A stretch of 55,834 nucleotides of DNA, from positions 1-55,834 of the forward strand of contig JBKPBH010000019.1 of the NCBI GenBank assembly GCA_046726795.1, read 5' to 3'. A model generated the notes under the pieces. That model did not search any database, had not been told where the DNA came from, and saw nothing but the letters and a program-made list of their open reading frames with translations. A program made the position numbers and the translations under genes. Shown in pieces: positions 1-55,834 of the stretch. Numbering within the stretch: position 1 is the first letter of the stretch; each line of letters starts with the position of its first letter. Origin of the DNA: Acidobacteriota bacterium (GTDB taxonomy: Bacteria > Acidobacteriota > Thermoanaerobaculia > UBA5066 > Gp7-AA6).

Positions 1-198
1 GAGGAGGCCCCGGCCCCCTCCGAAGTCGCAAGTTGATGTTTGAGAGGCTCGAGCCTCTCACACTCACATCTTCGTCCCTTCCCGCCCCGTTCCTTCCGGT
101 CCTCCGTTCGCGGCGCCACCAGGTGCAGGTCCCGCGTCCCCGGCCCGGTCGCCGGTGCGCCAAAGGCGCAGGTCCCTCGCGAAGCGCTCGCGACGTGT

Positions 199-274
199 TG
201 GCTGGGGCGGGAGGACTCGAACCTCCAGATGCCGGCTCCAAAGGCCGGTGCCTTACCAGTTTGGCGACGCCCCA
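199..274 (-). tRNA. tRNA-Gln (anticodon UUG)
   Basis: The reverse complement is a 76-nt cloverleaf: TGGGGCG-TC-GCC-AAACTGGTAA-GGC-A-CCGGC-CTTTGGA-GCCGG-CATCT-GGAGG-TTCGAGT-CCTCC-CGCCCCA-G-CCA. It has the U1:A72 acceptor pair and 3-bp D stem typical of bacterial tRNA-Gln, anticodon TTG, a canonical T loop and an encoded CCA. Confidence 0.88.
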
Positions 275-444
275 ACGTCTGACGAGAAGAAGATTACCTC
301 GGATTTCGGAGACAGCCTGCTACTTGTTCTCGCCCATGATCGCGGCGCGCGCCGATACCGCTTTGGCTGCAGCAGTCCGAATGAACTTTGGCCCTCAGTC
401 ACGCAACGCTGTCTCACTCGAGAACGCGGACGCCCGAGCGATGG

Positions 445-2454
445 CTAAGGCATCCGCGGAGAGACGCCCCGGGGAGGTGGCGGCGGCGCCACCCGATTGA
501 CCGGGCCCAGGACGGGGAGACTGTCCCACCGCACCACGCTGTTCCCGCTCGTGCCGGCATAAAGCACCGCCGGATGCGAGGCATCGAGACGGAGCGCGAA
601 GACGAAGGGATTCGGAAGCCCAGCGCTGATCGAGGTCCAGGTGGCGGCCGCGTCCGTACTGCGAAACACGCCGGCGCCTCCCGTGCCGGCGTAGATGGTG
701 CCGACAGCCGAGGGATCGAACTGCAGAGCGTAGACGAGATTGCTACCCAGCCCAGAGTTCGCCGCTGTCCAGTTGGCGCCGCTGTCGCGGCTTTGGTAGA
801 CACCGCCGCCGCTCGTTCCCGCGAGCAGGTGGGAATGATCGGCCGGGTCGATTGCGAGGGCATAAACGTAGCTCGACCCGAGCCCGTGGCTCGCGTCGTG
901 CCAGCTCGCGGCGCCGTCGGCGCTTCGAGCGATGCCGCCTCCAGCGGTGCCGGTGTACACGGTTCCCACCGAGCGAGTGTCGATCACGAGCGTCTGAATC
1001 GGCGCAATCGCCAAACCGCTTGCGCTCGGTAGTCCGCTATTGGCCGGAGCCCAGCTGCCGCCGCCGTTCGCACTCTTGAAGAGACCTTTATCGCCGGTCC
1101 CGGCGTAAACGATCTCGGGGTCGTCCGGATCGACGGCGACACTGAAGACGAGGCCTGTCGTCAGACCATCGCTCTTCGGTGTCCACGTCGCTCCGGCGTC
1201 GTCGCTGCGGAAGACTCCGTTCGAGCCGCTCCCGGCGAAGACTCGGTCCGGTGAGACGGGACTGACCGCCAGCGCGGTCAGGAGCCCGACAGGGATGCCC
1301 GCCCAGCTCCGGCCGCGGTCGAGACTGCGGAACCCACCCGAGCTTCCGCCCGCGTAGAGGATGTCCGGATTGGTCGGGTGAAACGCGATCGCGTTGACGG
1401 AAAGCGCCGCCAGGCCGGCGGACGAGCGGGTCCAGTTCTCCCCTGCATCCCCGCTCTTCCAAACGGAGTCCGTAGTTCCCGCGTACAGCACGTCTTTCGA
1501 GACAGAGTCCGCCAGAAGTGCGTTTGCCGTCAGGTCGCGCGCCCGCTGCCAGGAGACGGCGCCGTCGTCGCTGCGATAAATCGTGCCGCCTACGGATGCG
1601 TAGAGGCGTGTCGGAACTCGGGAGTCCTTGGCGAGCGCGTTGACGGTGGTCACGGCTTGGAACCCCGCGTTGGCCGCCGTCCAGCTCCTGCCGCCATCCA
1701 GGCTCCTGAACAGGCCCGCGAAGGCCGGGCTCGCAAGCAGCGTCGTTGGAGGGCCGTATGCGAACAGTCTCTTGATCTGGAGGTTGGCCAATCCGCTGCT
1801 CGCCGCGGTCCAGCTACCGCCGGCGTCCTCGGTGCGAAAAACCCCTCCGTCGGCGCTGCCTGCCCAGAGCCGCGCCGGAAGACTGGGATCGATCGCGAGG
1901 GCCTGAATCGAAAGCTTCGTCAAGCCGGCGTTGACCGCCCGCCAGCCCACGCCGCCGTCGACAGATTTGAAGACGCCTTCGCCGAGGAATTCGAAACCAG
2001 TCGCCGCATAGAGAGTGAAGGGATTGCTCGGATCGACCGCGAACGCGTTGACCGTGCTGGAAACCGGAATGCCACTGTTGACCGCCAGCCAGGGGCCACC
2101 CGAGAGCGGCCTTCGGAAGACGCCGGAGCGCAGCGTGCCCGCGTAGACAGAGTTGTTCGGAGGGCCGGCCACCGCGAGGGCGCGGACGGTCAGATCGGAA
2201 AGGCCGTCGTTGATGGGAGTCCACCGCGACCCGCCATCCCCACTCTCGAAGACGCCCCCGTTTTGCGTGGCGGCGAAGATGAGCCCCGCAGCAGAATCGG
2301 CGGCAAGGGCGAGGACGGACCCGCCATCGGGTCCGATCCCGACCCAGTATCTTTCTGGATCTGGAGAGAAGCTCGTGAAGCCACCCGTGATGAGTGCCGA
2401 CAGGCCCACGCAGGGAGGCAGACACCGGATCAGGCATGCCAGGGGACGAGGCAC
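445..2454 (-). CDS. BNR/Asp-box repeat beta-propeller protein (secreted; sialidase/Ycf48-like fold)
   Basis: ORF 445..2535 carries more than 10 copies of the Asp-box S-x-D-x-G-x-x-W (SGDGGSRWT, SVDGGVGWR, TEDAGGSWT, SLDGGRSWT, KSGDAGENWT, QSRDSGANWT and others). I set the start at in-frame GTG 2454, which gives a hydrophobic N-terminus and has TAGAAT 8 nt upstream on this strand. ATG 2535 is the alternative. Confidence 0.8.
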   Translation of the reverse strand: MPRPLACLIRCLPPCVGLSALITGGFTSFSPDPERYWVGIGPDGGSVLALAADSAAGLIFAATQNGGVFESGDGGSRWTPINDGLSDLTVRALAVAGPPNNSVYAGTLRSGVFRRPLSGGPWLAVNSGIPVSSTVNAFAVDPSNPFTLYAATGFEFLGEGVFKSVDGGVGWRAVNAGLTKLSIQALAIDPSLPARLWAGSADGGVFRTEDAGGSWTAASSGLANLQIKRLFAYGPPTTLLASPAFAGLFRSLDGGRSWTAANAGFQAVTTVNALAKDSRVPTRLYASVGGTIYRSDDGAVSWQRARDLTANALLADSVSKDVLYAGTTDSVWKSGDAGENWTRSSAGLAALSVNAIAFHPTNPDILYAGGSSGGFRSLDRGRSWAGIPVGLLTALAVSPVSPDRVFAGSGSNGVFRSDDAGATWTPKSDGLTTGLVFSVAVDPDDPEIVYAGTGDKGLFKSANGGGSWAPANSGLPSASGLAIAPIQTLVIDTRSVGTVYTGTAGGGIARSADGAASWHDASHGLGSSYVYALAIDPADHSHLLAGTSGGGVYQSRDSGANWTAANSGLGSNLVYALQFDPSAVGTIYAGTGGAGVFRSTDAAATWTSISAGLPNPFVFALRLDASHPAVLYAGTSGNSVVRWDSLPVLGPVNRVAPPPPPRGVSPRMP

Positions 2455-2462
2455 GATTTTGA

Positions 2463-2468
2463 ATTCTA
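2463..2468 (-). promoter_or_regulatory. -10-like hexamer TAGAAT, 8 nt upstream of the BNR gene GTG (predicted leaderless)
   Basis: Plus-strand attcta is TAGAAT on the minus strand. There is no SD between it and GTG 2454, and the patch is AT-rich within a GC-rich divergent intergenic region. Confidence 0.35.
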
Positions 2469-2577
2469 ATGCTCGCCTCGTTTCGAGTCTCGAGCGGCAA
2501 AGCGACGATTCCGAACCCTCTCCGCCTCGGTCCATCTCGAGCGCTCTCTCGTGCTCACCGCGGACTGGCTGATGGCT

Positions 2578-2583
2578 TAGAAT
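2578..2583 (+). promoter_or_regulatory. -10-like hexamer TAGAAT, 8 nt upstream of the prs TTG start
   Basis: TAGAAT is followed by ccctgagc and then TTG 2592. No SD is present. Confidence 0.35.
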
Positions 2584-2591
2584 CCCTGAGC

Positions 2592-3548
2592 TTGACCGCG
2601 AACTTCTCCTACGGCGAACTGAAGATCTTCTCGGGGCGCGCGCATCCGGCGCTCGCTCAGGAGATCTGCCAGTACCTCGGGCTCCCCCTGGGGGAGCTGA
2701 CGCTCTACAACTTCTCCGACGGCGAGGACTACTGCCAGATCGACGAGAACGTGCGTGGCGCCGACGTCTTCGTGGTGCAGCCGACCTGCTCGCCGGTCAA
2801 CGATCACGTCATGGAGCTTCTGATCCTGCTCGACGCGTTCCGCCGCTCTTCGGCGTCGCGGATCACCGCGGTGATGCCCTACTTCGGCTATGCGCGCCAG
2901 GACAAGAAGGACAAGCCGAGGGTCCCGATCGCCGCCAAGCTGATGGCGGACCTGCTGACAGCCTCGGGCGCCGACCGGATCCTGACCATGGACCTCCACT
3001 CCGCCCAGATCCAGGGCTTCTTCAACATCCCCGTGGACCACCTCTTCGCCGCCCCGGTGCTTCTGGACGCGATCCGGGAGATGAACCTGGCCGACCTCGT
3101 CGTCGTCTCTCCGGACGTGGGCGGTGTGGCCCGCGCCCGGGCGATCGGCAAGCGGCTCGGCGCCTCGCTCGCCATCATCGACAAGCGGCGCACCGGCAAG
3201 AACGAGACCGAGGTGCTGAACGTCATCGGCGACGTCGAGGGAAGGAACGTCCTGATCCTGGACGACATCATCGACACGGCGGGCACCCTGATCCAGGCCG
3301 AGGAGGCGTTGCGCGAGCAGGGGGCCCGGAAGACGTTCGCCGCGGCGGTGCACCCCGTCCTTTCGGGCCCGGCGCTGGAGAGGATCGAGGCCTCCCGGCT
3401 GGAGTCTCTGGTCGTCACGAACACGATCCCTCTGGACGCGGCACTGGCCCGCTGCCGGAAGATCCGCTCCCTCTCGATCGCCCCCCTCCTGGGTGAGGCC
3501 ATCCAGCGGATCCACCAGGGGACTTCCGTTTCCTCGCTTTTCGTGTAG
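2592..3548 (+). CDS. prs: ribose-phosphate pyrophosphokinase
   Basis: ORF 2469..3548. The protein aligns by eye to Prs: LKIFSG..HPALAQEI, ENVRGADVFVVQPTC, VMPYFGYARQDKK, DLHSAQIQGFF and the PRPP loop LILDDIIDTAGT. Homology starts about 5 aa after in-frame TTG 2592. ATG 2469 would add about 40 non-homologous aa and overlap the divergent gene. Confidence 0.9.
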   Translation: MTANFSYGELKIFSGRAHPALAQEICQYLGLPLGELTLYNFSDGEDYCQIDENVRGADVFVVQPTCSPVNDHVMELLILLDAFRRSSASRITAVMPYFGYARQDKKDKPRVPIAAKLMADLLTASGADRILTMDLHSAQIQGFFNIPVDHLFAAPVLLDAIREMNLADLVVVSPDVGGVARARAIGKRLGASLAIIDKRRTGKNETEVLNVIGDVEGRNVLILDDIIDTAGTLIQAEEALREQGARKTFAAAVHPVLSGPALERIEASRLESLVVTNTIPLDAALARCRKIRSLSIAPLLGEAIQRIHQGTSVSSLFV

Positions 3549-3590
3549 AATGCCCCGTTTTGCGCGGCCTTCCGCGCGGGGAATAACAGC

Positions 3591-4289
3591 ATGAAAACGA
3601 TCGAGCTCCATGTCGAAAAGCGCCCGGCGGTCGGGAAAAACGAGGCCCGGCGCGCCCGGGCGAAGGGGAGAATCCCGGCCGTCGTCTACGGCTCAAAGAA
3701 GCCGACGATCCCGATCAGCGTGGACCGTAAGGCGCTGTCGGATGCCTTCCGAGGAGGCGCAGGGGAGAACGCGATCTTTCTCCTGAAGCTCGCGGGAAGC
3801 GACCAGGCACGCCACGCCATGATCAAGGACCTCCAGCAGGACCCCGTGTCCCGCAAGGCCCTCCACATCGACTTCCTCCGGATCGAGATGACCTCGAAGA
3901 TCCGGGTGAAGGTCTCCGTCGAGGTCGTCGGCATCGCAGCCGGCGTCAAGACGGAGGGGGGGATCCTGGACTTCGTCACGCGCGAGATCGAAGTCGAGTG
4001 CCTCCCCGGGAACATTCCCAAGCACATGCCGGTGGACGTCACGGCTCTCTCGATCGGGGACGCGCTCCGCGTGTCCCAGCTCGCCGCGCCCGAGGGCGTG
4101 ACGATCGTCGAGGATCCCGAGAAGGTCATCGTGCACGTCACGCATCCGACCGCGGAGAAGGAGCCCGCGGTCGCGGCGGCGGAAGAGGTGCCCGAGATCA
4201 CCGAGCCCGAGGTCCTCAAGAAGGGGAAGGCCGCAACGGAAGAAGAGCCCGAGGAGGAGAAAGAAAAGGAGAAGGGGAAGGAGAAATAG
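3591..4289 (+). CDS. rplY: 50S ribosomal protein L25 / general stress protein Ctc
   Basis: The N-terminus MKTIELHVEKR..GKNEARRARAKGRIPAVVYG is the L25/Ctc signature. The C-terminal tail is acidic and Lys-rich. Its position between prs and pth is the conserved synteny. Confidence 0.9.
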   Translation: MKTIELHVEKRPAVGKNEARRARAKGRIPAVVYGSKKPTIPISVDRKALSDAFRGGAGENAIFLLKLAGSDQARHAMIKDLQQDPVSRKALHIDFLRIEMTSKIRVKVSVEVVGIAAGVKTEGGILDFVTREIEVECLPGNIPKHMPVDVTALSIGDALRVSQLAAPEGVTIVEDPEKVIVHVTHPTAEKEPAVAAAEEVPEITEPEVLKKGKAATEEEPEEEKEKEKGKEK

Positions 4290-4292
4290 AGC

Positions 4293-4895
4293 CTGCGAGC
4301 CATCGTCGGCCTCGGGAATCCGGGCGACCGTTACGAGGAGACGCGCCACAACGCGGGGTTTCGCGTGGTGGAGCGGCTGGCATCGCAGGAAGGGATCCGG
4401 CTCCGGTCGAGAGAATCGCGCTCGCTGGTGGGACGCGGGTCGGTCGAAGGTGTTCGAGTCCTTCTGGCTCTTCCCCAGACCCTGATGAACGCCTCGGGAG
4501 AAGCAGTCGCCGCTCTTTGCAAAAACAACGGCATAGATCCCAAGGACGCCTGCGTCGTCTTCGACGAGGTGGCTCTTCCGCTGGGCACCCTCCGGATGCG
4601 CGCGCTCGGATCGGCGGGAGGGCACAAGGGAATGGCCTCGATTCTCGACACGCTGGGCACGACCGAGATCCCCCGGTTGCGCGTGGGCGTGCGCGGGGAA
4701 CGGTATTCGCGGCAGCGCGACCTGGCCGACTACGTCCTCGAGGCCTTCGGCAGGGAGGAGCGGGATCTCTTCGAGCAGACCGTGGAGAAGGCCGCCGAGA
4801 CCCTCCGAGTCTGGCTTTCCCAGGGGATCCATGCCGCCATGAAACACACGAATACGAAACCTTCCTCTCCGGATCCCGCCTCGGATCCGGATTGA
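4293..4895 (+). CDS. pth: peptidyl-tRNA hydrolase
   Basis: This frame encodes the conserved Pth N-terminus AIVGLGNPGDRYEETRHNAGF upstream of the first canonical start (GTG 4365). The frame opens directly after the L25 stop (TAG 4287-4289). The only candidate initiators there are CTG 4293 and ATC 4302. Confidence 0.8.
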   Translation: MRAIVGLGNPGDRYEETRHNAGFRVVERLASQEGIRLRSRESRSLVGRGSVEGVRVLLALPQTLMNASGEAVAALCKNNGIDPKDACVVFDEVALPLGTLRMRALGSAGGHKGMASILDTLGTTEIPRLRVGVRGERYSRQRDLADYVLEAFGREERDLFEQTVEKAAETLRVWLSQGIHAAMKHTNTKPSSPDPASDPD

Positions 4896-4914
4896 AATCC
4901 ATGAGGAGGAAATC

Positions 4915-5340
4915 ATGAGGCTTTATGACATCGTCGTTCTGATCACCCCGGACCTGAACGAAGAGGACGCCGCCAAGGTGACGGCGGACTACCGCAAGAT
5001 TCTGGCCGACGGGGGCGCCGAGGTCGTCAAGGACGAAACGTGGGGGCGCCGGCGGCTTGCCTACCCGATCGGCCGCAAGCGCGAAGCCTATTACCACCAT
5101 TTCCAGGTCTCGGCCGAACCGGCCCTGATCGCCGAGACCGAGCGCCGGTTGAGGCTGTCCGACCAGGTGCTGAGGCACCTGGCCGTCCGGGCCGACGAGG
5201 AGCAGAAGCGGTCCGCCAAGATGGCCGAGCGGATCCGCAAGAAGACCGCCCGGAGACCGCCCCGGCCTCCGGCCGTGGTCCCTGCGCCGGCTCCCGCGGC
5301 GGCGATGGAAACGGCCGAGCCGGGAAGGAGCGGGTCATGA
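4915..5340 (+). CDS. rpsF: 30S ribosomal protein S6
   Basis: [14 protein letters not shown]...[17 protein letters not shown] is the S6 signature. An SD (GAGGAG) lies upstream. Confidence 0.95.
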
Positions 5341-5630
5341 GAGGCATGCCGAGCCGTTCGGGCGGACGCGGAGGGTCGAGGGATCGCGAAGGAAAGCCCA
5401 CGGCGCGCAAGAAGTTCTTCGTCCGGCGCCGGAAGGTCTGCAAGTTCTGCGCGGAAAAGCTCGAGTACGTGGACTGGAAGGACGTGAAGCTTCTTCAGTC
5501 CTTCATTCCCGAGCGGGGGAAGATCCTGCCAAGGCGCATCTCGGGCACCTGCGCCTTGCACCAGAGAAAACTCCAGACGGCGATCAAACGCGCGCGCGCC
5601 ATCGCGCTTCTGCCCTACGCCACCGACTGA
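5337..5630 (+). CDS. rpsR: 30S ribosomal protein S18
   Basis: ATG 5337 overlaps the rpsF stop (ATGA) and is preceded by GGAAGGAG. The C-terminal part [45 protein letters not shown] is S18. ORF-track entry 5040..5630 is an N-terminal over-extension. Confidence 0.95.
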
Positions 5631-5642
5631 CCGAACGGAAGC

Positions 5643-5722
5643 CGTGAAACGTAAAGCGTAAAACGTAAAGGGGCCGGAAAATGGCCTATTCCGTTTTACG
5701 CGTTTACGTTTTACGTTTTACG
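5643..5722. repeat. Inverted arrays of CGTAAAR heptamers forming a long AT-rich hairpin (probable terminator after rpsR)
   Basis: cgtgaaa-cgtaaag-cgtaaaa-cgtaaag, then a loop (ggccggaaaatggcctatt), then ttttacg-cg-tttacg-ttttacg-ttttacg. The arms are largely complementary. Confidence 0.7.
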
Positions 5723-5732
5723 AGCCCTATCG

Positions 5733-6719
5733 ATGGCCACCGAGCCGGCGTTCACAACAGGTGAGTCTCAGCGGCCGCCCGGTGGACCGGTCCGGGAGAT
5801 CCTCGTGGCGGCGCTCGTGTCGACCCTGCTCTTCGCCGCGTTCCTCGCCCTCCCGATCGTGGGGGCGCTGGCCTTGCCGTTTCTGCCCGTGCCTGCGGTC
5901 CGCCTCGCTTTCCGGCGGGGCGGCGCCGTGGGGGTCTCGGCCGCGGTCCTTTCGTCGAGTGTTCTGCTCGGGCTCGGTCTGGCGACCGGCGGTTCCGAGG
6001 ACGCCGTCGTTCTGGCCCTCTTCGCCGCGGTCGCGACGGCGCTTCCGGCCCTCTTCGCCGCCGGCATCCGGCGGGGCGGAAACCCCTCGCGGCAGTACCT
6101 CGCGCTCTGCTCGGCGGGGTTCGCGATCCTGGCGTCCGGCCTGGCGATGCGTCCCGCGGCCGGTGGGAAAAGCATGACGCAGGAGATCACGGCGGCGTTC
6201 GACGAGATGGCCCCCGCTGCAGTCCAGTCCTACACGCGCGGGGGAATGGACGCGGAGTCGGTGGCGCGACTGAAGACCACTCTGGCGTCGGCTCGGGATT
6301 TCGCCTCGAAGTTCTGGATCGGATTGGTCGGGGTCTCCTGGATCCTCGCGGCCGGGATCGGGTTCTATACCGGCGCGAGGCTGGCTCGCCCGGAACCCTC
6401 GGCGGAAGCGGCGAGGTTCGACCGACTCTGCGTTCCCGCGGCGGTCGTCGCTCTCTTCGTGGTGGCCGGGGCGGGGGCCGTGCTCGCCCCATCGCCGTGG
6501 AAAGAGGTCGCGGGCAATGCGCTCCTGCCCCTCTCGGCCTTGTATTTCCTGGTCGGGCTCTCTATCATCTGCCACTTCGCCCGGAAGTGGTTCCGGGCGA
6601 GAATTCTCCGCGTCGGTCTTTACGGCCTGGCGCTCTACTTTCCGATCAACGTCGGGGTGGGGCTGCTCGGACTCTTCGACTGGTACGCGGACTTTCGCCG
6701 CCGAGGCGAGAAAGCGTAG
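5733..6719 (+). CDS. polytopic membrane protein, DUF2232/YybS-like
   Basis: 328 aa with multiple hydrophobic helices. It sits between rpsR and rplI, the position occupied by yybS (DUF2232) in Firmicutes. The family call rests on synteny and topology only. Confidence 0.65.
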   Translation: MATEPAFTTGESQRPPGGPVREILVAALVSTLLFAAFLALPIVGALALPFLPVPAVRLAFRRGGAVGVSAAVLSSSVLLGLGLATGGSEDAVVLALFAAVATALPALFAAGIRRGGNPSRQYLALCSAGFAILASGLAMRPAAGGKSMTQEITAAFDEMAPAAVQSYTRGGMDAESVARLKTTLASARDFASKFWIGLVGVSWILAAGIGFYTGARLARPEPSAEAARFDRLCVPAAVVALFVVAGAGAVLAPSPWKEVAGNALLPLSALYFLVGLSIICHFARKWFRARILRVGLYGLALYFPINVGVGLLGLFDWYADFRRRGEKA

Positions 6720-6726
6720 AGGAACG

Positions 6727-7185
6727 ATGAAAGTCATCCTGGCCGACGACGTTCGCGGATTGGGACACCGCGGCGACACCGTCACGGTCAAACCCGGTTA
6801 TGCGCGCAACTATCTCTTTCCCCAGGCGCTCGCTTACGAAGCCACCGACGCGAACGTGCGGAAGCTCGCGGAGCAGAAGAAGACCTACGACGAGAAGATG
6901 CTCCACGAGAAAGCCGGAGCGGAGGCCGTCGCCAAGCAGATCGAGGGGATGACCGTCGTCATCACCAAGAAGGCGGGGGAAGGAGACGTCCTCTACGGGT
7001 CCGTGACGCCCGCGGAGATCGCGGACGCGCTGGCCGAGCGCGGAGTTCAGGTCGACCGGCGGCGGATCGAGGTCGCCGAGCCGATCAAGCGCCTGGGCGA
7101 GCACCGTGTCCACGTCCGGCTCCACCGCGACGTGGCCACCGAGCTCATCGTCGCCGTCCAGCCCATCGCGCCGGTCACGGGGTAG
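6727..7185 (+). CDS. rplI: 50S ribosomal protein L9
   Basis: MKVILADDVRGLGHRGDTVTVKPGYARNYLFPQALA is the L9 N-terminal signature. ATG 6727 lies inside the longer track ORF 6517..7185. Confidence 0.95.
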   Translation: MKVILADDVRGLGHRGDTVTVKPGYARNYLFPQALAYEATDANVRKLAEQKKTYDEKMLHEKAGAEAVAKQIEGMTVVITKKAGEGDVLYGSVTPAEIADALAERGVQVDRRRIEVAEPIKRLGEHRVHVRLHRDVATELIVAVQPIAPVTG

Positions 7186-7188
7186 CGG

Positions 7189-7235
7189 CATCCGGAGCGA
7201 AGCGAGAGATCTGCCCGCTCCGCTCCTCGGGATGG
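7189..7235 (+). terminator. REP-like hairpin downstream of rplI
   Basis: catccGGAGCGaagcgagagatctgccCGCTCCgctcctcgggatg. It contains the GAGCGAAGCGA..GATCTG motif that recurs at 31548-31572 and, inverted, at 31587-31619. Confidence 0.4.
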
Positions 7236-7248
7236 CAGGGCCGGCGCG

Positions 7249-7428
7249 CTAGGAGGCTGTCCGAGTAAGACCCGTCGCGAGCGCGGCGAGGCCGACGCGA
7301 GAGTGGAAGCGCAGAAAAACGGCGCGGAGTCGTAGCAGAGCTACGTCGCACAAGCCGTTTTTCGAGCATTCCGCTCACAGCGAGAGAATCGCCGCGCGCA
7401 GTAGGGGATTACTCGGACAGGCTCCTAG
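7249..7428. repeat. 180-bp element with 20-bp terminal inverted repeats (MITE-like or long structured hairpin)
   Basis: CTAGGAGGCTGTCCGAGTAA (7249-7268) against TTACTCGGACAGGCTCCTAG (7409-7428) is 19/20 complementary. The interior is also partly self-complementary: gcgcggcga/tcgccgcgc, gaaaaacggc/gccgtttttc, cgtag/ctacg. Confidence 0.55.
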
Positions 7429-8390
7429 ACGAGAGGATGCTCGTCGAGAGTCAAGAGCGGCGGGACGTCCGGCTCGGGCGGCGCACGCAGCGAGGCCGCG
7501 GCGGCGGCGGACGCGGCCTCGACGCGATCGTAGAGAGACAGGTACGAGCCCCAGGCAGCGACGCGCACTGCGGGACGAATCGCGAGGACGGCGACCTGCA
7601 GCAGGATGTGAAGCCCGATCGCGGCTGCGGAGACCGCCGGCGCGGTCCACTCGAGCCAGACGCCCGCGAAGAGCAGAGTGCCGCCCAGGATGAGCCAGAA
7701 CAGGAAGAGGCCCAGGGCGCGGAGCCAGCGGCCGGAGAGAATTCTCCGGGCACGCCCGTAGGCGCGCCAGGCTCCCACGCCCGGATCGTCCCGGCGGGCC
7801 GCTCGCGCGAAGTCGTGGAGCAACGAGAAGACCGCGTAGAGGAGAAGGGCTCCGAGGATCGTCAGAATGCGCCAGCCCAGAGCGGGAGTCGCCCCCGGCG
7901 GCGCGTTTTCGAAGGCCTTCTTCGAGACGGCGCGCGTGAACCCCATCCACAGACCGATCGAGGCACCGGCCGCGAGCAGGAAGAGGAGGAAGCACTTCGA
8001 GTTGTGCCACGCGTTTCGTCGCACGCCCGCCACGAACTCCGACGGCGTGAACCCACCGGGCCGGCCGAGCGCGGACACGATCCCTCCCACGACCAGGACC
8101 TGCTGGAAAAGGAGAAGCAAGGCAGCCCATCTCGCGGCGGCGCTCACGCCGGCCACAGCGGGCGCCTTCTCGCGCAGGAAATCCACGACGTCCGTCGCGG
8201 CGAATCGAGGATCGTTCTTCAGGACGTGGTCTCCTCCAAGCGTGCGGCCAAAGGCGTCCGCGAGCGAAGGACCGAGCGGCGCCGCAGCCAGGAGAGACAG
8301 GACGATCGTCGTCGCCGTCAGCAGGAGGACGATCGCCCGGCCGCTTCGAACGGCCGCGAATCCAGCGGAGAGGCTTCCGCGGCCTTCCAT
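7425..8390 (-). CDS. hypothetical polytopic membrane protein
   Basis: ATG 8390 lies 5 nt downstream of the M1 peptidase stop. 322 aa with several hydrophobic helices. The upstream 164 aa of track ORF 7425..8882 overlap the peptidase gene and are Arg/Gly-rich shadow sequence. Confidence 0.6.
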   Translation of the reverse strand: MEGRGSLSAGFAAVRSGRAIVLLLTATTIVLSLLAAAPLGPSLADAFGRTLGGDHVLKNDPRFAATDVVDFLREKAPAVAGVSAAARWAALLLLFQQVLVVGGIVSALGRPGGFTPSEFVAGVRRNAWHNSKCFLLFLLAAGASIGLWMGFTRAVSKKAFENAPPGATPALGWRILTILGALLLYAVFSLLHDFARAARRDDPGVGAWRAYGRARRILSGRWLRALGLFLFWLILGGTLLFAGVWLEWTAPAVSAAAIGLHILLQVAVLAIRPAVRVAAWGSYLSLYDRVEAASAAAAASLRAPPEPDVPPLLTLDEHPLV

Positions 8391-8395
8391 CGGTC

Positions 8396-10549
8396 TCACG
8401 CCAGCACCCAGGCGGCCTGCAGGAACAGGCCGACGAGGTACGCGGTCTTGGCGAAATACTTCGCGACGGCCCCGCCTCCCGCGGTATCCGCGGCGCCCTT
8501 GCCGGTCCGGAGCACGCGGGAGTCGTTTAATCGGTTCCACTCCCAGGCGTTGACGCGGTCGGGGTCCACGGCCGCCCACGCAAGCCTGGACTTGAAGCGG
8601 ATGCGCAGCCGGACCCAGCGAGCCTCGGCCGGGAGGGTCCGATTCACGACGGTGCCGTCCTCGAAGACGAGTCGGGCCTTCGCCTCGTGCGGCCATTCGC
8701 CCGTGTTGCCGAAGACCACGACGCTCTCGAAGACCTTTTCCTTCGCGTCCTTCTCCTTGCCCCGCTTCTCCTCCTTCGGCCGGACCTGCCGCCCCTTCTC
8801 GTAGGTCGCCCGCCCGCCCGGCAAGTCGAAGACACCGGAGTCCTTCGCTTCGTTCTCGCTCCGCGCCGAGACAACGCTCCAATCAAGCCGCGACGTTCCT
8901 TCCACCAGGTTGCGGCGGTAGGAAGACAGGTCGCGTCCGGAGACCTTCTCGAAGACATCGAAGAAGTCCGATGTCGAGGGGTGCCGGAAGGACCACTGCT
9001 GAAAATAGGCCCGTTGCGACCGCGCGAACGTCCCGGCGCCGAGGTCGTTTCGCAGCTGCGCGAGGAAGAGCCCGACCTTGGGATAGGAGTTGGTGCCGTA
9101 GGAGCCGCCGGAGAAGTAACGCCAGGCGAAGCGCCGGATCGGATCGAGGTTGGGGAGTCCCGCATAGGCGGCATGACCGTAGGCATACATGTCCAGCCCC
9201 ATGCTTCCGGGCAATGCGGCCGGGCGCGGGCCGTAGGCGAGCTGCATCGCGCGGTATTCCGAGTCGGTGTTGATCCCCTCATCGAGCCACGACTCTTCGA
9301 ACTCGTTGGAGCCCACCATTCCGTACCAGTACTGGTGCCCGAACTCGTGGATGGTCACGTCCTCGACGAGGCGCACGCGATCGAGCGGCCACCGCGAGAA
9401 GAGCTTGGGCGCGAGGCCGGTGATGAACGTCGGGTACTCCATGCCGCCCGCACCCAGGCCGTCCTCCGGCGGATCCACGACCGTCAGAGTTTCGTAGGGG
9501 TAGGCACCAAACCAGAGGCCGTAGAACGAGAGGGCTTCCTTCGTCGAGCGCACATAGCGGTCGCGAGCCGCCGCGTGCTCGGGTTCGAGCAAGAGACGCA
9601 CCGAAACGGGCTTCAGCGCGAGCTCCTCTTCCGGCACGCCGAGCTGCGAAGCCGCCAGCGCACTCCAGCCGCGCGGGATATCGCCGGGCGGCTCGAATCG
9701 GAACTCGTGGACGAGGAGGCGCGGGTCCGCGGTCCACGCGAAGTCGTGGACGTCGTCGGCAACGTACCGGAGGACCGTGCGGTCGCCCCGCTTCTCCGCG
9801 GAGACGCGTTTGCCCGTCGCCCCGACGACGGAGGAGGAGGGAACCGTCAGCGTGACGTCGTAATGCCCGTAGTCCGCGTAGAACTCCGAGTTGGCGTGGA
9901 AGGAATGGCAGTTCCAGCCGCCGCGCGCACGCCCCCTCATCCCGGCGGGCTCGTACACGCCGATCTTCGGAAACCACTGCCCCACGAGGTGGAAGTCGCG
10001 GACGTAACCCGTCCGGGCGAAGACGCGGGGGAGCTTGGAGCGGAAGGAGATCGAGACTGCGACCTCGCCGTGGGGGGCAACGGGGGAGGGCAGGGTGACC
10101 GAGAGCACGGTCTCGTCGGAAGCGGGTGTCCCGCCGGGGAAAGGATAACCGTCGGGCTGGAGGAACCGCGCCGAGGGCTTCAAGTCCGCGCCGGCGCCGG
10201 TCGCAATCGAGAGCACGTCGATGAAGCCCCAGTCCTCTGGCTTCGTCCCGGCCCTGTCCCTGCGGAGCTGTCCGCCCGACTCCCGCGCGAAGATTGAGCG
10301 GTTGTTCTTGAAGGCGTTCAAGTAGAGGTGGAACTGGAGCTCACCGACGGCGTCGCCCGAGGGATTCCTCCAAACCAGAATCTCCCGGCCCTCCACGGTG
10401 TGGGTCTTCCCGTCGAGGGTCGCCTGGATCGTGTACTCGACCACGGGTGGAGAGATGGGTGTGGCGGCCTGAAGAGCAGGGGCGAGCGCCAGCGCCACCA
10501 CGCCCAGAGGCAGGGCCAGGCGCCGCACGGCGCGGGAAAAACAAATCAC
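8396..10549 (-). CDS. M1 family zinc metallopeptidase (aminopeptidase N-like), secreted
   Basis: HEFGHQYWYG...(18 aa)...WLDEG is the gluzincin HEXXH-X18-E motif. N-terminal signal peptide MICFSRAVRRLALPLGVVALALAPALQA. Confidence 0.85.
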   Translation of the reverse strand: MICFSRAVRRLALPLGVVALALAPALQAATPISPPVVEYTIQATLDGKTHTVEGREILVWRNPSGDAVGELQFHLYLNAFKNNRSIFARESGGQLRRDRAGTKPEDWGFIDVLSIATGAGADLKPSARFLQPDGYPFPGGTPASDETVLSVTLPSPVAPHGEVAVSISFRSKLPRVFARTGYVRDFHLVGQWFPKIGVYEPAGMRGRARGGWNCHSFHANSEFYADYGHYDVTLTVPSSSVVGATGKRVSAEKRGDRTVLRYVADDVHDFAWTADPRLLVHEFRFEPPGDIPRGWSALAASQLGVPEEELALKPVSVRLLLEPEHAAARDRYVRSTKEALSFYGLWFGAYPYETLTVVDPPEDGLGAGGMEYPTFITGLAPKLFSRWPLDRVRLVEDVTIHEFGHQYWYGMVGSNEFEESWLDEGINTDSEYRAMQLAYGPRPAALPGSMGLDMYAYGHAAYAGLPNLDPIRRFAWRYFSGGSYGTNSYPKVGLFLAQLRNDLGAGTFARSQRAYFQQWSFRHPSTSDFFDVFEKVSGRDLSSYRRNLVEGTSRLDWSVVSARSENEAKDSGVFDLPGGRATYEKGRQVRPKEEKRGKEKDAKEKVFESVVVFGNTGEWPHEAKARLVFEDGTVVNRTLPAEARWVRLRIRFKSRLAWAAVDPDRVNAWEWNRLNDSRVLRTGKGAADTAGGGAVAKYFAKTAYLVGLFLQAAWVLA

Positions 10550-10598
10550 GCGGACGATCTCGCCGCCGAATCCTGATCGCGGGAGTTGGCGGAGTCAA

Positions 10599-10604
10599 TA
10601 CAAT
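10599..10604 (+). promoter_or_regulatory. -10-like hexamer TACAAT, 7 nt upstream of the SDR gene GTG (predicted leaderless)
   Basis: caaTACAATtcgagccGTG. No SD is present. It lies in the divergent intergenic region shared with the M1 peptidase gene. Confidence 0.35.
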
Positions 10605-10611
10605 TCGAGCC

Positions 10612-11610
10612 GTGCCCCGCCCGACCGTGTTCCTGACCGGAGGGACTGGTTTCGTCGGAGGCCACGTCGCTCGCGCCCTCTGCGAAGAAGGATGGGCGGT
10701 CCGAGCGTTCGCTCGAAGGACGCGGGCGCTGACCGAGGGGCTGTTGCGCGATCTTCCGCTCGAAGCCGTCGCGGGAGATTTCTCGGAGGCCTCGTGGCCG
10801 GCGGTCGTGGCAGCGCTCTCCGGTTGTCACGCCATTGTCCATGTGGCCGGTCTCGTCAAAGCGCGGTCGCTCGCGGAATACCGGGAGGTCAACGTGGCCG
10901 GGACCCGGCGCCTCCTCGAAGCCGCCGGGCGATCCTCGCCCGACGCGCTCTTCGTGCTCGTCTCGAGCCAGGCCGCGGCGGGCCCGGCCGTGGACGGGAG
11001 ACCGCGGACCGAGGAGGGTCCCGCGCAGCCCGTCTCCTGGTACGGGCGTTCGAAGCTCGAGGCGGAGCAACTCGTGGAGCGGGAGTGGAAGGGGCCCTGG
11101 ATCGTGCTGCGACCGGCCGTCATCTACGGGCCCGGGGATCGCGGGCTCCTGACGCTCTTTAGGGCGGCGGCGCGTGGCTGGGTCCCCGTTCCCGCGGGTC
11201 GTTCCCGGATCCAGCTGATCGAGGCTGCGAGAGCCGCGCGGGCGATCGCTCTGGTCGCCGCGCGAGCCGACCTGGCCGGCCGCACCGCTTTCCTCTGCGA
11301 TCCGGAGCCGGTCGCGATTTCCAGGCTCGCTGGCATGATCGCCCGCCTGCCCGAGCGTCCGGCCAGGCTCGTCCCCATGCCCGATGTTCTCGTGCGGCTG
11401 GCGGGGTTCGCGGCGACGCTTCGGGAGGCGCTCACTCATCGCTCGCTTCCGTTCAACGCGGACAAGGCCCGGGAGGTCCTGGCCGGCGACTGGCTCTGCG
11501 AGCCGGCCCTGATGCAGAAGCATCTGTCCGTGCCCCCCCCGTCTCCTCTGGAGTACGGACTGAAAAGCACCTGGGAATGGTACCGGCGCGAGGGGTGGCT
11601 GGTTTTGTAA
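10612..11610 (+). CDS. NAD-dependent epimerase/dehydratase family protein (extended SDR)
   Basis: Rossmann motif VFLTGGTGFVGGHV 5 aa after GTG 10612, and catalytic YGRSK (YxxxK). The upstream part of track ORF 10447..11610 overlaps the divergent peptidase gene. Confidence 0.8.
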   Translation: MPRPTVFLTGGTGFVGGHVARALCEEGWAVRAFARRTRALTEGLLRDLPLEAVAGDFSEASWPAVVAALSGCHAIVHVAGLVKARSLAEYREVNVAGTRRLLEAAGRSSPDALFVLVSSQAAAGPAVDGRPRTEEGPAQPVSWYGRSKLEAEQLVEREWKGPWIVLRPAVIYGPGDRGLLTLFRAAARGWVPVPAGRSRIQLIEAARAARAIALVAARADLAGRTAFLCDPEPVAISRLAGMIARLPERPARLVPMPDVLVRLAGFAATLREALTHRSLPFNADKAREVLAGDWLCEPALMQKHLSVPPPSPLEYGLKSTWEWYRREGWLVL

Positions 11611-11658
11611 AATTTGCTAAGATCGGCGGGAGGGGAATCCGGTCACAAGGTGGGAGGC

Positions 11659-12903
11659 ATGATGAGCAAACCCGCCCCGGCGTTGACTACCCGAGCGGAG
11701 AAGGCCTCCGCGTTCTTCGACAAGTGCTATCGGTATGAGGTGCCGGGGCGCGTCCGGGAGGCCGGGGTCTACTCCTTCTTCCGGGTCGTGGAATCGGCCC
11801 AGGACCCCGAGGTCACAATCGGGGGCCGCCGGCTCATCATGCTGGGATCGAACAATTACCTGGGCTTGACCAACGACCCGCGAGTCAAGGAGGCGGCGAT
11901 CGAAGCCGTCCGCCGGTACGGCTCGGGCAGCGCCGGCAGCCGCTTCTTGAACGGCACGCTCGACATTCACGTCCGCCTGGAGGACCGTCTGGCGGAGTTC
12001 ATGCGCCAGGAGGCGGCCGTCACGTTCGCAACGGGATTCCAGGTCAACCTGGGTGCCATTTCCTGCCTCGTGGGCAAGGGTGACACCGTCTATCTGGACA
12101 AGCAGGACCACGCCTGCATCATCGACGGGGCCCGCCTGTCCTTCGGAGACGTCCGCAAATTCCGACACAACGACGCGGCGGACCTCAAGCGTCAAATGAG
12201 GCAGGACATCGGCGCGAAGGGCCGCTTCATCGTCGTGGACGGTGTGTTCTCCATGGAAGGGGACATCGCTCCACTTCCCGAGATCCTGGCCGCGGCGCGG
12301 GAGTTCGGCGCGGGGCTCATGGTGGACGACGCGCACGGCATCGGAGTCCTGGGCCCGACGGGCCGCGGGACCTCGGAGCACTTCGGCCTGGAAGACGACG
12401 TGGACCTGATTATGGGCACGTTCTCCAAGTCCATGGCCTCCGTCGGAGGCTTCATCGCCGGGGGCGCGGTCGTCATCGACTACATCAAGCACCGCGCGCG
12501 GACCATGATCTTCTCCGCCGCGCCGCCTCCCGCCTCCGTCGCCGCCGCCCTGGCGACCCTGGAGATCATGGAAGGGGAGCCGGAGCGCCGCGCGAGACTC
12601 TGGAAGAACACCCGCTTCTTCCTGGAGGGATTGAAGGCTCTGGGGCTCAACACGGGCAACTCGGAGACGCCCGTCGTGCCGATCGTCGTCGGAGAGGACG
12701 CTGCGGCTCTCGCGATGGTGCAGCGGCTCCACGAAGCCGGTGTCTTCGTCAACTGTGTCCTGTCGCCGGCCACGCCGCCCGGCCGCGCTCTGATCCGGAC
12801 CTCGCTCATGGCCACTCACACGACCGACCAGCTCTCGCGAGCGCTGGAAGCCATCGAGAAGGTCGCGCGGCAGGTCGGCCTGATTCGCGCCGTCGAGGTG
12901 TGA
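11659..12903 (+). CDS. PLP-dependent alpha-oxoamine synthase, serine palmitoyltransferase-like
   Basis: SNNYLGL, GSGSAGSRFLNGT, DHACIIDG, VVDGVFSMEGD, MVDDAHG, and the PLP-lysine motif GTFSKSMASVGGF. That motif is the SPT type GTFSKS, not the GTLGKA/GTLSKA of Kbl/BioF. ATG 11659 is preceded by GGGAGG. Confidence 0.85.
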   Translation: MMSKPAPALTTRAEKASAFFDKCYRYEVPGRVREAGVYSFFRVVESAQDPEVTIGGRRLIMLGSNNYLGLTNDPRVKEAAIEAVRRYGSGSAGSRFLNGTLDIHVRLEDRLAEFMRQEAAVTFATGFQVNLGAISCLVGKGDTVYLDKQDHACIIDGARLSFGDVRKFRHNDAADLKRQMRQDIGAKGRFIVVDGVFSMEGDIAPLPEILAAAREFGAGLMVDDAHGIGVLGPTGRGTSEHFGLEDDVDLIMGTFSKSMASVGGFIAGGAVVIDYIKHRARTMIFSAAPPPASVAAALATLEIMEGEPERRARLWKNTRFFLEGLKALGLNTGNSETPVVPIVVGEDAAALAMVQRLHEAGVFVNCVLSPATPPGRALIRTSLMATHTTDQLSRALEAIEKVARQVGLIRAVEV

Positions 12904-12981
12904 GGGAAAGTCTCCGCGGTCGGCCCTCCGTTGCCAGTTCTGAACAGCCCCCGTCTTCGACCCGCTGAAAGCTGAAAGCCG

Positions 12982-14124
12982 ATGGCTGACGGCGCCCTCG
13001 AGATTGAACCCATCTCGCGCTCGAAGCGCGATCTCTCGCGCTTCTTCGACGTGGCCGACCGCGTCTACTGTGGCGATCCCAACTGGGTGCCGCCACTGCG
13101 CGACGACGTCGCGAAGGTCTTCTCGAAGAAAAACCCCTTCTTCGATCACGCCGAGATCCAACTCTTCGTGGCGCGTCGCGGCGACAGAGACGTCGGCCGG
13201 ATCGCGGCGACCATTGACCGCAGCCACAACGATTTCCATGGAGAGAAAACCGGCTTCTTCGGCTTCTTCGAGTCGATCGACGATCGGGAGGTCTCCGGCG
13301 CGCTGTTCGAGACCGCCTCCGGCTGGGCGCGGGAGAGGGGGATGGAGACTCTTCGGGGCCCCGCCAACCCGAGCATGAACGACGAGGCCGGACTCCTCGT
13401 CGAAGGATTCGGCAAGCCACCCGTTCTCATGATGACCTACAACCCCCGCTATTACGTGGATCTGGTCGAAGAGGCCGGTTTCCGGAAGGCCAAGGATCTC
13501 CTGGCCTGCTGGTTCGAGATCGGGACCGAGCCGCTGGCGCATTTCACTCGCATCAACGAGAGATTCCGGCGACGGACTCCGGACGTCATCGTGCGGAAGG
13601 TCTCGAAGAAGAGCCTGGCGGCGGACCTGCCGAAGATCCGGGAGGTCTACAACGAGGCCTGGGAGAAGAACTGGGGCTTCGTGCCGATGACACCGGAGGA
13701 GATGGGCTTCATGGCGGCGCGCTTGAGGCCGCTCTTGGACGAGAACTTCCTCTTCCTGGGGGAAGCCAGGAGAGCGGATGGATCGCTCGAGCCGGTCGCC
13801 TTCATGCTCTCCCTGCCCGACTACAACCAGGCAATCCAGCCCCTGGGCGGCCGGCTTCTGCCGTTTGGATGGCTGAAGTTCCTCCTGGGGATCAAGAAGA
13901 TCAACAGACTCCGTGTGGTCACGCTCGGCTTGAAGAAGGACTACCGGATGCGCGGCATTCAATCCATCATGTTCGAAGAGGGCCTTCGTGCGGCCTTGAA
14001 GCGCGGGTTCACCGGATGCGAGGTCTCCTGGATGCTGGAGGACAATGAGCTCGTGCTCAGGTCCGTCCGTCTCTGGGGCGGAAGGCCTTACAAGACTTAC
14101 CGCATGTACGACAAGAAACTGTAG
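12982..14124 (+). CDS. large GNAT-like N-acyltransferase (function unknown; candidate ceramide-synthase-type enzyme)
   Basis: 380 aa. The central block ARERGMETLRGPANPSMNDEAGLLVEGF...MMTYNPRYYVDLVEEAGF resembles the acyl-CoA N-acyltransferase fold family annotated as GNAT. The assignment is by recognition only. Confidence 0.65.
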   Translation: MADGALEIEPISRSKRDLSRFFDVADRVYCGDPNWVPPLRDDVAKVFSKKNPFFDHAEIQLFVARRGDRDVGRIAATIDRSHNDFHGEKTGFFGFFESIDDREVSGALFETASGWARERGMETLRGPANPSMNDEAGLLVEGFGKPPVLMMTYNPRYYVDLVEEAGFRKAKDLLACWFEIGTEPLAHFTRINERFRRRTPDVIVRKVSKKSLAADLPKIREVYNEAWEKNWGFVPMTPEEMGFMAARLRPLLDENFLFLGEARRADGSLEPVAFMLSLPDYNQAIQPLGGRLLPFGWLKFLLGIKKINRLRVVTLGLKKDYRMRGIQSIMFEEGLRAALKRGFTGCEVSWMLEDNELVLRSVRLWGGRPYKTYRMYDKKL

Positions 14125-14221
14125 GTCTTGGAGCGAGCGGCCGCCCAGGTCGTGCCCCACGCACCGTAGGGGCGGGCGTCGCGCCCGCCCGCCTCTCTCC
14201 GGCCCGCCGAGTCGTCGAGAC

Positions 14222-14244
14222 GGTGGCGCGCTGGTTGCGCCACC
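14222..14244 (+). terminator. hairpin downstream of the GNAT-like gene
   Basis: GGTGGCGC-gctggtt-GCGCCACC followed by gcctttctc. Confidence 0.4.
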
Positions 14245-14350
14245 GCCTTTCTCGATCGTGACTCTGTTGCACGACCGTAGCAGTCGTGTCGAGGTGTGGC
14301 GCCAGCGAAGGGATCGGCTTTCCCGACCTGGTGGCGAAACGAGCAGAGAC

Positions 14351-14371
14351 GGGCGGCCGCAAAGGCCGCCC
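14351..14371 (-). terminator. hairpin immediately after the PAP2 gene stop
   Basis: GGGCGGCC-gcaaa-GGCCGCCC abuts the stop codon at 14372-14374. It is part of an inverted pair of CCGTAGGGGCGG REP-like motifs. Confidence 0.4.
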
Positions 14372-15256
14372 CTACGGCGCGTCGGGAACGCGGAGGCCCG
14401 GAGCGCCTGTCCAGCAGTCGTAGAGACGGTCGCCCAGCGGAACCGCCACGAATGCCAGTAACGCGCCGGCGATCACGTCCACGACATAGTGATACCGGCA
14501 ATAGACCGTCGAGACGACGAGGCAGGCCGCGATCGGAAGCAACCACCAGAAGGCATCCCGCGCCCGCTGGAAGGCCGCGATCAGGACCACGACCGCGATC
14601 ATGGTGTGCCCCGAAGGGAAGACGTCGGACTTGGTGCGCTCGAGTTCATCGAGTGTAGAGGAAACCGTTCGCGAGAGAGCCGTCGCTTCGAGCGGGACCG
14701 TGTGCAGGGAGGCGAGGGCGACCCGGGGACCCAGCGCCGGAAGGAGGAAGTAGCCGGCGTAGGAGATCAGGTAGGAAACCGTGAGCATGAAGATGAAACG
14801 TCGGGCGGCCGGCCGGCTCCGCAACCAGAGCACGGCCCCGAGCGCGATCGCGATGAAGTAGTAGGTCAGATAAGCGACGAAGAAAAGGTCCGTCAGAGCG
14901 GGACGCACGAACCTCTGGAGCCAGACGGTTGGATCCGTTCCGAGCAGGGCGCGGTCGGCAGCGATCAGAAGATCGTCGCAGGCCACGGGCCGGGCGGCCG
15001 AGATCAGGGGCCCCAGGCTCTCGTAGAGAATCGGAATGAACGCGATCGGATAGAAATTCAGGAGAATCCGCGCCGTGGCGGGCAACCGGTCTTCCCGCCG
15101 GGCCGCGGCCGCCGCGGCGACGAGTCCGGCGGCCATGGCCGCGTAGCGAAGGAGCATGCTCCCGGCCTCCGGCACACGCCCATTGAGCCAGAGCGTCAGC
15201 GCGGTGAGAACGGCGAGGGTTCCGAAGTTCACGACTTCCAGCGGCCGCAGGCGCAC
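14372..15256 (-). CDS. PAP2 superfamily membrane protein (lipid phosphate phosphatase / sphingomyelin-IPC synthase-like)
   Basis: Polytopic protein with C-terminal motifs FPSGHTM and CRYHYVVDVIAG. These match the SGH and HYxxD(V) catalytic motifs of the LPP/SMS/Aur1 family. Confidence 0.8.
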   Translation of the reverse strand: MRLRPLEVVNFGTLAVLTALTLWLNGRVPEAGSMLLRYAAMAAGLVAAAAAARREDRLPATARILLNFYPIAFIPILYESLGPLISAARPVACDDLLIAADRALLGTDPTVWLQRFVRPALTDLFFVAYLTYYFIAIALGAVLWLRSRPAARRFIFMLTVSYLISYAGYFLLPALGPRVALASLHTVPLEATALSRTVSSTLDELERTKSDVFPSGHTMIAVVVLIAAFQRARDAFWWLLPIAACLVVSTVYCRYHYVVDVIAGALLAFVAVPLGDRLYDCWTGAPGLRVPDAP

Positions 15257-15314
15257 GCTCGCATTTATAGCGCGATTGGCCGCGCTCGGCCCGGACGCGC
15301 CCTCCCGCCCGCGA

Positions 15315-15320
15315 TAGAAT
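15315..15320 (+). promoter_or_regulatory. -10-like hexamer TAGAAT, 10 nt upstream of the nfeD ATG
   Basis: gcgaTAGAATtcgtttctccATG. No SD is present. Confidence 0.35.
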
Positions 15321-15330
15321 TCGTTTCTCC

Positions 15331-16638
15331 ATGAGAGGGAGTCTCTGGGCGCTCGCGGCTTGCCTTTTCGCGGGAAGCGCTTTTGCGGCAGGCGGCGCTT
15401 CCGCCTCCAAACCGCTCGTCGTGGCTGGCCGCATCGAAACGCCGATCCACCCGGCCGCCGCGAACTACCTGAACAAGCTCGTCCGCGGGGCGGAGCGGGA
15501 CGGCGCGAGACTCATCGTGCTCGGTCTCTCGACCCCGGGAGGGCTCCTGACCTCGACCCGCGAGATGGCCTCGACGATCCTGCAATCGAAAGTCCCGGTC
15601 GTCACCTTCGTGTCTCCCTCGGGCGCCTCCGCGGCGTCGGCAGGGTTCTTTCTCCTGCTCGCGGGAGATGTGGCCGCCATGGCCCCCGGGACGAACACGG
15701 GCGCCGCTCATCCGGTCGCCGGAGAAGGCCAGGACCTGCCGAAGACGTTGAACGAGAAGGCGGAACAGGATGCCCGCGCCTTCATCCGGAGTCTCGCCAA
15801 TCAGCGCGGGCGCAACGCGGACCAGGCCGAGTCCGCCGTGACCTCGAGCCGCTCCTTCACCGAGACCGAGGCGAAGCAGGCCAAACTGATCGAGGTCATC
15901 GCCCGGGACGTGCCGGACCTCGTCGCGCAGCTCGACGGACGGACGGTTCGCCGGGTCGGGGAGAAGGAAGACGTCCTGAGGCTCAAGGATGCGCGGATCG
16001 AGAGCCGGGAGATGAGCGGACTGGAGAAGACCTTGGGCGTCGTCTCGCATCCGAACGTGGCCTACATCCTCTTCCTTCTGGGTCTCGTGGGGCTCTACTT
16101 CGAGATGTCGAGCCCGGGCGCGGTGCTGCCGGGGATCGTTGGGGGGATCGCGCTGCTTCTCGCCCTCTACGCCTTCTCCGTCCTTCCGGTCAACTTCGCC
16201 GGGATCGCGCTCATCCTCTTCGCGGTCCTGCTCTTCGTCCTCGAGGTCAAGGCGGCGAGCCACGGCGTGCTGGCGGCCGGGGGAGCGATCGCGCTGCTCG
16301 CGGGCTCACTGCTCCTCTTCTCCGGGCGCGGGGAGCAGGGCTATCGGGTGGACCTCGCGATCGTGCTCCCCGCGGTCGCGATGACCCTTTCGGTCGTAGG
16401 CTTCCTGACGTTCAAGACGATCTCGCTCCGGCGGGCTCCTGTCCGCACCGGATCCGTCAGCCTGGTCGGAAAGAACGCGCGGGTCGTTCGCGCGCTTCCA
16501 GAATCCGAGGAGGCCGGTACGGTGCTGATCGAGGGAGAGTACTGGGATGCCTACGGAGCGCCGGGAGCGGCCCCCGGCGAGACCGTCCGGGTCGTCGGTG
16601 TCGAGGGGTTGAAGCTCCGAGTCGAACGGAGGACGTGA
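15331..16638 (+). CDS. NfeD family membrane-bound ClpP-class serine protease
   Basis: Signal peptide, then an N-terminal ClpP-like domain ([23 protein letters not shown]), a central block of TM helices and a C-terminal OB-like NfeD domain ([13 protein letters not shown]...[16 protein letters not shown]). It is immediately followed by a stomatin gene. Confidence 0.85.
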
Positions 16639-17399
16639 TGAGTCAGATCTTCCCCGGGTTCGTGTTCGCCGGGTTCGTCCTGCTCCTCTTCGTGTTCAAG
16701 TGGATCAACATTCTGAAGGAGTACGAGCGCGCGGTGACCTTCTGGCTCGGGCGCCTCTCGCGCCAGCCCAAGGGACCGGGGCTCGTGCTGATCTTCTGGC
16801 CGGTCGAGACGATGGTGCGGATCTCGCTCCGCACGATCGTCCACGACGTGCCGGCGCAGGACATCATCACGAAAGACAACGTCTCGGTGAAGGTCAACGC
16901 GGTCGTCTACTTCCGCGTCGTCGAGCCGGACAAGGCCGTGGTCCAGGTGGAAAACTACCTCTACGCGACCTCCCAGCTGGCCCAGACGACCCTGCGCAGC
17001 GTGCTCGGCCAGGCCACGCTGGACGAGCTCCTCTCCGAGCGGGAGAAGCTGAACGTCTCGCTCCAGAAGGTCATCGACGAGCACACGCAACCCTGGGGGA
17101 TCAAGGTCTCGCTCGTCGAGGTCAAACAGGTGGACCTGCCCATCGAGATGCAGCGCGCCATGGCCAAGCAGGCGGAGGCCGAGCGGGAGAAGAGGGCCAA
17201 GATCATCCATGCGGAGGGGGAATTCCAGGCGGCCGCCCAGCTCTCTCGGGCCGCGGAAGTCATCGGGCGCGAGCCGGCGACCCTGCAGCTTCGCTACCTC
17301 CAGACCCTGACTGAGCTCGCCAGCGAAAAGAACTCGACGATCGTTTTTCCTCTGCCGATCGAGCTGATGCGTGCCTTCCTGCCCGGAGACAAGAAGTAA
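16638..17399 (+). CDS. SPFH/band 7 protein (stomatin-like)
   Basis: ATG 16638 overlaps the nfeD stop (TGATG). [49 protein letters not shown] and [16 protein letters not shown] are typical of prokaryotic stomatin. Confidence 0.9.
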
Positions 17400-18042
17400 G
17401 TTGCCCGAGCCCCGGACGCACTACCAGCTCTCCTTCACGTCGCGGCAGGCCGTTCTGCTCTTCGCCATCCTGCTGGCGTCCCTGGCGGGGGCGTATTTCC
17501 TCGGGATCGCGACCGGAATCTCCGGGCGCCCGCAAGGGGAGCCCGCCCCGGCCACGCCGGCGCCTTCTCCGGCCGCCGCCGCGGCCCCCGAGAGGCCCGC
17601 CCGCGTATTCTCCCCGAGCGCGCTCCCGGCGGCAGCGGCGTCTCGCCCCGAGACTCGCCCGACGGCGCCCGCCGTCGCCTCCGCCCGCGAGCCGACGTCG
17701 GGCGACGGGATCCAGTTCTTCGAGGATCGTCCGGAGGAGCCGACGCCGGCTGCGGCGGCACCCGCCCCGGCCAAGCGGAGTTCCGCCGCGGGGCCGGCGC
17801 AGAGCGGGTTCTGGGTGCAGGTTCTGTCCACGACCTCCGAGAGCGAAGCGAAGTCGCGCCGGGCCCGCCTCGCCGCGCGAGGCTACCGGACATCCGTCTC
17901 GCCGGTTCACGGCGCCAGGGGATCCATGCTCTATCGCGTGCGCGTCGGCCCGTACGCGTCCCGCGAAGAGGCTTCCAAGGCCGCCGAGGAGCTCGTTCGC
18001 AGAGAGAAGGTCAGCCCGTGGATCGTGCCGCCGGGGGAATGA
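17371..18042 (+). CDS. SPOR domain protein (single TM, Pro/Ala-rich linker)
   Basis: C-terminal [26 protein letters not shown]....[21 protein letters not shown] is the SPOR fold signature. The start is either GTG 17371 or TTG 17401, the latter just after the stomatin stop. Confidence 0.75.
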
Positions 18043-18920
18043 CCGCTCTGCCGGTCCGCGCCCCTGAGTGGATCCGGGAGAAACGCCTGCGCCTCTCGGA
18101 CCTCCACGAGATCAAGAGCCTGATGCGCTCGCGGTCGCTCCACACGGTCTGCGAAGAGGCGCGCTGCCCCAACCGCGGGGAATGCTTCTCGAGGGGAACG
18201 GCCACGTTTCTCCTGATGGGAAACGTCTGCACCCGGGCCTGCGCCTTCTGCGACATCGCGACGGGCCGGCCTCTTCCTGTAGACCCCGCCGAGCCCGTCC
18301 GCGTGGCGGAGGCGGCGCGCCAGATGGGGCTGCGGTTCGTCGTCGTGACCTCGGTGGATCGCGACGACCTGCCCGACGGGGGAGCCGGGCATTTCGCGGC
18401 GACCGTCCGTGCCCTGCGAGCCCTGTCTCCGGCGCCCGGAGTCGAGGTGCTGACCCCCGACTTCCGCGGGAGGATCGACTCCGTCGGCGTCGTCGTCCAG
18501 GCGCGCCCGGACGTCTTCAACCACAACGTCGAGACGGTGCCGCGCCTTTACCCTCGCGCGCGACGCGGATCGAGCCTCGAGCGTTCGCTGGCGGTGCTGG
18601 CGGCGGCGAAGGATCTCGACCCGGCGATGACGACGAAATCCGGGCTCATGGTCGGACTCGGCGAGCGTCCCGAGGAAGTGCTGGACCTGCTCTGGAGGCT
18701 CTCCGGCGCCGGGGTGGACATCGTGACGATCGGCCAGTACCTTCGGCCCTCGAGCGAGAACCTCCCCGTCGAGGAATACGTGTCTCCGGAGTCGTTCGAC
18801 GGATACCGCCAGGCGGGGGAACGAATGGGATTCCGCCATGTCTTCTCCGGACCCTTCGTCCGCTCTTCCTACCGCGCCGAAGAAGCGCTCGCGGCGGCCC
18901 AGTTCGACGGCAGGCGGTAG
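18039..18920 (+). CDS. lipA: lipoyl synthase
   Basis: CEEARCPNRGEC plus the radical-SAM cluster motif CTRACAFCDI. ATG 18039 overlaps the SPOR gene stop (ATGA). Confidence 0.92.
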   Translation: MTALPVRAPEWIREKRLRLSDLHEIKSLMRSRSLHTVCEEARCPNRGECFSRGTATFLLMGNVCTRACAFCDIATGRPLPVDPAEPVRVAEAARQMGLRFVVVTSVDRDDLPDGGAGHFAATVRALRALSPAPGVEVLTPDFRGRIDSVGVVVQARPDVFNHNVETVPRLYPRARRGSSLERSLAVLAAAKDLDPAMTTKSGLMVGLGERPEEVLDLLWRLSGAGVDIVTIGQYLRPSSENLPVEEYVSPESFDGYRQAGERMGFRHVFSGPFVRSSYRAEEALAAAQFDGRR

Positions 18921-18988
18921 GCGGCAGGCGTGGGGCCCCGGAAGGCAATTCGACTTCCCGCCTCCCGCCTCCCGCCTTCCGCCTCCCG
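18912..18988. repeat. Inverted heptamer arrays (AGGCGGN x3 / CCTCCCG x5) forming a GC-rich hairpin between lipA and lnt
   Basis: The right array is cttcccg-cctcccg-cctcccg-ccttccg-cctcccg (18954-18988). The left array is aggcggt-aggcggc-aggcgtg (18912-18932) and spans the lipA stop. ggcggtaggcggcaggcg is 16/18 complementary to cgcctcccgcctcccgcc. Confidence 0.7.
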
Positions 18989-18997
18989 GCCTGACTG

Positions 18998-20563
18998 ATG
19001 TCCACCGACGTTGCCCGCACGCGAAGATGGGCTTCGCCCGCCGCAGGAGTTCTGTCGGGTCTCCTCTTCGCCGCGGCATTTCCGCCGCTGGAGTGGGTGC
19101 TGCTTGCGCCTGTGGCGCTCGTGCCTTGGCTCGTGGCTCTGGCATGCGAGGAGAGCCGCGGCCGGGCCCTCCTTTCCGGAGTCCTCTTCGGGATGGCGTA
19201 CTGGTGCGCTTCGATCCCCTGGATCTTCTACGTGGTCACCCGCTACGGGGGACAGAGCGCCGCGATGGGCGTCGTCTGCCTTGTCCTGCTCGCGGCGATC
19301 CTCTCGGAATGGCCGGCCGTCATCGCGTGGGGCGTCGCGGCAGTCGCGCCGCCCGGCTCGGGAGCGAGGCTCGCGGTCTTTCCCCTCCTCTGGATGGCCT
19401 CGGAGCACGCGCGCTCGTTCGTTTACGGCGGGTTCCCCTGGAACCTGGCCGCCCACTCTCTCTACCGCCACGCGGTCTGGCTCCAGACCGCTTGCCTCTG
19501 GGGGGTGTTCGGTGTGGGCTCTCTTCTCATGGCCGCGGCGAGCCTTCTCGCGGGAGCCATCGTTTTCCGAAGGCTCTCGCTCTCCGTCGCCGCGGGAGCG
19601 CTCGTACTCGCGACCGGCCTCTTCGGCGCCGCCCGCCTGGGGTTACCCGAAGGAGAGAGCCGCCGGTTTTCCGTGGCTCTGCTCCAGCCCAACATCCACG
19701 AGGAGGAGCGTCGCGCCCCCGGCGGCGGCACGCGAGCCTACGGCCGGGTCATCGATCAGGCGTTGGAGGCCGCGGCCTCGCGGCCGCTGCTGACCGTCGT
19801 TCCCGAGTCGGCCTTCCCTCTCTACTGGGAGCGGAGCGCCCATCTTCGCGCCGACCTCGCGGAGGTGGCTGCGCGTTCGGGCGGTAGCCTGCTCTTCAAC
19901 GACGTCGAGGAGATGCCCGATGGGAGCTACTACAACGTGGCGCGTCTGGCGGGCCCGGGCGGGCTGATCGGCCGGCCATATCGCAAAGTCCACCTCGTCC
20001 CGTTTGGCGAGTATATCCCGCTCCCGAGAGTCTTCTTCTTCGCCCGCCAGATCTCCTCGGAGGTCGGAGCGTTCTCCGCCGCGGCCGAGCCGGCGGTGCT
20101 GGCCGATGGCCCGCTCCGGATCGGGGTCGGCGTCTGTTACGAGATCCTGTACCCGTCCCTCTCGCGCGAACAGGTCGGAAGCCAGGGCGCGAACCTCCTC
20201 ACCACCATCTCGAACGACTCCTGGTACGGACATGCCGGAGCACAGGCGCAGCACTTCGCGGGAGCGCTCCTGCGTTCGGTCGAGACCGAGCGCTACCTGC
20301 TGCGGGCTGCGATCACCGGGATCTCGGGGATCGTGGACCAGAAGGGACGCATCCGCGCCCAGATGCCGGCCGATCTTCGGGGCATCCTGCGCGGCGAGGC
20401 CCGCTCCTTCCAGGGTCGGACCCTGTGGGTGCGCTGGGGTTTCTGGATTCCGCGAGCCGCCGACGCCGCCGCCCTGGCCGTGCTACTCTTCGGTCTCGTC
20501 AGACTGCTCCGCTCCTCTCGGGCTGAGAGCGGACAGCTGAGAGCAAAGAGCTTCTCTCCATGA
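18998..20563 (+). CDS. lnt: apolipoprotein N-acyltransferase
   Basis: N-terminal polytopic domain (GLLFAAAFPPLEWVLLAPVALVPW) and C-terminal CN-hydrolase domain with catalytic Cys context GVGVCYEILYP and SNDSWYG. Confidence 0.9.
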   Translation: MSTDVARTRRWASPAAGVLSGLLFAAAFPPLEWVLLAPVALVPWLVALACEESRGRALLSGVLFGMAYWCASIPWIFYVVTRYGGQSAAMGVVCLVLLAAILSEWPAVIAWGVAAVAPPGSGARLAVFPLLWMASEHARSFVYGGFPWNLAAHSLYRHAVWLQTACLWGVFGVGSLLMAAASLLAGAIVFRRLSLSVAAGALVLATGLFGAARLGLPEGESRRFSVALLQPNIHEEERRAPGGGTRAYGRVIDQALEAAASRPLLTVVPESAFPLYWERSAHLRADLAEVAARSGGSLLFNDVEEMPDGSYYNVARLAGPGGLIGRPYRKVHLVPFGEYIPLPRVFFFARQISSEVGAFSAAAEPAVLADGPLRIGVGVCYEILYPSLSREQVGSQGANLLTTISNDSWYGHAGAQAQHFAGALLRSVETERYLLRAAITGISGIVDQKGRIRAQMPADLRGILRGEARSFQGRTLWVRWGFWIPRAADAAALAVLLFGLVRLLRSSRAESGQLRAKSFSP

Positions 20564-21679
20564 CGCAACGCGATGACCTGATCGCCTCCTTGAAGGGTGC
20601 CTCGGAGCGACTTCTTTCGCTCCGGGGCTACCTTTGATCTGGACGCGGCGCGGAGCGCGCTCGACGGCCTGAGGCAAAAGGCCTCCGCCCCCGATTTCTG
20701 GTCTCGCCCCGAGGAAGCCCAGGACGTCCTGCGCCAGAGCCGCGTCCAGGAGAGGAGACTCGAGACCGCCGGTCGCTTGGACGAGCTTCGCGGCGAACTC
20801 GAGACCCTGGCCGAGCTGCTCCAGGAAGGCGAGCCGGCGGAATCGGACGCCCGCGAAGCGCTGCGGGCGGCGGGGACGTTCGCCGACGAGCTCGAGCTTT
20901 CCGTAAAGATGGGCGCCCCGGAGGACTCCAAGAACGCCTGGCTCACGATTCACGCCGGAGCCGGAGGCACCGAGTCCCAGGACTGGGCCGAGATGCTGCT
21001 GCGTATGTACCTTCGGTTCAGCGAGACGCGGCTCTGGAAGGCGGAACTGATCGACCGCCAGGACGGCGAGGAGGCGGGACTCAAGAGCGCGACGGTCCAT
21101 GTCGTCGGCGACCACGCCTACGGATACCTGAAAGGGGAGATGGGTGTGCACCGCCTCGTCCGCATTTCTCCTTTCGACGCAGCACAGCGGCGCCACACCT
21201 CATTTGCGTCCGTCTACGTCTCCCCGGAGGTCGACGAGGACATCGAGATCGCGATCTCCGAAAAGGATCTTCGCGTGGACACGTACCGCTCGAGCGGAGC
21301 CGGCGGTCAGCACGTCAACGTCACGGACTCGGCCGTGCGCATCACCCACCTGCCCACCGGCATCGTCGTCACGTGCCAGAACGAGCGGAGTCAAGGCCGC
21401 AACCGCGACATGGCCATGCGCGTCCTGCGCGCGCGCCTCTACCAGAGGGCACTCGACGAGCGACGGGCCGAAGAGGAGAAGCTCGTCGGCGACAAGAAGG
21501 CGATCGAGTGGGGGAGTCAGATCCGTTCGTACGTGCTGCACCCTTACCGCATGGTCAAGGACCACCGCACCGGCCACGAGACCGGCGACACCGACCGGGT
21601 CCTGAACGGCGATCTGACGCCGTTCATCGAGGCGTATCTGAAATCGCGGGCGGAGTCGGGCCGCGCGGTCGGAGCCTGA
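20560..21679 (+). CDS. prfB: peptide chain release factor 2, expressed via programmed +1 frameshift
   Basis: ATG 20560 overlaps the lnt stop. Frame 0 reads MTQRDDLIASLKGASERLLSLRGYL and hits TGA at 20635 in the context CGG GGC TAC CTT TGA T. Frame +1 (track ORF 20597..21679) continues DLDAARSALDGL... and carries the SPF and GGQ motifs. The product is the join 20560..20634 and 20636..21679. Confidence 0.92.
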
Positions 21680-21711
21680 TCGTGTCGCGCGCCGCGGCGC
21701 CCGCAGGCAGG

Positions 21712-22260
21712 ATGGAAGAGGTGCATCTCCGGCTCGAGAGGCGGGCCCTGCAGGTGCCCCAGACAAACCTCGAGAACCTGCGCCGGGCGGGCGTCCTGCT
21801 CCCCCTTTTCGTCCGCGACGCCGGCCTCTGGGTCCTCTTCACACGCCGCACGGAGAGTGTCGAGCATCACCGGGGGCAGATCTCGTTTCCAGGAGGCTCC
21901 GAGGAGCCCGAGGACGAGAGCCTCTACGCAACGGCCCTGCGGGAGACGCAGGAGGAGCTCGCGATCGCGCCGTCCGACGTCATTCCGCTCGGCTCCCTGT
22001 CCCCGATCGTGACGGTGACGGGCTTCTACGTCGAGCCCTACGTCGCGGCGGTCCCGCAGCCCTACGTCTGGCGGCCGTCCGCAGAGGAGATCGCCGAGGT
22101 CATTGAGGCTCCGCTGGCGGCCCTCATGGACCCGGCCGTCCTGGAAAGGAAACCGATGCCGGGACGGGAGGGAATGATCCTGTTCTATCACTACGGAGAC
22201 CACGTCATCTGGGGCGCCACAGCGGGGATGCTCGCCGAACTGTTGGACGCCCTCAAGTGA
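21712..22260 (+). CDS. Nudix hydrolase (CoA pyrophosphatase-like)
   Basis: Nudix box GGSEEPEDESLYATALRETQEELAI. The start is ATG 21712 or GTG 21682. The rest of track ORF 21373..22260 overlaps prfB. Confidence 0.8.
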   Translation: MEEVHLRLERRALQVPQTNLENLRRAGVLLPLFVRDAGLWVLFTRRTESVEHHRGQISFPGGSEEPEDESLYATALRETQEELAIAPSDVIPLGSLSPIVTVTGFYVEPYVAAVPQPYVWRPSAEEIAEVIEAPLAALMDPAVLERKPMPGREGMILFYHYGDHVIWGATAGMLAELLDALK

Positions 22261-22348
22261 TTTGGGAGTTTTGATTTTGGATTTTTGATTTTCGACTTGT
22301 GAATTAGGCCCGTGTTCAATCCAAATCGGCAATCCAAAACCCAAAATG
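22259..22348. repeat. Inverted arrays of GATTTTG / CAAAATC heptamers: AT-rich hairpin between convergent genes
   Basis: gatttgg-gagtttt-gattttg-gattttt-gattttc, then a loop, then ccaaatc-ggcaatc-caaaacc-caaaatg. It fills the whole gap between the Nudix stop and the DUF1684 stop. Confidence 0.7.
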
Positions 22349-22351
22349 GGA

Positions 22352-23299
22352 TCAGTGTTCTCCGTACGTCTTCTCGCCGGCCTCGATGCGAATCGGGAGG
22401 CGGTTGCCGGCCGGGGGGAGCGGGCACGTCGCATAAGGGGTGAAGACGCAGGGCGGGTTGTACGCCTTGTTGAAGTCCAGGACCACCCGCCCGGCCTTGT
22501 CCGGCGGCGCGGCGTACAGGAACCGCCCCCCGCCGTAGGTCTCGCGGCCGTTCGTGACGTCACCGAAGATCAGGAAGAGATCTTCGGAGCCGGACTCGCG
22601 GATGGCGTCGAGTCGGTACTCCCGTTCCGCGAGTCGGAAGACCACCGCCCCGGGGGACTTCTCATTCTCGACCGAGCCCAGGATATTGGGCACCGGGATC
22701 GTCTTCGGCGGATCGTAGGCGTCGAAACGGGCCTCGATGCGCCATGCCAGATCCACCGGGAAGCTCTCGATCCCGCGGAACGCGAGGCGCGCCGGGTTCT
22801 GGCTGTCCTTGACCCGGACGCCCAGTCGCGAGCCGCGCCGGATGACGTAGAAGCGGAGCCGTCCGTGCTGGAGAAGGGTGGCCTCGCCCTCCGCGTCCGT
22901 GGCCAGCCTCATCGCCGTGACGGGGCGGCCTCCGCTCGTGAGTCCGGCCTCCGGTTTCGCGCGCAGCGTGACGGACCCGCCCGCGAGATCCAGCGACCCC
23001 ATCGTCTTCGGAGCCGTGCCCGCTGGAAAGACGATCCGGTTGGATTTCGGGTCGCTTCCAAAGCGGTTCTCGCCCTCCTCAAGCCAGAAGAGACCCACGA
23101 GCGTCAGCCATCCGTCTTCGCGGTGCAGGTTCGCGGTCCGCTTCGCCCTCCAGGCCTCGATCTCGGACCGGTGCGCCTCCGCCGTAGGCGCGGCACCGGC
23201 GGCTCCCAGGAGGAGGATGGCCGAGAGTGCCTGCAGACGCGCGAGGCGCGAAACGCTAATTCGGAGACCGCTCAAGACCGCTCGCCAGGCACCGCGCAC
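22352..23299 (-). CDS. DUF1684 domain protein (secreted)
   Basis: C-terminal FNKAYNPPCVFTPYATCPLPPAGNRLPIRIEAGEK matches my memory of the DUF1684 signature. An N-terminal signal peptide is present. Confidence 0.7.
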   Translation of the reverse strand: MRGAWRAVLSGLRISVSRLARLQALSAILLLGAAGAAPTAEAHRSEIEAWRAKRTANLHREDGWLTLVGLFWLEEGENRFGSDPKSNRIVFPAGTAPKTMGSLDLAGGSVTLRAKPEAGLTSGGRPVTAMRLATDAEGEATLLQHGRLRFYVIRRGSRLGVRVKDSQNPARLAFRGIESFPVDLAWRIEARFDAYDPPKTIPVPNILGSVENEKSPGAVVFRLAEREYRLDAIRESGSEDLFLIFGDVTNGRETYGGGRFLYAAPPDKAGRVVLDFNKAYNPPCVFTPYATCPLPPAGNRLPIRIEAGEKTYGEH

Positions 23300-23308
23300 C
23301 GCACGCCG

Positions 23309-24934
23309 TCAGGATGCGGCGCGCTCGAGAGCCGCGAGCTGCTCCGCGCGAGCGAGGTTCGTCCGGGCGACCTCGAAGTTCCCGTCGAGGTCGATGGCTT
23401 TCTGGAAGGCCTGCACCGCGCCCGAGTAATCGCCTCGGCGGGCCCGGGCGACCCCGAGGTTGTTCCAGAGAGACGTTGCCTTGGGACTCGCCTCGACGGC
23501 CTTGACTAAGACGGTGTCGGCTTCCGCCGGCTTGCCGGCGTCGATCAGGGCGGCGGCGAGCCCGCTCGCGGCCTCCTCGCTCGCCGGGTCGATCTGGTAG
23601 GCCGAGCGGTAGGCCGCGGCGGCCTCGTCGAAGCGCTTCTGATCGACCAGCAGGCGACCGAGAGCTTCCCAGACGCCGGCCTCGTTGGGGGCGAGCTTCA
23701 CGGCTTCCGAGAGCTCCCGCTCCGCCTCCTTGGCCATCCCCTTCTTGCGGTAGGCACGGCCCAGGTTCTCGTGAAACACCGCGCTCTTAGGCTGGAGGCG
23801 GACGGCTTCGGAGAGCTGCTCGATGGCCTGGTCGGTTTCCTCCGAGCGCGCCAAGAAGACTCCGAAATCGTTGCGCGCGTCGGCGTCCGTCGGATCGGTC
23901 TCGACCGCGCGCCCGAAGGCGATCCGGGCGGACGTCTTCTCCTTGAGCTCTTCCATGGATCGCCCCAAGCCCAGGGCCGCGGGCACGCTGCGCGCGTTCA
24001 ATTCCGTGGCGCGCCGGTAGTGGCTGGCCGCCGTGTTCCATTTCCTCTGGGTCTCGGCCAGCCGCGCCAGTCCCAGCTCGGCCCGCGCGTTGGCCAGATC
24101 GAGGGTGATCGCGGCCGTGTATTCACGCTCCGCGTCCGCCTCCCGGCCCAGGCCGAACGCGGCGTCGGCGATGATCCGGTGTGCCTCCGAGCTCTTCGGG
24201 TCCACGTCGAGGGCGCGGCTGGCGATGACCTGAGCGTTACGAAAGTCTCCATTTTTCAGGGCAGCCTCCGAGGACTCGAGCAGAGGCGCGATGCTGACGA
24301 CGGTTCCCCCAGGGGCCGGCGGGGGGGAGCCCGGCGCCGTTCCCGGGAGCGGGGCCGCCGTGACGGCGTTGTGCTCGAGTTCCGAAGCCTTCCGGCGAGC
24401 GGCGTCCGCATCGGCCGCCCGGCCCAGCCGGTCGTATGTCTCGGCCAGGAGACGGTGGACCTGAGGATCCTGCGCGCCCTCGGCTTTCTTCAGGTCGTAG
24501 AGCGCTTCGTCGGGCTTGTTGTCGGCCAGCTTCTCGCGCGCCGTGCGTTTCAACTCCGACAGGTCCGCGGGAGGGGCCGTGGCGCCAGAGGCCTCGGCGC
24601 GGACGCCATGGGCCAGCTTCACGAAATCCGGGCTGTAGAAATCGGCGACGATGTCCAGGTTCGGGCGGGCCGTGAACGCGGCCTTCAGGTTCTCCCGCGC
24701 CGCTTTGGAGTTGCCTCCGATGAAGTAGGCCCAGGCGCTCTGGAAATAGAGGTCCGACTTCCGATCCGTTGTGACATCCGCAGCCTCGGCGGCCTTCGCG
24801 AACTTCTCCCCGGCCTCCTGGAAGCGTCCCGAGTCGAAGGCGCGCCGGGCGTCGGCCTCCATCTTGCCGGGCTCCTGCGCGGACAGTACGAGTCCGGCGA
24901 GAAACAGAGCGGCGAGCGCGGCCGCAGACTTCAC
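23309..24934 (-). CDS. tetratricopeptide (TPR) repeat protein, secreted
   Basis: Signal peptide MKSAAALAALFLAGLVLSA, then repeated about 34-aa A/Y/L-rich TPR units (e.g. AEREYTAAITLDLANARAELGLA, NLGRAYRKKGMAKEAERELSEAVKLAPN). Confidence 0.8.
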   Translation of the reverse strand: MKSAAALAALFLAGLVLSAQEPGKMEADARRAFDSGRFQEAGEKFAKAAEAADVTTDRKSDLYFQSAWAYFIGGNSKAARENLKAAFTARPNLDIVADFYSPDFVKLAHGVRAEASGATAPPADLSELKRTAREKLADNKPDEALYDLKKAEGAQDPQVHRLLAETYDRLGRAADADAARRKASELEHNAVTAAPLPGTAPGSPPPAPGGTVVSIAPLLESSEAALKNGDFRNAQVIASRALDVDPKSSEAHRIIADAAFGLGREADAEREYTAAITLDLANARAELGLARLAETQRKWNTAASHYRRATELNARSVPAALGLGRSMEELKEKTSARIAFGRAVETDPTDADARNDFGVFLARSEETDQAIEQLSEAVRLQPKSAVFHENLGRAYRKKGMAKEAERELSEAVKLAPNEAGVWEALGRLLVDQKRFDEAAAAYRSAYQIDPASEEAASGLAAALIDAGKPAEADTVLVKAVEASPKATSLWNNLGVARARRGDYSGAVQAFQKAIDLDGNFEVARTNLARAEQLAALERAAS

Positions 24935-26790
24935 GAAGAGCTCTCCTGGGTCGAAGTCGGAGCAGGAGGCGCGAGAGTCTTCTTTTCTCCTTCGGAGACA
25001 CTGACCTCCGCGGTGTACGGGTTGACCCCCTCGCGCGAAAGCGTCACGCGGTGCGGGCCGGAGGTGACCTGGAAGGATTTCTCGCCGATCAGGATTCCCT
25101 TGAACTTCGAATCGATCAGGACGTTCGCACCGGCCCAGGCCGGCGAGTTGATGACGAGAACGCCGAGCGGGAAACGGTAGGCGATCGGAGGGGAGCCTTC
25201 GGGGCCCACCGTGAACGACTTCTCGTAGGAGGCGAAGTCGGCATTCTCGAAACGCAGCGTGTGCTTGCCTTCAGAGAGCTCGACGACCTGCGCGGGGATG
25301 GAAGGGCCGATCTTCTTTCCGTCCACGAACAGCGTCGCCAGCGGGATCGAGCTGAACTGCACCTTGAAGGATCGGGCGCGCGCCGGCGGCTCCGCTTTCT
25401 TGACGGAGGGCTTTTCAGCGACTTGCTCGGCCGGCTTGGGGCGGGCGGTCGGCGCGGCTGGGACGGGCTTCGCGTTTGCGGCCACCTCCTTGCCGACCTG
25501 CGGGGCGGGGAACACGATCGGAGCGGTCACGGCGGGGGCCGGGGATTCCCGGGGAGGGGCGGGGAGAGCTCCCGGGTGGCTGCGCAGGAGAAGCACGATT
25601 CCGGCCCCGATCACGGCGGCGGCCGTGAGGCCCGCGCCGATCCAGACGCCGCGTCCGCTTCCCGCCGAGGTTGCCGTGGCGACAGTCTCGGCCGGCTTGG
25701 CGTCTCCCGTGCGCTGGGACGGGTCGCGGAAGTTGACGAGCTCGAGCCCGGCGGGCCCCGCCTTGTCCGTCTGCGAAACGCGGACGGCGTCGGAGCCGAC
25801 GGTCTGCTCCTCGGGCTCGGGAACCCGCGCGAGAGCCCCGGAAGGCGGCGTGATGTGCGCCGTCTCCATCCCTTTGCTCGGAGTCTTGATCGTTTCGTCC
25901 GGATCGAAGGGCGCCGCATGGGCCGCGGAGCCGGCGGCCGCCATGCCCTCCGCGGCGAAGCCTCCGCTTCCGCCGACGAGTTGCCGGTAGACCGCGATGA
26001 GGTCCTTTCGCATCGCCTCCATGGAGGGGTAGCGGTTCTGGATGTTCTTCTCCATCGCGCGGTTCGCGATCGCGGCCAGGGCCGGAGGAACGTCGGGGGC
26101 GACCGTGGAGATCGGCTCGGGCGCTTCGTTCAAGATCCGGTACAGGATGGTGGAGAGATGCTCGCCTCGGAAGGGCTTCTGGGATGTGAGGAGCTCGTAC
26201 GCGAGTACGCCGACCGCGAAAACGTCGGTGCGGCGGTCGAGGCTCTCGCCGCGGATCTGCTCAGGCGCCAGATAGGCGGACGTCCCGAGCGTAATCCCCG
26301 TCTGCGTCAGGCTCGACTCGGACTGCAAGGACTTGGCGATGCCGAAATCCATGATCTTGACCGAGCCATTCTCCAGGATGCGGATATTGGCGGGCTTGAT
26401 GTCGCGATGGATGACGTGCGCCTCGTGGGCGAAGTGGAGCCCTTCGGCGATCGCGATCAGGATCTCGATCCTGCGGGGGAGAGGAAGCTTTTCCCCGCGC
26501 TTGATGACCTTGTCCAGGTCCTCTCCCGATAGGAATTCCTGGACGATGTAGGGAATGTCGTTCTCGATGCCGAAGTCGTAGATCGTCGTGATGTTGCGGT
26601 GGTGGAGGTTGCCGGCGAGCTCCGCCTCGCGGAAGAAGCGGCTCTTGATCTCCGGGTCGTTCAACTGGCAAGTCTTCACCGCTACCGTTCGTTTGATGAA
26701 CGGATCTCTCCCCTTGAAGACGGCGCCGAAGCCGCCGACGCCGATCTGCTCGGAAATCTCGTACTTGCCGATCTTTTCCGGTATGCCCAC
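24931..26790 (-). CDS. Ser/Thr protein kinase with TM segment and extracytoplasmic PEGA-like domains
   Basis: Hanks kinase motifs GVGGFGAVFKG, VAVK, HRDIKPANI, DFGIAK and APE. Mid-protein TM helix (VWIGAGLTAAAVIGAGIVLLL). Two C-terminal beta-rich modules resemble PEGA domains. The stop overlaps the TPR gene start by 4 nt. Confidence 0.9.
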   Translation of the reverse strand: MGIPEKIGKYEISEQIGVGGFGAVFKGRDPFIKRTVAVKTCQLNDPEIKSRFFREAELAGNLHHRNITTIYDFGIENDIPYIVQEFLSGEDLDKVIKRGEKLPLPRRIEILIAIAEGLHFAHEAHVIHRDIKPANIRILENGSVKIMDFGIAKSLQSESSLTQTGITLGTSAYLAPEQIRGESLDRRTDVFAVGVLAYELLTSQKPFRGEHLSTILYRILNEAPEPISTVAPDVPPALAAIANRAMEKNIQNRYPSMEAMRKDLIAVYRQLVGGSGGFAAEGMAAAGSAAHAAPFDPDETIKTPSKGMETAHITPPSGALARVPEPEEQTVGSDAVRVSQTDKAGPAGLELVNFRDPSQRTGDAKPAETVATATSAGSGRGVWIGAGLTAAAVIGAGIVLLLRSHPGALPAPPRESPAPAVTAPIVFPAPQVGKEVAANAKPVPAAPTARPKPAEQVAEKPSVKKAEPPARARSFKVQFSSIPLATLFVDGKKIGPSIPAQVVELSEGKHTLRFENADFASYEKSFTVGPEGSPPIAYRFPLGVLVINSPAWAGANVLIDSKFKGILIGEKSFQVTSGPHRVTLSREGVNPYTAEVSVSEGEKKTLAPPAPTSTQESSS

Positions 26791-26861
26791 CTGAGAATCC
26801 AGCGGAGATTCTAACAGCGCGCCAGCCCGAGCCGAACCACGAATCTGGATAAACTCCGCCC

Positions 26862-27401
26862 GTGCGACGAGCCGTCAGGGCCGGGATTGGGCTCGGGATC
26901 CTGCTGAGCGCCTGCCTCTCGTGCCGGCCTTCCGGGACGAAGATGCCTCGTAAGGTAGTCCTGCCGGGGATCCCGCCCATCGCCCGTTTCCAGCCTCCCG
27001 CGGACGGCCTCGTCACCGACGCGCAGCTGGACCGCTACGCGCGCGTGCGCCGCGCGGCCCGCGGCCGCTCGGAGGAAGAGGCGGCCCGAGCCGTGGGGGT
27101 CGACCCCGAGGAAGCCGTCTGGGTGCGCGCGCGTGTCGTGGAAGCGATCGTGTATCTGGAAGCGTCCCAGGTCCGAAACGCCGCCGAAGGCACGTACGCG
27201 CGAACGATCGCCTCCGTCAAGGAAGCCGCCAAGAGCGCGGAGGACAAGGAAACTCGCAGGAAGCTCGAGGAACAGATTGCGCTGCTGGAGAGGGAGAGAG
27301 CCGGGTTGCGGGCGCCCGATCCCCCCGCGTCGTCGGTGGCCGCCAACGCCCGTCGGGTCGCGCCCCGGCGGCAGGAGCTCGACGCGGGCTCGCGGCCGTG
27401 A
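26862..27401 (+). CDS. hypothetical lipoprotein
   Basis: GTG start with a lipobox-like N-terminus GLGILLSAC. The protein is helical and charged, with no recognisable domain. TAAACT lies 6 nt upstream of the start. Confidence 0.5.
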   Translation: MRRAVRAGIGLGILLSACLSCRPSGTKMPRKVVLPGIPPIARFQPPADGLVTDAQLDRYARVRRAARGRSEEEAARAVGVDPEEAVWVRARVVEAIVYLEASQVRNAAEGTYARTIASVKEAAKSAEDKETRRKLEEQIALLERERAGLRAPDPPASSVAANARRVAPRRQELDAGSRP

Positions 27402-27411
27402 GCTCACGGAC

Positions 27412-28458
27412 GTGACGGGTGTCTCGGAATTCCTCGAGACGGAAACCGCGGAAGGATCTTTCCCCGGAGCGGCCGCCCTGCTGGCCGGACCCGAAGCGAT
27501 CCTGGAGGAGACTTACGCCGGTCAGGCCGCGGTCGAGCCTTCCACCGTGGCTGTCTCGGAGAAGACTCTCTGGGACCTCGCGAGCCTGACCAAGCCTCTC
27601 TGCTGCGGAGCCCTCACCCGGATCGCCGCCGCAGGAGGCTTCGATCTGGAGCTCTCTCCGGGGTACTTCTTCCCGGCCTGGAAGAGGACTCGCTACGAAG
27701 GGATCACCGTGCGGTCGCTGCTCACACACACCTCCGGGCTTCCCGCGTGGTTCCCCCTCTACGTCCGAGGGGAGGGGGCTGGCGCCTACGCCAGAACGCT
27801 GGCCGAGCTCGACCCGGTCGCGCGGCCGGGAAGCGCGGTCCTCTATAGCGACGTCAACTTCCTACTTCTGGGAGACATTCTTGAAAGGCACTTCTCCTCG
27901 CCTCTCGATCGCGCGTTTGCGGATCTCGTGGCCGGACCTGCCGGATCGGCGGCCCAATTTCTGCCCTCGGAGGCTCGGGCCACGGCGGCGACCGAGAAGG
28001 GGGACGCGACCGAGCGGCGGATGACCGCGGACCTGGGACTCTCGTATCCGCGTTTTCGCACGGGAATCGTCTGGGGGGAGGTCCACGACGGGAACGCCCT
28101 TCGCCGCGGGGGGGTCGCCGGCAACGCCGGGCTCTTCGCCACCGCCCGCGATGTCTGGGTCCTGGCCCGGGCGTGGTTGACGAATTTCTCGGCCGATTTC
28201 TGCGGCGACGCGACGCCGCAGCACCCGGAAGGACGCGGCCTGTCGTGGCAGTCCTGGAGGGGCGCCGGCCCCGCGGTGTCCGAGATGTCCCCGCGGTCCT
28301 TCGGACACACCGGCTTCACAGGGACCTCGCTCTGGATGGACCCGGACTCCGGCCGGATCGCCATCCTCTTGACCAACCGGATCCACCCGACCGTCCAACC
28401 CGGCGACTTCAACGAAGTGCGCCGGCGGTTCCACCGACTCGCCTGGAGCCAGGCTTAG
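27412..28458 (+). CDS. serine hydrolase, beta-lactamase/transpeptidase fold (class C/esterase-like)
   Basis: SxxK motif ASLTKPL, then YSDVNFLLLG and HTGFTGTSLWMDP (HxG box). In-frame GTG 27412 follows the upstream gene's stop. Confidence 0.8.
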   Translation: MTGVSEFLETETAEGSFPGAAALLAGPEAILEETYAGQAAVEPSTVAVSEKTLWDLASLTKPLCCGALTRIAAAGGFDLELSPGYFFPAWKRTRYEGITVRSLLTHTSGLPAWFPLYVRGEGAGAYARTLAELDPVARPGSAVLYSDVNFLLLGDILERHFSSPLDRAFADLVAGPAGSAAQFLPSEARATAATEKGDATERRMTADLGLSYPRFRTGIVWGEVHDGNALRRGGVAGNAGLFATARDVWVLARAWLTNFSADFCGDATPQHPEGRGLSWQSWRGAGPAVSEMSPRSFGHTGFTGTSLWMDPDSGRIAILLTNRIHPTVQPGDFNEVRRRFHRLAWSQA

Positions 28459-28609
28459 CGGGTTGCCGGAAAAGAGCGTGAGGCGGCGTTGCCGAGAGTT
28501 TTCAAGAGGTTGCCCGTGAAGCCAGGCCCCGGTCTTAGACTCTCCCGGCCGCCCTTCGCGAAGCGAACGCCGCGGCCGAATGTTGTAGATTTGGGGCTTG
28601 GGAGTTTGA

Positions 28610-29791
28610 ATGGAAGACATCGTCATTCTTGAGGGCGTCCGGACTCCGATGGCGGAGTACAACGGCGCCTTCTCCGACATCTCGGCCATCGACCTGGCCG
28701 TCCACGCTTCGCGAGAAGCCTTGAAGCGCTCGGGGACCGAGCCCGAGGAGATCGAGCATGTCATCTTCGGCAACGCGCTGCAGACCTCGGGCGACGCGAT
28801 CTACGGCGCGCGCCACGTGGCCTTGAAGTCCGGCATCCCGAAGGAAGTCCCGGCCCTGACGGTGAACCGCCTCTGCGGGTCCGGATTCGAGTCCATCGTG
28901 CAGGCGTCCCATCGGATCAATCTGGGCGAAGCGGGGACCGTGCTCGCGGGCGGCATGGAGAACATGTCGCAGGCGCCTCACGTCATCCGCGGCGCGCGCA
29001 AGGGCTTGAAGCTGGGGCAGGGCAAACTCGAGGACTCGCTCATGGTGGCGCTTCTCGACACGTACGCGGGGCTCTACATGGCCGAGACCTCCGACCGGGT
29101 CGCCGCGAAGTACGGGATCACCCGGGAGGAACAGGACGCCTACGCCCTCTCCTCCCAGAAGCGCGCGGCGGCCGCCTGGGCTTCCTGCCGGCTCTCCGAG
29201 GAGGTCGTGCCGGTGGAGTGGAAGTCCGGTCGCAAGACGATGCGCATCGAAAAAGACGACCACTTGCGTCCCGAGACGACGCTCGAGACCCTGGCCGCCC
29301 TCCCCCCGTCCTTCGGAGAAGGTGGACAGGTCACGGCGGGCAACGCCTCCGGGATCGTGGACGCCGCCGCGGCCGTCGTCGTGACCTCGGCCGAGCGCGC
29401 ACGCGCGAAGGGGAGGAAGCCGCTCGGCCGTCTGGTCGCCTCCGCCGTGGTCGGCTGTGAGCCCGAGTTGATGGGGCTCGGTCCCGCCCCGGCCGCCCGC
29501 GCCGCGCTGCAGAAAGCCGGGTTGGCGATGAAAGACATCGACCTCTGGGAAATCAACGAGGCTTTCGCCGGCCAGATCCTCGGAGTCATCCGAGAACTCG
29601 GCCTCGATCGCGAAAGGTTGAACGTCAACGGCGGCGCGATCGCTCTGGGGCACCCGCTGGCGGCCACGGGGACGCGCTGCACGCTGACCCTGCTCAAGGA
29701 ACTGCGGCGGCGCGGCCTGCGCTACGGGCTCGCGGGTGCCTGCATCGGCGGAGGCCAGGGGATCGCCGTGGTCGTCGAGGTCCTGGGATAG
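28610..29791 (+). CDS. acetyl-CoA C-acetyltransferase (thiolase II)
   Basis: MEDIVILEGVRTPM, active-site VNRLCGSG, NGGAIALGHP, and GACIGGGQG at the C-terminus. Confidence 0.92.
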   Translation: MEDIVILEGVRTPMAEYNGAFSDISAIDLAVHASREALKRSGTEPEEIEHVIFGNALQTSGDAIYGARHVALKSGIPKEVPALTVNRLCGSGFESIVQASHRINLGEAGTVLAGGMENMSQAPHVIRGARKGLKLGQGKLEDSLMVALLDTYAGLYMAETSDRVAAKYGITREEQDAYALSSQKRAAAAWASCRLSEEVVPVEWKSGRKTMRIEKDDHLRPETTLETLAALPPSFGEGGQVTAGNASGIVDAAAAVVVTSAERARAKGRKPLGRLVASAVVGCEPELMGLGPAPAARAALQKAGLAMKDIDLWEINEAFAGQILGVIRELGLDRERLNVNGGAIALGHPLAATGTRCTLTLLKELRRRGLRYGLAGACIGGGQGIAVVVEVLG

Positions 29792-29844
29792 CCTCCCGCC
29801 TGTCGGCTTTCATCTCTCCGCTTTCAAGGAAAACCGAGGTGGCG

Positions 29845-30705
29845 ATGAAGATCTCCCGGGTTGGAGTTCTCGGAGCGGGCCTGATGGGGTCCGGGATCGC
29901 CGAGGTGGCGGCGAAGGCCGGATACGAGACGACCGTGCGGGAAGTCTCGGAGGAGCTCGAGCGCAAGGGGCTCTCGCGCATCGAAGGATCTCTGGCGAGA
30001 GCCGTCGAGAAGGGGAAGCTCGACGCCGCGGCCCGCGACGCCGCCCGAGCCAGGCTCTCGACGACGACGCGGCTCGAGGAGCTGTCCGAGTGCGACATCG
30101 TCGTCGAGGCGATCGTCGAGAGCCTCGAGGCCAAGAGGGAAGTCTTCCAAACCCTCGATCGGGCCTGCAAACCGGACACCATCTTCTGCTCCAACACCTC
30201 GTCGCTGACGATCACCGAGTTGTCGGCCGCGACGCGCCGGCCGGACCGGTTCGCCGGGCTTCACTTCTTCAATCCCGTGCCGGTCATGAAGCTCGTCGAG
30301 GTGGTCCGGACGATCGCGACCTCGGAGGCGACGGAAAAGACGGTCTTCGACTTCGCCAAGTCGCTCGGCAAGGAACCGATCCGGGCGCAGGACAACTCGG
30401 GATTCGTCGTCAACCGCCTGCTCGTCCCGTACCTGCTCGACGCCGTCCGCGCGCTCGATGAAGGGGTTGCGACGAGGGAGGACATCGACATGGGGATGGA
30501 GCTCGGATGCGGCCACCCGATGGGTCCCCAGAGGCTCCTCGATTTCGTGGGCCTCGACACGACCTATGCCATCGCCGAGATCATGTTCAACGAATACCGG
30601 GAGAAGCGGTTCGCGCCGCCGCCCCTCTTGAAACGCATGGTGGTCGCCGGCCGTTTCGGGAAGAAGTCGGGGCGCGGGTTCTACGAGTACGGAGAGGGGA
30701 AATGA
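29845..30705 (+). CDS. hbd: 3-hydroxybutyryl-CoA dehydrogenase
   Basis: VGVLGAGLMGSGIA Rossmann motif and SNTSSL, HFFNPVPVMKLVE, GFVVNR. ATG 29845 is preceded by GAGGTG; GTG 29839 is the alternative. Confidence 0.9.
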   Translation: MKISRVGVLGAGLMGSGIAEVAAKAGYETTVREVSEELERKGLSRIEGSLARAVEKGKLDAAARDAARARLSTTTRLEELSECDIVVEAIVESLEAKREVFQTLDRACKPDTIFCSNTSSLTITELSAATRRPDRFAGLHFFNPVPVMKLVEVVRTIATSEATEKTVFDFAKSLGKEPIRAQDNSGFVVNRLLVPYLLDAVRALDEGVATREDIDMGMELGCGHPMGPQRLLDFVGLDTTYAIAEIMFNEYREKRFAPPPLLKRMVVAGRFGKKSGRGFYEYGEGK

Positions 30706-31487
30706 GCCCTCCGGCGATTCGAGTCGAGACCCGGGAGGGAATCCGGACGCTGACCGTAGACCGTCCGGAGAAGTTGAACGCCTTGAACTCGGCTGTCCAG
30801 GGGGAGCTCGCGGCCCGCGTCGCGGAGGCCGCTGAAGACCCGGCGCTGCGGTGTCTGATCCTGACGGGGGCTGGGGAGAAGGCCTTCATCGCCGGAGCGG
30901 ATATCGCGGAGCTCGCGAAGTTGACTCCTCTGGACGGCCGCGAGCACGCGCGTCGGGGCCAGGCCCTGCTCGACCGCCTGGAGAACCTGCCCTTCCCGAC
31001 GATCGCCGCGATCAACGGCTACGCCTACGGCGGAGGCCTGGAGCTCGCGCTCGCCTGTACGCTGCGCGTGGCCTCGGAGAACGCCAAGATGGGGCTGCCG
31101 GAGACATCGCTCGGAATCCTGCCGGGGTATGGCGGGACGCAACGTCTGGCCCGCCTGCTGGGAAAGGCCCGGGCCGCGGAGCTCGTGTTGACGGCCGAGA
31201 AGGGAGTCACGGCCGCCGAGGCCCATCGGCTGGGGCTCGTCAACCGCGTCGTTCCCGCCGGCCAGGCGCTCGAGGCGGCCTTCGAGCTGGCGCGGGCCAT
31301 CGCCCGGAACGGCCCGATCGCCTGCCGCTACGCTCTGGAGGCGATCCGGCGCGGAGTCGAGATGCCGCTTGCGGAAGGGCTGGCATACGAGGCTACGCTC
31401 TTCGGCCTCTGCGCTTCGACCGACGACATGAGAGAGGGGATGAACGCCTTCCTGGAAAAGAGAACCCCGAAATTCACGGGGAAGTGA
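30702..31487 (+). CDS. enoyl-CoA hydratase (crotonase family)
   Basis: LTVDRPEKLNAL, ILTGAGEKAFIAGADI and AAINGYAYGGGLELALAC. The ATG overlaps the hbd stop (ATGA). Confidence 0.9.
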   Translation: MSPPAIRVETREGIRTLTVDRPEKLNALNSAVQGELAARVAEAAEDPALRCLILTGAGEKAFIAGADIAELAKLTPLDGREHARRGQALLDRLENLPFPTIAAINGYAYGGGLELALACTLRVASENAKMGLPETSLGILPGYGGTQRLARLLGKARAAELVLTAEKGVTAAEAHRLGLVNRVVPAGQALEAAFELARAIARNGPIACRYALEAIRRGVEMPLAEGLAYEATLFGLCASTDDMREGMNAFLEKRTPKFTGK

Positions 31488-31500
31488 GTCTTGACCTCCT

Positions 31501-31619
31501 GTCATTCTGAGGTCGCCGACGCGCCAGAGCCGCTATGGCGACGGCGCGAGCGAAGCGACGAAGAATCTGCCCCCATCGGCACGACGAGAGCAGATCCTCC
31601 GCTTCGCTCAGGGTGACGG
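31501..31619. repeat. Composite REP-like inverted repeat (GTCAYYCTGAG ... GAGCGAAGCG..GATCTG family)
   Basis: gtcattctgag...gcgagcgaagcgacgaagaatctgc (forward) pairs with cagatcctccgcttcgctcagggtgac (inverted). A nested small hairpin gtcgcc...ggcgac lies inside. The element is located between the crotonase gene and the IPMS-like gene. Confidence 0.55.
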
Positions 31620-31675
31620 GAGAACTCCCATCCCACCGGCCTGAAACCTGCTAGACTTTCTCCGAGAGGCAGACC

Positions 31676-32926
31676 TTGCATCCGCCGGAATCCGACCTGA
31701 TCTACGACTGGAACCGAGCCGGGGGCGCGGTTTTCCCGGCGCGTGGGCGGGTCGAGTTGGACGACGAGACTCTGCGCGACGGGTTGCAGTCCCCCTCGGT
31801 CAAGAGCCCCGCCGTCGAGCAGAAACTCGAGATCCTGCACCTCATGGAGGCTCTCAGTATCGACTCGGCCGACATCGGATTGCCCGGGGCCGGGCCGCAC
31901 GTCGTTCGGACGGTCACGCGGCTCGCCCGCGAGATCGTGGACGCGCAGATGAAGCTGCGTCCCAACTGCGCGGCGCGGACGATCGCCGCCGACATCCTTC
32001 CGATCATCGAGATCTCGCAGAAGGTCGGGATTCCGATCGAAGTGGCGTGCTTCATCGGCTCCTCGCCGATCCGGCAGTACGCCGAGGACTGGGACCTCGG
32101 GCGGATGCTCCGGATGACCGAGGAGGCCGTGTCGCTGGCCGTGCGCGAAGGGTTGCCGGTCATGTACGTGACCGAAGACACGACGCGCGCCCATCCGGAT
32201 CACATCCGCCAGATGTACACGGCGGCCATCCGGGCCGGCGCCGGCCGCGTCTGCGTCTGCGACACGGTCGGCCACGCGACCCCCGACGGAGTCCGAAACG
32301 TCATCCGATACGTCTCGAGGCTCGTCCTCGAGGTCAATCCCGAGGTCAAGGTGGACTGGCACGGCCACCAGGACCGCGGCTTCGGCGTGACCAACGCGCT
32401 CTGGGCCCTCGAGGCGGGAGCGCATCGGGTCCACGCCTGCGCGCTCGGGATCGGCGAGAGAGTCGGCAACACGCCGATGGACCAGCTGCTCGTGAACCTG
32501 CAGCTTCTGGGCTGGATCGACCGCGACTTGACGAGCCTCCACGATTACTGCTCGGCCGTCTCCCGCGCTACCGAAGTCCCCATCCCCGACAACTATCCCG
32601 TCGTCGGGCGCGATGCCTTCCGGACTGGCACGGGAGTCCACGCCGCCGCGATCATCAAGGCCCGCAAGAAGGGGGACGAGTGGCTGGCCGATCGGGTCTA
32701 CTCGGGCGTCCCCGCGGGGATGGTCGGCCGCACGCAGATCATCGAGGTTGGCCCCATGAGCGGGCTCTCCAACGTCCAGTGCTGGCTGGAGAACCATGGC
32801 ATCGAGCCCCGTCAGGAGCTCGTCGAAACCGTCTTCCGCCGCGCGAAGGAGAGCGACCACGTCCTTTCCGACGAGGAGATTCTCGGGATCGTCTCGAGCT
32901 TCGCGCCCGCCGCCGCGGCGCGGTGA
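31676..32926 (+). CDS. DRE-TIM metallolyase family enzyme (2-isopropylmalate / homocitrate / citramalate synthase-like, short form)
   Basis: LDDETLRDGLQSP substrate/metal motif and WHGHQDRGFGVTNAL (HxH). At 416 aa it has no LeuA C-terminal regulatory domain. TTG start preceded by GAGAGG. Confidence 0.75.
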   Translation: MHPPESDLIYDWNRAGGAVFPARGRVELDDETLRDGLQSPSVKSPAVEQKLEILHLMEALSIDSADIGLPGAGPHVVRTVTRLAREIVDAQMKLRPNCAARTIAADILPIIEISQKVGIPIEVACFIGSSPIRQYAEDWDLGRMLRMTEEAVSLAVREGLPVMYVTEDTTRAHPDHIRQMYTAAIRAGAGRVCVCDTVGHATPDGVRNVIRYVSRLVLEVNPEVKVDWHGHQDRGFGVTNALWALEAGAHRVHACALGIGERVGNTPMDQLLVNLQLLGWIDRDLTSLHDYCSAVSRATEVPIPDNYPVVGRDAFRTGTGVHAAAIIKARKKGDEWLADRVYSGVPAGMVGRTQIIEVGPMSGLSNVQCWLENHGIEPRQELVETVFRRAKESDHVLSDEEILGIVSSFAPAAAAR

Positions 32927-33879
32927 GCCGAACCCCCGGTTCCAGGCCTCGGGTCCCCGGGTCCGAGGAATTCCTGGAGCGGCACCTTCCGACGTACCTC
33001 GATCATCTGGCGGTCGAGAGAGGGCTGTCGCCGGCGAGCCTGAAGGCGTATCGCGGCGATCTCGAGGCCTTCGGCTCCTGGCTGACCCGGTCCAGGCTGT
33101 CGGCGGAGCGGGCGCGGCGCGAGGACCTCTCCCGCTACGTCCGAGAACTGAAGTCGCGAGGGCTCTCCTCGAGGTCGACGGCGCGGGCGCTGTCGGCGCT
33201 GCGCGGGTTCTACGGCTTCGCGGGGGTCCACTTGGGCTTCCGCTCGGACCCCACGGGCGACCTGGTCAACCCGAAGGCGGGGCTTTCGTTACCGAAGACC
33301 TTGACTGAAAAGGAGGTCGAAGCGCTCCTCCAATCCCCCGACTGCGGCCGGCCGCTCGGACTGCGCGACCGGGCGATGCTCGAGCTGATGTACGCCTCCG
33401 GTCTGCGGGTCTCGGAGATCGTCTCGCTGGCCCGGGACCGGATGGACATCCCCGAGGGGATCCTGAGGGTGACGGGGAAGGGGGGACGCGAGCGCCTGGT
33501 GCCGTTCGGGAGGTCGGCAGGCCGGTGGCTTTCCCGCTACCTCGCGGAAGTCCGCCCGGCACTGGACCGGAAGGGCTCGCCGTGTCTCTTCCTGACGCCT
33601 CGCGGCGGTGCCATGACGAGGCAGCGCTTCTGGCAGTTGATCGAGGGATACGGGCGACGGGCCGGGATCCGATCGCGCCTGACGCCCCACCGGCTGCGCC
33701 ACAGCTTCGCCACACACTTACTCGAGCATGGAGCGGACCTGCGCGCCCTCCAGATGATGCTCGGTCACGCCGACATCTCGACGACGCAGATCTACACCCG
33801 GATCTCCTCCTCGCGCCTGCGCCGGGTCTACGACGAGTTCCATCCCCGGGCCCGAAGACGTGGCAGAATAGGGGGGTAG
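32923..33879 (+). CDS. xerD: site-specific tyrosine recombinase XerD-like
   Basis: Catalytic residues in context: RDRAMLELMYASGLRVSE, GKGGRERLVP, HRLRHSFATHLL, LGHADISTTQIYT. GTG 32923 overlaps the upstream stop (GTGA). Confidence 0.85.
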   Translation: MSRTPGSRPRVPGSEEFLERHLPTYLDHLAVERGLSPASLKAYRGDLEAFGSWLTRSRLSAERARREDLSRYVRELKSRGLSSRSTARALSALRGFYGFAGVHLGFRSDPTGDLVNPKAGLSLPKTLTEKEVEALLQSPDCGRPLGLRDRAMLELMYASGLRVSEIVSLARDRMDIPEGILRVTGKGGRERLVPFGRSAGRWLSRYLAEVRPALDRKGSPCLFLTPRGGAMTRQRFWQLIEGYGRRAGIRSRLTPHRLRHSFATHLLEHGADLRALQMMLGHADISTTQIYTRISSSRLRRVYDEFHPRARRRGRIGG

Positions 33880-33902
33880 AGCCCCTTGCGAGGAAATAGC
33901 AG

Positions 33903-34655
33903 ATGTCTTCCAGCCGTTTCCCGCGTCAAATGAGCCGCTTGGCCCTCGCCGCCGCCGCCCTCGGAGGGGTTCTGGCGTCTTGCCCCGTCCTGGCGGACCT
34001 CGTGGTCTTCCAGGAGGGACAGGTCGTCAAGGCGGCCTCCTATCGGGTGGTCGACAACGAGCTGGAGATCGGACTGCCGGGGGGAGGCAGTTACCGCGTG
34101 GATCTGGAAAGAATCGAGCGGATCGTGGACGATGAGGTCGTGGTCGCCGATGTCTGCGTCCAGATGGATCCTTCGCTCGGGCCCGGTGCATACGACCTCT
34201 CCTACCGCGAGGACCGCCAGCCCCTCTTCAAAACCCCCTACGACACGCTGATCACGGCAGAGGCCAAGCGCTACGGCGTGGACGCCTCGCTCGTCTCGGC
34301 CTTGATCCGCGCCGAGTCCAACTACGAGCCCCGGGCGATCTCCCGCAAGGGAGCACGCGGGCTCATGCAGCTCATGCCCGCGACCGCGCGAAGGCTCTCG
34401 CTCTCCCAGCCCTTCGACCCCGTGGCCAACGTGCGCGCGGGGGTGCGTTACTTAAAGGAGCTCCTCGACCGATTCGACCACCGGCCGGAGCTGGTCCTCG
34501 CCGCGTACAACGCAGGCGAGAACGCCGTGGACACCTTCGGCGGCGTCCCGCCCTACCGCGAGACCGTCGGTTACGTCAAACGGATCCTGTCCTGGTGGAC
34601 CCCGGCCCTGGCGGCCGCGGTCGCGCCCGTCACGGCCGCGCGTTCCAGTCCTTAG
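33903..34655 (+). CDS. lytic transglycosylase (SLT domain)
   Basis: Signal/anchor sequence followed by SLVSALIRAESNYEPRAISRKGARGLMQLMPATA and AYNAGENAV. Confidence 0.85.
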   Translation: MSSSRFPRQMSRLALAAAALGGVLASCPVLADLVVFQEGQVVKAASYRVVDNELEIGLPGGGSYRVDLERIERIVDDEVVVADVCVQMDPSLGPGAYDLSYREDRQPLFKTPYDTLITAEAKRYGVDASLVSALIRAESNYEPRAISRKGARGLMQLMPATARRLSLSQPFDPVANVRAGVRYLKELLDRFDHRPELVLAAYNAGENAVDTFGGVPPYRETVGYVKRILSWWTPALAAAVAPVTAARSSP

Positions 34656-34681
34656 TCCCTGGTCCTCAGTCCTTAGTCGGC
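34647..34681. repeat. Tandem heptamer array AGTCCTT x5 spanning two convergent stop codons
   Basis: agtcctt-agtccct-ggtcctc-agtcctt-agtcggc. The 20-mer ggtcctcagtccttagtcgg is 18/20 identical to 38327-38346. Confidence 0.7.
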
Positions 34682-35487
34682 ACGAGGGCGACGGCCCGCA
34701 GGGGACCGCCCGATCCGCCGGCGATCTTCATCGGCAGGGCTACGATCCAGGCGCCGGATTCTGGCACCTGCTCCAGATTCGCCAGGTTTTCGAGACCGGG
34801 GACGTTCGCGCCGTTGGCGATCTGATGGACGATGAAGTCCTTCGACGGGCCATAGTCGATCGAGGCGGTGTCGAGCCCGATCGCCGCGACATGCCGCTCC
34901 CGGACGAGGAGCTCCGCGGATTCCTTGCCGAAGGAAGGAAAATGGAGATGGTCCGTGGCTCCCGGCGTGTCGTCGCCCAGGTAGCGCTTCCGGTCGGGCC
35001 AGCGCGAGCCCCAGCCGGTTCGCAGGAGCACGATCGCTCCGGCGGGGATCGGACGGTGCCGCTTCTCCCAGGACCGGACGTCCTCCGCGCTCAGGCGGTA
35101 GTCGGCGTCGGCGGCCGCTTGCTTCGTCGCGTCGATCACAACGGCGGGCGCGACGAGCTTCGACAACGGGATCTGGTCCGCCGCCCAGCCGTCTTTGGCG
35201 AAGTGTGAGGGAGCGTCCAGGTGCGTTCCTCCGTGCTCCGGGGCACAGAAGGAGTTCATCCTGTAGTAATACCCGCCCTCGGAAACCCCGTCGGCCAGCT
35301 TCGTGAGCTTGAACGTCGAAGGAGAGTTGGGCCAGTAGATCGTCTTCTCGTCGAAGGCATGCGTCAAGTCCACGACTCTGGCGTTCGCAAGATCGAGCCG
35401 CGCAGACGCGGGGGGCGCGGCCGCGGCGGCAGCGAAAGCGGCGATCGCCACCGCGGTGAGAACCGGCAATCGCAACGCGAGTTTCAT
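34666..35487 (-). CDS. cyclase family protein (kynurenine formamidase-like), secreted
   Basis: HGGTHLDAPSHF metal-binding motif and an N-terminal signal peptide MKLALRLPVLTAVAIAAFAAAAAA. Confidence 0.85.
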   Translation of the reverse strand: MKLALRLPVLTAVAIAAFAAAAAAPPASARLDLANARVVDLTHAFDEKTIYWPNSPSTFKLTKLADGVSEGGYYYRMNSFCAPEHGGTHLDAPSHFAKDGWAADQIPLSKLVAPAVVIDATKQAAADADYRLSAEDVRSWEKRHRPIPAGAIVLLRTGWGSRWPDRKRYLGDDTPGATDHLHFPSFGKESAELLVRERHVAAIGLDTASIDYGPSKDFIVHQIANGANVPGLENLANLEQVPESGAWIVALPMKIAGGSGGPLRAVALVPTKD

Positions 35488-35506
35488 TCGACTCCTCCTC
35501 TCGGGT

Positions 35507-36481
35507 TCATTCCTCCGGCGGGCCGCCGGTGCGGGCGAGCTGGTCGGCCTTGACCGACTCCGGCTTGAACTTTCTGGCCGAGGCGAGCATCTTCTCGATC
35601 GTCGGATCGAAGGAGGCCCTTGCCCCCTTCTGAAAGCGAAGCGGATTGATCCGGGCGACCACGAAGGCCCGGAGGTAGGGGCTCTGGAACCCCTTCGCCT
35701 GCAGGCCTTTGATCGCGGCGGCGACCGCCTCTTCGAGCTCCATCACATCTGCGGCGCGCTTCTCGCGCTTCTCCAGGGCCTTCGGCAGCTTCTCTTCGAA
35801 GAACTCGTCCACGCGCTTCAACACAGGGTGATAGGCGCCCCCGGGAAAGCGGCCGTTCTTCTCGTAGCAGACGCCGAGCGTCAAGAGCGCCGGTTCCTCG
35901 AAGTCGAGCGCGTAGTCCTTCTCGGGCAGGGGGCTCGGGGGACCGCCAGGTCCCCCGCTCATGATTGTCGCCTGGCCCGCCGCCAGATCGCGAGCCATGC
36001 GGATGACTTCCAGCGAGCGCTCCCGCAGGTTATGCGCCTTCTCCGTGTTCAAGGCGAGGATCTTGTAGGCGATCTCCCGGTCGGGAAGCACGAGGGCCAC
36101 GATCGAGCGAGCGCCCAGGCGTCGCATCGCGGAGAGGCGGTGGTGGCCGTTGGGCGTCCAGTAGCCGCCATCCTTCGTCCGGACCGCGATGATCGGATCG
36201 AGGAAGCGGCCGAGCCCGTCGATGACATTGGTCAGGCGCTTGACGTGCGCGTCGGAGAGGTCTCGCTGGAAGGGCGTCGGGGCCACGCGATCCACCGGGA
36301 GAGCCGCCAGAATCTGCCAGGAGCTTCCAAGCGGATCGCGGAAGACTGCGAGCGCGGAGCCACCGTCTTTCTCAATCTCGGCGCGAAGCTCTCCGATCGC
36401 GACGGGAGGCGGGCCTTTCGCGACCTCCGCGGCCGTGAGCCCTCGCGAGGCTTCCTTCGCTTTCTTTCTGCGCGGCGGCAT
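35507..36481 (-). CDS. ParB/Srx-fold (ParB-like nuclease domain) protein
   Basis: VDRVAPTPFQRDL...IIAV..DGGYWTPNGHHRLSAM matches the ParB N-terminal domain GxxR / DGHHR-type motif. The C-terminal about 170 aa are uncharacterised. Confidence 0.7.
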   Translation of the reverse strand: MPPRRKKAKEASRGLTAAEVAKGPPPVAIGELRAEIEKDGGSALAVFRDPLGSSWQILAALPVDRVAPTPFQRDLSDAHVKRLTNVIDGLGRFLDPIIAVRTKDGGYWTPNGHHRLSAMRRLGARSIVALVLPDREIAYKILALNTEKAHNLRERSLEVIRMARDLAAGQATIMSGGPGGPPSPLPEKDYALDFEEPALLTLGVCYEKNGRFPGGAYHPVLKRVDEFFEEKLPKALEKREKRAADVMELEEAVAAAIKGLQAKGFQSPYLRAFVVARINPLRFQKGARASFDPTIEKMLASARKFKPESVKADQLARTGGPPEE

Positions 36482-36537
36482 CGTCCCATCGGCGGGCCTG
36501 GCGGGGACCCTGCGGTCCCCGGGCCCCTGGCCGCGGC

Positions 36538-36543
36538 TATATT
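36538..36543 (+). promoter_or_regulatory. -10-like hexamer TATATT, 10 nt upstream of the dehydratase ATG
   Basis: ggcTATATTgtcacgggccATG. No SD is present. Confidence 0.3.
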
Positions 36544-36553
36544 GTCACGGGCC

Positions 36554-37561
36554 ATGGAAGCCGGGAAGCCTTCCCGTCCGGGCGCGAGCGCCTGGCCCAT
36601 CTCTCTCGGAGACGTGTTCGAGGCTCGGCGCCGGACCCGACCTCACATCCCTCCGACGCCCCTGCGCCGCTACACGCCGCTCGACGAGGCCGTCGGCCAG
36701 GGCATTGCGGTCTGGGTCAAGCACGAGAACCACAACCCGACCAACGCGTTCAAGGCGCGCAACGCTCTTTCCGCCATGACCGTTCTCTCGGACGTGGAGA
36801 AACGGCGGGGAGTCATCGCCGCCACGCGAGGCAACCATGGGATGGGGGTCGCCTGGGCGGCGAGTCTTCTGAGGATCCCCGCCACGATCTGCGTGCCGCT
36901 CGGCAACAACCCGGAGAAAAACGAGGCCTTGCGCGGATACGGCGCGACGATCGTCGAGGAGGGAAAGGACTACGACGAGTCGGTCGTCGTGGCGACCCGT
37001 CTGGCGAAAGAAGGCGGCTTGACGACGATCCATTCGACGAACAACCGGGACGTGATCGCCGGGGCCGCGACGCTGACGCTCGAGATTCTCGAGGAGCGGT
37101 CGGATCTCGACGCCCTGGTCGTCAGTGTCGGGGGCGGCTCGCAGGCCGTTGGGGCGATGACGGTCGCGAGGGAGATCGCGCCGGGCCTTAAGGTCTACGC
37201 GGTCCAGGCCGAACGGGCCTCCGCGACGTACGACTCGTGGCGGGCGGGGCGTCCCGTCGCCGGGACTTCGGCGGACACCTTCGCCGACGGTCTGGCCACA
37301 CGCAACGCCTACGAAATGACCTTTCGTGCTCTCCAGGCCGGACTGGCAGGGTTTGTGCTGGTATCGGAGGGTGAGATGGCGGAAGCCGTGCGCCTGTTGC
37401 TCCGCACCACGCACAACCTCGCCGAGGGAGCGGGGGCGGCGGGCCTGGCCGGACTGATGAAGCTGCGCAAGGAGCTCGCGGGAAAGCGGGTCGGGATCAT
37501 CCTGTCGGGCGGAAACATCGACCGAGAGACGCTCCGGCGAGTGGTGTCGAGTGAGATCTAG
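36554..37561 (+). CDS. PLP-dependent threonine/serine dehydratase family enzyme
   Basis: HENHNPTNAFKARNA (PLP lysine), ATRGNHG, and VSVGGGSQAVG glycine loop. ATG 36554 lies inside the long shadow ORF 35456..37561. Confidence 0.85.
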   Translation: MEAGKPSRPGASAWPISLGDVFEARRRTRPHIPPTPLRRYTPLDEAVGQGIAVWVKHENHNPTNAFKARNALSAMTVLSDVEKRRGVIAATRGNHGMGVAWAASLLRIPATICVPLGNNPEKNEALRGYGATIVEEGKDYDESVVVATRLAKEGGLTTIHSTNNRDVIAGAATLTLEILEERSDLDALVVSVGGGSQAVGAMTVAREIAPGLKVYAVQAERASATYDSWRAGRPVAGTSADTFADGLATRNAYEMTFRALQAGLAGFVLVSEGEMAEAVRLLLRTTHNLAEGAGAAGLAGLMKLRKELAGKRVGIILSGGNIDRETLRRVVSSEI

Positions 37562-37631
37562 AGAGGCCAAGACGCGCAGCGGCGGTCAACCCGGCTCGCC
37601 GCGCGTTGGTCGAATGAATGGGAGGGACGCT

Positions 37632-37955
37632 ATGAACGGCAAACGAGGATTGAGCTTCTTCCTTTCCGGGGTGCTCCTGGCGGGTCTTCTCATCATGCCC
37701 TCGCCGGTGTTCGCGGACGTGAAGGTCCGGGTCTACGTGCCGGCACCTCCGCCCCCGCCTCAGGTCGAAGTTGTCGGAGTCGCTCCCAGCCGCCGGCACG
37801 TCTGGATCGCCGGATATCACCAGTGGGACGGACGAGCCTATGTCTGGGTCCCCGGCCATTGGAACCTCCGGCCCAGGGCGCGCGCGGTTTGGGTCAAGGG
37901 GCACTGGAGTCACCACCCCCGCGGCTGGTACTGGGTCGAGGGGCACTGGCGCTGA
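37632..37955 (+). CDS. small secreted YXWGXW/WxxGxW-repeat protein (paralog 1)
   Basis: ATG 37632 is preceded by GGAGGG. Signal peptide, Pro-rich stretch, then HVWIAGYHQW, YVWVPGHW, AVWVKGHW and GWYWVEGHWR. Confidence 0.65.
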   Translation: MNGKRGLSFFLSGVLLAGLLIMPSPVFADVKVRVYVPAPPPPPQVEVVGVAPSRRHVWIAGYHQWDGRAYVWVPGHWNLRPRARAVWVKGHWSHHPRGWYWVEGHWR

Positions 37956-37983
37956 TCCACAATGACAGGAGAGTGAAGTCGAA

Positions 37984-38304
37984 ATGAAAACAGGGTTGTC
38001 CGTCTCGGTCATCTGCGCGGCGCTCGCCGCGCTTTCCCTGACATCGGGGTGCGTCGTTCCGCCGCCACCCCCCGGCGCGGTCTATGTCCGCGTGGGCCCG
38101 CCCGTCCCGATCGTCGAGGTCGAGGGCGTGGCGCCCGGTCCCGAGTTCGTCTGGATCCATGGATACCACCGGTGGGAGGGAAATGCCTACGTCTGGGTGC
38201 CGGGCCGCTGGGAACGGCGACCTCGCGCCGGCGCGGTCTGGGTGCGCGGCGAGTGGAGACACCACCGAAACGGCTGGTACTGGGTCGAAGGGCACTGGCG
38301 CTGA
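37984..38304 (+). CDS. small YXWGXW/WxxGxW-repeat lipoprotein (paralog 2)
   Basis: Lipobox LTSGC, Pro-rich stretch, then FVWIHGYHRW, YVWVPGRW, AVWVRGEW and GWYWVEGHWR. It is collinear with the preceding ORF. Confidence 0.7.
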   Translation: MKTGLSVSVICAALAALSLTSGCVVPPPPPGAVYVRVGPPVPIVEVEGVAPGPEFVWIHGYHRWEGNAYVWVPGRWERRPRAGAVWVRGEWRHHRNGWYWVEGHWR

Positions 38305-38319
38305 CGCTGGTAAGCCCGT

Positions 38320-38347
38320 GGTCCTTGGTCCGTAGTCCTTAGTCGGG
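38320..38347. repeat. Tandem heptamer array (GGTCCTT-GGTCCGT-AGTCCTT-AGTCGGG), second copy of the 34647 element
   Basis: Direct reading of the sequence. It lies between convergent stops (38304 and 38375). Confidence 0.65.
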
Positions 38348-38374
38348 GACGACGCAAACCACGGACTCCGGCGC

Positions 38375-40600
38375 TCACCAGGTGATCAGTCCGTCCTTCG
38401 ACTGGGTCTCGAAGAACTTCTCGACCATCTCCGGCGTGCATTCGCCGTAGTACCAGGATCCTGCAGAGAGAGCCTCGGCGCACACGCGGCGAGAGATCGT
38501 TCCGCCATCGGTCTTGCCGTCCACCCAGTTCATCGCCTCCCACTGCATCAGCGGCGAGAGCCTCTTCTGCTCCGGCTCGGACTCTGGGGCTTTCGCCCGC
38601 GCCTTTCCTTTGGCGGGTTTCGCGGCCGCGGCTTCGCGCTCCTCGCGGTGGCGCCGCGCTTCGTCGGCTCGCTTGTCGGAGACTCTCCTCTGGAGCGCGA
38701 GCCAATCTGGCAGTGTCGCAGCCGCCCTCTTGGGCACGTGTTTCCCGAGCCTTTGCTCGGTGTCCGAGGGTCCGGTGTTCCAGGCCGAGGCGTGGTCGTC
38801 CTGCCGCAAAACGACCGCAGCGCGGAGCGCTCGGGCGGCGTTGGCGAGCTCATTCTGACGCAACGAGACAACGGAGGCGACCATCGCGTCCTGCGGGTCC
38901 ACCCCACGCATCGAGGCGATCGTCCCCTCTTCTTTCTCGATCGAGACCTCGACGAGGTTCCGGGCGGCGCGGGAACGTTCGATCGGCTCTCCTTTGCCCG
39001 ACCGCATCCATTCGGCCGCGGTCGCGATGTCCCGGGAGATCCGTTCGAGCGCCCGGGCCGTCACGAACGGCGCCAGGCGCGCCACCTCGGAGCCGCCGGC
39101 GTTGGCGAGCCACAGGGCCGTCGCCGCGACGACGAAGGCGTTCCTCTTCAACTGGGTGGAGTCCATCTGCCATAGGTCGTCGCCGCTCGAATGAATGTTC
39201 TCGTCCGGCCAGTTGGTCAGAGTCGTGCCGGGCACGCCGATCCAGGAGTCGTTGAAGACGAGATGGTCGGTCGAGTCGAAGTACGGCACGGCCCGGGCGT
39301 GGAAGGGCTCGCGGGACCCCAGGTGCGCGAAGATGGGCTTGCTGTACAGGACCCCGGGCGCAACCGAGCCCGCCTGCCCGGCGGGGAGGAACGCGTTGTT
39401 CCCGGCTACGACCATGTCCAGGATGCTCTCTTCGACATCGGCGAGATACGAGGGGCGCGACCACGGCATGCGCGTCATGTGCTGGACACGCCCTCCAACC
39501 GACTGCTTCGCTCCGACCATGTCCTGGTTCAGGTTCGCCAGGATCTTCTTCTCCTCGCCGGGGTGGTCGGCGAAGTAACGGTATTCTGAGCGGATCTCAT
39601 CGCACCACCAGAACCGGATGCCGCGCCGCGGCCGCGCGATCTTTCCCTCCTGGATCAAGCGCATCAACGCCCGTCCGATCTCGAGCATGTTCACGACGCC
39701 GGACTGGTTGTCGTTGGCCGAGAACTTCTCCTCCTGCAGGTGGCTCGTCAGGACGACCTCGGGCAGAGCCGGGTCCGTCCCCCGGATTCGGGCCTCGACC
39801 AGGGCCGACTTCTTTTCCGGCAGCGTCGCAGAGTCGACCAGGACCCGGACGCGCAGGGGAGGGTGAGCCGCTTCGTCCGGCTGCCGCCCCGCCTCGCGCT
39901 TCAAGCGGTCGGAGAGCGCTTTGCCCGCGCGGGCGGACAGGATGAACGCAAAGGTCGTCTTCTCGCCGTTGGGCCCGTCCCTTTCCGGGACGCGTTGCCA
40001 CGCGATCTGGTCCGGCGCGTCAGCCAGCGGGTTGGCGCGGGTCGAGGACCAGGCGAGGATGCCCGCGGCGCCTCGCTTCCAGACGGCCTGCTCCGTCACG
40101 GCGACCGGACTGCCGTAGGCGAGCGCGATCCTGCCCCGGACGTTCTTTCCCTCGTAGTCGGAGGGACGGTCACCGGCTCCGACGTCGACGAGCTCCGCCG
40201 CCACGTCGGCCGATCGAGAGTAATCCGCGATCGACGTCGCGACCTCGGCGTACGATCCGAGCTTCGTCTCGGACGCGGAGGCCCCCTCGCCTTCGAGGAG
40301 CCAGGCTTCCGCGCGTTTGCAGGTCCAGGAAGCGTAGTCGTTGATCTGGTCGATCCACCGCGCGTCCTCGAGCCCCGCTTCCTTCGCCTTTTCGAGCGCG
40401 AAGCGTGCCACGGCGAAGAAGCCCTCCGATCCTGAGGGCTTGTGCCACTGAGTCGTCAGGCGCATGTGCTCGAACGCGAGATCGCCGGAGATTTCGTTGA
40501 CCAGGGCGCGCTCGGTCTTCTCGTCCACGAACGGGGATGTCTGGGCGGGAAGCCGCGAGGTCAGGAGGATCGCCGTCGAAACGAGGAGGAACCGTCGCAT
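38375..40600 (-). CDS. M28 family zinc peptidase with PA-like insert, secreted
   Basis: ATG 40600 is preceded by AGGAG, 14 nt after the upstream stop. Signal peptide MRRFLLVSTAILLTSRLPA. M28 motifs SHLQE..ANDNQSGV, NLNQDMVG and STDHLVFND. The first 419 aa of track ORF 38375..41857 are shadow sequence over the PP2C gene. Confidence 0.8.
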   Translation of the reverse strand: MRRFLLVSTAILLTSRLPAQTSPFVDEKTERALVNEISGDLAFEHMRLTTQWHKPSGSEGFFAVARFALEKAKEAGLEDARWIDQINDYASWTCKRAEAWLLEGEGASASETKLGSYAEVATSIADYSRSADVAAELVDVGAGDRPSDYEGKNVRGRIALAYGSPVAVTEQAVWKRGAAGILAWSSTRANPLADAPDQIAWQRVPERDGPNGEKTTFAFILSARAGKALSDRLKREAGRQPDEAAHPPLRVRVLVDSATLPEKKSALVEARIRGTDPALPEVVLTSHLQEEKFSANDNQSGVVNMLEIGRALMRLIQEGKIARPRRGIRFWWCDEIRSEYRYFADHPGEEKKILANLNQDMVGAKQSVGGRVQHMTRMPWSRPSYLADVEESILDMVVAGNNAFLPAGQAGSVAPGVLYSKPIFAHLGSREPFHARAVPYFDSTDHLVFNDSWIGVPGTTLTNWPDENIHSSGDDLWQMDSTQLKRNAFVVAATALWLANAGGSEVARLAPFVTARALERISRDIATAAEWMRSGKGEPIERSRAARNLVEVSIEKEEGTIASMRGVDPQDAMVASVVSLRQNELANAARALRAAVVLRQDDHASAWNTGPSDTEQRLGKHVPKRAAATLPDWLALQRRVSDKRADEARRHREEREAAAAKPAKGKARAKAPESEPEQKRLSPLMQWEAMNWVDGKTDGGTISRRVCAEALSAGSWYYGECTPEMVEKFFETQSKDGLITW

Positions 40601-40614
40601 CGAGTCTCCTTTCG

Positions 40615-42495
40615 TCAATGGAACGTCAGAACGACGAGGGTCCGGTCGTCGGCGGGAGGAGCGCCGCCTGTGTGCTTCTCGACGGCGGCGAGGATCGCGT
40701 CGCGCAGCCGGCCGGCTTCGGACGCCGTTTGCTCCCGCAGCAACGCCTCCAGCCTTTCGAATCCGAAGGGATCCCCGCCGGAGTCGCAGGCCTCGACGAA
40801 GCCGTCCGTCACGAAGAGGAGACGGTCTCCCGGCGCGAATACGCACGCCTGGCTCGGGAAATCGCTCCGCTCGGAGAGGCCGAGCGGGAAGGAGGGGAGC
40901 GCGATACTCTCGACGCCCCCTCCGGTGAGCCGGTACGGAGCCAGCTGCCCGGCATTGGTCAGTTCTGCCCCGCGCGAGGCCGGGTCGTAGGCGAGCAACG
41001 CCAGGGTCATGTAGTTGCGCGAGTCCGTGGACCGGTGGATGAGATCGTTCAACCGCGCGAAGAGACGCCCTCCTGAGAGGCCCGACTCGATCAAGGTCGA
41101 GAGTCCCGCCTTGGCCATGGCGACGAGCAAACCCGTCGGCAGCCCGTGGCCGGACACATCCCCGACCACGACGGCCGACCGCCCGTCGGGCATGCCGAAG
41201 TAGTCGTAGTAATCGCCTCCGATCGCCGCCACCGGCTGAAACCGGGCCAGCACCGAGACCCCCGGCAGCTCCGCCTCGGGCTCGGGCAGGAGCTTCTGCT
41301 GGATCGTGCGGGCGATCGCGATCTCCGATTCGAGCCGCTTCTTCTCGGCCGTCTCGACGAGCAGACCCTGGATCGAGGCCGCCATGCCGTCGAACGATCG
41401 TGCGAGGTCTCCGATCTGGTCGCGCGAGCGTGACTGCACCCGCACCGAGAAGTCTCCTCGGGCGATGGCCTGGCTCGCGCGGGTCAGGCGGTTGACGTTC
41501 CTCGCGATCGTTCCGACCAGGATGAAGGCGATCGCGAGCGCGACGAGATAGACCAGCAGAAGGATTGCCGAAAGGCCGGTGAGGACCGCGCGGAAGATTC
41601 GTCCGAGGGCCGGGACACCCTGGGCGAAGAGCTGAGACCCGAGCACGCTCGGAGACGTCCTCGCCGCCCAGACGACGACATCCGTGTCTTTGTCGGTCGG
41701 CGTGGGTGGGAAGGCGACTTTCTCCACGTAAACGGCGCCGACCCACTCCCGGTCGAGGATCCCTCGATCGGGAGCCTTCGAATCGCGCGGCCGGGCGCTT
41801 TGTCCACCGATGTCGCCGCCTCGGCCGGCGGACGAGGGCTCCGTGTCCACCTTCCACCCGCTCCGGCTGTGGCGAGCCCGACCGCCCTCGATCCAGACGG
41901 GATATCCGGTGCGATCGGCCAGCCGCTGCAGAAACTCCGGAGCGTCGCCGGGGACCAGAACGAGCCCCTGGCCCTCCTCGGGCGCACGGCGTGTCACCAG
42001 CCAGACCTTTCGCTCAGGCGAGAGGATCGGACGAGGCTCGTCGAGGGCCCCAGCCCAGTCCGCCTTCTCGCCCCTCTTGAGCCAGGGGACATCCGAGGCC
42101 TCGATGATTCCATCCTGCACCCGGACCGACGGGACGTTGCCGCGGGCCGCCGTCTCTTGCGCGACGGCCGTGACTTCGCGCCGGACTCGCGTGGCGACGA
42201 ACTGATGAGCGAGCAGGTACGCAGCCGAGAAGAGAAGCATCGCCAGAAGCGGGATCGGCACGATGCCGATGAGGAAATAGGAGAAGGCCAGGCGCAGGGT
42301 CAAGCGCCGCACGATGGCGCGGAAAGCCGCCGCGATCCCCAGAGCGAGAAGCACCATGCACGAGACGAAGGCGAGGACCGCTGTCAGCACGCCGAAACAG
42401 CCGAAGTTGACCTGGACGGAGTGGATGATCCCCGTCGCGAGGGCCGAGGCCGCGAAGAGCCCGATCCAGATCTTCGTGGATTTCTTCAGGGTCAC
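40615..42495 (-). CDS. membrane sensor PP2C (SpoIIE/RsbU-type) phosphatase with HAMP domain
   Basis: TM helices, a periplasmic segment, HAMP (NVNRLTRASQAIARGDFSVRV...IGDLARSFDGMAASI) and a PPM domain (IARTIQQKLLP, GGDYYDYF, VVVGDVSGHGLPTG, LFVTDG). I preferred GTG 42495, which has TATCGT 8 nt upstream and puts a TM helix at the N-terminus. TTG 42624 is the alternative. Confidence 0.85.
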   Translation of the reverse strand: MTLKKSTKIWIGLFAASALATGIIHSVQVNFGCFGVLTAVLAFVSCMVLLALGIAAAFRAIVRRLTLRLAFSYFLIGIVPIPLLAMLLFSAAYLLAHQFVATRVRREVTAVAQETAARGNVPSVRVQDGIIEASDVPWLKRGEKADWAGALDEPRPILSPERKVWLVTRRAPEEGQGLVLVPGDAPEFLQRLADRTGYPVWIEGGRARHSRSGWKVDTEPSSAGRGGDIGGQSARPRDSKAPDRGILDREWVGAVYVEKVAFPPTPTDKDTDVVVWAARTSPSVLGSQLFAQGVPALGRIFRAVLTGLSAILLLVYLVALAIAFILVGTIARNVNRLTRASQAIARGDFSVRVQSRSRDQIGDLARSFDGMAASIQGLLVETAEKKRLESEIAIARTIQQKLLPEPEAELPGVSVLARFQPVAAIGGDYYDYFGMPDGRSAVVVGDVSGHGLPTGLLVAMAKAGLSTLIESGLSGGRLFARLNDLIHRSTDSRNYMTLALLAYDPASRGAELTNAGQLAPYRLTGGGVESIALPSFPLGLSERSDFPSQACVFAPGDRLLFVTDGFVEACDSGGDPFGFERLEALLREQTASEAGRLRDAILAAVEKHTGGAPPADDRTLVVLTFH

Positions 42496-42649
42496 TGCCG
42501 GAGACGATAGCAGGGCCGCAGGCGTTCGCTTTGCAAGACGGCGGCGAGAGAGTCCAGGGACCTGGCCAGACCCACCTCTTTGAATACTTTTGGCTGCCGG
42601 TCGAGACCGACCGTTTGTGGCCAAAAGTCGCCCCGGCCACCCGATCGCT

Positions 42650-42655
42650 TACAAT
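42650..42655 (+). promoter_or_regulatory. -10-like hexamer TACAAT, 10 nt upstream of GTG 42666
   Basis: cgctTACAATcgagcgggacGTG. No SD is present. Confidence 0.35.
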
Positions 42656-42665
42656 CGAGCGGGAC

Positions 42666-43175
42666 GTGACGTTCTTGCGCCAGGCTGCCCTGCTCCTTCC
42701 GTCTGCGTTCCTCCTCGGCGTCCTGCTCTTCCTCCTCACGCATGGCCACGACGACCCGGGATTCGGCAACTATCCGTTCTTCGAGCAGTGGAGGGGAGCG
42801 CGGCTGGCCTCCTCGACCCCCGAAGTTCGCTTCATCGAGCAGTCGCTCCTGTTCTTCCTTCCCGTCTACGCCGTCTCTCTCCTCTTCATCCTCGGCGTGT
42901 CCATGGCGGAGAATTCCCTCTTCGGGGCTCGGGGAGCGAGGCCGCACTCCGCCTATGGCCGGATCTTCGGCCCGGTCTTCACCGTCCTCTTCCTGGGCGG
43001 CACCGCGGCCTGCCTTTTCGCCGGCGAGCGCCTCGCCGGACGGCTCGCGCCGGGGGTGCTCATCGCGCCGATGCTCGTGTCGCTGGCGCCTTTCGTCGGC
43101 GCCGCCGCCGCGGTGCTTCCCGCTGCCGCGCTGGCCCTGCCCCTGTCGCTGGTGCCTAGAAGGACCCGCTCGTGA
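42666..43175 (+). CDS. hypothetical membrane protein
   Basis: 169 aa with 4 hydrophobic helices. The stop overlaps the guaA start (GTGA). No recognisable domain. Confidence 0.5.
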   Translation: MTFLRQAALLLPSAFLLGVLLFLLTHGHDDPGFGNYPFFEQWRGARLASSTPEVRFIEQSLLFFLPVYAVSLLFILGVSMAENSLFGARGARPHSAYGRIFGPVFTVLFLGGTAACLFAGERLAGRLAPGVLIAPMLVSLAPFVGAAAAVLPAAALALPLSLVPRRTRS

Positions 43176-44713
43176 CCTCTCCCGCCGGGAACATCGTCGT
43201 CCTCGACTTCGGATCGCAATACACGCAGTTGATCGCCCGCCGCATCCGTGAGGCGCGGGTTTTTTCCGTGGTCCTCCCGCCGGCGGCTCCGGCGGAGGAG
43301 ATCCGCCGTTGGTCGCCCGCCGGAATCATCCTCTCGGGAGGGCCGCAGAGCGTCTACGAGGAGGGGGCCCCGAGACCCGCCGCGGACCCCTTCGGATTCG
43401 GCGTGCCGGTCCTCGGCGTGTGCTATGGCATGCAATGGATGGCGCTGGCCGCCGGCGGGAACGTCGTGGGGGGGCGCGGCCGCGAGTACGGCCGGGCAAC
43501 GGCGCGCCTGGCCGCCGACTCCAGGCTCTTCTATGGCCTCGAGCCCGAGCAGACCGTCTGGATGAGTCACGGAGACAGCGTCGCGGCGCCTCCCCCCGGC
43601 TTCAGGGTCACGGGCTCGACCTCCGAAAGCCCGATCGCGGCGTTCGAAGACTCCGAGCGTGGCTTCTACGCCGTCTGCTTCCACCCCGAGGTCCGGCACA
43701 CGGAGCACGGCTCCGAGATCCTCCAGAACTTTCTCTTCCGGGTCTGCGGCGTCAAACCCGAGTGGACGATGGATTCCTTCCGCCGCGAGAAGGTCGAAGC
43801 AATCCGCCGGCAGGCCCCGGCCGGCGCGGTGGTCTGTGCCCTCTCGGGCGGCGTGGATTCCTCGGTGACCGCGCTCCTCCTGCGCGAGGCGGTCGGCGAG
43901 CGGGTGCACCCGATCCTCGTGGACCATGGTCTCCTGCGGGCGCACGAACGCATCCAGGTCGAGGAAGCCTTCCGCCGCTTCGGTCTCGCGATCCGGGCGG
44001 TTGACGCCTCCGATCTCTTCCTCGAGAGGCTCTCCGGCGTCGAGGACCCGGAGGAGAAGAGGCGGATCATCGGCAGGAGCTTCATCGAGGTCTTCGAGCG
44101 GGAGGCGCGCGGCATTCCCGATGCCCGTTACCTCGCGCAGGGGACGCTCTATCCCGACGTCATCGAATCGGTCTCGATCAAGGGCCCCTCGCAGGTCATC
44201 AAGACACACCACAACGTGGGAGGCCTTCCCGAGAAGCTGGGCCTGGAACTGATCGAGCCTGTCCGCGAGCTCTTCAAGGACGAGGTGCGCCTGCTGGGTG
44301 CGGAGCTCGGCCTCCCGCGCGAGTTCCTGGCGCGCCATCCGTTTCCCGGACCGGGGCTCGCCGTGCGTATCCCCGGCCCGGTGACCCGGGAAAAGGTCGC
44401 AATTCTCCAGCGCGCCGACGAGATCGTGCTCGAGGAGATCCGCGCGGCGGGCCTCTACGACGCGATCTCCCAGGCCTTCGCCGTGCTTCTTCCGGTGCGC
44501 TCCGTCGGAGTGATGGGCGATAACCGCACTCACGAGTTCGTCCTGGCCGTGCGCGCCGTGCAGACCTCCGATTTCATGACCGCCGACTGGTTCCGCATGC
44601 CCCACGAGGTCCTGGACTCGATCGCCCGCCGCGTCGTCGGCACCGTCCGCGGGGTCAATCGCGTCGTCTACGACATCACGTCCAAGCCGCCCGCCACCAT
44701 CGAGTGGGAGTGA
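43172..44713 (+). CDS. guaA: GMP synthase (glutamine-hydrolysing)
   Basis: IVVLDFGSQYTQLIARRIRE, GVCYGMQ (GATase Cys), ALSGGVDSS (PP-loop) and a C-terminal ...TIEWE. Confidence 0.95.
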   Translation: MTSPAGNIVVLDFGSQYTQLIARRIREARVFSVVLPPAAPAEEIRRWSPAGIILSGGPQSVYEEGAPRPAADPFGFGVPVLGVCYGMQWMALAAGGNVVGGRGREYGRATARLAADSRLFYGLEPEQTVWMSHGDSVAAPPPGFRVTGSTSESPIAAFEDSERGFYAVCFHPEVRHTEHGSEILQNFLFRVCGVKPEWTMDSFRREKVEAIRRQAPAGAVVCALSGGVDSSVTALLLREAVGERVHPILVDHGLLRAHERIQVEEAFRRFGLAIRAVDASDLFLERLSGVEDPEEKRRIIGRSFIEVFEREARGIPDARYLAQGTLYPDVIESVSIKGPSQVIKTHHNVGGLPEKLGLELIEPVRELFKDEVRLLGAELGLPREFLARHPFPGPGLAVRIPGPVTREKVAILQRADEIVLEEIRAAGLYDAISQAFAVLLPVRSVGVMGDNRTHEFVLAVRAVQTSDFMTADWFRMPHEVLDSIARRVVGTVRGVNRVVYDITSKPPATIEWE

Positions 44714-44759
44714 GCGCGGAGAGCGCGGCGGACGTCGGGCGGGTCCTCCGTGAGTTGGA

Positions 44760-45839
44760 TCAGCCGCCGGGGGAGTCGAGGCAGCGGGCGATGGCATCGA
44801 GCCCGCGGCGGAGCTGATCGGTCGCCCCGCCGAAGGAGAGCCGGAAATGAGCGGGGGAGTCGAAGAAACGCCCCGGCGCCACGGCGACCCCGTGCTCCGC
44901 GAAGAGGCGGCGGACGAAAGGCTCGGCATTCCGGCGGTCGCGGAACCGGGGGAAGGCGATCGTCGCGCTGGAGGGGACGCATTCGAGTTCGACGCGGCCA
45001 GCGATGACGTCGGCCAAGACACGAGCGTTTGTCTCGATGAGGGTACGGGCGCGCTCCGCGAGGCGATCCAGGTGTCGAAACGCCAGGACTGCGAGGCGGT
45101 CTGAGGGGATCGGGCCCCAGACGTCCACGACATCGCGGGCGCGGCGGATGCGTTCCGCGACTTCCGGAGCGGCGAGCGCCCAGCCGCACCGAAGCGAGGC
45201 CAGCCCCCAGGATTTCGTCAGGCTGTTGGTCGAGATGAAGGCCGGCGAGAGGAGCGCCGCCGGAGGGTGCCTGTCTCCCAGCGCGGCGTCGAGATAGACC
45301 TCGTCGACGAGGACGAGGGCTCCGGCCTTCTCCGCGATGCCGCCGAGCGCGCGAAGAGCTTCGGCAGAGGCGAGGACTCCCGATGGATTGTGAGGGCTCG
45401 ACACGACGATCAGCCTGGTCTTCCCGCCGATCGCCGCGGCGATCCGCTCAGGATCGAGCGCGTAACCCTCTTCGAAGCGTCTCTCGAAGGACACAACGCT
45501 GGCGCCGAGCATCCGTGCCGTGGCGGCGAGAGGGTCGTAGGCGGGATGCTCCATCAGAACCTCGTCGCCGGTCTCGAGGATCGCCGCGCAGGCCAGAAAA
45601 TTCGCTCCGGAGCAGCCGCCCGCCGAGGCGACGCGGTCGGGCGTGACGCCGTAGCGCCGCGCGATGGCCTCGATGAGGGGCGGATAGCCGTCCGGGCTCT
45701 CGCCGGCGAGGTCCAGCGCCTCGCGCGCGCCGGGGAGGTCGTCGAGAGTGCAGGCGAGAAGGTTCGAGCCGGCCAGATCGACCTCGGGACGGGGGCGATG
45801 CCGGGCCCATTCCATATACGGGGCTCGGGCGCGGGTCAT
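44760..45839 (-). CDS. PLP-dependent aminotransferase, class I/II
   Basis: SPHNPSG, VDEVY and NSLTKSWGLASLRCGW (PLP-Lys / Arg motif). Confidence 0.85.
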   Translation of the reverse strand: MTRARAPYMEWARHRPRPEVDLAGSNLLACTLDDLPGAREALDLAGESPDGYPPLIEAIARRYGVTPDRVASAGGCSGANFLACAAILETGDEVLMEHPAYDPLAATARMLGASVVSFERRFEEGYALDPERIAAAIGGKTRLIVVSSPHNPSGVLASAEALRALGGIAEKAGALVLVDEVYLDAALGDRHPPAALLSPAFISTNSLTKSWGLASLRCGWALAAPEVAERIRRARDVVDVWGPIPSDRLAVLAFRHLDRLAERARTLIETNARVLADVIAGRVELECVPSSATIAFPRFRDRRNAEPFVRRLFAEHGVAVAPGRFFDSPAHFRLSFGGATDQLRRGLDAIARCLDSPGG

Positions 45840-47203
45840 CGGTCAGCCTTGTCGACGACGTGTGTCCGGCCCTCTGCCCCGGGAAGAGGAAGACGAGAGC
45901 GGCGATTCGCGTAGAAGAAATAGACGGGGACGCCGGTGGCGAGGAGGACCATGCCGATCAAGGAACGCTTCGGGTTCGAGGCCGCGGCGCTGGCGATCGC
46001 GGCGATGCCGGTCACGACGAAGAAGGCGGGGAACCAGGGGTAGCCAGGCGTGCGGAAGGAGCCGGCGGGACGCGCGGCGAGCGGGAAGCGGCGCCGGAAG
46101 AGAAACACCGCCGCAACGGTCAGGGTGAAGAAAATCCAGTCGCCGAAGACGACGGAGTCCACGAGGTCGGCGTACGTGCCGGTCAGGACGAGCACGACGC
46201 CCCAGGCGGCCTGGAGAACGATCGCGAGGGACGGAGTCTGGAATCGCGGGTGTAGCCGCCCGAGCCCTTCGAAGAAGAGCCGGTCCGCCCCCATCGCGTA
46301 GTAGATGCGAGTCTGAGCCAGGAGCGTCAGATCGAGGAAGCCGAAGGCCGACACCGTGATCGCTGCCGCGATCAAACGGTCAGCTCCGGGGCCGAAGATC
46401 CGGCGGACGGCGTCCGCCGCGGGCGTGGTCGTCGCGGCGAGGCCTTCGCGAGTCAGCGCCGAGAGGTATACAGCGTTGGCGAGCAGGTAGACCAGGATCA
46501 CGATCACGGTCCCGGCCACGAGGGCCAGGGGCAGCGTCCGCCGTGGCTCCCGCATTTCCTCCGCGATGATGTTGGCGCTCTGCCAGCCTCCGTAGGTGAA
46601 GAGGATCGGGATCAGCGCGGCGCCGAAGGCGACCACTCCCGAGCCGCCGGGAAAGGCCATGGAGGAGGCAGGAGCGGGGGAATGGTGGGAAAGGAACAGT
46701 CCGCCACCGATCAGGGCCGCGAGCGCGGCGATCTTGGCGAGCACGAGCACGTTCAACAGACGGCTGCCGGGCTTGACGCCGACATAGTTCACCGCCGCCA
46801 CCACCGCGATGGCCGCGATCGCCAAAGGCGCCGCCGGTGCCGCGCTCCCGCCAACCAGCCGCAGGGTGTACTGCGCGAACGCGATCGCGACGGCCGCAAG
46901 ACCGCCCCCCTGGATCATCAGGAGCGAGGCCCATCCGAAGAGGAACGCGACCCCGGGATGGTAAGCCTCGCGAAGGTACACGTACTCGCCTCCGGCCTTC
47001 GGGAAGAGGGCTCCCAGCTCCGCGAACGCGAAGGCCCCGGCGAGCGCGATCGCGCCTCCGACGACCCAGGCGGCGAGCACGAGACCTCCGGAGGAGAGCC
47101 GCTGCGCGACGATGTAGGGGTTGATGAAGATCCCGCTTCCGATGATCCCGCCGACGACGACCATCGTCGCGTCGAAGGGCCCGAGCGCGCGGCGGAAAGC
47201 CAT
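45836..47203 (-). CDS. APC family amino acid permease
   Basis: About 12 TM helices. N-terminal VVGGIIGSGIF motif typical of APC transporters. The stop overlaps the aminotransferase start by 4 nt. Confidence 0.88.
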   Translation of the reverse strand: MAFRRALGPFDATMVVVGGIIGSGIFINPYIVAQRLSSGGLVLAAWVVGGAIALAGAFAFAELGALFPKAGGEYVYLREAYHPGVAFLFGWASLLMIQGGGLAAVAIAFAQYTLRLVGGSAAPAAPLAIAAIAVVAAVNYVGVKPGSRLLNVLVLAKIAALAALIGGGLFLSHHSPAPASSMAFPGGSGVVAFGAALIPILFTYGGWQSANIIAEEMREPRRTLPLALVAGTVIVILVYLLANAVYLSALTREGLAATTTPAADAVRRIFGPGADRLIAAAITVSAFGFLDLTLLAQTRIYYAMGADRLFFEGLGRLHPRFQTPSLAIVLQAAWGVVLVLTGTYADLVDSVVFGDWIFFTLTVAAVFLFRRRFPLAARPAGSFRTPGYPWFPAFFVVTGIAAIASAAASNPKRSLIGMVLLATGVPVYFFYANRRSRLPLPGAEGRTHVVDKADR

Positions 47204-47213
47204 CGCGGCAGAT

Positions 47214-47229
47214 CGTAAAACGTTTTACG
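47214..47229. promoter_or_regulatory. perfect 16-bp palindrome CGTAAAACGTTTTACG overlapping the permease -10-like box (candidate operator)
   Basis: Direct reading. The minus-strand TACGAT hexamer (47212-47217) lies 8 nt upstream of ATG 47203 and sits inside the palindrome. The palindrome uses the same CGTAAAA word as the 5643-5722 element. Confidence 0.4.
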
Positions 47230-47303
47230 GCCCTTTCGGTCGAGCCATTCTCTTCTCGAAGCGTGGGACATCAATTGGCCAGGATGTGTCTTACAATCGT
47301 TCG

Positions 47304-50300
47304 GTGCCCGGCGACTTCGTCCATCTCCACCTTCACAGTCAGTACTCCCTGCTCGACGGCGCCAACCGGCTGCCGGAGCTGTGCCGGCGGGTACGCGAGC
47401 TCGGCATGCCGGCCGTGGCCGTCACCGATCACGGCAACATGTTCGGGGCCTTCGCCTTCTACCACGAGGCCTTAAAGCACGGCGTCCGGCCGATCATCGG
47501 GGTCGAGGCCTACATCGCCCCGGGCGACCGCCGGGACCGCGAAGCGCAGGCGGCGAGCGAGTCGGGAGAGGGGTACGCCTATCACCTGACGATCCTGGCG
47601 GCCACCCAGGCGGGGTACAGAAACCTCGTCCGCCTAGTCTCCGAAGCCTACTTGACCGGCTTCTATCACCGCCCACGAATGGACAAGGCCCTCCTGCGCC
47701 AGCATGCCGAGGGCCTGATCGGCCTCTCCGGGTGTCTGAAGGGGGAAGTGGCCGGAGCCCTCGTGCGCGGCAACTATGCCGCCGCCAAGAAGGCCTTCCT
47801 CGAGTACGAGGAGATCTTCGGCAAGGGGAACTTCTTCGTCGAGATCATGGACCACGGGCTGCCGCAGCAGACGGCGATCGTGCCGGACCTGCTCCGGCTC
47901 TCCTCGGAGACCGGCGCCGCCGCCGTCGCGACCAACGACAGCCACTACTTGAACCGCGAGGACGCCGACGCCCACGAAGTCCTGCTCTGCATCGGCATGG
48001 GCAAGACGCTCGAGGACGAGCAGAGAATGCGCTTCTACAACGACCAGTTCTACGTCAAGAGCCCGGAGGAGATGAAGTCGCGCTTCCAGAACTGGAGCGG
48101 CGAAGCCGTCGCCAATTCGGTCGCGATCGCCGAGCGCTGCGCGATCGCCTTCGACACGGAAGGGCTGCACCTGCCGAGCTTCTCGGCTCCCGCCGGAAAG
48201 ACCCCGGCCGAACACTTTGCCGCCCTCTCCCGCGAGGGGCTGGAGAAGCGGCTCGCGGGGGGCGAAGGCGATCCGGCAATCGCCGTCGAGAAGTATCGCG
48301 AGCGGCTCGAGTACGAGATCGGCGTCGTCGAGAAGATGGGCTTCCCCTCCTACTTCCTGATCGTCTCGGACTTCATCGGGTTCGCCAAGGGGAGGGGGAT
48401 CTCGGTCGGGCCCGGGCGGGGCAGCGCCGCCGGCTCGATGGTGGCCTGGTCTCTGGGAATCACGGAGATCGATCCTCTCAAGTACGACCTGCTCTTCGAA
48501 CGGTTCCTGAACCCCGAGCGCATTTCGATGCCGGACATCGACATCGACTTCTGCCAGGCCCGCCGCGGCGAGGTCATCGACTACGTCACGAGGAAGTACG
48601 GGAGGGAGAACGTCGCGCAGATCGTGACGTTTTCGCAATTGAAGCCGAAGCTCGCGGTCCGGGACGTGGCGCGGGTGCTCTCTCTTCCGATCGCGCTCGG
48701 CGACCGGATCGCCAAGCTCGTCCCGGATGGCCCCGACGTCAACTTCAAGAAGGCGATGGAGGAGTCGCCCGCCCTCCGGGAGGCGGTCGAGTCCGACCCA
48801 GCGGTCCGGAGAGTCGTCAAGATCGCCGAGCGCCTCGAGGGGCTGTCGCGGCACGCCGGGATGCACGCGGCGGGCGTCGTGATCGCGCCGCGGCCGATCA
48901 TCGAATACCTCCCGCTCTACCGCACGAGCAAGGACGAGATCACGACGCAGTTCGACATGAACGCCGTCGAGAAGATGGGGCTGCTCAAGATCGACTTCCT
49001 CGGCCTGATCACGCTCGACATCATCGACGAGACAATCGCCGCGGTTCGCGAACGAACCGGCGAGACGCTCCCGATGGACCGCCTGCCCTTAGACGACGAG
49101 AAGACCTACGAGCTCTTCCGTTCCGGCCGGACCGCCTGCGTCTTTCAGTTCGATTCTTCGGGCATGCGGGACCTGCTGCGGCGAGCCAAGCCCAGGGTCT
49201 TCGCGGACCTGGCGGCTCTGAACGCCCTTTACCGGCCCGGCGCGCTCGACGCGGGCACGGTCGAGGAGTACGTGCGGCGCAGGAACGGAACGAGCAAGGT
49301 CACCTATCCTCTTCCGGAGATTCAGGAGATTCTCCAGGAGACGCTCGGCATCCTCGTCTACCAGGAACAGGTCATGCAGATCGCCCAGCGGGTCGCCGGC
49401 TACTCGCTGGCCGAGGCCGACCTCCTGCGCAAGGCGATCGGCAAGAAAAAACGCGAGATCATGGCCGCGGAGGGAAAGAAGTTCTTCGACCGCGCCAAGA
49501 AACACGGGACGCCTCCCAAGAAAGTCGAAGAGCTCTGGGGCCTGATCGAGCCCTTCGCCCGTTACGGATTCCCCAAGGCCCACGCGGTCGCCTACGCGCT
49601 CGTGGCCTACAAGACGGCCTATCTCAAGGCGCACTACCCGGTCGACTTCCTCGCGGCGACGCTTTCCGCGGAGATCGGTTCGACCGACGGGATCGTGAAG
49701 GTCATCGGAGACTGCGTGGAATGCGGAATTTCCGTGCTTCCGCCGGACATCAACGAGTCCCGCCAGAAGTTCACCGGCGTCGGCTCGGCGATCCGGTTCG
49801 GGCTCGCCGCGATCAAGGGAGTGGGGGAGGCGGCGGCCGAGGCCATCCTCGAGGAGCGGCGCAAAGGCTCCTTCCGCTCCTTCACGGACTTCGCCCTGCG
49901 CCTGGACTCCCACCTCGTCACCAAACGCACCCTGGACGCCCTCATCGCCGCCGGCGCCTTCGATTCGCTCGGAAACAACCGTGCGACGCTCTCGGGAGCC
50001 TCGGAGCGGGTCCTCACCCAGGCGGCCCGGATGCGGGAGGAGGCGGAGAGCGGCCAGTCGAGTCTCTTTTCGGGCGGGCCGGCGCAAGCGGACTCGGGCG
50101 ACGACACGTTTTCCGGCCTGCCGGAGTGGTCGCTCGAGGAGAGACTCAAGGGAGAGAAGGAAGTCCTCGGCTTTTACGTCACCGGTCATCCCCTGGCGCG
50201 CTTCGCCGAGCCGATCGAGAAATTTGCGGATGCCAGGGTCTCGGACTTTTCCTCGAAGGTGGACCGGACGGTGCGTGTCGGGGGCGTCCTCGTTTCCTTG

Positions 50301-50780
50301 AAAAAGCAGAAGATCAAGAAGGGTTTGAATGAAGGCAAGACCATGTTGAAGGCGGTCCTCGAGGATATGACGGGCAGCGTGCCCGTCGCGATCTTCGCCA
50401 GCCTCTACGAGCGGGTCGAGTCCTGGGTCACGGCCGATCTGCCCGTCCTCGTCACCGGAACCGTCCGGGAAGCGGGATCCGCCTTCGAAATGACTGTGCA
50501 GGACATCACGCCGCTCGAAGGGATCTCCGAGCGCCTGGCGCGCTCGATGCAGATCCGGGTGAACCTCGCGTTCGCCGACGAAAGAGTGCTCGCGCGCTTG
50601 AAGGACAGCCTGAAGTCCCATCCGGGCACGACACCCGTCTCGATCCGGCTCTTCCGCCCGGGGGAGTTCGAGGCGACCCTGAAGGCCGCGGACTCCATGC
50701 GGATCGCTCCCTCGCCGCACCTGACGAGCGAGATTCGGGCGCTCGCGGGGGAAGACTCGGTGGAATACGTGTTTGAGTGA
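47304..50780 (+). CDS. dnaE: DNA polymerase III subunit alpha
   Basis: PHP domain FVHLHLHSQYSLLDG and AVTDHGNMFG; polymerase core GPGRGSAAGS and PDIDIDF; OB-fold C-terminus. Start is GTG 47304 (TACAAT 6 nt upstream) or GTG 47286. Upstream of these, track ORF 47121..50780 is shadow sequence. Confidence 0.93.
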   Translation: MPGDFVHLHLHSQYSLLDGANRLPELCRRVRELGMPAVAVTDHGNMFGAFAFYHEALKHGVRPIIGVEAYIAPGDRRDREAQAASESGEGYAYHLTILAATQAGYRNLVRLVSEAYLTGFYHRPRMDKALLRQHAEGLIGLSGCLKGEVAGALVRGNYAAAKKAFLEYEEIFGKGNFFVEIMDHGLPQQTAIVPDLLRLSSETGAAAVATNDSHYLNREDADAHEVLLCIGMGKTLEDEQRMRFYNDQFYVKSPEEMKSRFQNWSGEAVANSVAIAERCAIAFDTEGLHLPSFSAPAGKTPAEHFAALSREGLEKRLAGGEGDPAIAVEKYRERLEYEIGVVEKMGFPSYFLIVSDFIGFAKGRGISVGPGRGSAAGSMVAWSLGITEIDPLKYDLLFERFLNPERISMPDIDIDFCQARRGEVIDYVTRKYGRENVAQIVTFSQLKPKLAVRDVARVLSLPIALGDRIAKLVPDGPDVNFKKAMEESPALREAVESDPAVRRVVKIAERLEGLSRHAGMHAAGVVIAPRPIIEYLPLYRTSKDEITTQFDMNAVEKMGLLKIDFLGLITLDIIDETIAAVRERTGETLPMDRLPLDDEKTYELFRSGRTACVFQFDSSGMRDLLRRAKPRVFADLAALNALYRPGALDAGTVEEYVRRRNGTSKVTYPLPEIQEILQETLGILVYQEQVMQIAQRVAGYSLAEADLLRKAIGKKKREIMAAEGKKFFDRAKKHGTPPKKVEELWGLIEPFARYGFPKAHAVAYALVAYKTAYLKAHYPVDFLAATLSAEIGSTDGIVKVIGDCVECGISVLPPDINESRQKFTGVGSAIRFGLAAIKGVGEAAAEAILEERRKGSFRSFTDFALRLDSHLVTKRTLDALIAAGAFDSLGNNRATLSGASERVLTQAARMREEAESGQSSLFSGGPAQADSGDDTFSGLPEWSLEERLKGEKEVLGFYVTGHPLARFAEPIEKFADARVSDFSSKVDRTVRVGGVLVSLKKQKIKKGLNEGKTMLKAVLEDMTGSVPVAIFASLYERVESWVTADLPVLVTGTVREAGSAFEMTVQDITPLEGISERLARSMQIRVNLAFADERVLARLKDSLKSHPGTTPVSIRLFRPGEFEATLKAADSMRIAPSPHLTSEIRALAGEDSVEYVFE

Positions 50781-52050
50781 CGGGCGGCGGGCGGGCGGCG
50801 TAAGGCGGAAGGCGGGACGACGCCAGACGGCCGACCCGAGCCGATTTCCGCCCGCCCTGAGGAAGAAGATCGCCGCGGCGAAGCGGCTGGCCGCGCGAAG
50901 GAAAGTGGCGCTGTATCTCGTGGGGGGAGCGGTGAGGGACCTTCTTCTCGGGCGGGCGGCTGTGGACGTGGATCTGGCGGTCGAGGGGGACGGCGTCGCG
51001 TTTGGACGGGCTCTGGCCCGTCAGCTCGGCGCGAGAGCGCGCGTCCACCAGCAGTTCGGCACGGCGGCTCTCGAGCTCGCGGACGGCTCGCGCATCGACA
51101 TCGCCTCGACGCGGGCCGAGACCTACGAGGTGGCCGGAGCGCTTCCGCGCGTGTCGCGGAGCTCTCTCGCGCCGGACCTGGCACGGCGGGACTTCACCAT
51201 CAACGCGATGGCCCTCCGGATCTCTCCGGGCCGGCCGGCGCTCGTCGATCCGTTCGGCGGCAGAGGGGACATCGAGAGGAGACTCATCCGGATGCTGCAC
51301 CCCGGATCCCCGAAGGACGATCCGACTCGCGCCTTTCGCGCGGTACGCTACGCCAACCGCCTCGGATTCCGGATCGAGTCGAAGACGCGGGACTGGATCG
51401 CGGGGGCTCTCGAGTCCGGCGCCTTCGAGGCGATCTCGGGAGACCGGCTCCGGCGGGAGCTCGTTCTTCTGTTCTCGGAGGAGAACCGCGCCCGCGCCGT
51501 CGCACTGCTCCTCCGGATCGGTCTCTTCCGCGCTCTCGAACCGACCGTGTCCCGGGACCGGAGACTTCTCTCGAGCCTGCGGCGAGCCGAGAAGATCGCG
51601 GGGCGGCATCCGGGAAAGACGACCTGGTTCCTCTATCTGCTCGTCTGGGCGGGGGGCCTGGATGACGCGGGCGTTCTGCGGCTCTGCCGCAGGCTCGCGC
51701 TCGCGGGAGGGGACGAGGCGGCTCTCCTGCTGTGGCCAGCGACTCTCGCGGGCCTGACGGCTGAGGCCTCCAGGATCACGCCCTCCCACGCGCTCGGGCG
51801 CGGTCTCTCGGGGGACGAAATCGGCGCGGCCGCCGCTCTCACGGCAAGCCGCCGGCTCGAGCGGGCGCTCGCGGCCCTGGAGACCCGGCTCGCAGTGCGG
51901 GGACGAGACCTGCTCGCGGCCGGCGTGCCCGCTGGTCCGCGCGTCGGGCGGGCCCTCCGGGCCACGCTTGCCGCGCTCCGGGACGGCCGGATCTCTCGCA
52001 AGGAAGAGCTCGCCTTCGCCCTCCGCGCAGCGCTCTCGGAGGCTTCGTGA
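50773..52050 (+). CDS. CCA-adding enzyme / poly(A) polymerase family nucleotidyltransferase
   Basis: LYLVGGAVRDLLLGR..VDVDLAV head-domain motif and RDFTINAM. The start is uncertain: a heptamer-repeat hairpin occupies the first about 28 codons. Confidence 0.8.
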   Translation: MSDGRRAGGVRRKAGRRQTADPSRFPPALRKKIAAAKRLAARRKVALYLVGGAVRDLLLGRAAVDVDLAVEGDGVAFGRALARQLGARARVHQQFGTAALELADGSRIDIASTRAETYEVAGALPRVSRSSLAPDLARRDFTINAMALRISPGRPALVDPFGGRGDIERRLIRMLHPGSPKDDPTRAFRAVRYANRLGFRIESKTRDWIAGALESGAFEAISGDRLRRELVLLFSEENRARAVALLLRIGLFRALEPTVSRDRRLLSSLRRAEKIAGRHPGKTTWFLYLLVWAGGLDDAGVLRLCRRLALAGGDEAALLLWPATLAGLTAEASRITPSHALGRGLSGDEIGAAAALTASRRLERALAALETRLAVRGRDLLAAGVPAGPRVGRALRATLAALRDGRISRKEELAFALRAALSEAS

Positions 52051-52673
52051 CGGCCTGGCTCCTGGCGCTCGCGATGGCCTCGATGACCCCGGCGGAAGAG
52101 CCGAAGGGCGTCCCGACCTTCTGCGCCGAATGGGTGCGCCAGTCCAATCAGGGCTATGAGCGCCTGACCGTCTTCGCCGACCGCACGCTGGTCTGGAAGA
52201 CGTCCTGGAGGGGGACCACGGAGGTGCGCCGCCAGAAGCTCCAGCCGGAAGAGCTCTCGTTCTACTGCGAGTACTTTCGCCGGCAGGAACTGTGGGACCT
52301 CAAAGACGACCTTCGCACGGGCTTGTCGGGAGAGCTCGCGGTGCAGTCGGTGCTGACCCTCGCCCGGCCCGGCGGCTTCCGCAAGCGGATCCGCTTCGAC
52401 GACCTCTCGCCGCTGCCGGCCGAAGCGGCGTCCGTGCGATCCGCGCTCGAAGGCCTGAAGCTCGCGATGCTCGCCCCGCTCGCGCCCGCCTCGCGGTTCA
52501 CGGCGGACCGGCTCGCACCGGGCACGCTGCTCAAGAGGTTCGACGGCGCGGTCTTCCGGGTCCGCCAGCTCGTTCCCGAGAAGGGGATTGTCGAGCTCGA
52601 AGGGGTCCGGGAGCCTTACAGCGAGTTCAAGCGAATCGAGGAGCTGCGCTTCCAGTTCTCGCCTCCGGAATGA
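52047..52673 (+). CDS. hypothetical protein (putative secreted)
   Basis: The GTG start overlaps the upstream stop (GTGA), and the stop overlaps the rsmD start (ATGA). The N-terminus is hydrophobic. No recognisable motif. Confidence 0.5.
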   Translation: MTAWLLALAMASMTPAEEPKGVPTFCAEWVRQSNQGYERLTVFADRTLVWKTSWRGTTEVRRQKLQPEELSFYCEYFRRQELWDLKDDLRTGLSGELAVQSVLTLARPGGFRKRIRFDDLSPLPAEAASVRSALEGLKLAMLAPLAPASRFTADRLAPGTLLKRFDGAVFRVRQLVPEKGIVELEGVREPYSEFKRIEELRFQFSPPE

Positions 52674-53245
52674 ATCGGTCCATTCGTATCATCGCGGGGC
52701 GCTGGAAAGGGAGGAGACTCGAAGTTCCGGAAGGGGCGCGGCCCACTCTGGGCCGTGCGCGCGAGGCGCTCTTCAGCATCGTTCAGAAGAGAGTCCCGGG
52801 CGCCCTGGTTCTCGACCTGTACGCGGGAAGCGGAGCCATCGGGCTGGAAGCCGTCTCGCGCGGAGCGGCGCGGGCGGTTCTGGTCGAGAAAGAGGCCGGC
52901 GTTCTGCGAAGGAACCTCGCGAGACTTCCGCCTCCCCGCGACCAGGTCGAGATCCTGGCGGAAGACGCGGAGGCGGCCGCGCAGACGCTGGCTCGGACCG
53001 GACGGCGATTCGATCTGGTCTTCGCCGATCCTCCCTATGGGCTTGGCTCGCCGGCCTTCCACACTCGCGCCGGCGAGCTCGCCGTCTCTGGAGGGCTCGT
53101 CATCCTGCAGAGCGAGAGCCCGGGCGACACCTCGCCGCAACTGCCGGCGATGAGCCTCGTCGAGCGCCGCGCCTATGGCCGCAACGTCTTCCTCTTCTAT
53201 TCGCACGATCCCGCGGCCCGCGCCGCTCGTCCGGCAACGTTTTGA
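52670..53245 (+). CDS. rsmD: 16S rRNA (guanine966-N2)-methyltransferase
   Basis: IRIIAGRWKGRRL, LDLYAGSGAIGLEAVSRGA and the FADPPY motif. Confidence 0.88.
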   Translation: MNRSIRIIAGRWKGRRLEVPEGARPTLGRAREALFSIVQKRVPGALVLDLYAGSGAIGLEAVSRGAARAVLVEKEAGVLRRNLARLPPPRDQVEILAEDAEAAAQTLARTGRRFDLVFADPPYGLGSPAFHTRAGELAVSGGLVILQSESPGDTSPQLPAMSLVERRAYGRNVFLFYSHDPAARAARPATF

Positions 53246-53314
53246 CCGTCCCGGCGCAAGATGTTAGGCTGCGCCCTTTGAATCGCCCGCCAGAACGCCC
53301 AAAGGAGAGCTTCA

Positions 53315-55834
<2,520 letters not shown>

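Follow-up and report, generated by a model that had tools for sequence, protein, structure and literature searches.

The window and its four genes

The window, i.e. the whole stretch of 55,834 nucleotides analysed here, comes from a high-GC Acidobacteriota genome, the closest relatives of which are Thermoanaerobaculia metagenome-assembled genomes. It contains the following four neighbouring genes:

10612-11610, + strand: extended SDR, 332 aa, GTG start, Pfam PF01370 (Epimerase); candidate CerR-type 3-keto reductase
11659-12903, + strand: alpha-oxoamine synthase, assigned to Spt, 414 aa; best NCBIfam model NF047600, best PDB match Sphingobacterium Spt
12982-14124, + strand: tandem-GNAT N-acyltransferase of the YghO/bCerS family, 380 aa, homologous to E. 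coli YghO; candidate bacterial ceramide synthase
14372-15256, - strand: PAP2_3 (AUR1/IPC-synthase-like) membrane enzyme, 294 aa, PF14378; candidate ceramide phospho-head-group transferase

All four open reading frames lie where a first-pass annotation of this DNA had placed them and are as it described them. The three co-directional genes are separated by gaps of 48 and 78 bp, while the 380-aa and PAP2 genes converge, with 247 bp between their stop codons. A third-codon-position GC content of 0.83-0.87, as found for the synthase, 380-aa and PAP2 reading frames, is typical of real genes in a sequence with 67% GC. The SDR reading frame is outside the filters of the list from which these values were taken; it is considered real because of its Pfam Epimerase match and its conserved orthologues. 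An alternative longer SDR frame begins at 10447, but the N-terminal extension is not conserved among the orthologues, the majority of which are interrupted by stop codons shortly before the Rossmann motif. A start near 10612 is therefore taken to be the right one. Genes of the AcpR/AasR type were not detected anywhere in the window by tblastn with the E. coli and Pseudomonas proteins as queries, in agreement with the earlier remark that the cluster is devoid of an ACP or acyl-ACP synthetase.

The serine palmitoyltransferase

Among the NCBIfam models, Spt of the CFB type (NF047600) is the top-scoring family for the synthase with 540.6 bits, compared to 431 bits for the BioF/Kbl subfamily, the highest value reached by a non-Spt model; the bioF and Kbl models give 397 and 394 bits. 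With its 540.6 bits the protein stays under the curated equivalog cut-off of 640 and outside the curated equivalog range of NF047600. The models for beta- and alpha-proteobacterial Spt are also outscored by the CFB-type model. In the PDB the Spt of Sphingobacterium (8guh/3a2b) reaches 441 bits, the BioF/Kbl protein of Thermus 325 bits, and the cysteate acyltransferases 28eh and 7u7h 274 and 245 bits, respectively. The alignment with the crystallised enzyme of Sphingobacterium multivorum, which belongs to a different phylum, is gap-free over 386 residues with 52% identity and includes the PLP-lysine motif GTFSKS (residues 253-258, window positions 12415-12432). E. coli Spt is 41.6% identical to the window protein. 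Judged by these profile and PDB scores the synthase is an Spt of the Bacteroidota/delta-proteobacterial type that groups apart from BioF/Kbl, as the first-pass annotation had suspected.

The YghO-family acyltransferase

The 380-aa protein has no match in Pfam or NCBIfam, and its relatives match PF00583 weakly. It aligns end-to-end with E. coli YghO (34.5% identity over 374 aa, E 9e-82) and is 38.9% identical to YghO of Pseudomonas veronii. YghO (ECD_02850) is a published ortholog of Caulobacter CC_1154 (44% identity, E 1e-107, 98% coverage; PMC9386255, Table S2), the ceramide synthase of Caulobacter, whose N-acyltransferase function is genetically required (PMC9386255). The connection to the Caulobacter bCerS runs via E. 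coli YghO and the published table and not via a direct alignment; it supports the proposal that the GNAT-like protein is akin to bCerS-type enzymes.

An AlphaFold2 model of the protein (pLDDT 83, pTM 0.83) was matched by Foldseek to the tandem-GNAT structures 2wpw, 7q3a, 5kf1 and 2c27 with a probability of 1.00. The TM-scores are 0.68-0.72 if normalised to the target (TMt) and 0.58-0.62 if normalised to the query (TMq), and the fold predicted on this basis is a tandem GNAT. The sequence RMRGIQS at residues 322-328 would fit the CoA-pyrophosphate loop of GNAT proteins.

The epimerase-like reductase

The SDR, a protein of the NAD(P)-dependent epimerase/dehydratase fold, matches PF01370 (Epimerase) with 97.7 bits and carries the motifs TGGTGFVG (residues 9-16) and YGRSK (residues 144-148); a signal peptide is not predicted. 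In BLASTP it is 28.3% identical to the epimerase-like protein of the E. coli spt cluster (322 aa, E 2e-26) and 34% identical to the SDR of a Streptomyces cluster (E 2e-36). The reductases of the E. coli, Pseudomonas and Streptomyces clusters match solely positions 10618-11568 across the whole window. A weak NCBIfam fingerprint consisting of HpnA (about 95 bits) and OleD is common to the window SDR and the E. coli and Streptomyces cluster proteins. As for the acyltransferase, the connection to Caulobacter CerR is made via the E. coli ortholog, which is 34% identical to CC_1164 in a published table (PMC9386255), and not by direct alignment. The protein is therefore listed as a candidate CerR-type epimerase-like reductase. 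With 28-34% identity within the large family of extended SDRs this appears to be the weakest of the three assignments.

Conservation of the gene neighbourhood

The neighbourhood was analysed in 81 loci from many phyla that contain the acyltransferase gene, and genes within 5 kb were regarded as neighbours. Of these loci, 53 have Spt, 43 the SDR and 30 PAP2 next to the acyltransferase; in the subset of 46 loci that extend 4 kb or more to each side the numbers are 35, 31 and 21. The genes are found in at least eight different orders, in Acidobacteriota, Rokubacteria, Verrucomicrobiota, Gemmatimonadota, Eisenbacteria, Zixibacteria, Calditrichia, Ignavibacteria, Cytophagia, Desulfuromonadaceae, Nitrospiraceae and others. 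All four genes are present in the Bryobacterales loci. Synteny of the flanking peptidase and NfeD genes is restricted to close relatives. In addition, natural fusion proteins of Spt and the acyltransferase exist (P0148, P0199). The three genes are thus co-conserved over a wide range of phyla.

In 22 of the 81 loci the acyltransferase gene has none of these partners within 5 kb. Furthermore, 4545 out of 5426 complete E. coli genomes contain yghO, and spt need not be encoded in every one of them. Therefore, belonging to this family is not by itself proof of ceramide synthase activity.

The PAP2_3 protein

The product of the convergent gene matches PAP2_3 (PF14378) with 76.4 bits at a cut-off of 27, and PAP2_C with 28.3 bits. 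It contains the motifs PSGHT (residues 214-218) and RYHYVVDV (residues 254-261). PxxGP, PS(G/S)H and H-Y-x-x-D are invariant in 21 PAP2 orthologs linked to such clusters, and a profile of these orthologs has AUR1 as its top match (9vj3, E 1.3e-8, about 220 residues). PgpB and LpxE are also matched by the profile (E 8e-6 and 3e-5), and NCBIfam lists LpxE weakly; the lipid phosphatases align over the last 80 or so residues alone. The idea that the protein resembles sphingomyelin and IPC synthases is hence borne out at the family level, and its sequence assigns it to the AUR1/inositol-phosphorylceramide-synthase branch (PAP2_3).

The fungal IPC synthase AUR1 and BT_1522 of Bacteroides share the PAP2_3 family and the PSGH and H-Y-x-x-D motifs with the window protein. 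It is distant from both of them, as seen from the profile E value for AUR1 and from the 31.6 bits obtained with the phosphoinositol dihydroceramide synthase model of the BT_1522 type (NF052609), which has a cut-off of 480. Inositol-lipid genes were not seen near the locus. The only bacterial protein of this branch that has been characterised, BT_1522, transfers a head group to ceramide (PMC9246714). We infer, also with regard to substrate and head group, that the window protein is probably a ceramide phospho-head-group transferase. Together with spt, bcerS and cerR the PAP2_3 gene travels through Acidobacteriota, Gemmatimonadota, Eisenbacteria, Verrucomicrobiota, Nitrospiraceae and delta-proteobacterial MAGs.

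Comparison with known ceramide gene clusters

The ceramide synthesis genes of Caulobacter crescentus are spt, bcerS (cerS, CC_1154 = CCNA_01212) and cerR (CC_1164 = CCNA_01222) (Olea-Ozuna 2021; Stankeviciute 2022; as cited in PMC11087976, PMC11324152, PMC9386255). The first-pass annotation had recognised the same enzyme set in the window, and this holds: as in Caulobacter, an Spt-type alpha-oxoamine synthase, a YghO-family N-acyltransferase and an epimerase-like extended SDR are clustered. The proteins also seem to be soluble or peripheral, and the window SDR does not have a predicted signal peptide. As a difference, Caulobacter CerR was reported to be periplasmic. Further differences concern the Spt, which falls into the Bacteroidota/delta-proteobacterial and not the alpha/beta/gamma-proteobacterial subgroup, and AcpR and AasR, which characterise the latter subtype and are not encoded in the window. 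In the window the three genes are packed into a single co-directional block, while the cerS of those proteobacteria is said to be always located in a different operon (PMC11324152). Finally, an AUR1-like PAP2 gene is attached to the block in place of the phosphoglycerate head-group genes of Caulobacter.

In E. coli the yghO gene adjoins spt and the genes for an ACP, an epimerase-like protein and a fatty acyl-AMP ligase. This locus of E. coli B and ETEC (spt, acpR, epi, aasR, yghO; ECD_02850-02854) resembles the window in its YghO, Spt and epimerase at the identities given above (34.5%, 41.6% and 28.3%), but it includes the ACP and acyl-AMP ligase genes as well as lptF/lptG paralogs and does not contain a PAP2 gene. 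The genes downstream of Spt, which are adjacent in the window, were reported to be dispersed in Bacteroidota (PMC11334938). A survey of Black Sea MAGs defined potential sphingolipid producers, distributed over 38 phyla, by co-localised homologs of Spt, bCerS and CerR (PMC11334938), and by that definition the organism studied here would count as one. Acidobacteriota and a PAP2 partner are not mentioned in the main text of that survey (PMC11334938). Ceramides have been reported in an Acidobacterium.

Proposed pathway and alternative explanations

The analysis shows to which family each of the four proteins belongs, that their genes stay clustered and that fusion proteins exist; for substrates, step order, head group and product we infer the following scheme. 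Spt would condense L-serine with an acyl-thioester to 3-ketosphinganine; because a dedicated ACP or acyl-ACP synthetase gene is not present, the donor would most likely be acyl-CoA. The YghO/bCerS-family tandem-GNAT enzyme would N-acylate the long-chain base from acyl-CoA, and the extended SDR would reduce the 3-keto group to yield dihydroceramide, although the order of these two steps is debated even in Caulobacter. The AUR1-like PAP2_3 enzyme would then most likely transfer the phospho-head group of a glycerophospholipid to the 1-hydroxyl of ceramide under release of diacylglycerol, giving a phosphosphingolipid. With high confidence we regard the locus as a three-enzyme bacterial ceramide pathway with a probable head-group enzyme.

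The alternatives to a ceramide pathway differ in how far they depart from it. It is hardly conceivable that the genes are neighbours by inherited synteny only, with a synthase of the BioF/Kbl kind and no common pathway: close Thermoanaerobaculia relatives do keep the whole region including unrelated peptidase, NfeD, LipA and Lnt genes, but distant phyla keep just the four genes together in rearranged orders, Spt and the acyltransferase occur fused, and the scores of the BioF and Kbl models fall about 140 bits short of that for Spt. A capnine or sulfonolipid product, which would require the synthase to act as a cysteate-C-fatty acyltransferase ahead of reduction and N-acylation, follows the same enzyme logic and had been offered as an alternative earlier. 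The solved cysteate acyltransferases are indeed homologous to the synthase (274 and 245 bits), yet the scores with Spt structures and models are well above these (441 and 540.6 bits), and a cysteate synthase homolog was not noticed among the scanned genes of the window, which leaves this product with a negligible chance. Somewhat less remote, though still improbable, is a different lipid made by the same enzymes, i.e. 1-deoxy- or 1-desoxymethyl-ceramides from alanine or glycine, or another N-acyl amino-ketone or amino-alcohol lipid. The use of alanine for serine by the same enzymes leads to 1-deoxyceramides (PMC11334938, supplement), and the synthase does not reach the curated Spt cut-off (540.6 vs 640). 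On the other side are the 52% identity, without gaps, to a crystallised Spt that uses serine and the co-clustering, in 30 of 81 loci, of an AUR1-like head-group transferase, which depends on a C1 hydroxyl and thus on serine as its sole source.

For the PAP2 protein the question is more delicate. It could be a lipid phosphate phosphatase acting on ceramide-1-phosphate, phosphatidylglycerophosphate, lipid A or undecaprenyl pyrophosphate, or it could be unrelated to the pathway; we consider this unlikely, though a good deal less so than the alternatives above. The catalytic motifs are common to phosphatases and transferases, PgpB and LpxE are matched by the profile and LpxE weakly in NCBIfam, the gene is convergent and outside the operon, and more than half of the 81 loci do not contain it. 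Against this, PAP2_3 is the best family and AUR1 the best solved relative, aligned over about 220 residues compared to about 80 for the phosphatases, and BT_1522, from the same branch, transfers a head group to ceramide (PMC9246714). The gene also adjoins acyltransferase, Spt or SDR genes in several gene orders and phyla.

With the ceramide pathway as the preferred reading, the window is an ordinary member, in an uncultured Acidobacteriota genome, of a cluster type that is already published and widely surveyed in metagenomes. The remaining point of interest is the neighbouring PAP2 enzyme, which probably adds a phosphate head group to ceramide. The term "ceramide phosphoethanolamine synthase" was not found for a bacterium in the literature searched. 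It is possible, if somewhat short of an even chance, that the AUR1-like PAP2_3 protein is the founding example of a widespread bacterial phosphosphingolipid synthase distinct from the PI-dihydroceramide synthase of Bacteroides. If so, PAP2_3 would move the phospho-head group of a glycerophospholipid onto ceramide, forming for example ceramide phosphoethanolamine or ceramide phosphoglycerol.

Locus layout and gene calls

The first-pass annotation had proposed a bacterial ceramide or sphingoid-lipid pathway from four ORFs, all of which are present at the coordinates it named:

10612-11610, +, extended SDR
11659-12903, +, alpha-oxoamine synthase
12982-14124, +, 380-aa protein
14372-15256, -, convergent PAP2 protein

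The motifs it had listed were also found, namely GTFSKS in the synthase and, in the PAP2 protein, SGH (within PSGHT) and HYxxDV (within RYHYVVDV). The SDR carries the motifs TGGTGFVG and YGRSK. Spacers of 48 and 78 bp lie between the three co-directional genes. The GC content of the window is 66-70% along its whole length, and the third-codon-position GC of the synthase, the 380-aa ORF and the PAP2 ORF is 0.83-0.87, as expected for real genes here. The SDR ORF lies outside the filters of the codon-position GC list and is regarded as real due to its Pfam match and its conserved orthologues.

An alternative SDR start at 10447 (window 10447-10611) would add an arginine-rich extension of 55 aa, which includes the stretch SRRRILIAG resembling a twin-arginine motif. 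As CerR was reported to be periplasmic, a Tat-type signal was considered for this protein. It was rejected, since the extension is not conserved in the orthologues and overlaps the divergent peptidase gene; 10612 is therefore the right start, and the protein lacks a signal peptide.

The synthase

The first-pass annotation had read the synthase as a serine palmitoyltransferase (Spt) rather than as BioF or Kbl, and both the NCBIfam models and the solved structures point the same way. The Bacteroidota-type Spt model ranks first with 540.6 bits, followed by the BioF/Kbl subfamily (431), the beta-proteobacterial Spt (411), bioF (397) and Kbl (394). The curated cut-off of the Spt model is 640 bits, so that by the NCBI rule the score marks the closest match only and not an equivalog. 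Among solved structures the Spt of Sphingobacterium multivorum scores best with 441 bits, and the two proteins align without gaps over 386 residues with 52% identity. The BioF/Kbl enzyme of Thermus reaches 325 bits, the Spt of Sphingomonas about 296-308 bits and the cysteate-C-fatty acyltransferase 274 bits. On these scores a BioF/Kbl function is discarded, and so is a sulfonolipid pathway, for which the cysteate-C-fatty acyltransferase (274 bits against 441 for Spt) is the relevant comparison. Judged by sequence, the synthase is an Spt of a subgroup other than the alpha/beta/gamma-proteobacterial one.

The 380-aa acyltransferase

The 380-aa protein matches nothing in Pfam or NCBIfam, and no PDB sequence significantly. 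E. coli YghO is likewise without an NCBIfam match, and because YghO itself goes unmatched, the missing family match reflects a gap in the family libraries and is not counter-evidence. The family is very large (7961 representative clusters at E ≤ 1e-3, of which 1538 reach E ≤ 1e-30), and the nearest relatives are from MAGs of Thermoanaerobaculia and other Acidobacteriota. The decisive lead came from a tblastn search on plasmids, which matched, among others, a Pseudomonas veronii gene annotated as YghO as well as a Streptomyces gene flanked by genes for an aminotransferase-class synthase and an epimerase-family SDR. Over the full length, the protein is 34.5% identical to E. coli YghO (374 residues, E 9e-82). 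In PMC9386255 (Figure 9, Table S2), YghO (ECD_02850) and Caulobacter CC_1154 are given as orthologues with 44% identity, E 1e-107 and 98% coverage, and CC_1154 (CCNA_01212, bCerS) is described as the N-acyltransferase needed for dihydroceramide formation (PMC9386255, PMC11324152). The link to bCerS thus runs via YghO and a published orthologue table and is one step removed.

The AlphaFold2 model of the protein (pLDDT 83, pTM 0.83) matches tandem-GNAT proteins, among them the clavulanate-pathway protein 2wpw, MAB_4324, glucosamine N-acetyltransferase and mycothiol synthase, with TM-scores of 0.68-0.72 by target length and 0.58-0.62 by query length. The motif RMRGIQS in the C-terminal half would fit a GNAT CoA-binding loop. 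The proposal of a GNAT-like protein of bCerS type is supported at family level by full-length YghO homology and a predicted tandem-GNAT fold, and we assign the protein to the YghO/bCerS acyltransferase family.

Two further observations concern other members of this family. The database protein P0121 (784 aa) looks like two tandem copies of the YghO/bCerS-family unit: it is matched in two stretches, and GNAT matches occur in both halves. Full-length homologues from Roseomonas (plasmid matches H3, H4, H6 and H11-H20) lie beside nucleotidyltransferase genes and are annotated as dATP pyrophosphohydrolase, which looks like a misannotation.

The SDR

The SDR shares 28% identity (322 residues, E 2e-26) with the epimerase-like protein from the E. 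coli cluster and 34% (E 2e-36) with the SDR of the Streptomyces cluster. The E. coli protein is given as the orthologue of Caulobacter CC_1164 (CerR), with 34% identity (PMC9386255, Table S2). All three SDRs have a distant NCBIfam fingerprint in common, HpnA at about 95 bits and then OleD. In the reverse search with the cluster reductases, the SDR gene was the only match in the whole window. The protein is probably CerR-like, with a link to CerR that is again one step removed; this is the weakest of the three core assignments.

Conservation of the gene neighbourhood

A look at neighbourhood conservation had been suggested in the first-pass annotation. A close relative (L001) keeps the synteny of the entire neighbourhood, down to the unrelated genes for M1 peptidase, NfeD, Band-7, LipA and Lnt, and close relatives are therefore uninformative on gene linkage. 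We gathered 80 loci with the acyltransferase gene from species-representative genomes, which together with L001 gives 81; the search was done with an alignment of 16 sequences, an earlier one of 61 sequences being too diverse. Within 5 kb of the acyltransferase gene an Spt gene is found in 53, an SDR gene in 43 and a PAP2 gene in 30 of the 81 loci (35, 31 and 21 of the 46 loci flanked by 4 kb or more of sequence on either side). In 22 of the 81 loci the acyltransferase gene stands alone, with no Spt gene nearby. Several gene orders occur: SDR-Spt-acyltransferase, either by itself or joined by the convergent PAP2 gene, arrangements with a divergent SDR gene, Spt-acyltransferase-SDR-PAP2 (Gemmatimonadota, Eisenbacteria), SDR-PAP2-acyltransferase-Spt (Bryobacterales) and acyltransferase-PAP2-SDR-Spt (Verrucomicrobiae). 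Beyond close relatives, the peptidase and NfeD genes on the flanks are left behind.

Two database proteins, P0148 (780 aa) and P0199 (648 aa), are predicted fusions in which an Spt-like half at the N-terminus is joined to a C-terminal half of the YghO/bCerS family. In one of them the Spt-like half shares 48% identity with the Spt of the window, and its best model is again the Bacteroidota-type Spt model, NF047600 (470 bits). Co-occurrence in rearranged order, unlinked flanks and fusions together show that the genes form a functional module and are not neighbours by chance.

In a Thermoanaerobaculia MAG (L020, 2398-12066) an insert of about 5.3 kb splits the SDR-Spt pair from the acyltransferase-PAP2 pair, and the peptidase and NfeD flanks are retained.

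The PAP2 partner

The PAP2 protein passes Pfam PAP2_3 with 76.4 bits and matches PAP2_C weakly. As a single sequence it gave no match in the PDB. A profile of 21 cluster-linked orthologues, in which the motifs PxxGP, PS(G/S)H and H-Y-x-x-D are invariant, finds the yeast IPC synthase AUR1 as the best solved structure (E 1.3e-8, about 220 residues), in line with the sphingomyelin/IPC-synthase-like motifs noticed earlier. PgpB, LpxE and acid phosphatases align to the profile only along the C-terminal 80 residues or so. A phosphatase function is a real alternative to head-group transfer. The one characterised bacterial relative of the PAP2_3 branch, BT_1522, makes phosphoinositol dihydroceramide (PMC9246714). 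As far as known, the head-group step of bacterial phosphosphingolipids is characterised only for this inositol case in Bacteroides. On the BT_1522-type model the window protein scores 31.6 bits against a cut-off of 480. Due to the AUR1-like profile and the relation to BT_1522, we regard the PAP2 protein as a candidate ceramide phospho-head-group transferase and assign no particular head group. A literature search on bacterial ceramide phosphoethanolamine synthase found no paper with that term.

In an Akkermansia muciniphila MAG (L015, 2218-4249) and two further loci of Verrucomicrobiota (L011, L022), a PAP2 gene in convergent orientation comes next after the acyltransferase gene, with no Spt or SDR homologue in the fetched flanks. 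Two loci of Verrucomicrobiae (L012, L053) have all four genes together. The substrate of the acyltransferase-PAP2 pair may be made elsewhere in the genome, or the pair may serve another lipid.

Comparison with known sphingolipid loci

The absence of ACP and acyl-ACP synthetase genes, remarked upon earlier for the cluster, extends to the entire 55.8-kb window (tblastn with AcpR and AasR of E. coli and Pseudomonas). In PMC9386255 these two proteins are tied to the alpha/beta/gamma-proteobacterial Spt subgroup, with which the window agrees, its Spt being of another subgroup.

The remaining scanned genes of the window are housekeeping genes. Outside the cluster, the following features were observed:

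202-274, -, single tRNA gene, the sole Rfam match in the window
7425-8882, -, 485-aa ORF between the ribosomal protein L9 and M1 peptidase genes, hydrophobic in its C-terminal two-thirds and matched by no Pfam family; it fails the codon-position GC filters and may be no real gene
28610-30705, +, adjacent thiolase and 3-hydroxyacyl-CoA dehydrogenase genes of ordinary beta-oxidation or butyrate type, unlinked to the cluster
44760-47203, -, PLP aminotransferase-fold protein, best matched by GntC and the capreomycidine synthase VioD (206 and 184 bits, both below cut-off), adjoining an amino-acid permease gene

The genetic and biochemical definition of the spt-bcerS-cerR pathway comes from Caulobacter (as cited in PMC11087976, PMC11324152), and the co-localisation of homologues has served to predict sphingolipid producers among Black Sea MAGs of 38 phyla (PMC11334938). 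The window locus belongs to this already known cluster type; its substrates and order of steps we infer. In contrast to Caulobacter, its Spt is from a different subgroup, AcpR and AasR are absent, the three core genes form a single block, the SDR has no export signal and an AUR1-like gene is attached. The chromosome of an ETEC E. coli (L084, O169:H41 F6326-C1, 1-10100) mirrors the Caulobacter sphingolipid region: yghO lies beside spt, ACP, epimerase-family and fatty acyl-AMP ligase genes, the last marked as a pseudogene (internal stop), and lptF/lptG paralogues are present as second copies. Of 5426 complete E. coli genomes, 4545 carry yghO, and strain BL21 has the entire sphingolipid locus. 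On a linear plasmid of Streptomyces sp. NBC_01001 (L082, 6766-11292) the synthase, GNAT and epimerase-family SDR genes overlap by 4 bp each, and a gene for a condensation-domain protein comes next, an extra NRPS-like enzyme on this plasmid-borne actinobacterial module.

One of our literature searches, on sphingolipid genes of Acidobacteriota, yielded eukaryotic papers only. The 380-aa family, so far labelled hypothetical and without a model in Pfam or NCBIfam, is thereby identified as YghO/bCerS, and a dedicated model would aid its annotation. The AUR1-like PAP2 gene clusters with the core genes across phyla, and its product is a testable head-group candidate for bacterial phosphosphingolipid synthesis. 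The locus, whose three core genes sit together in a compact, operon-like block lacking the ACP system of proteobacteria, adds a Thermoanaerobaculia-like case from the Acidobacteriota to the bacteria predicted to make sphingolipids, which bears on the interpretation of ceramides in soils and sediments.
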